Assembly (NCBI GenBank): GCA_020536535.1
Contig: JAHLWZ010000609.1
Span: 1 to 43,877, forward strand
Source: Pelomyxa schiedti
Taxonomy: Eukaryota; Protista; Evosea
DNA: 43,877 nt
Reading direction: 5' to 3'
Shown here: piece by piece, positions 1-43,877 of the stretch
How positions within the stretch are numbered: the first letter of the stretch is position 1
How the letters are laid out: every line of letters begins with the position of its first letter
Notes under the pieces: model-generated
Told to the model about the DNA's origin: nothing
Database searches by the model: none
Seen by the model: the letters and a program-made list of their open reading frames with translations, nothing else
Position numbers and translations under genes: made by a program

Positions 1-1232
1 AAAGTGGCTGAGGCACTTTACTGTCCTGCTTCGTATCCTACAAAGTACTTCGGAATCATGTTGGGTGCCAAGACCTCGATTCCCGAAGAGACCCCAAGCA
101 AGAAGGGTGACTATTCTGTAAACGGCACACATGAGAAGAATAAACTTGATCAGCTCTTGGAGCTCTTTATCGCCAATTATTTACTATGCCCCACCTGTGA
201 GATCCCGGAGATAGACTTTATATTTGGAAAGAAGACAGTGTCTAAGCACTGCGTTGCGTGTGGTAATACAACGGATGTGAAAGTAACAGGTATTTACAGA
301 TAGTTTTTGCCTCTTGCATTGAAATAAACGTCAATCAGATAAGTTCGGAGTTTACCTTTTGAGGCATCCAACAACTGTGACTCGCCGTCTCGAACAAAAC
401 AAGGCCAAAACTGATTTGCGGTGAGCCCTCCTTTTAGTTCATTGGCTTTACTAATTACACTTTCCAGTACAACTTTAGACACCCCCCTTTACACTGAGCC
501 CTCCTCTTGTGAACCCTCCAGCTTGTCTGGGTGGTCTGACCTCAGCCAAGAGTCAATGCAATCCAGGTTTACAGTAACGGTAGGGGGTGCAAGCATGCTG
601 TTTCAGAGTCCCATTCCCTCATCCGCTGTGCCTACCACACCTGACTCCAAGTCTCGATCCCCTGCAGACGAAGTGAAGCGCCTTTTCCCCACAATGTTTG
701 GTGCCGATATGAGGACTACTCTCTCCACAAAGATACAACCGCTTCTTCCCCTGCTTATCAACAGTAGCCCCGCACAGAAGTCGGCACTGGAATGTACCAA
801 AAAGCTGGCTTTACTACACCCGTCTGTTCTACATGACCTTCCCTACATTCTTGATGCCATGTATGACTGTGAAGCCCTTTCCGAGGAGTCTGTTATGGAA
901 TGGCACAGTCAACTTCTACAACAAGGCGATNNNNNNNNNNNNNNNNNNNNNNNNNNNNNNNNNNNNNNNNNNNNNNNNNNNNNNNNNNNNNNNNNNNNNN
1001 NNNNNNNNNNNNNNNNNNNNNNNNNNNNNNTTTACTACACCCGTCTGTTCTACATGACCTTCCCTACATTCTTGATGCCATGTATGACTGTGAAGCCCTT
1101 TCCGAGGAGTCTGTTATGGAATGGCACAGTCAACTTCTACAACAAGGCGATCCTACTTCTGCTCTGGTTGCTAAATCCATAGAACCTTTTGTTCACTGGC
1201 TTCAAACTGCAGAGGTAGACAACGACACCTAA
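1..1232 (+). CDS. EIF5: Eukaryotic translation initiation factor 5 (eIF2B/5 N-terminal domain + W2 domain), 5'-partial
   Basis: Contains VAEALYCPASYPTKYFGIMLGAKT, YSVNGTH and the Zn ribbon CPTC...CVAC. The C-terminal W2 motifs are LDAMYDCEALSEESVMEWH and IEPFVHWLQTAE. Introns 290-338 and 421-467 join the frames. The gap duplication must be collapsed. Confidence 0.85.
810..1151. other. Scaffold gap (100 N) with exact 121-nt flank duplication (810-930 = 1031-1151); assembly artefact
   Basis: Identical sequence lies on both sides of the N run. The same 121-nt overlap occurs at all three gaps. Confidence 0.9.
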
Positions 1233-1389
1233 ACATCCCAGCCTCCGGCCACACACCGTCAAACGAATCAATGAAAACACAAGCCTTTGTTACGTTGTGC
1301 GTACTTTATTTTGAGAAGACTTTAAGTTGGTAACAGGCAACCAACTAAGTTCGTAGGTTCCCGTGTTGGGAGGCGTCAGAAAAACAACT

Positions 1390-2400
1390 CGGTGGGTGCC
1401 GTGTGGTTGGGCATCAACCGGGAGTGCAAGTCCCACAACGAGCGTTGTTTTTGGCGACCGACCATATGCCGGCAACACCAAAAGACGGGGAGGGCGAAGA
1501 ATACGAGGAGGAGGCAATTGGGGCCCTGGAAGCCAGGTTTTAGTGGCCACAAGACCCTCGTGTCTCTGCTGTCGATGGTCCACGAGCAATGCAAGCAAAT
1601 CCACCTCGCCACGACCACCACCACAGGGAATCAGTAAACATCAGCAACAACAACAACGGACCCGCCCAGACTCTGGGCCCGTGGCGCATTTTCACGAATA
1701 TACCTTCGGTGCTGCGCCACTCGAGCCACGCCTACGACTCGTGCTGCGCTGTGCCACGGCTGCGCCCGCGTGGCATCTTGCTACAGCAGATGCTGCCGCG
1801 GCGAAAGCTGCTGCCGCAGTGGCGACTGCGAAATCGGCACGTGCGATTGCAACTACTCCTGCTGCTCTGGCTCATGTGGCTGCGATTGCGATGGCGACGA
1901 CTGGGGGGGTGAGCAGGTGGGCGCAGAGTGGGCAAGGCTGAAGGAGGACATGGACCGCGAGAGTGGCTCTCTTCGGGGTGCTTTCGGCCGAAGCCCCTGT
2001 CCGAACGCCGGTGGGCCAAGTGCCCCGGTATATATCAGTGGAAACCGAAGTGGAAGTGTGATAGATAGGAGCGGGAGCGGGAGCGGGAACGAGAATGGCG
2101 AGGGGGATGGGGAACTTGCGTTGTGAAGCGGTGCCAGTGCCGCTTAGAGGAGGGTGATTGGGTGCAGCTGGAGAAATCATTGTGGGAGATGCTGCGGGTG
2201 TGCATTCCGTTCGACTTTGGGGAGGTCCTGGATGCGGAACGGAGATATCAGAGGCCAGTGGCTTCAGCGAATTTCGCGGCAGGAATGTTCTGGTGGTGTT
2301 TGGTCCTGCGGGCCGCGAGCTAGTCGAGGGGCTGGGTGGAACCAGGACTTGTGACTGCAATGTGGGAGGTGGAATTGTTGCGTGCGAAATGGGAGCGACG
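1390..2400 (+). pseudogene. Probable decayed, GC-rich coding remnant of unknown family
   Basis: Protein-like segments (GAVWLGINRECK; EWARLKEDMDRESGSLRG; LEKSLWEMLRVCIPFDFGEVLDAERRY) switch frame and are interrupted by stops. No convincing ATG or splice model was found. Confidence 0.25.
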
Positions 2401-2662
2401 ATAGGTGGCTGTGATGAAACCGTACTTATTACAAGCAGTGATGACGGGGTCGGTGACTCTCACGGAAAAGAGTCGAACGTCGTTAATTCTCTTGTAATTT
2501 CGGTGATATTTGGAATGTGCAAAAGATTGCGGTTTTTATTTGCATTGAGAAGCCCTGGGGAGACAACTCACTGGCAAATCTTGACAAGCACTGGTTCCCA
2601 ATTCGACAAGACTATCTTAATGTCTGCTCCTTTATTTTTGTTGGTTACATCAGCAATGCAAC

Positions 2663-5055
2663 TGTAGAAAAAAAAGACCTCAGAGAACAAAGGCCCACAG
2701 AGATAACAGAGAAAATGTCTCACATTGTCAGTGAGGCACCTCTAATTAACACTCTCCGAGAAAAAAAAGTTCCCTTGCTCTTCTCCTCATGAGACAGAAG
2801 CCTTCCTCCATAAGCAAGTCTTGCGCAAACAATATTTGGAAAGTAGCAATACCCTCGGACCTATTCTCATGCAAATGAAAGAGGTTTTACGGAGGGCAAG
2901 TATTGGCGGAGAAAACCAGTTTCACCAAGTCACCACGGAGGTGAGCCAGACAGCTTTCCAATATGGGCAAGAGGAGTTGAATTCCCTCGCACTTGGTGAT
3001 GACTTGACAGCCAAGTAACTTTCTACTCTAAGACAATGAGCTAGTTTGCTGTGCTGCACTAAGGACAAGGAAGCCAACGACTTTTTGAACCGCCTGAAAA
3101 CAGAGGCCGTTAATCAGACTAAGAACGTATCTGAGAAGGCATTAGAAGCTCGGGAGTTACTACCTGTCACAGAGGCGGTCTCTGCAAAATGTCATGTCAC
3201 TCGAGGCAGTATTCCCAGACGAACTGCAAGTACAATGCAAGGCAGTGGCCACCTCGGTGCAACGGCTTTTCATCTCAAAAATGGCAGAACTGAAATCAGC
3301 AACTGAAGTTAGTGGAAAGATGGAGTCCGTATGCATGCTAGCCCAGGACATACACAAATTCGCAAAGCAAGTGATTTCCTCCATCTTGGAGGAAGGTTTC
3401 GTCCACACCTCGTTTACTGAAGCAGGAGAGTACCTACTTCATAGAATGAGAACGCTTGAGGCCAACAGTTCCCAAGCAAGAAAACTGCAAGATCTTAATT
3501 CCGACCTTGTGACAGTCTGTGACGCACTTGAGATATTAACTGCAACCTGTGACCTGCAGTGGCCAGAAGAGTTCGATGTATCCAGCGTCAAGAAGATGAG
3601 ATATAAACTCCTCGGAGATCTTGAAGCAACATTGAAGGGAAAGCAACACATCATCCAACATAAAATTGGGATCTTTGGGTGGAAAGCCTTTGAAAAAGTG
3701 CACCAAGATTTTTGTGTAATTCGTGAAACAGGCAAGACTATTTCTGAGGTTCGTAGTCATCTTCAGGTAACACTGAAGTTTCTTGGCGATAATCTGGCCC
3801 TTACCTGCAGTACTTTGGCTAAAATCACATCTGATTTATCAAAGCATCATGTAAAGATATTGCCGAGCTAGCTAAGATCTTTCGAATCCTCACCGGCAAT
3901 GCCAGTTGGTTGGAAGAGATCCCTTTGTCACAGGGTCACCTTGGCAGTTGGCTTCAGAGGGATAGCATCTCTTGCCATATAGACAAACTGAAATTGCAGC
4001 TGCCTGTGCATTTGGACCTTTTTGACGAAAAAACCAGGGGAAGCATTGCCGCCATTATAGAAAGGCCTAGAGATTCTTAAGCACCTGGAGGATGGTGCGG
4101 ATGGGGAAACTTCATGTATAACAGAAGAAAAAAAAGCCGCTCTCTTATTGGATACCAAAGAGATTCTTAAACCACTAGTTACATATATTCAACGCCGATA
4201 TGCTGGCACGGGTGACCAGGAACATCTCCCAAAAGGCTTTGATTGTTTTGCGGCCTCGTCCTCGCTCAGCTTCCTCACCTGTTGATCTACAATTATTACC
4301 TTCAGACAATCATAGCAGCATCCTTCTTCACGACTTTCGCCAAGGCTTTCTGAAAGAGTCCCTAGAAAGACTTCAGGTGCACTATACCGCATCAACGGCA
4401 GAAGGCTTGGCCAGTTCTTTCCGCAATCTCCCTCCAAGTGAGATTTACAGTCAACTGAGCAAAGTGTTCTCAGAGGATGTTATGTTCCAGGGCACATGGG
4501 ATAAAATACAGAGCATGCTGCTAAAGAATATTCCCAGACTGGCCGATGGTCTCACTGGCGTTTTTCACCTCCTTCCCGAGCATCTCCAGCGTATGCTTGA
4601 TGATGCTGTCACTTTGTTCCTCTCCAATGAACGCATAAAGCGGCTCAATGATCCAACTTACGACGAGACCCAGCGCATCATGACCCAGATGGAAATGACT
4701 TCAAGGAGACACTTCAAGTCTGTGAGAAACTCTCCGATTCCTGCACACAAAACAACCTCCGGAATCCGTCCCGAGGACCGGCAATACGCGGCTTTCGTCA
4801 GGCGATACTGAAACTCAAGCAGGCTGCTTTGCGAACCTGAATGTTCCAGCCTGGCGAGAGCACATAGAGTCCCTGTACGACGCCAAGTTGAAGACTTGTC
4901 AATGCGGCGACTACCAAAGACGCAGAGTGGCAGAGCAATCACTGCAGGACGTTGTACTGGTGCTGAAAAGAATGTATGCTGAACTCTATGAGCGCGCCAT
5001 GGAGGCATCTCTTCTGTCTTCCGATATGAGTGAAGCAGGCCTCCTTGTGGGATGA
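2663..5055 (+). pseudogene. Decayed intronless helical-protein gene, paralogous to part of the GTPase-vWA gene on the opposite strand
   Basis: A chain of helical ORF fragments is broken by in-frame stops (e.g. AK*LSTLRQ*ASLLCC near 3016-3040) and frameshifts. The segment NLPPSEIYSQLSKVFSEDVMFQGTWDKIQ...LPEHLQ matches KNPPKDAYERF/QVFSTNLECKETWDKIE...LPEHSK from 6075-6290 (-). Confidence 0.6.
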
Positions 5056-5200
5056 ACTGTTTAAGTTACACTGTATTTACTACCACTAGTAAACACCACA
5101 CGAGCGTGCGTAATCGAAGGAAACTTATTGTAATTTTTCCTACCAGCATAATACAAACTTCTTTTACTTTGTTGTGGTAGTTCTTTTCTTTTTATAAAAC

Positions 5201-5414
5201 GGGGCACTCCACAGGGGAGTGCCCTCTGTCAAAAATCAGTGGGACTTGTGAACGCCTGCCTCCAAGAGTGCTTGAGAGGCATTTCAAAAAATAGGTGTGG
5301 AATAGCGGGATTAGAGCACAGCGTTAGCCTCTAGGACTCCCTTTAAAAGAGTTTCCACGAGATCGCCGTGACAGACTTTCTCCCACACCGAAGCGTCACT
5401 CCCTTAGGTAGATT
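5201..5414 (-). ncRNA. Candidate Sm-class snRNA, U1-like variant (~215 nt)
   Basis: An unpaired 5' end AAUCUACCUAA is followed by a long closing helix, GGGA-GUGACGCUU with AGGCGUUCAC-aag-UCCC. There is an inner 9-bp helix GGUGUGGGA/UUCCACACC and a hairpin GCCUCU...GGAGGC with a GCACUC loop. The Sm-site-like GAUUUUUG (5237-5230) is followed by a perfect 9-bp 3' hairpin (5224-5202). G-U pairs favour the minus strand. Confidence 0.5.
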
Positions 5415-5467
5415 GAGTTTTCCCAACCACCACCGGTTCGAATCTGAACGGGTTCCCCCCACTTCAA

Positions 5468-5475
5468 TTACGGGA
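5468..5475 (-). promoter_or_regulatory. DUSE-like upstream element TCCCGTAA about 61 nt upstream of the candidate snRNA
   Basis: One mismatch to the Dictyostelium small-RNA upstream element WCCCAYAA, at the expected spacing of about -60. Confidence 0.25.
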
Positions 5476-5547
5476 CAATCAATACTAGCTTTCACGTTTT
5501 CCGGTAACAAAAGAAAATTGTTTCATCGAAAAGGAACTTTCAAATTT

Positions 5548-8500
5548 TTAATGGGTTTGTTGAACCACATGCAAAATAGCCTCGGTGACTACATCAGTGA
5601 GCTTAGCAGCACCTGAGGCAGCATTTACATCCAACAGGTCACACTTGCCCCCGCTTGCAGTGGCAATTTCCGTGAAGTTGTGTGTAGCGGGCCCGTATTT
5701 GCTTGAAGCCCACAGTGCCTCGCCTCCGTAACTATGGCGATAGGTTGCTATCTGTGCCGGGGTCTTGGCCGGAGCGTCGGCGATAGGAATCACCTGTGAG
5801 TGCCATCTTTTTGGCTTCCTCGTTGGCGTGCCATAGGCCGAGCTCTATGGCTTCTTCCCAGTCTCCTCCGCCTTGAGCATTCATTTTGTCCATGAAGGCT
5901 CGTAGTTCGTGGTCCAGGGTGATGTTTGTAGCACTCCATCTACTCCGCAGTCATAGTCGCTGATACCACGAATTGTATCTGGAAGGATTTCCGCGGGCAT
6001 TTATTCTATGTAAGAATAGCAGTTGCACGTTCTTAGTTTTAATATGTGCGTATTCCCCTTCTAGGGCGTGCTTCGAGTGTTCTGGGAGATACTTCAATGC
6101 AAGATCAAAATCTCTGGTCAGTGCAGCTCACATCTGGCCGAGTATCTGTTTCTTTGATTTTCTGAAGTTCAGCTCGAAACCCCTCACTATCTCCTCAATC
6201 TTGTCCCAAGTTTCCTTACATTCAAGGTTTGTAGAAAACACCTGTGGAACCGTTCATACGCGTCCTTTGGTGGATTCTTGAAGATGTATTGGCGGGTGTC
6301 ATTATTTTTGTAGAATTCTTTCAGGGTTGTTAGGGAGTTGGCTGGGCTCGCGGCAAAGTTGTCCAAACTCGTTCGGGCAGTGGGAGAGCAAGTAGAGCAC
6401 TTGTTCGTTTCATGATTTCCATTTTTTGATTGGCTTCCATATAATGACAACTGTAAATGGAAGCATCCACACTTGTCATGGCATTTGTGACTCGCGAAGA
6501 TAGCTCCAAGCATGCAGCGGAAATGGCTTCATGGTAAGAATCCTGAGGAATCGAAGAACTCAAAACAGGGGAAGTCGTCGAAGCTTGAGAAGTTTCACTT
6601 CGAATAACTAAGTACTGTTGAAGGCAGTTCAATGCTTCTTTAATATTATCCAACCGTGACTTGATATCAGTAATTTGGCTTAACCATTCATTAGAAATTT
6701 CTTGGCCAAGTAATATAGCCTTCACCTTGGTTTCATTGCATACATCCATAACAGTGGTTTCGAGTGTTCTGGTGCTGAGGTTGAGTGTTGCTTTGTTTCC
6801 AGCATCACTTTCTTCAAGAGTACGCAACAAGAGAACCAACTGCATCCATTCATGTTTTGTCAATGCGTCCATAGCATCTTTTGCGGTTTGTCCAAGTGCT
6901 TTGCCAACTTCAGGCTGATACTTGTTTCTTATCTCCTTAAAATTGTCACCTGAGAAGGTGCACACAGCATCTAAACGACAAAGTGAGTTAGCATTGTCAA
7001 GTTGTGCTTGAAGGCTTCTGATATCGCTGGATCGCGGGTATTGCGCCATCTTCGACAATAACTCAAGGGCAAACCCTGAAATTGCATTGTTGGTTTCTGA
7101 TAGTATGTTTCTGTGTGATCCGAAGAACTCAAAAATGGAGGAGTGCTTTTCTTCCAAAATTTTAATTTCCTGAAGGTAACTGATAAGAGTAATTGCGTCT
7201 TCTGAGATTTTAGATAGAGGTGGATGACCCTGTAGATGATCTGAGATATTGGAGAGAGCCTGCTTTATCTTTGTTATCAAAAAATCAGTGTACTTAGTGA
7301 GAAAGATCTCCATCTTTTCTTTAAGCTGTGTGCAGTGTAATTCATCACGCAAGCCACAACGGAACTGGGATATAGCTTTGATGAAAGCCAATAATGCAGC
7401 AGCTTTTGAGGCATTTTGCTTCTCAAATTTATAAAGAATTCCCTGTTTTTCAAGGTAATCGCACTCTCTGGTTTTGTCTAGTATAAGATTTTCGAGTGCT
7501 GCAATACTTATCAACCCTATCTCACCAAGAAGCTGTCTTTGCTGCTGTGATAACTCTGGAGAAACAGCTAGCTGCCTATAGTGTGTGATCTCACGTTCTT
7601 CCGTGTCGATAACTCTGATGCACTCGTCTTGTTGTGCCTGGAAATTGACTCTAATCTGATTTTGTTCGGTTTGCGACTGATTGTGCCAATATGTGAGTTG
7701 CTTCAAAGCCGAAACCCCGTTTTGTTTTAGAAAGGCTAACTTTGGGTCAGCTTGGGAGTTCCACAGGCCTTGTTGTGCAATTTCGTGGTACTTAGTAAGC
7801 CGCATAAAATCTCTAACTCACTTTGAAGTACAGCAATTTGTGTTGTATCAATAAGTCGGTTCATCCTATAAGTATTAGCAGCAGAGTGGAGAGTATTTAT
7901 AGTACCAGCTATCACAGTGAAATCAGAGGCTCCATTATTGCTCAGACTGTCTTCAGCAGCTTGGAAAGCACTATGCACATGTGAAGTGAAGTGAGTCTTA
8001 AGTTGGGCCAAGCTCTCCTCAATGAATTGCACTTGAAGATGTTTTTTGAATATTTTGGCAGTAACCTCTATTTTTATCCACTCCTGTTTCGCCTCTTCAA
8101 AGTTATTCTCAGTGATTAACTTCCTTACTGCAGCTAGGCTCTCCTCTACAGATTTAGTGGCTTCTGCCACTAATTCGTCATACTGTGTCTTCACATCAGG
8201 AGACGCTGTACACAACAGAGCCAATTTAGAAAGCCGAATATTGTTGTTCGATTCTGACAATAGATCTTGTTGGGAACGAAACTCACTGACCAGTTTTAAA
8301 ACTTGTTCCGTGAAATACTTCCAAAGTTGGGGTGAGTAATTATCGGCACCCTGCACATGAAGGATTTCACCCAAACAGTCATCACTGCCAGTCAGAAGGT
8401 TTAGAGCTTGCATGAAGAGATCGAGATCTGCCTCCGTGGCTACGTATCCCTCTTTCATCAATACTCCAAGGTAATGTGAGCCAGCTTCAAGTTGGCGTGT

Positions 8501-9820
8501 AAGCTCCTTTCTTGTCAACTCTTTACACTCATCAAGCAAGTGCACAACTTCTTTATTATACAGAATGTGAGCAAGTTTGGCCAAATTGGATAACCTGAAA
8601 GCCAACAAAGGAAACTCGCGCCTTTTTAGAGCCTCTGGTATGAGGAGCTGGAGTCGTCGTAGTTGCTCAGTGAGAGCAGCATTTGATTGAGGTGAGATGA
8701 AGAACTGGAAAACATCATTTGGGTTCTCCAAAAGGGTCATGCGCCATTACCTTCTTGAAGACCAGACTTGGTTTGCCGTCTAGGGGATTAATGATGACAG
8801 TTTTGGGGGGAGTTTTTTCAGGGTGCTGCCTAAGAAGTTCATTAAGTACTGCCTCATACCCAGGGGTCTGAGAATCCTCTGGTCGCATGGACCGCTTTAG
8901 AAGCAGAAAGTTACCACGGATAGTAGGGATATCTTCCTTCACAAACTTCGTGAATCCAAATGAGAAGGAGTCTGTATATTCACTGAGCTGTGGCATTAAC
9001 CCCGATAGCATTCCAAGGATCTGTCTCATATTATCGAGCCTTGAACCCATTCCCTTTTCATCAATGAAAAACGGGCGAACTGATTTGCAAGTCTTAACAG
9101 CCTTCACAAATCCAACACCGTTGGCAACATCAACCTCAGGTCCACGATTGTCAAAAAAACCAGGGGTATCACACAAGAAAATAGGCTCGTCATCAGGAAT
9201 GTACCCTTCGGGTTGTATCCTCTCCGGATTAACCCTTACAGCAATTATGTACTTGGTTTCTGATTTAGCCTCAAAGCTTGGAACCACATCGCGGAGCTCC
9301 TCGGGCACTTCTGCAGCACAAACATGGCGCACTGGGCTATCCTCTACCGTAACCATTTGTTCAGTCATGTGAAGTCCAGAAAGATACTGAATAGTCGTGG
9401 ATTTTCCGCACCCAGTTCCTCCTAGCACAAGAATGATGTTCTTGTCCTTTATTATAGCAGCTGCTTGTTCAGTCTTCATCACAAGGAATAACAATTCCTC
9501 AACGTCAAAAGGCACCACCAGTCTGTACAATTGATTGAGAAACTTGAGCAGGTTCTTGTAATCGCTAGTTGTCGGTGGTAGATACGAATAACAAGCCTGC
9601 ATAGAACACCGAATTTCAGGGCCGTCGAGTTTCTCGAATACAAGTTGCTTGGTAAGATGGTCCCATAATTCGAGAACGGGTGCCTTGTTTTCAACGGTGC
9701 AGCCCAGCGCCGATACGCCCACTCTCCACATGATTCTACGTAGAGTTTTTGCGCACAGGAAGGGAACTGACCCAGCTTGTTGAGGTCCGTGGCCTCTTCA
9801 AGGCGCGTCGGTACCTGCAT
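5548..9820 (-). pseudogene. Large intronless P-loop GTPase - long helical region - C-terminal vWA gene, frameshifted and decayed
   Basis: G1 is LGGTGCGKSTT (~9394-9423) and G3 is LCDTPGFFD. vWA-type motifs DYDCGVDGVLQTSPW, GGGDWEEAIELGLWHAN and VIPIADAPAK lie at 5550-5960. Frame changes occur near 9730, 8740, 7805, 6370, 6250, 5920 and 5800, with an in-frame TGA near 6128. Confidence 0.75.
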
Positions 9821-9948
9821 TTATTGCTTATGGGTTGAGGTGTTACCTAGGCATTGTTTCGTTTGGTCCTGCCGAGCACAGCGGAATCTTTATGTTGGCA
9901 ACGTTAAGTTGGTACACAGGGCGCCAACTGCTTGCTGCGTTTGTTGTG

Positions 9949-10191
9949 TGATTCATCGCCCATTTTGCACCGCTTTCTGGTTTTTTCGGGGAACCCCGTG
10001 TTCCCCGTGTTCTCGGGGAACCAATTGGAGCGGGGCAGTTCTAGGGACCTCTTGGTAAAGCGGAAAGTGGAATCCCAATGATATTGGAGGAAGGAGAGGA
10101 GCAGCTGATTGGAGCAGTGAATTCCACTTGGCAGAGTCAGAGAATGATTGCCGAAAAAACCAGAAAACGGTGCAAAATGGGCGATGAATCA
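9949..10191. repeat. 41-bp inverted repeat (40/41 identical) flanking a 161-nt spacer with an internal 8-bp hairpin
   Basis: 9949-9989 is the reverse complement of 10151-10191 (CCGAAAAAACCAGAAA(A/G)CGGTGCAAAATGGGCGATGAATCA). The hairpin GTTCCCCG-tgttct-CGGGGAAC is at 10000-10021. Confidence 0.9.
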
Positions 10192-10435
10192 GCAACGGCC
10201 AAACCAACGGCGGCNNNNNNNNNNNNNNNNNNNNNNNNNNNNNNNNNNNNNNNNNNNNNNNNNNNNNNNNNNNNNNNNNNNNNNNNNNNNNNNNNNNNNN
10301 NNNNNNNNNNNNNNGAGAGGAGCAGCTGATTGGAGCAGTGAATTCCACTTGGCAGAGTCAGAGAATGATTGCCGAAAAAACCAGAAAACGGTGCAAAATG
10401 GGCGATGAATCAGCAACGGCCAAACCAACGGCGGC
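10094..10435. other. Scaffold gap (100 N) with exact 121-nt flank duplication; assembly artefact
   Basis: 10094-10214 is repeated at 10315-10435. Confidence 0.9.
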
Positions 10436-12022
10436 GAGCGAATCGCCTCCCACAATGACAACCGCAGCTGCATCGTGGACCGGGCCAGCAGAACAGGCGG
10501 CCAAGGAAATTGCAGAAGCCACTAACATAGTGATTTTTTCGGGTATGTTTTTTTTTATTTTTCCTTTGTTTCTTTGGGAACTTGGCATTTGGAACGAGGA
10601 TTCTTATTTTGTCGTGCCCATTTTGCTTATTATGAACTAATGTCCAAGTGCAGGGGCAGGAATGAGTGCAGAAAGTGGGATTCCAACTTTCAGGGGGTCT
10701 GGTGGCCTATGGGTATTTCTACATTTCTCTCATTTTGCATTCAAGTGTATAGGATAATTTCTCTCCTTCTATCTATGGCACTGTACCAGGTCTTGCTTTA
10801 ACTGCCATTTTCAGGTTTCTTCTTTTTTTTAATTTAAAGAATGTTATCCTTTAGCTAGGCCAGGGAGGTTTGGTGACTTTTTACATGCTGTTGTCAACAC
10901 ATTCGCAACCGCAGTGCCAAACCCTGGGCATAGGGCCATTGCCGAATTGGAGACTTTGAAGCCATCCACGTCGATTGTCACTCAAAACGTAGATGGTCTT
11001 CACCAGGTTCCTTTTTTACTGTTTGCATCTAGTTTTTGATCCCTGAAGGCTGCTGGAAGTCGGGTGGTGTGGGAGGTGCATGGATCTTTACTTCGCCTTC
11101 GCTGTGAGACTTGTGGACACATTCAAAATTGCACGCCAGCTGAAATGGTTGCCTTATTGAAATCCCGAGCTTGGTCTTAATCCACAAGCGCACAATAACA
11201 GATGCATTCGTTGAAGCTGGATGGATACTTCCAAGACTATTTTCAAAGAAAGGGTTCCCACCCTGTTCAATCTGTCACTCCTTGCAACGCCCTGATGTAG
11301 TTCTATTTGTATGCACTTTTCTTGTTCTACACCCTTCGCAGTTCCCTGATGTTTACTTCCTCACCCCTTTTTCTGACTGGTGCAGGGTGAAGGATTACCT
11401 GCTGAACAGTGGGATGGTAACCTAACAACACCTTACTCTCGAGTTTCACCTATCCTTACCCTTACACACAGGTGCCGAAAAAGCCTGCAGGCACGCCAAC
11501 GTTATAATAATCATTGGGACAAGTGCAACAGTGTACCCCGCCAACCAACTTCCTGCAACCGCCAAGCGCTGCGGAGCCACTGTAATCGAGGTGAACCCGT
11601 ACCCGGCATTCCCCTACGCCGACATTGTCCTCGAAGCCTCGGCCAGCGTGGTGCTTCCATATCTCATAAACGCCGTGCGCCAACGCATGCACGCCACAAC
11701 ACCCACACCCCTTTCCTCAACACCCAGCAGCTCTTCCACTTCCACTTCCACTTCCACTTCCACTTCCACTTCCACTTCCACTTCCACTTCCACTTCCACT
11801 TCCACTTCCACTTCCACTTCCACATCCACAGCAGAAACAAGTACAGCACCCAGTTCAAGTACAGAGAGCACAGTCCCGCTGGGTGATAATAAGCATGAAA
11901 GCAGTCACAGGCATAAGCACCACCACAAACACCACACCACTGACACCAATTCTGATGCCATGGAGGCTGAGAAACAATCCCTTACAAAAAGCAAAAGCAG
12001 CTCATCCTCTGATTCCACTTGA
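10398..12022 (+). CDS. Sir2-family NAD+-dependent deacylase (CobB/class III-U like) with Ser/Thr/His-rich tail
   Basis: The spliced frame gives FSGAGMSAESGIPTFRGSGGLW, PNPGH, VTQNVDGLHQAAGS, EVHGSL, CETC...CSIC, RPDVVLFGE, IIGTSATVYPA and IEVNP. Introns include 10543-10653, 10815-10858, 11007-11048 and 11148-11188. Confidence 0.93.
11734..11823 (+). repeat. (TTCCAC)15 coding microsatellite encoding (ST)n in the sirtuin tail
   Basis: Perfect hexamer run in frame with ORF 11531-12022. Confidence 0.95.
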
Positions 12023-12184
12023 AGGTGGCACTAGAATTCCTCCTAAAAAAAGAGATAAACTCGACCAGCAAGCATCAAATTGTTCTTTCTTAGGAACTTC
12101 TTAACGGAGGGCAACCAACAAGCAGTACTCCTCACTGTGCTTTGAGCACTCATCAAAACGGTTGTTTTCGGTGAAACCAAGTGC

Positions 12185-13688
12185 ATGGCTGGCAACAAAA
12201 CGTCAGTTGCACCGTTTCTTGATGTAATCGTTGGGGCTAGGGACCAATTTTTGACACTGGCTGGTGCATTCTTGCTCCCAAGGTGAGGTACCAAAAATAA
12301 TTAAATTAAGCAATAAAACGTAAATGGCTTATGGAACAAAACAGAAACAACAGGGTAGAGTGCCCAGTGTGTTATGTGCCACAACAGATCATAAGTCGCA
12401 AAATTGGGCAGCGCTGGATCCTGTGTGTGGACAGACGGGCTGTTTTCTCACTCAAGGTTGCTACCACTGATGTGCACAGGGAAAAGAGAGCAGTGAAGGT
12501 GTTCATTGGGGTGTCACACACTCTGGGAGTTGTGAGGTGTGGTTGCTACTTGTCTGCTAATCCGGGGGATACCCTTGATGCATGGGTTGTTGGTGACACT
12601 TTCATCGGCACTACAATAACCACTGGCAGCTTTGGGCTGACAGAGACAGCGAAGACCGTGGCAAGGTTGGATGGGAATGGCACATGTGTTCAGAAACTTG
12701 TGACAGTTCCGGCGTATCAATTGGAATTTGCACGGGCCAGCAGTGAGTGGGTTGTTGTGGGGCTTACGTTAACTATACAGCTGTGGAAGGTCTGGATGGA
12801 AGACCTGGCGTATCCTAGTGTGGGCATCAAGCTGAAGAAGAGATACACTGATGCGAGGCTGTACAGTAGAGACCGCCGGTGCTGGATGGTTATTATCGTG
12901 GCAGCCAAGTGTGTTGACTTTGTGGATTTGGAGCAGAGCTTCCAGACTGGCGAATTGGTTATTCCTATGACTGTCAATCTGCAAATCGGGAACACAGGAC
13001 CGTACTATGGGGTTGACTACATGTGGCTTCCAAATGGCTACCTCTTAACACTGCACTGCGCCTATGAACTCCACTTTGATCAATATGATCCTGTCACCAA
13101 CTCCGCCGTTCAGTCTGAGACTGGACCTTATGCTCCAAAAGCATGTGCAACGGCATTGGGGAACGAACACATATGTGTCAGCGACGTTCTTCCCGGTTTC
13201 ACTTCAGGATACGAGGTTGAGTGCACGGTGTACCACTCGTCGTGTCTCACTGCCCCGTGCTGCCCACCAGTAGCGTGTGCCTGGCACTCAGAAATGATGC
13301 CTTCGCATCTTGGGATCCTGCCTACTATTGACCCTCCGAACTTGCCACCATCACACAGTGGTTGTGGNNNNNNNNNNNNNNNNNNNNNNNNNNNNNNNNN
13401 NNNNNNNNNNNNNNNNNNNNNNNNNNNNNNNNNNNNNNNNNNNNNNNNNNNNNNNNNNNNNNNNNNNTCACTGCCCCGTGCTGCCCACCAGTAGCGTGTG
13501 CCTGGCACTCAGAAATGATGCCTTCGCATCTTGGGATCCTGCCTACTATTGACCCTCCGAACTTGCCACCATCACACAGTGGTTGTGGTGGCGTGAATGG
13601 GGAAACACTATGCATTAAATTCATGGACGCACTCTCGGCTGCAAAGCTTGTGCTACTCACAGCTCCAAACATGACTATTGCTTGTTGA
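12185..13688 (+). CDS. Hypothetical protein, probably a lineage-expanded beta-rich family
   Basis: Exon 12185-12282 (MAGNKTSV...ARDQFLTLAGAFLLP) joins via GT-AG intron 12283-12353 to a long open frame. The frame is continuous to the stop at 13688 once the gap duplication is collapsed. No recognised domain. Confidence 0.7.
13247..13588. other. Scaffold gap (100 N) with exact 121-nt flank duplication; assembly artefact
   Basis: 13247-13367 is repeated from 13468. Confidence 0.9.
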
Positions 13689-13902
13689 AGACAAAAAGCA
13701 CCATGTTTCGTGGGATATTATTTGAACATTACATAGGAAACAAGGAACCACTTTTTCGGTTAATTGAAACCAACGCATGGGGCTTGACACATTTGTGCTC
13801 TTTTGGAATGCCACAAACCGTAGTTATCAATCTAGCCTTTCAGCCGAGAGTTCAGTCACGGATGCACCATACTCTCGAATCAATGTGTGTCCATCCATCC
13901 CA

Positions 13903-14388
13903 TCATAAGAGTTGTTTTTCGGTAGTGTAGATGCCAGAGTGCGCCTCAATAACCTCCAGGTCCCACAATGCCTCGCGGTTTGGGTCAGACGACAGATCGA
14001 CGCACTTGTGCACGCCCACGACCCTGCGGCCCCCAAGGAACCCCAGCCTGCCAATCACCAGGTAATATCTCCCTGCCTCGACCACCTGCCTGTGCTTTGG
14101 CGACACCTGTATCTCCACCGTGCCCGTGCCGTCGTCGAGCACGTGCACGCCGCCGCCGCCGCCGCCGCCGCCGACTCCCCTGTGCTCCACCACGACGCCC
14201 TGGAGCCACACGCGCTGGAACAGGACGCGGCTGCCGCTCTGCGGGGCGCGGAAGCAGGGGCAGCCGTCGCGCGTCGTGTGGGGCAGCACGCCGTCGAGCT
14301 GCGAGACGAAGAACTTGCGGCAGGGCAGGTTGGGGTCCATTTTGTTGTTGGGGGGTGCTTGCGATGCGGACGGTTGTTGGTGTGCCAT
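13903..14388 (-). CDS. RMI2: RecQ-mediated genome instability protein 2 (OB fold)
   Basis: Motifs KFFVSQL, LFQRVWLQGVVV, LDDGTG, GRYYLVIG and VHKCVDLS..PNREALWDLEVIEA match RMI2. Intronless. The start could alternatively be 14340. Confidence 0.88.
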   Translation of the reverse strand: MAHQQPSASQAPPNNKMDPNLPCRKFFVSQLDGVLPHTTRDGCPCFRAPQSGSRVLFQRVWLQGVVVEHRGVGGGGGGGGVHVLDDGTGTVEIQVSPKHRQVVEAGRYYLVIGRLGFLGGRRVVGVHKCVDLSSDPNREALWDLEVIEAHSGIYTTEKQLL

Positions 14389-14468
14389 CAAGGTGTTTTC
14401 GTCCAAGAAGAGAAAAACGAAATTGGCCGGTGCGCTCATTTTCGAACTGGAAGAAAAAAGGGGTTCTT

Positions 14469-15105
14469 TTATTTGTTGAACTTGTTGTAAAGGGCAATGC
14501 TCACCAAAATAATACCAAGTAGAAAAGTTTCACCAGTTGCCATTGATGCAAGGAATAAGGATGCAGACCATCCAGAAGCTTCAGCATAATCAGGAGCCAT
14601 CACACTGAAGCAAATAAAGGCAGCCCAAAATATCAGAGCCCCAATAAGCCCAAGAACTTCCAGTATGAACCAAAGACAACAACCTTCAGCTTTTGCAGTC
14701 TCAGGCCGACAAAGCAGGAACAATATGAAAAGCAGAGCAAAAAGGCACATGAAAGAAGAAGCTATCCAAGTAAGATCTGAAATTACATTTTTGGTGTACA
14801 CCATAAATTCCTGCTCAGACGATGTGAGCTCATAGGACTCTATCAGTTGTTAGTACAACCAGGGAAGTCACGTGAGTAACCAAGAATAAGAAAATATTCA
14901 TCTTCATCTGCAGCAAACTGCATGGGAACTGCCACCACGATATACTTTGTGTGGTAAGAATGATTTTTTTTTTTGATGAATCACATACAACTCCCAGGAC
15001 AACCAATAAAAAAGCCCCAATATAAAGAAAATAACGGCAGCAATCTCTATTACCCTGCCTGATGTCCTCGTCATCACTCACTTCCACCAAAACATATTTT
15101 GGCAT
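14469..15105 (-). CDS. Hypothetical 4-transmembrane protein (~185 aa, 2 introns)
   Basis: The ATG follows an A-rich leader. Two GT-AG introns join MPKYVL...VVLGV / YIVVAVP...FLIL / ESYELT...YNKFNK. Four hydrophobic stretches. Confidence 0.7.
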
Positions 15106-15135
15106 TTTGCGGCTGTTGATTTTTTTTTTTTTAAA

Positions 15136-15225
15136 TGGCTGAATAAAAAAAACACCAGACCGCCGAGACTGGGCGATGACACGAAAACGACAGCGTTCCG
15201 GTCTGTTGATTATTTTATTCAGCCA
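15136..15225. repeat. Imperfect 27-bp inverted repeat with 36-nt spacer upstream of the 4-TM gene
   Basis: TGGCTGAATAAAA-n7-CAGACCG (15136-15162) is complementary to CGGTCTG-n7-TTTTATTCAGCCA (15199-15225). Confidence 0.75.
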
Positions 15226-15659
15226 AATGGTTTCCACACCCCTTCGTGAGGAAACCAACTTTGTGTCAGTCAGGAAAAGTGACTTGAATGTGGAGGGGTG
15301 TCATCAATTAATTGGCAAGACTCTTTTGATACTGTTAATGGCATATGTCTAGTGTCCCAAAGGAGACAATATAGTCTTTTACTAATTACTGCATATTAAT
15401 GCATCCCCACAAGCACACTTCTAGCAACAGACCCACTATCACTGCACAGAAAGACTGAAACCCCACAGGGGCAATAGGCCACTGACTCCGTTCAAAAGCC
15501 GTGAAACAAATGGCAATGCTGCGAGTCTCAACGACAAGAAACACTTTTGGCGTGATCGGTATCTGTGCAGTGGATAAAAATGAGATCATGAAGAAGAGGA
15601 GGGGCGCACGCACATTGGCCAGACCTTGGGTCTACTAATACAGTGGGTTTCCCTGGTCC

Positions 15660-16013
15660 TCATACAAACGCGTGGGAAGTGGCAGGGTCAAAATCGCGCA
15701 GCTTGAGCACCAGCCTCGCCAGCCTCTCGGGATCCAGCCCCGCGTCGCACAGCTGAACCAACACCGCCAGTTCCTCCCTCGACAATCCGGTGTCCAGCAG
15801 CTGCGAGATACTGTACAACTGGTCAAACACGGCCCCGCCGCCGCTGCCGGCTCCACCGGGTTCCGCCAATGTCGAAGTCGAGGAGGACGAGGGGGCCGTT
15901 GTGGTGGTTGTTGTCGTGGTTGTCGTGGCGGAAGAACCCGTCGGTGAGGCAGAAGTGGACGTGGTCGGAGGCGCGTTCGGTGCTGAGGGCGTGGGGATGC
16001 TTGTGGCGGACAT
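15660..16013 (-). CDS. MZT1: Mitotic-spindle organizing protein 1 (MOZART1/GIP) with Thr/Ser-rich N-terminal extension
   Basis: VFDQLYSISQLLDTGLSREELAVLVQLCDAGLDPERLARLVLKLR matches the MOZART1 consensus. Confidence 0.88.
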   Translation of the reverse strand: MSATSIPTPSAPNAPPTTSTSASPTGSSATTTTTTTTTTAPSSSSTSTLAEPGGAGSGGGAVFDQLYSISQLLDTGLSREELAVLVQLCDAGLDPERLARLVLKLRDFDPATSHAFV

Positions 16014-16239
16014 TTTTGGTTTTTTTCCGCCCCCTTCGATGTAATGATTAGGTCTGTGCCAGATCAGTCTGATCTCAAGTCCAAAGATCGCGGGTCTGTG
16101 GACCGCAGTTATGTGTTCCAAATTCGGGAGTCATGCTTCAGTCGAAAACGTGTGCCCAGAGGGAAGCTAGAAGATTTGTCTTTCGAAAACTGAAAAAAAA
16201 TTGGTGAAGAAGTTGTTGGCACAACAAACAACCTCAGAA

Positions 16240-18731
16240 ATGAACGACGATGCCTTGATAGCGGGCATCATGGGGATGGGGTTCTCCTTGACTGCAGCTA
16301 CGGCGGCCGTATCCAGTGGCAAGACGACGCTTGGCGGCGCCGTAGACTTCATCCTCTCCAACCCTGTGCGTCTACGTTTGTTTTGTCTCTCACCACTCAC
16401 TCACCCACGCCCTCTACTACTGAATTGATTGAATTCTTACACACCGAACAAGCACCTGATGGCCGTTGTGGAGGAGACAGTGGCCAAGCCAGTGTCGGCT
16501 CCGCCGCTTACGCCATTCACTACTGCTCCGAGTCTCACTCCTCCTCCTCACACCGAAAGTTCCGTCTCCATGTTCCCTGCGGAGTTTGGAGGTGCTGTCA
16601 CTAGCAGCACAACTTCCAGCTCCATTGTGTGTACACCGTCTAATGCTGGTGCAGATGACACTGATACAGTAATTTTCTTTTCATTCCCTTCTTTTTTTTT
16701 TTTCGGGGGCCTTAGCTACTGCTTCCAGATTGAACTACCTCCTGAGCCTGAAGAAAATACAAGTATGCTAGATGCCGTCAAAGCTGATGCATTAAGTGAA
16801 GAGCAACTTGCGGGATTACTGCACTCCCTCGTGGAGTCTTGCACCAAAGTTACCTCTTGTATTTTTTTCCCCCTTTTCCCCTGTTTATTTATCTTCCCTA
16901 TTTAGTACCATTTGGACAATGCGTACTTGTACTGAAAAGCTTTAAGTGCGTCTTCTCCACACAAACAGAGTATGTAAATGAAAAACAGATGGAATCAAGA
17001 ACGGATGATGGAAGCCTTTTTCGAAGATCCTGAAAGAATTCTTTCCAAACTTGGTCTTCCAGCAGAAATGCTGTTACCCTCAGGTTTTGGGAGCTGTGGA
17101 GTCTGTGGTGATGATGTGCTAGTATCTCCAGAAAGGTAGTGACGCAAACCTGACTTGTTTATTAACTAAGCACAGTGTTAATCTGCCATGTGCACATATC
17201 TTTTGTAATGAATGCTGGGCAGAATATCTGCGAGTCAAACTCTTTGATGAAAATCAAGGACTCAATTTGACGGTATTTCTAGGGAATTGTTCACAAATTT
17301 AACGGTGTTTCATTAGTGCATGGCTCCTAAATGTAAATCTGCAGTGACTATTGAACATGTGAAGGTGGCAGCACCTGGTCTGATTGATAAGTACTCTAAG
17401 TGCATGGTACGCTCTTTGGTTGAGGATAATGTTTATATCAAGGTTAGCTTGTTCTTACTTTTTCAACTTTCTTCTTAAATTTCTCTTTCACAGTGGTGCC
17501 CTTCCCCTGGTTGCTCCTATGCACTTCGTTCATCATTGATAAAGTCACCCCTGGTATTGTGCAAGTGTGGTTTCAAGATGTGGTAATGGTCGTCGTGTAT
17601 CCTATCGAAAATTTATACCACTCAGTTTCATGTGTAATGAAGAGGCTCACTTTCCTGCCAACTGTGCGATGGTACAGTGCCGTTTTTATTTTGTTACTTT
17701 TTCATTTTCCAATGCATTTTGTAGCTGAAAAAGTGGTTGGAAAAGTGCCGTGACGACTCTGAGGTAGGATTATGTTCTCTGGAATAATGGAAATGTTTTT
17801 ACTCTTGAACAGACATACCATTGGATTCAAGTTAATACCAAAATTTGTATGTTTCATACCGTAACCATTTTTCTGATTTAATTAAGGCCCAAAGTGCAAG
17901 TCCGCCATAGAAAAGAATGGAGGTGAAGTTTCTATTCGAATTCGTATTGTCTAATTTTTTTCCCTAGGATGTAACCACATGGTATAATGTGAGTTCAAAT
18001 AGCATTCCCTTATTTCGTGTAGACCTGCAGAAACTGTCGTCACGAATTTTGCTGGTTATGTTTTGGAGATTGGCACAACCACCGAGCCTGCAACAAATAC
18101 ACGGTATATTGTTTATTCCTTTTTTTTTTTCTCCAATTTGCTTTAAGGAAGACGATGTTACCAAAATGCACAAAGAATCTCTTGATAAATACTTGTTCTA
18201 TTACAATAGATATTACCAGCACCAGCAATCAAGCAAATTCGAGACGGAACTTAGGTATTTTTGGTAGAAACACTCCCACATTAAAACTCTACCCACATCA
18301 GATCAAAGGCGTTGACCACCATGACCTGCCTCCAAAGCCAAAATGCAAGACTCGTTGATGTGGAATATGTTATCAATGCAGCTGAGCAGCTTATTGAGGC
18401 AATAATGTGCTAAATCATTCTAATCACTGACCACTCCCCAGTGCCGCAGGGTAATGAAGAACACATATGTTCTGGCGTTCTACATGCCATCCGGCGCAGA
18501 GAAGAATTTATTTGAATACTTACAGCAAGAGCTGGAAGTGTGCACGGAGAAACTATCAGAGCTCCTAGAAAGCAGCAAGGTTTTGACTATGTCACACACT
18601 TTCTTCTTTTCAACAATTCACAGACAGTGGAGAAGAGGCGTGTAGTGGACACAGCAAGGCTGGCTCACAATAGGCTTGTACACTTGTTGGAAGGTGTTGA
18701 AGAAGGCCTCACTGGCAGGAGCCGCCACTAA
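16240..18731 (+). CDS. Ariadne-family RBR E3 ubiquitin ligase with extra N-terminal UBA domain
   Basis: UBA motif IMGMGFS...AVDFIL and UBA-like FKWNQERMMEAFFEDPE. RING1 is CGVC...CAHIFCNECW and IBR is WCPSPGC. RING2 is [34 protein letters not shown]. The Ariadne domain is YLFYYNRY...CRRVMKNTYVLAFY...FEYLQQELEVCTEKLSELLE. Many short introns. Confidence 0.92.
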
Positions 18732-18817
18732 CTCTGTTATGTATGTGTTACTGGCATTTGTTATTCAAAAAAAAAAAAAGTAAAAAATTACCTTTTGTGG
18801 ACTTCCATACTGTGAGC

Positions 18818-19126
18818 TCAAAACAATCGTCTGCCAACAACATCCATGCTTGAATCCACGGGTGTTGTTGTGACATTTGGTGGTCTGGCCAGTTGGATTA
18901 TGGGAGTACTGCTGACAGGGGTAATTGGCGTAGCAACCAACGAAGATGACGTAATATTGGCAACTGCAGAGGGCAGGGCAGTGCTGTCATTGTCCACCAT
19001 TAGCGAGGTTACCGTGGAACTTGGAGCAGCAGGGCGCGACGACGTGGATTCGTAATAATTAGTGAACAATTCCGGGCAGTCTGAGGCACTGACGTCGTTG
19101 AGTCTCGTTGGGCCAAGTCTAATCAT
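18818..19126 (-). CDS. Small protein, possibly APC/C subunit CDC26-like
   Basis: The ATG follows a purine-rich leader. The N-terminus MIRLGPTRL resembles CDC26 MLRRKPTRL, followed by a low-complexity Ser/Thr/Pro tail. 102 aa. Confidence 0.4.
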   Translation of the reverse strand: MIRLGPTRLNDVSASDCPELFTNYYESTSSRPAAPSSTVTSLMVDNDSTALPSAVANITSSSLVATPITPVSSTPIIQLARPPNVTTTPVDSSMDVVGRRLF

Positions 19127-19294
19127 CGACGCGGAAGACTTTAAAGATCCTTTTTTTTTCCCTTTCCTTCTCCTTTTTTCTTTCTTTTCTCTCAGTCACA
19201 GCGACAGGGACGTTTCGGTGGTTGGGTCGGTACCGGGTTCTGTGGTGGTGTGAAACAACAGCAAGACAATTGTGGGTGTCACAAGCATTAACAT

Positions 19295-20385
19295 ATGCCG
19301 CACAAGAGGAATTACGCAAACATAGGGAGCGTGTCCAGTCCCTCGTTGGATAACTTCGTAAAGTACATAATCATGGAATTTCCTCTGCACCATTATTTTT
19401 ATTTTATGTTTTTTTTCTTTTATTTTTTTTTTATATTATATACACGAGATACCGAACAAACAACATTAATAGGTTCTATGCCAAGACATCCAGCCGAGAT
19501 AAGCTTCTTCGCCTTGCTCAGTTTGCTTCCCGCCTCATACTACAATTCCACGGCGGGCCATCGTCCCAGCGAGCGCCGCGGTCGCTGACGGAATTCTACC
19601 ACGAGATTCTCATAACGCGCAAGGTGATATCGCTGGGCGGCTGGATTTCCGAAATAGGCAAGCTCTCCGTGGCGCTGGCCTCGAGGCGCGCGTACCTCGC
19701 GGCCGCGGCGTCGTCGGTCGCCCGCGGCGGAATATCGCCCCTGAACGAGTCTGGATCATACGAGGTGCCAAGAGCCTCGAAGTTTGACAAGGAGTCCGTG
19801 ATGCTGGTGCTGGCCTCGGCCGGCACTTTCGTGTACTTGCTGTTCGACAACTTGTGCTTCCTGTCTCGATACACGCAGGTGCTGCAGGGCGTCGTGGATG
19901 CCGAGAGAATGGGAATGATCAGCGCAAGGGGCCTGCTGTTTGGAAACTTAGTAGTATCTGTGATGGACACCAGGTCCCTCGTTGAGTGTGTTGGCGCAAT
20001 CAGGAGGCACAAAAAGGCCTCGAGACTCGCCGCAATTTCCCGTTCCTCGACCTCTTTGACGCCGTCTTCATCACCGGCACCATTTGCATCGACGTCAATC
20101 GGCCCCTCCGTGAGTTATGGGCCGTCGACCCCTCCCATAATAGCTACGTACCCGAGCCATCTTGGATTCCAGAGGAACATGCTGATGGCCGTCCTTGTCA
20201 AGAACGTGTGCGATGTACTCGTCTCAGGGTACTATTCAGAACTGTGGTATGCCAATCCAGGGTTCATCTCAGTCCTTGGAGTTCTCTCCTCTGCAATTGC
20301 TGTCTTTGAGAACTGGGTCACCACCACATCCCCTAATTCCCTACCTCCAACTTCACCTCATCTCAACCTGACAAAATACCCATGA
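19295..20385 (+). CDS. PEX11: Peroxisomal biogenesis factor 11
   Basis: Intron 19363-19472 joins SLDNFVK to FYAKTSSRDKLLRLAQFASR, the PEX11 N-terminal motif. Also present are ITRKVISLG, YLLFDNLCFL and the C-terminal LVKNVCD...VLGVLSSAIAVFENW. Confidence 0.88.
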
Positions 20386-20543
20386 GAAAAACCCAACACT
20401 ATTAAATTAAAACCCCTGCCCTTATGCCACTTTGGGCTTGGCTCGGAGCCCAACTTGCCTTTGGCACATTGATGGGCGAATTTTCAAGAATGTGCGACAT
20501 GACAACCATAAAAAAAAAATAGCCGAGATTTAGAGGAGCTGCG

Positions 20544-23722
<3,179 letters not shown>

Positions 23723-23795
23723 AAATCATGCCTTATTGTTTTATTTCCTTTTTGTCAAGAGAGGCCACGGTTTTTTTGAAGCTTCCTTTTTTTCC

Positions 23796-25448
23796 TTAAT
23801 CTGTTTTCTTTTCCACTGGGCTCTGCTCCTGTTCAGGTTTTTTCTTTTGGGTGTGTTACACAGTGGTAATTGAGTGGGGTGTGGGGATACCAATGAATCG
23901 CTGGTAGGCGGTTTAGGTGGGTCCATGTCAGATGGAGAGAGCATTTCGTACCCAAAGGCCTCAAACAGGGTCTTGCAGGTTTCATTTACATCGGCTACCA
24001 GCTCACGTTTCCACTTGAAAACATTTGGTTGATATTCTGTCTGTGTCTTAAGGAACTCTTGGAATCTGGGCACGGCGGACTCATATTCTGGAATATTGAG
24101 CTCCTTATAAACACGAGATAGCTCTCTCATAGGATCCTCCATCAAATCTTCGTATTTCACCTGAGGGTACATTCAATGTACTGAACGTTACGTAGCCGAC
24201 ACTAGTACCTCAGAAAGAACCCCTGGTGGAACTGTTGCTCTGTCTTGAATATATTTACTTTCCACCGTGGCAAGAGACTCGAGAGTGTTTCTCCATATCT
24301 TTTTTTTTTTTTTTGTCGGTTAGTGCGGCATTAATCACCTTGGATAGGTACAAGATTATCATCACAGTCTTGCAGGGAGCACGCGCGGCACATGATTTGG
24401 TTCATGTTAAGGTACGAACGGGCTGTGGCATAGGGACTACGATAAATGTGAATGAATTTGCAGCCCTAACGGGAAGTAAAACCTTGGAATACAAAGGATA
24501 AAGGAAAAAGTACTGGGAACCACTTCATCAGGTGGTGCATGCGTCCTGTATTTGCAGGGTTTTTTACAAGGAGCTGTTTGCCATTCATTGCAATATGAGC
24601 TTTCCGGAGAACCTTGTATGTCAATCAGTCATCGTTTCAGAGTACTGGGGATGTGCACAGTAGCATAAGCAATTCTGATTCTGTCGATTTCAAATTGAGG
24701 CACGTCAGTTAGAGTCACGTAACGCAAGAGGTCTTTCACATTCTTGGGAAAACAGTAACAGTGGAATATGGAGTAAGGTACTCTGTCAGCTATTGCCAAC
24801 TGAGCCGTCTTAGTAAACTTACTCAGTGTGGTGTTTGCAGAACCTCTTCCTCTTGAGGACCTTCAGTCTTCAGCTCAACCTTATCAAAATCTCTATTAAC
24901 AGGCATGACTGCATCAATGAGGCCCTTGGCTACTTCAAATTCACAAAGTTCAGAGAACTTCGTGGCAAAGACCTGAGAGAAAAATTAAAAAAAGCCTCTA
25001 ACCTTTAAGTTAATTCTAAGCGAATTGAAATTTGTTGGTAACATAGGTGTTACCTGGTAACTTGGAACATATCCAAACTGTGGGTCTTGTGATATCAGAG
25101 TATGCAGTAAAGTGGTGCCTATTATTTTTAAGTAAGGGGGAAAAAAACCCCCCCAGTTTACAATCAAAAAAGCAGCTTAAATAAGTAAATTTCAATACCG
25201 CTTCGCCAGTGCCCTACGATAAAAATAGGTGGCCATATTCTACTGCGCTGCAACGTCCTGCTATTGACAAGTCGCTCCGTCATTCGCAATGGCACGGTCA
25301 GAAGTGCGAGTACGAAGAGCAACAAAACGCGCGGGAACTTGGACCAGTCCCACCCGTATCGCCAGTGCAATCTCACGCGCGTCAAAAATGAACTAATGGA
25401 GAACGCCAGCATGAACGCCACCGTCGCCCGCATCCTTGGTACCTTCAT
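23796..25448 (-). CDS. PAPS-dependent sulfotransferase (Sulfotransfer_3, Stf3-like), membrane-anchored
   Basis: The 5'-PSB motif PIFIVGHWRSGTTLLHTLISQDPQF spans an intron. Also LLVKNPANTGR, VKYEDLMEDPMRELSRVY and EYQPN. The N-terminus is hydrophobic. The last intron gives the C-terminus EQSPVEKKTD* (unspliced alternative stop at 23741). Confidence 0.88.
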
Positions 25449-25506
25449 TTTTGTTTTTGTTTTTCCCTTCAACATCGCTTCGCCGCTCCAAAACTTCTGG
25501 TGCAGA

Positions 25507-25677
25507 GTTTCCAGATCCAGCTGAATCTTAGCCTGAGGACTATCTCTTGCAGCATCCTGGTTCTGTGGATAAGAGAACTTCAGGGGGGACCCTCCTCCGC
25601 AGCTCGGATGAAGCAAATACTAGGGTCCTCAACCTGGGTTGTAGATCCCGGAGATGGATCTTTCCATCTTGGAAAAC
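25507..25677 (+). other. Candidate structured RNA element (multibranch fold) between the divergent sulfotransferase and PH genes
   Basis: Helices: CCTGAGG/CTTCAGG, TCTCTT/AAGAGA, ATCC/GGAT, GGGGACCCT/AGGGTCCTC, CTGGG/CCCGG, with closing AGATCCA/TGGATCT. G-U pairs favour the plus strand. Confidence 0.35.
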
Positions 25678-25747
25678 AGCAGATAATTGACAAATAATAA
25701 ACAACAACGCCACAACGCTCCGTCCGATCGGGTGTGGTGTCGCGACC

Positions 25748-26637
25748 ATGAGTACCAAGCACCCAGAGCTACGTAAGTTGGAGCACGTAAACGTGGACGA
25801 TCTCATGTCGCAAGGGACCGTGGACAAGGACGGCTACTTGCACAAGGTTGGATGAATACGAGTTAATATAAGGGAAAATGAGTTGACGCTACTACAACCC
25901 CTAACTCAAATCAAACAATTAGGAGGGAGGGCACTTCAAGTCATGGAAAAGACGTTGGTGTATTCTCCGTGGAGCCACTTGTGCGCACTTACTTATCTAT
26001 CTTATCTATTACATATAGAAACCACTAATAGCAGCTTATTGCAGTATATTATTTCTCGGCTCCACATTCTTGTTTTTGTAAAGGAGCGGTGATACTGGAT
26101 CCCCACGCCGAGGCAGTGCCAGGGACTCCCTTTCATAAGAGTGATTCCAAGCACGCGTACTTCACGGTAAAAACTCGGCAGCGCATGCTGCACATGTACG
26201 CCAACTCACACCCGGAGATGGAGTCCTGGGTCACAACCGTAAACGTGATTGCAACATCGCTCCTGCAGCAGGTTCACGACCGGTCGCTATCACTCTCCAG
26301 CGCCGCCAGCCTTCCCACACCTCTCAGCCTCTCCTCGCCATTGTTACTCTCGCCGTCGTCATCTTCAACCACAACTAGTTCCACAACATCCACATCAAAT
26401 ACATCCACATCCAGATCTTACAGCATGTGCGTTCACGCGCCATCTCAGGGTAACACAATGAATACTGAGGCTCACAATCAGAGATCCAATAGTTTTGGTG
26501 AAGATGTACCGGTGGCCGTTGTTCCGTCGTTGGTATCAATGCCATTACCTCTGCATGTGCCCCAACTCTACACAAAAAGCAAGCAGAAAAAGACCAAAAG
26601 CACCACCAGCTCCAACGACAATGATCTCGACTTGTAA
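25748..26637 (+). CDS. PH-domain protein with low-complexity tail
   Basis: Spliced frame KDGYLHKEGGHFKSWKRRWCILRGATLYYF...KGAVIL...FTVKTRQRMLHMYANSHPEMESWVTTV. Confidence 0.88.
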
Positions 26638-26822
26638 AAAATTGTAGAAGTAATGATAAAAAAAAAAAAAACATTTTGTGTCAGGCTCGCCGTTTTGGTG
26701 GCAGGGCATTGGTGTCTTTTTTTGGACAACACCGAAAAGACCAACTTGTAAAAACCAACAACAAGCGACAGAACGAATTCGAAAAAAAACAAAACAAAAG
26801 GCAAACATAAAGGACAAGATCC

Positions 26823-28862
26823 ATGGCGGCAACTACCGCACCAAAAAAGAAGAAGGTCGACGTGTTGAAGGACTATGCCAAATCCAAGGGACCTGCGTTA
26901 GATCTGAGCGGTACGCCGACAATCTATGCCCGTCTCCGCTTCGTGACACTAAACAAGCGCGTTTTTAGATACCGACATAGTGTTGGGTGGCGGGTTGGCA
27001 ATTTACATGCGAAACGTGCAAACTCTTAACCTCAGCAGTGAGTACTCGCCCGCTTAAAAAAACCCATTAACACACGTCAAAAAAAATAACGTTGCGAAGG
27101 AACGGATTTCCAAGCAGGGTCTGAAGAGTTTTGGAATGTTGTAACAACAAGCAGAGTTCTCACCTCATTGCACCTTTCCGGTTTCTACTTCACTATTTTG
27201 ATCGGAACTTTTAAGTCCTCACAGGGGCAAAGTTAACACAAAAGGCAGCCGACGGTCTATGCAAAGCACTTAAAACCACCAAGATTGAGTCCCTAGATAT
27301 TTCAGGTTATATCACGAACATAAACATCACTATTTCCAACTAACACAAACATCAAGGTAATCCTGACCTGGGAGATGATGCAGGGCGACAAATACTTGAT
27401 GCCATTACTCCTCAAGTCAAAGAGCTGAAGTGCAGTGGTGTGCGATATCATTAGTTTTCTTTCGAGGAATAATTGTCCTGTAGGATGCTTCTCACAGGAT
27501 GTACACCGTCAATTAATGGAGAAGGTAAATTCTAACCGTCGTATGTTCAATACTTGTTCTCATACTTTTTTTAACCCTGCTATTTGTGACAGAGTTAAAA
27601 GGTCTGTCCGTTGATCCTGTTTCAGATTCCAATCTGCACCCTTCTTTTCCTTCCACATCTAGCTACGTGGCACCTCCTGGGGTTTCCCCAGCTCCAGCTC
27701 CATCAAGTTCCAATCCTAATATGGCACCAAGTACTCCAATTACCACACAACCAATGAATCCCCCTCCAAAAATTACTCCAAGGCCTAATGTTTCTCCAAA
27801 GCCTAATCCTCCTCCAAAGCCCATCACACTTGTAGACGCTGGCACTCCCACAACTGCCCAACCCTCCCGGTCGCCAATTCCTCAACAGCTCAGCAATCCA
27901 CCAGTGACTTCAGAACCACAACCATTCAGCTCCAACCCCCCAACAGGGCAACCAGACCAACCACCCCCACAGCAACCATATACCACAACCCCACAAGGGT
28001 ATGCCACACAAACACAACAGGGATACACCACACAGATACAACAGGGGTACACCGGACAGCCACAGCAGGGATACACCACACCGACACAACAAGGATACAC
28101 CACATCAACACCAACACCAACACCAACACCAACACAAACACAAACACAACAGGGATACACCGGACAGCCACAGCAGGGATACACTGTACCAGCACAAACA
28201 TATCCCACCCAATCACAACAGGGGTTTCTCCAGCAGGACCCGTCTTTGCTGCAGCCCTCCCCCCAAGTGCAGACAGAAGATCCTAACCAGGAAAATGGAC
28301 CGCAGCAGCCGCAACAACCAGCATCAACAGAAATCCGCGGGGAGGGGCCAACGGACGTTGTAGAAGTTGAGCAGCCTGCATCTAATCCTGTCGAAAACTA
28401 TCAGTACGCTTTTTCATTCTTATTGACATGGAATCTTTTACCAGTGGATTAGGTGGGTGAGTCATGCTTCTAGTGCCGGCTTCAACTACTTCTATCCTCG
28501 TGAAACAATCGAGCAATTCAGCATTGACCAAATGATTTTCTTGGTTAATGAGCTGACCAAGGCACTTTCAGCAGTTGCACAGCTTCCACCTCAAGAAACT
28601 GAGATATTGATAGCAACGAGAGAAGAGGCCCTCCGTGCCAACACCATAGACGGCCGGCTTGCCTGGGAAATGTCAACTGAAGACTGGACCGCAATGGAGG
28701 GATTTTCGTCCGACTTTGCTGCTGCTATCATTCAAACAATACGCTATGTACACGCTAGTAACGCGGGTAACTAGTGACTCAGTCCAAGACTTTGTTGCAC
28801 CTCCCTCCCAACCACCCCAACCATTTATGGTGAGAAAAAAACCATTGCATTATTCTAGTTGA
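26823..28862 (+). CDS. LRR (RI-like) protein with Pro/Gln/Tyr-rich repeat region and small C-terminal helical domain
   Basis: LRR pieces ALDLSG, LCKALKTTKIESLDISGNPDLGDDAGRQILDAI and VKELKCSG lie across short introns, followed by QQGYT repeats. Exon boundaries are approximate. Confidence 0.65.
27975..28205 (+). repeat. Coding ~24-nt minisatellite (QQGYTxxx)n plus (ACACCA)n
   Basis: Repeated CAACAGGGATACACC units; GYTGQPQQGYT occurs twice. Confidence 0.85.
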
Positions 28863-29016
28863 AATTCCCGTTTTGTGTTACTCCTTGGGGTGATAGGCTA
28901 AAGAAAGACATTATACTTTACTTTCTTTATTCTATTAGTGTTGTGTGGTAGTGAGGTACTGCTACTGCGTGGTTGGGGTTGGGGTTGGGGTTGGGCCTAG
29001 AATATCCTATCCACAG

Positions 29017-32000
29017 TCAACCACCAGAATAGGCTGCATTCCAATGAGTGGCTATTGTTTCACACACATGATCAAAAGTGGGCCTGGCTGTGGGGTTGGG
29101 TTCCCAACAACTCTCCATCATGTACACAAGCCACTCTTCACATTCCCACTTTGGAGTGACTGGGAAAGGCCCCAGTGCAGGGATACTGAAAGTGGTGGGC
29201 TGTGCACCCTGGAGCTCAGGCTGTGTAAAGCAGGTTTCCATGGGACTGTTACTGGATGGCACTGGTACGCTCGGCGAACACTCTCCTTGCTGTAGGGCCT
29301 TGCGCAGAACTATCTCGTTGAGCACAGGTATGTGGGTGGTACTGTCGAGAATAAGATACTTTGGGGTGCTAAGCAAGTGATCAAAGGGCTTGGTGAAAGG
29401 ATCAAGAAGGTATCTGTGGTTGGGGGTTGTTGGTAAAGAAAACAGGAAGGTAAAGAATGGGAGGGATTTCACCTACAAAGTAGTCCAAAATTGTATACGT
29501 CCGACGCGAGGGTACAGGGACCCCCATTCATAGCCTCGGGGGAATTGGTTTCTGGATTATACCGGGCTGGCACATAGGTGGGTGCGTATGAGTGGCCATG
29601 TCGGTGATTCTTTATAAGAAGCTGCCCAAGTCCGAAGTCGGCAACCTGTTATGTGTTGGGAATTATTTTTGGAGACACTCTAACCTTGGCATGGCACACA
29701 CTCTGAACAAATACATTTCCTTGTGGGATTTTAAATACCGAATGGAACGAGAAAAAAGTACCTGGGTGTAAGTCGGAGTGGAAAATACCTCGGGAGTGCA
29801 GATGACGCATAGCAGTGGCAATATCAAGAAGCATAGAAACAAGATCTTTTTTCGGGAGAATGTAGGAATAAGCCATTCGACAGAAATGAAGGGTTCGTGT
29901 GGAGAGCTGGATTCCATCACGTAGGTGCTCAATCAAATAGCTTAGATCTGGGCATGGTAGGCAACCCAGAAGTTTATTGGCCAAGGGTATCGACGGAGGT
30001 GGAATAAACTCAACAATCATTTGTAATTCAGTGCGTTTTGTTCCTGATATACCAAGTAATCTGATCAGGTTGGGGTGTTCTGCCATTTTCATGAGGGTTA
30101 CTTCTAACTTGAACTGAAGAAATGCTTCTACAGTATTTCCCTTTAGTTTTTTTACTGCCATTGGATGTGGGTGTCCCTTCCTTATATCATATGCTTTGTA
30201 TACATGGCCATATGCGCCATTGCCAATGAGAGAGAGCGGGCACATAAACTCCCCAGGAAAGTAGTTTACAAACAAAGAAAACACATCCGGTGCTACTGTT
30301 TCAATGTCAACTTGATGAGTTTCATTTATGAGGCATTGTAGTTTGGCACCTTCCGAGGCTAACTCAACACAAGTATCTATTGTCCAGTAGTGGACAGGAA
30401 GTAATGTAGTGGGATTCATTTCTGGGGCAAAAACTGGTAAAACTTTTGTTGCAGAGAGATATTCACATAAGCAATGTGGACAAGGCACAAAGAGTTGTTG
30501 TGTTATGTTTGCTGTTCCTCTCACAAGAATCCCTTCCACAAATAGAAGAAGTTGTGTGAAGGGATTAGCCATGCCACTAAGATTTTGGGCCAGAAAGGCA
30601 CAAATGAACAATTGTTTCTTTTCCTCATACAAACTGATGAGTACTTGCTCATTGTTTCTTTCTAACAGCATACCAGTGGCCCAAACTGTTGTTACAGAAA
30701 ATTCATCTGAAAAGTGAATGCCTGAAAGGATCTGATTGAACAGTCCTTCAGTGTCTTCAAGTGTAATGAGTCTTCCTTGGATGTAATGACGTTCCAGAGG
30801 TGCACGCAAAGGTTCATTCAATGGAGGTAAGAGAAATCTGACAAATAGACGAATTGGAGTTTCTGGTGTGCTCCAGATTTCTGCAAGGTCCAAAAACTTC
30901 AGAAGAGTAATTTGGGTTGGAGTAATGCCAGAAGCTTCGTAGTCCGCCTGTAGAATCAAGGGCACTTTGTTGTAGTGCCTAGTTGCAGAAACCAAATCCA
31001 CAAGTCTCAATATTGTTGGCAGAAAACTATGAGGGTTGACAACTACGATATCGGGATAGTTTTCTTCTATTATGTGGCAGATCTGGGGTCGGAATCGCGC
31101 GATAGTGCCACTCTTTTCGAAAAATTCAGAGCATAAACGCATCTCTGTGGGCATGATCCGTCCTTCTCCACATGCTTCGGATTGACAGAATTTCGAGAAG
31201 TCATTCCATGACATAAGAGCCAGATTTCTCTTTTGAAGACTCTTTCGGAGAGCCAGCCATGAAGAGGGAACAAAAGCGGTCAGGCCATGGGATGGCATGT
31301 AGGAGATAGTGGGTAGGTAATATTCAGCAAACATTGCATCAAATATGATTTCAATTCCACCACGTCTCAAAAAAACACCTCTCCTCCTGTCCACTTCAAT
31401 AAGTTTCATGGGTTTCACGGAATTCACGATAATAATCGAGCAGATGGATGAATAGAGATGCTTTCCACAGTGCACATTCACCCCAGTCAAAATTCTGCCT
31501 ACTTTATCCTCAACGCAATCTGAGTTGGGGCTATACCCAACTAGCACAACGGGGACTGTGAGATATTTCTTGATGTTCTTCAGCCATTTCCCAATGAAGT
31601 CAATACTGTCTGCATCACTTTCATAGAGCTCAAAAAACAGGAGATACCGAGAACCCATCTGGCTAAAAACCTTGAGGGCAGGATGGATCACATCTTTTAA
31701 AAAAAAAAAAACCATTTATTTGGAAGGGTGATAAACAATACAATTTACCTTCACTTGTTGTATGTGTTGAATTTAGTGTAGCCTTGGCTCTAGGCATAGC
31801 CACAAGGGCACTTATGTCAAAAACACTCAAAATCCACTTGGTGGTTCCTACTTGGAAGGGTATTTCATGGATATTGGAATCTAATAAATCTGAAGAGATT
31901 TTGGGAGGTGTAGCCTCAATACGCATTGTCTTGCGGCCAAATTGTGCCATAGAGTTAAGCAAGTCCCCTAAAATGGGGATAGTCGATGCAGTAATAAGTT

Positions 32001-35000
32001 TCATTTGGTTCCATTCTACTACAGCCTTCGAAAAAAATACTTCTTCTCGCAAACCGGAAGTCCACTCTATTCTTGTATGGGTGATAGGATTAGAACCCAG
32101 ATGAACAGTTTTGATATCAAAAGTGCATGTTGGGAGATGCTCCAGCTGATTGCGCTCAAGATGCAGGTCAAAGGTATGGAAGAGTGTGCAGAATTCAGGG
32201 GGAATGTTTTGTAATCTCATATTTGATAGATACAGCACAGGAACGAAAATTTCACAATTGTTTGATAAGGTCCAATTCTCATGTGATTTGAGGTATTGCC
32301 TTGCAAGAAAATTCCCTGTGCGTTCGAAGATGCTAAATGAGTGGGAACTATACAGAAACTTGATTACAGATGCACGCAAAAGTGGGGGGAGGCCACTGAC
32401 ACCAATAATTCTCTCTGTAATAAGCTGGGAGAGCACAAAGGATAGCAGAGGTTCATAAGGCTCTTTCGGCCATTCAGGAAAGGGAAGGTGTCTCGGAAAA
32501 AGCAGGTTAATAAGAGCACCTTGGGTATTATCACCCAGTAGAGTACCCTTGGGTGGGAACAGCATAGGGCATTTTCCAAAAATACGTTTGTGTGACGCTA
32601 TTACAGATATAATGTGAATGAGGTCACTGAAGTGTCTGTCACAAGCATTTTGAAGGAGTACATCTGTGTAGTGACTGATACAGGTACATGGCGTTGCCTG
32701 AATGGCTTCGTCACAGCAGCATAGGTATTTTAAAAAAAATTTCAGAAATTCTTGATTGTGTTGCAAAATGGTTTTGTTTTGAGCAAATCCTGCTTTAGTG
32801 TGAGCTCAACCTTCATAGAGGGGAAGAAAGAAAACCAGGAAATTCCAGTCTCCTTAGAGTTACATTTTCCCTAAGACATCCAATGACTTGCTGAGCAATT
32901 TCCTAGATCACGGTAAAGGTATCGCTTCAGTGAAAAATGTACCACAGGAAGTTCAGATGGGAATATGTCGTTTGCAATCAGTGCTGTTAGTGTATTGTTA
33001 CACTTGAGAGAACAGAGAATGCTAACAAATTTGTGAGGCGGAAATGTATTTCCTATAAGTTGTTTTGGTAACTTGAAGAAGAGAAATCTAAATATAACTG
33101 CTAATGTTAAGATACGACAGTGAAGTGTTCGTTGTGAGAATGTCGGCAATTATACTTGCCCCCTCTGCATTCAATGAATTTCCTGATGATTTTGGTAAAT
33201 GACATAGTGCTGGAGGAGGAGTACCTTGAAGATCCAGTGCCCTTAGTGAAGTGTGGGCATGTATTGCACTGGAAAGAAGGTTCAACCCTGAAGAATCAAC
33301 CCCAGCATCTTATATTGGTCAAAACCATATTATATCAGGAAGGGAGACTCACTCGCCAGTATGATGACAGATAAACTTGATGAAGCTGGGTATCTTAGGG
33401 ATTCCAACAAACCCTCTGTTGGTTGTTTTTCTTTTTCCTTCCAATTGTTTCTACATTGTAGAGTTTTCGGCAGCATTACCTTGGTCTTTGAAAGAGGTGA
33501 AGATATAGAACCATCTTGCCTAACAAGAGCCACAACAGAGTTACTGGTATCTAAACTGTCCGAATTGAGACGCTTAAAAGGTCAAATAGTGAGGTGGGCC
33601 AAAAATTGTGAATGATGAGTACCTTTCCCAAAAAAGATAGTGTTTCAGGATTCTCTGAGGCACCATACTCCAGCAAAAAAGAGCAGTCCTTAGGATCACT
33701 GATAGTCTTAAATATGTGACTGAGGTCCTATCTGCATTCATTATACATCTCTATTCATTAGAAGTTTACCTTTGTACTGGCCCCAGCCTCAAGCAAAATC
33801 CGTGCACAGGGCACCTGTTTGTTTCCCACTGCTAGATCCAGAGGAGTCTATTTGACGTGGTTAAATTTTTACCTTGAATTATTAAATCATAATTGCAGGT
33901 ATCAGGCAAAAGCTACCGGATTTTGCTGAAGAAGAGGTGAGTTGAAACAATAATATTGAATATTGTTACATACTCGAGGATTGACTTCTGCACCTTCACG
34001 AAGTGCAGAGACCACCTTAGTTAGTAACCCACATGTAATAGCCTTGCACAACTGTTGTGTTTGTGACAGATTAATGTAAAAATGAAAATGGCGGGTACTT
34101 TTGATGCCTGAAGCTGTATCAAAATTTCGATTTTGTTTGAACGTTCCGCTGTTTCAAATGCCGTGAATGACATGTTGTTACAGCGCGACACTGCATCAGT
34201 GCATGTGCGCTTATGTTGGAGAAGTTCTTCAATAACACGTGAATGACCATCCTCAATGGCAATCCCCAATGGCGTAAGATTCTTCCTCTGGTAAGTGCAA
34301 AATTTGTTGGGATCTCCTTGGTGCTTCCCGGTTTTGCCTAACATAATGTGCACAACTTCGTGGTGACCATAGTGACAGGCCGCAAGCATAGGAGAAAGCT
34401 CTCCTTCAGAAATTACACAGGTGGTGTTAGGATCTACTTCGTCTAGTAGCTGAGTGACCGCTTCTACCGTTCCTGAACAAGAGGCTGTCATCATTCTAAA
34501 AAAATTGCAGTGCCTCTGTTGTTCCTGATCTAAGGCAAGCTTCTGCATTACAGAAAAAGTTAGGAAATATTCGATTGAAGGATGAATATCCTCACTGGAG
34601 AAACATTTGCAATTAACTCTGGAGAAATATTTGCAATTAACTCTTGGAGAGTGCAACCAGAACGCCACAAATCCGCTAATTTGAGTTCTTCAAATGTCCT
34701 TTTGGTTTGACCTTTTTTATTTTTATCAATTGATTAGTGGGAGGAAGAAAAAAAGGAGAAGAAATTCTGACTTGCTGCTGAGTGGATAAAGTATCCCACT
34801 TCAGGTTTTGTTCTAGGGTACTCACTGCAATCCATTAAAATGAGCCCAACTGCTAATGTCAAAATATACCTGGGTAGTCGTATTTGCACATGTACTTGTT
34901 GTTGGCTGTCAATCTTGGAAGTTGGTAATTCATAGTCAATGCACACCCCTTTACCAGTTGTTGAACCTCCTGCAAAAATTAGGCTCAAAGCAAAAAACAG

Positions 35001-35275
35001 AAAAAATAAAAAAAAAGGGATGACAAAGCACCTTGGGGCGCAAACTCAAGTTTACAAAGGGATCTATCTAATTCCATGATCTCGTCTACAAGACTTTCAC
35101 GAACATTTTGTTCATAGCAATCGCAAACTTGTCTCGCGCGATCACGTTTGTTGGGAAAGCGCCCACTGTCGACAGAAGAAAGAAATTGAGGGGACGATGA
35201 CGAGTTAAAAGCCTCAGTTATGGGATGCACTGTCGACGCTGATGACGAAGACGCCGAAACCCACCATGATGACAT
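29017..35275 (-). CDS. Roco-like multidomain kinase: RWD/UBC-like - ankyrin - LRR - degenerate Roc - COR - TKL kinase
   Basis: N-terminal VQIRLPSEYPRTKP, then ankyrin motifs SPMLAACHYGHHEVV and TPLGIAIEDGH. RI-like LRRs LRALDLQGNSL and LSYLNIS are followed by short LRRs LYLSNMRL and LHLERNQL. COR-like VPSSWLALRKSL and CPHC. Kinase motifs: GNGAYGHVY, AVKKL, HPNLIRLLG, HSDLHPGN, VADFG, DVYNFG and CWEPNPTARPTF. Confidence 0.8.
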
Positions 35276-35487
35276 TTCGGAATTATTTTCCGCCCACAAT
35301 TCCTCACTCAATGACTGCCTTGTGCTTCCTCTAGTTCCTTTGGGACCTCACGTCACAATATGCCTTGGCCAAATTCCAAATTGTTCAAGAAAACCACCAC
35401 CAATGCCACGAAATCGACCAATTTGGAACAACAAATTCCAGACCAAAAATTTTCCCAACATCTACTAGCTGAAACACTGGTTCACTG

Positions 35488-35640
35488 AAACTTACATAAC
35501 GTGGTGTGGGTTTTCTCCCACTTGTGCGCCTTTGTGGAAGGAGTTGAAAGGCTGGTCCCAAAGCGAAGAGTGTGGTTGTGGGCACGAAGTTGGTTCCACT
35601 GTCTCGATTGAAAATTTGAAATCCTCTCTGCGTAACAGGA
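35488..35640 (+). other. Element colinear with the 5201-5414 candidate snRNA; U1-like 5' ACUUAC; may instead be the SKI2 promoter/5'UTR
   Basis: Shares the ordered blocks GGUGUGGG, GCG, GUGGAA, AAAGG, GUCCYARAG, UUCCAC and UUUGAAAU(G)CCUCUC with the 5.4-kb element. Confidence 0.25.
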
Positions 35641-35653
35641 CACGGAAACTGTG

Positions 35654-38600
35654 ATGAAGGGGGCGAAAAAACCCACAAAGGGGGCCACAGCCCCAACCCC
35701 AGGTTCCTTGTCAAATGCATCCCAGCTGCAAGCACAGGCCACATCAACTCCAAATCCCCAAACGGTTGCTCCCCCCTCGAGACAGAAACAGACCCAGCAA
35801 CAACAAGAGCAACCGACACCAAATAAAAACGTTACCCCTACGTGTGCTCAATCTGTTGCAATTGTTGGGGGGCCTCAGCAAAATCAACCGAAACCAAAGG
35901 CAAAACCAAAACCTGTCCCACAATCCCTGCCCACGGACGCTGCTTCCCAAGACCCCTCTTCTCCTAATCATGGTGACCACAACCAACCGCAGCAACAAAA
36001 TCAGAGGCGCAAAAAGCCTGTTGGGGGTGAACGAGCAGCAGCCATCCCACAATTATCCTCTGTGCCATCTTCGTCATCCGCGTCTTCTTCTTCTCCCGGT
36101 GTGGGGATTTCCGCTGGCTGCCGCCCAAATGGCGGGGCACCGAGAGCCAAACCCAGCCTGGATAATGGGAAATCGAGCCTGTATGACAGTGCCCTTGCAA
36201 CTTTGATGGAGATGAGTGCTGGTGTCCAACTTGGTCCTCTGAGATTGACACAGTTGCAAACTTCGAATGTGGATTCTGAGCCATCTGCTACTGAGGTTAT
36301 TGCCAATGTAAGTGCTCAGTTTATGTTTTTTGAATTCACAGCTTGATCTAATTGTTTTCTTTTTATTTTTCCCTTTCATTCATGTGTGGTTTACAGAAGA
36401 GTAGCAAGAAAAATAATAAGAATAAGAAGGCCATTCCAACACCAGCACCACCACAACAACCAGCTTCAGTGCCCAAACTGGAAGAAGCTAACACATCAGA
36501 GTCTCTCACCTTGGTATTTTGTCACAGGTAGGATTTCTTTTGTTGTGGTTGTGAGTCCGATTTAAGCTATCACCAGTTGGCCAGCTCACTGTGACAAGTT
36601 AGAGGAAAACCTGAACCATCTATACTCACACTTGCGGTTCCCAACTTCTAGAAAAGAAGCAGAAGGGACAAATGCAACTCCATTGGATTGTAAATCGGTT
36701 CTTTCCACTGAAAGGTGTGATAACCATGTTAGCCATCTTATTTTTATTGAAACTAAAAATTTCCCCCAGACTGGTTCCGTGGGTGATAAATAACGAAGTG
36801 GCCTCCCTCACGGTTACTCCTCCACAGACAACTATTGACCTAAGTATAAGTGACACCAATTATGAAATTCTAGCTGATCAAGAGGTTCTCACCGCGTATC
36901 GATAACTAGTTGTAATAGTCGCTGTAGGTACGGGTGGAGCAATTGGAAGGAACATCTAGAACCTCCATGTCTTTGAAGAGAAAATGGGAATCGACTTCTG
37001 GCGACTTTTACTCCGGGTCTACTCAGAATTTCCCTTTCCAGCCAGGTATTATATGTCATATGAAATGAAGGACTCTCGTAATGTTCTCTCACAGGAGGCC
37101 TGGAAATCAAAGCGCCCATTAAAACAGTTGTGGACTTGACATATACCCCTGATTGGGAATCCATCTTCAATGGCAAAGGTGTCTTACTTGTGCCACCTGG
37201 TTTTGCACGTGGGTTAGGCTCCATTGCCAAGCCTAGTGCTCCAGCCCCTCCTTCTTTACAGGAAGGTAGCGTGACTTCTTCTATTCAAGTGCAGGGTGAG
37301 ATAGTTCCTGTTGAAAGTGATCAAGAGACTCTCTTACAGCAGATTACTCAACTACGACTCAAGGTAGTTACACGTCTTGTAGCCCTGAATTGATTCGATG
37401 AAGCCTGAGTGGAAAGTCGTGCGTGGTGCGGGTGATATTACAACTGCCGCCAGCAAAGTAAAATCACAATGGGCAATAGCTGATACAACAGATGTTACCA
37501 ATTTTCGAGATATTGTGCCCGATATGGTCATTGAGGTACTTGGTTCTTCTGGCATTTTTACCTAAACACTTGAAGTACCCCTTTGAACTAGATGAATTCC
37601 AAAAGAGAAGTGTAATTCACCTCGAAGCTGGTGAATCTGTCTTTGTTGCAGCACACACATCTGCAGGTATACCTTGGTTCTTTGGGTATGTGCTTAAACC
37701 TCACCAGGAAAAACTCTTGTTGCCGAATATGCCATTGCCTTGTGTTTCAAGCACATGACTCGGTAACATTCTAAAATTATTTCCAAATCTAACTTTTCGT
37801 GCACATCAGTGCGATCTACACTTCCCCAATCAAAGGTAAAAGTGTACAGTGGTTCTAAAATTCTCAATCCCTTCAGCACTATCAAATCAAAAATTCCGGG
37901 ACTTCAAAGAAACATTTGAAGATGTTGGTCTTATAACAGGTTTTTCCAATCAGTGTAGGTGTGGTCACTTACCAATTTCAGGTGATGTGGCACTGCACCC
38001 CGAGGCGTCATGTCTCATTGTTACCACTGAAATATTGAGGTTTTCTGACTGTTCATAAACAAGTAGAAAATAAAGTTCTTGTAGATCAATGCTATACCGA
38101 GGGGCTGATCTTATCAGAGGTTTACACTTACTGTCAAGTTGTTAAGTATGGTTTTCATTTCTTTCAGATATTGAATGGGTTATTTTTGATGAAGTTCATT
38201 ATGTCAATGACGCTGAGGTTGAATGCACTTTACCATTCTTTGAGCTAACCCACCCAAGAGAGGAGTTGTATGGGAAGAAGTTATTATCATGCTTCCAAGT
38301 CATGTAATTTCCCCTTCTTCTTGACTTTGTTGCTTATGTCACACAAGGTAAATCTTATTCTCCTCTCCGCTACAGTACCCAATGCTCTCGAATTTGCTGA
38401 ATGGATTGGGTTTGCTTTTTTTTTTTTTTCTTTTTCCCCCACTCCGGTGTAAAATTTTACATTCACAAATAGGCGAACAAAGAAAAAGAACATATATGTT
38501 ATCAGCACAGCCAAGAGACCCGTGCCTCTTGAACATTTTATATATTCACCTTCACTTGTGACTGTGCCTTCTGGCGCCCGAAGCACGATACCACCACCCT

Positions 38601-41600
38601 CTACCCCTCAGAATGCGTCGTCCCCTGTTATTGTTGTTCCTCTTCCCAAAATTGTTGATGCTTCAAGGCAATTTCTTGTGAACAATTACAGAACGATATC
38701 TGAAACGTGCAAAGGGAAGAACCCTGACAAAAATATGTCGGTGTGTTGAGCTCTTTGGTGGGAGTTCTTACTAAATTCGGCATTCAGGGCAAAGTGAGCT
38801 GGATGAAACTTGTTGGAATGCTGAAGCAGTATTGTATTTTTTGTTGGATGAGACTATTTTTCTAACACTCCTTCCTACACTCCTCTTAGCTCTTATTCCT
38901 TGTGTCATATTTACATTCTCCAAGAAGAAATGTGAGGTTAAACTTATCTTAACATCTTTTCCTGTGAATCACTGGATTAATTCAGGAGTTCGCCCACAGT
39001 ATAAGTACAATAGATTTTACTAGTGGCTCCGATAAAAGCGAAATTCACACCTTCATTGAGCAGTCATTATCCAAACTTAAAGGTACGAAGAACAACAATG
39101 GAAAGGAGAAGTGAAAATGAATAGAAATCGACCGAACGTTACCTCAGATTCTCCGTATGAAGCAACTCCTGAAGAGAGGCATTGGTGTACATCATGGAGG
39201 ATTGCTCCCTATTGTCAAAGAAGTAAACTTACTGCGTCGATACTGTAATCTCAACTTTTTTTACAGATAGTGGAAATTCTGTTTGGAAAAGGCCTTGTTC
39301 GAGTTCTTTTTGCTACAGAGACATTTGCTATGGGTGTTAATATGCCAGGTACTGTGAATTGAAAAGTTCCAACATTAAAAAAAAACATAGCTAGGACTGT
39401 GGTTTTTTCAAACATTCGAAAACATGATGGAAAGGAGTTCCGTTACTTGCTGTCTGGTTTGCCTTCTACGATCATCTCAACCTAACAATCTTTGATAGGC
39501 GAATACACACAAATGAGTGGCCGTGCTGGAAGGTTTTTAATTTTTTTGAGCTACTTTTGTAATTTTGGAACAGGAGAGGGAAGGATGCCTTTGGAACCGT
39601 TATCCTGAATTGCACTGATGTACTACCAGATGTATATCTTTGTTGCACAAATAATATTTTCACTTTGTATAGTCTTTTACTTTGAAGCAAGTGATTCTTG
39701 GCACTGGCACCAAGCTTAGTAGTCAATTCCGTCTGACCTATAACATGATACTGAACTTGCTGCGCATTGAAGGACTGTCTGTAGAAGATATGATGAAACG
39801 GAGTTTTGCCGAGACAACATCCCAGCAGCACTTACCCACTCAGGTGAGCATTTTGTAATTCATCTTTTAGTAATGGACTTTAGCTCGCTCTTCTCAAAGA
39901 GGCTAAGTCTCTTCTATCACGTGTGACAACGCTGATGTGCAAGTATGGACCTTCCCCCTTATGTGACTCATACATGCCGAAGGAATAATCTATGTGACAT
40001 ACCTCAAATGAACGAAGTGGCACAAACATTCTGGTTCATGGAAAAGTTTGCCCTAACTATTAAATGTTCTTCTAGTTTCTAATGTTTTCAACAGACAGTA
40101 CAGGCGGGAAGTTGTCAATCGTTTGCTTGATAGTGCAGTAATTCAACCAGGGCGAATCTTACTGTTGGATCACCCAAATGTGTGTATTTAACTAGGGAAA
40201 ATATTTTCTCACAATTGGGGAAAAAGCATTACCCAACTCCAACCTATGCTGTGGTTGCACAAGTTGACAAAACGACAAACCCACCAAAGATAGGGGTTGT
40301 TACTGTAAACAATTCGCATTCCCTGGTTCCAGTGAAGGCTTCACAGATTGCTTCAGTATTCAAGAATTCTATTACGGTACATTTTGGCTCGCTCCACACC
40401 TTTCCAACCTTATGCAGATTGATCAATCTTTGTCGTACTTTTCAGTTGCTCCTTCCATGGTGGAACAAACTTCTGTTCAACTCAATCAATTCGCAAAGAA
40501 GAAAGGCTCCACTCTTACACCGTTGCACCCACTTGAAGATATCAAGAACTTACCTCTGGAGCTCTATGATCTGTATCTCATTTTCGAGTTTTTACGGAAA
40601 TTTAATATCAAAATTAGCCTGGAACAGCACAAAGACGCCAAGAAAAATTTTGATACCCTTGTGAAACTTCCTTGCCCTTTAGTCAAACAACATGTAAACT
40701 ATCTTTATTACACTCAAACAGAATGACTAAACAACCAACATTAGTTGCAAGAGGCAGACACGATTACGCGATTACAAAGACATGTACAAAAAGTAACAGA
40801 GGCCATGAGTGACACATCCCTTTCTCTCATGCCCGACTTCAATGGGCGCCTGGCTGTGCTCCAGCAAGTTGTTTTCCATCTTTGGGTTATCATTATAATT
40901 ACTCCCCGCAGCTTCAATATGTGGACCATGACCTGACTGTTCTCATGAAAGGGCGCGTAGCGAGAGAGGTATACCAGAACATTAATTAACGCAACTACCC
41001 TTTCATCAGATTAACACTTGTGACTCCCTGATTGTGACTGAGCTTATTTTCAGCAACTTTTTTTCTGAGCTTCACCCGGCTGAAATGGTGGCCGTACTGT
41101 CAGTTCTCGTTTTCCAGGAAAGGGATTCTTCTGACAACGACTCTTTTTCCCCTCGCCTTCAACAAGTGTGCCTGTGTTATTAGCCCAAACATACCTTTGG
41201 ACTCACTGAGCACTATAGCTCGCTGATGACCTTACAAAACTTGTTTCCAAACTTGCCGACATACAAACAAGGTGTGGCATGGACCTTACTGAAAAAGATT
41301 ATATGAAGGTATGCCTAGATGTTTTACCTAGTCCTCTAACTTCTCATACCAGGAAGTACTACACTTTGGTGTGTGATGGGTTCATTCCTTCCTTTCCTTT
41401 TCCCTGTTGACAAAAAAAAAAAAAAAAAGGTGTATATGAAGTTGTGTATGAATGGGCCAGACAACTTGTATGCATTTCCAACAACAAAGCACAAAACACC
41501 CTAAAAGCCACTCCAGCCGTTCTACGAAATCTGCCGGGCCACAACAGTACAAGAAGGATCCATAGTGAGATGCATTGTGAGGCTCGACGAGACGTGCAAC

Positions 41601-41717
41601 GAGCTCAAGAGCGCGGCCAGGATCATCGGCGACACTACGCTGTTTACAATGTGCACGCAGGCTTCCCTGCTGATCAAAAGGGACATAGTATTCGCCACAA
41701 GCTTATATCTCGAATGA
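35654..41717 (+). CDS. SKI2: SKI2 DExH RNA helicase (cytoplasmic exosome cofactor)
   Basis: Ski2_N-like VPPGFARGL. Helicase motifs [80 protein letters not shown] and [15 protein letters not shown] ends [14 protein letters not shown]. Dozens of short introns. Confidence 0.95.
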
Positions 41718-41847
41718 TGATGGCGGCAAAACGAGTTGAATCATAACAAATAAACAAAGTTTCTTGTCTAAATTACTCTCCTCACTTCCTTTTTGTGGAG
41801 GTGGGTTCGCTGCTACAAGAAAGCAGCGGGAGAAACATGCAAGGGGT

Positions 41848-42069
41848 TTAACTTGTGGGTGCGCCCAGGGCCTGCTCCTCTGTTGGTGGGGATGTAGTAT
41901 CAAGCTGCACCAGCCCTTGCTGAAAAAAGTCATCACAGAAAAGAGGTTCTTTAGGAGGCTTGGGCCGCCGGACAGTCGGCGGATAGTGCAAGCGAGGTTG
42001 GCAGCTCTGAGACTTGGGACCTGGCGCCTTTGTAGACGCTGGTGGCGAGTAACACCAACTAGTAGACAT
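41848..42069 (-). CDS. Possible small Pro-rich protein (73 aa)
   Basis: ATG-initiated ORF filling the space between two genes, downstream of an A-rich leader. No homology recognised. Confidence 0.25.
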   Translation of the reverse strand: MSTSWCYSPPASTKAPGPKSQSCQPRLHYPPTVRRPKPPKEPLFCDDFFQQGLVQLDTTSPPTEEQALGAPTS

Positions 42070-42229
42070 AGGTGCCTCTCGAATCTCACTGTAGTTATCG
42101 TGGGTTCGTTGGCTTGAGGTTGGTGTAAGATAACGAACGGATCTGTGCGGTATCTTTTTATTTTTCTTTTTGAAGGGATAGTATCTATCTGATTTCCGGT
42201 AATGTGATCACCTTTCGGTGCCCTCTCGT

Positions 42230-43877
42230 TTAGGAATCCAGATTGAGCATAACGTAACTTCCAGGGGGGGCTGCAACTGAGGGGTCATTGCGTTGTTCCC
42301 ACGTTTTGCCAGTTTTCTCAAGGAATCTTGTTTTGTTTTAAAAGGTGTGTTTAAGTGAAGTAGGGCAAAGGGCACTATACTTGGTCATGAACATTCGTTT
42401 GCCTACGTCAAGTGGTCCGGCTGCTCGGATCATGTTTTGGCCCCTATCCCCAACTACCAAAGGGAATTAATCCATGAATGAACCCAAAGTAAAAGTTACC
42501 TCTTCCCCAGCGGCTCCATATGTAATGGATCCCTTTAGCATCCTGCAGAAGTTGGATGTGGTAGAACTTATTGTTGTTGCAACTAATGTTAGTTTGGTTG
42601 AGCCAGCAGCTGTAAGGAGAATTGTCCTCAACAACCACCTTATACTTTAGGGCACCAGGAACATATTCATCCACCTAGTCTCATCTCAAATTAAATTATG
42701 AGGAAGCCAAGCAGAAAGAAACCTTAGTGAGAGAAGCTCCAGAGTTCGCAGTTGAAGTGGTCGATGTAGAAACGAGTTCCGAAATAGGCTCTGGGCTATG
42801 GGTACTGCCAAGTAAAAAGTCTGCTACATCAAGTTTCTTCACTATAATTTAAATGAGAACTAATATGGTTATTAGGTTGGATTGCTACGCTGTGCAATGC
42901 ACTGATTTACGTATTGCTCTGTGACTATTGGAATGTGCCATTCCTGTTTTGCGAAGTGAAAAGTCTCGGAATAGGAAAACGTGAGGCACCTTGGCTTTTG
43001 AAACTTTTGCTGAGTTGCTATCGAAGTCGGCTTGACTTGAAACCAAATGTGTAACCTTCTTCGTCATCCTAGGTGTGTAGCAACCACGATTTAAACTGAT
43101 TCTTCTTGTGAATTCTGCAATTGGGCAGGTAAGATCCCCAGAAACACAAAAAGTAAGGCCTTCCAAAGTACGAGACCCTATGAACTGTTAAAATGTAGGA
43201 TAGTAACTTGAAGGTACCGGTAGTGGCATTGAGATGGGTAGGAAGTACAAAAGGGAGTTGCCCTGGGAATTGTATGGGGGGTTGAAATGCATTCAAGTTG
43301 GGCACCAGTCCCCCAGTTTGAATGCAAGGAACCCTTTTTTCCACTAAGCAGTTAATTCAATTGGAAATTATTCATACTCTTCTGCGGGTTCTTCTGAGCC
43401 CTCCTCAGAATCAGGTTCTCTATCATCTCCTTCATCTTCCTCGTTGGTAACGTCGCCAAATGGATTTGGATTCCCCACAGGGACAATATTGAGAGAGTTT
43501 GTAAACGGATCGCGTTGCTGATTCTGCGCGGACTGGTAAAAATCTTGCATGAACGCCCCATTCAAGCGCTGCTGATATTCCCTGACGAAGTTGGTCAGGT
43601 CTTGTGCACTGGGAGGCATCCCGCGCCCAGACGGGGCAGTTGGCAGCGGGATTGTGGGTGGTGCATTCAAGTTGGGAAAAGTGAAGCTGAGTGGAGAGTT
43701 TTGTAGTGTAGCCCCGCCAATGGCGTTTGTTGGCAACGTGGTGCCTGAACCAAAAGGAGAAGTGGTTGGCGAAGTAGTAGAAGGTGGTGGGCTTGTTTGC
43801 AAATTAAACGGGTTGCCCGGGGGGCTTGTTGCTACATTACACGGATTCACGGGGGGAGTTGTTAGTAGATTATAGGG
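42230..43877 (-). CDS. BRCT-WGR protein (PARP N-terminal module) without catalytic domain, 5'-partial
   Basis: BRCT: EGLTFCVSG...KVTHLVSS. WGR: YSCWLNQTNISCNNNKFYHIQLL...WSRWGRVG...FLEKTGKTWEQR...GSYVMLNLDS*. Stop at 42232-42230. Confidence 0.85.

Follow-up and report, generated by a model that had tools for sequence, protein, structure and literature searches.

A four-copy snRNA-type gene family with a U1-like outer frame in Pelomyxa schiedti

The window analyzed here is a 43,877-nucleotide stretch of the Pelomyxa schiedti genome (assembly GCA_020536535.1, contig JAHLWZ010000609.1, positions 1 to 43,877). It carries, on the minus strand, one of four copies of a snRNA-type gene for a predicted RNA of ~213 nt that matches no known RNA family. 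The features of this copy are collected in Table 1. The locus had originally been predicted to encode a divergent U1-like RNA of ~215 nt, and all of the motifs listed in that prediction are present at their minus-strand positions, with the RNA running from 5414 to 5202 (213 nt). The published assembly of the species comprises 52.4 Mb in 5337 scaffolds, with 149,016 introns (PMC8887013).

The element lies between two genes with broken reading frames in the assembly. These neighbors had been described as pseudogenes, a status that does not follow: introns are abundant in this genome, and in a DNA run the right-hand gene has insertions that change its frame, at 5904 (10-nt) and 6243 (1-nt). Given these insertions, another allele of this frameshifted gene (5552-6513, minus strand) may be less broken. 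It encodes a GGGDWEEA motif, which is typical of vWA-domain proteins, and one tested piece of it had no Pfam match. RNA contigs cover the upstream part of the right-hand gene. Elsewhere in the window, a 40-nt GT-AG intron (7866-7905, minus strand) is confirmed by an RNA contig and starts with GUACUA, a weak donor.

Table 1. Features of the element and its promoter in the window.
Feature	Position	Strand	Remarks
DUSE-like upstream box CCCGTAAT at -60	5467..5477	-	homology of all four copies begins here
CG dinucleotide at -26	5439..5440	-	at -25 to -27 in nearly all U1, U2, U4 and U12 promoters examined
Predicted RNA	5202..5414	-	213 nt; start inferred from promoter spacing and ctc|A context
Single-stranded U1-like 5' arm	5404..5414	-	11 nt, unpaired; 2 nt shorter than those of the paralogues (AUACCUACCUA type)
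Closing helix around three-way junction	5241..5403 (5403-5392 with 5256-5241)	-	one compensatory change among copies
Long irregular hairpin where U1 has SL1	5294..5389	-	96 nt; closed by 9-bp helix 5389-5381/5302-5294
Internal Sm-like site AUUUUUUG in junction	5285..5292	-	single-stranded (unpaired probability 0.93-0.96); in 4/4 copies
Short hairpin, GCAC(U/A)C at tip	5257..5281	-	similar to the GCACUC found in SL2 loops of U1 in this genome
Canonical Sm site AUUUUUG	5230..5236	-	between closing helix and terminal hairpin
Perfect 9-bp terminal hairpin	5202..5224	-	one compensatory U-A to C-G change among copies
A-rich tract 3' of RNA	5180..5200	-	also after U1, U4 and U12 genes; this copy's homology to its paralogues stops here

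The element has the snRNA-type promoter of this species, as expected of an Sm-class gene. In this genome, most U1, U2, U4, U12, and U6atac genes have CCCAYAAT, or a box close to it, between about -58 and -64, and a CG dinucleotide at -25 to -27 is usual in all of these except U6atac. The DUSE-like motif noted upstream of the element (TCCCGTAA at 5475) is confirmed and matches the U1, U2, U4, and U12 promoters. Three of the copies have the box CCCGTAAT at -60/-61 with one mismatch to the consensus, while the fourth, on contig C734, has a more degenerate box at -59; the CG is at -26/-27 in all four. Where other snRNA genes have an A, the element's box has a G. The offsets of box and CG agree with those of ~40 snRNA genes of this genome. 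On the basis of these offsets, the RNA start was placed at 5414; its ctc|A context is also seen in this genome's U1, U2, and U4 genes.

We find that the predicted fold of the element (-80.2 kcal/mol) lies well beyond dinucleotide-shuffled controls (z -3.3; 0/200 shuffles equally stable), which had been proposed as a check; the paralogue on contig C4 gives z -2.6. In the prediction, the 5' arm and the two Sm sites are single-stranded, and a three-way junction appears in three copies and in the consensus. The unpaired 11-nt 5' end (5414-5404), the Sm site, the perfect 9-bp terminal hairpin, and the internal Sm-like site (5292-5285) were all recovered as first described. Other elements of that description were only partly borne out. 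The closing helix exists, although in this copy it has 12 bp, bulged and arranged as three 4-bp segments (5403-5392/5256-5241), and the proposed ~13 bp are reached only in the four-copy consensus. A 9-bp helix does close the domain said to be branched, yet the domain itself is predicted as a single hairpin. The U1A-like loop is likewise present in sequence but not as an open loop: in the predicted fold, CAAG pairs with CUUG, leaving it mostly closed to 4 nt, and opening costs ~5 kcal/mol. The GCACUC hairpin scores 4.7 bits, which is not significant alone; one copy has GCACAC, and the loop is partly closed in the predicted fold. The bulges of the long hairpin also contain two branch-site-like words, GCUAAC and CUAAU (5328-5323 and 5314-5309, minus strand), that are invariant in 4/4 copies.

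A search for paralogues yielded three further copies, and BLAST and a covariance model agree on exactly four in the genome (contigs C609, this window; C987; C4; and C734). The copies are 87-88% identical. Among the three close copies, the proportion of variable sites is 9/202 in the RNA body; it is higher in the promoter (9/62; p=0.017) and in the downstream DNA (29/208; p=0.001). The body is thus less variable than both the promoter and the downstream DNA, which indicates that purifying selection acts on it.

This bears on whether the family is functional at all. The copies might represent a non-functional or selfish unit, that is, a rearranged snRNA gene recently copied to four places, whose similarity would stem from duplication rather than selection. 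Such an origin would fit the boundaries of the homology, which in all four copies starts precisely at the promoter box, beyond which the upstream DNA is unrelated, and which extends through 250-800 nt of common downstream DNA in the C987, C4, and C734 copies. It would also fit a promoter box that is off consensus. Covariation among the homologues, which had been put forward as a test, is present but weak: there are two compensatory pairs, both on the branch of the C609 copy, and 32/500 shuffles reach as much. We nevertheless consider a dead unit unlikely. Conservation is significantly higher in the body than in the promoter and the downstream DNA, the copies retain 98% of pair cells and number only four, and the predicted fold is clearly more stable than those of shuffled sequences. 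On their downstream side, three of the four copies share an AT-rich segment (4770-5930, 3349-4130, and 2617-2870 in the three extracted loci).

The relationship of the element to U1 is one of frame rather than membership. In common with U1 (RF00003 and the three classes found in this genome), it has the promoter, an 11-nt arm with ACCU, the closing helix, and an Sm site a few nucleotides past the closing helix followed by a terminal, SL4-like hairpin; its GCACUC hairpin resembles U1 SL2 in sequence. The arm is predicted to be unpaired, has an invariant ACCU, and is complementary to a 5' splice site, as in U1. The Rfam scan of the window, the element, and the three paralogues (to E=10), however, returned nothing relevant, RF00003 included, and the suggested check with the U1, U1_yeast, and U11 models gave no match. 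A U1 model of our own, built from 19 of this genome's U1 genes, gave the element 4.5-7.2 bits, compared with 92-110 bits for held-out U1s. The element is ~50 nt longer than U1, has a three-way instead of a four-way junction, and has a short SL2, a second Sm-like site, and a variable arm on a conserved body. It lacks the 10-nt U1-70K loop of SL1 (GAUCANNAAG), which is invariant in this genome's U1 genes; the GAUC of the long hairpin (5364-5361) sits in a stem/bulge, and forcing a 10-nt loop open there costs 10 kcal/mol. SL3 is absent from the predicted fold, although SL3-less U1 genes also occur in this genome. Because the U1-70K loop and SL3 are missing and a second Sm-like site is present, we regard the element as U1-framed but not as a U1 member. 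It may work like U1, but it fails the defining U1 tests and should not be classed as U1. Of the original label, the snRNA-type gene with an Sm site therefore stands, on promoter, copy number, and body conservation, whereas "divergent U1" does not survive the structural tests. A new Sm-RNA class, the alternative offered with that label, is a possible reading.

The ordinary U1 genes of this genome are themselves diverse. They fall into three arm classes (U, A, or G at position 5), and most of the genes are arranged in divergent U-type/A-type pairs. Contigs C1151 and C918 each carry a head-to-head pair of U1 genes of ~140 nt without SL3, with arms ending in A (AUACAUACCUA and AAACUUACCUA).

The other established snRNA families are represented elsewhere in the genome, where matches to U1 (25), U2, U4, U5 (18), U11, U12, U6atac, and MRP were found. 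The U11, U12, U2, and U4 covariance models each match other loci and not the element. On contig C859 (1501-1637 of the extracted locus), we also observe a second U12 gene, whose promoter is intact and whose 3' domain is shortened. An unrecognized member of some other known class (telomerase RNA, spliced-leader RNA, U3, RNase P/MRP, or a U5 variant) would share the generic noncoding RNA promoter of the element; a short ACCU repeat occurs in the consensus arm, and a long hairpin with an Sm site loosely recalls U5. This explanation is improbable, since nothing in Rfam matches to E=10, U5 and MRP lie at other loci, and the element has neither C/D boxes nor a conserved AG|GU donor near its 5' end. 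The invariant loop 1 of U5 (GCCUUUUAC), present in this genome's U5 genes, is absent from it. For telomerase RNA, the arm varies among copies where a telomere template should not, and the DNA examined contained no telomeric arrays. An origin from a tRNA or SINE was rejected, as no tRNA was found and the B-box-like word falls at the promoter CG at -26. A candidate second element at 35488-35640 in the window was also rejected: it has two short words in common with the first, no -60 box, no model score, and background-level alignment.

We considered a role as U4atac because this RNA was not found in the genome, either by the Rfam model or by complement pattern, while U11, two U12 genes, and U6atac are present. 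The element has an Sm site, and its GCUAAC could pair over 6 bp with U6atac. Nevertheless, we detected neither a helix of >7 bp with the pairing segment of U6atac nor a 5'-end stem II in the element, and there was no RF00618 match. Co-folding with U6atac gained -4 to -8 kcal/mol, similar to non-cognate controls, compared with -18.8 for U4/U6; this test was relied on because a whole-molecule duplex test was insensitive even for U4/U6. The element also has four copies, whereas each of the other minor snRNAs has one or two. Identity with the missing U4atac is thus the least probable of the explanations considered. In the U6atac gene itself (contig C841, 1501-1619 of the extracted locus), the catalytic core is preceded by AGCCGAGAGA; the human RNA reads AAAGGAGAGA at this place. 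The box for the minor 5' splice site in P. schiedti U6atac looks altered, while U11 keeps AAAGGG.

We next turn to the arm, which had been predicted to read AG|GUAGAUU. This target applies to the C609 copy only, whose arm has lost two bases; for the family consensus the target is AG|GUAGGU, and no two of the four copies have the same arm. The paralogue arms begin AUACCUACCUA, AUACCCACCUG, and AUCCCUACCUA. Over the C609 arm, the DNA run does not differ from the assembly, although this run may be the source sample. The ACCU and the C at the +4-reading position (C5) are invariant in 4/4 arms. In register with ACCU, the arms would read GUAGGU, GUGGGU, GUAGGG, and GUAGAU, with the C opposite intron +4. 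The consensus arm matches U1 arms except at position 5 and at the last base, where three U1 genes of this genome also have an A. Among the ordinary U1 genes retrieved, position 5 is U (8), A (13), or G (2), and C in none, so that the three ordinary classes read A, U, and C at +4 by Watson-Crick pairing. The element family would thus supply the missing +4G letter.

Two observations weaken the view of the family as a +4G reader. First, the consensus arm pairs with AG|GUAGGU at -14.6 kcal/mol, and canonical U1 pairs with GUAGGU by wobble nearly as strongly (-13.7); the C609 arm reaches -10.6. Second, variability within this RNA is highest in the arm (3/11 sites, against 9/202 in the body; p=0.018). 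The true U1 family shows the reverse pattern, with 1/11 variable sites in the arm and 135/160 elsewhere. A variable arm fits target diversification or a vestigial arm alike. Moreover, U2 also starts with AUACCU, so only ~6 arm letters are informative. Donor words with G at +4 were not overrepresented in 235 kb, a search of low power. An apparent excess of AG|GUAAGU and AG|GUAUGU words was due to the U1 genes themselves and disappeared after masking.

Taken together, the most likely reading, though one we hold tentatively, is that of an Sm snRNP built on a U1 frame. The genes would form a small Sm-class family, probably transcribed by Pol II, whose RNA would retain the outer frame of a U1 ancestor (free arm with ACCU, closing helix, Sm site, and terminal hairpin) around a remodeled core. 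The RNA would presumably acquire a TMG cap, load Sm proteins, and assemble into an snRNP without the usual U1-70K site. Its arm would pair with 5'-splice-site-like sequences that have G at +4, promoting or blocking splicing as an auxiliary or regulatory reader alongside the three ordinary U1 classes. A more ambitious version seems doubtful: a U1-derived snRNP class without the U1-70K site, bearing two Sm rings and a diversifying +4G-reading arm, that completes a four-letter panel of readers.

The next most likely explanation, a possible but less favored one, is a functional orphan Sm-class snRNA. Here, the conserved body would do the job, for example as a scaffold for Sm proteins or splicing factors, and the arm would be a vestige or a shared initiator. 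This would account for the high identity of the body among the copies (91-99%, loops included) alongside an arm that changes about as fast as the flanks, and for a second Sm-like site kept in all copies. It explains less well why C5 and ACCU are invariant in 4/4 arms, and why the arm has the length of a U1 arm and its position before the closing helix. Orphan Sm-class RNAs do have precedents. Nematode SmY is a lineage-restricted orphan snRNA with an Sm site. The Drosophila snRNA:LU, as described, is also lineage-restricted and has an snRNA promoter, an Sm site, and flanking stem-loops like the element (PMC4053861). It is 116 nt long, its description in that account includes neither a U1-like arm nor two Sm sites. 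Neither SmY nor LU matches the element in sequence or through Rfam.

Re-coded U1 arms are a precedent for an auxiliary +4G reader. Altered splice-site-reading arms are described for the U1 of other amoebae (ACAAAC in Entamoeba, ACGUAC in Mastigamoeba, and ACAUAC in Physarum; 10.1101/2022.06.08.495308). The Entamoeba and Mastigamoeba candidates, unlike the element, keep classical hallmarks, with four stem-loops and both 70K and U1A sites in Entamoeba, and an ACCUAC arm or a remodeled core is not among the features described in that source. Human variant U1 (vU1) genes resemble the family in being multi-copy and U1-derived, with altered sequence and uncertain splicing activity, but they are members of the U1 family with mostly very low expression (PMC10870369). 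The element is unalignable to U1 beyond short motifs and, unlike vU1, appears to be under purifying selection on its own body.

RNA contigs from three single-cell runs of one sample cover patches of the neighboring gene and not the element; such contigs show presence only. Poly(A) priming is typical of single-cell RNA libraries of this type. Smart-seq2 is cited in the genome paper (PMC8887013). For presence-only contigs from poly(A)-primed libraries, missing coverage is thus not evidence of absence. In metagenome contigs, an exact 20-mer had 0 matches and a loose pattern had 27, none of which scored with the family model.

Spliceosomal snRNAs are among the most conserved eukaryotic RNAs, and new ones of the Sm class are seldom found. 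Should the RNA described here be expressed, it would represent one of two things: a U1-like reader that has two Sm sites and whose protein-binding core has been rebuilt, or an orphan snRNA of a new class. Since three U1 classes also occur in this genome, P. schiedti would then allow one to test directly whether a specialized panel of snRNAs reads loose intron starts.
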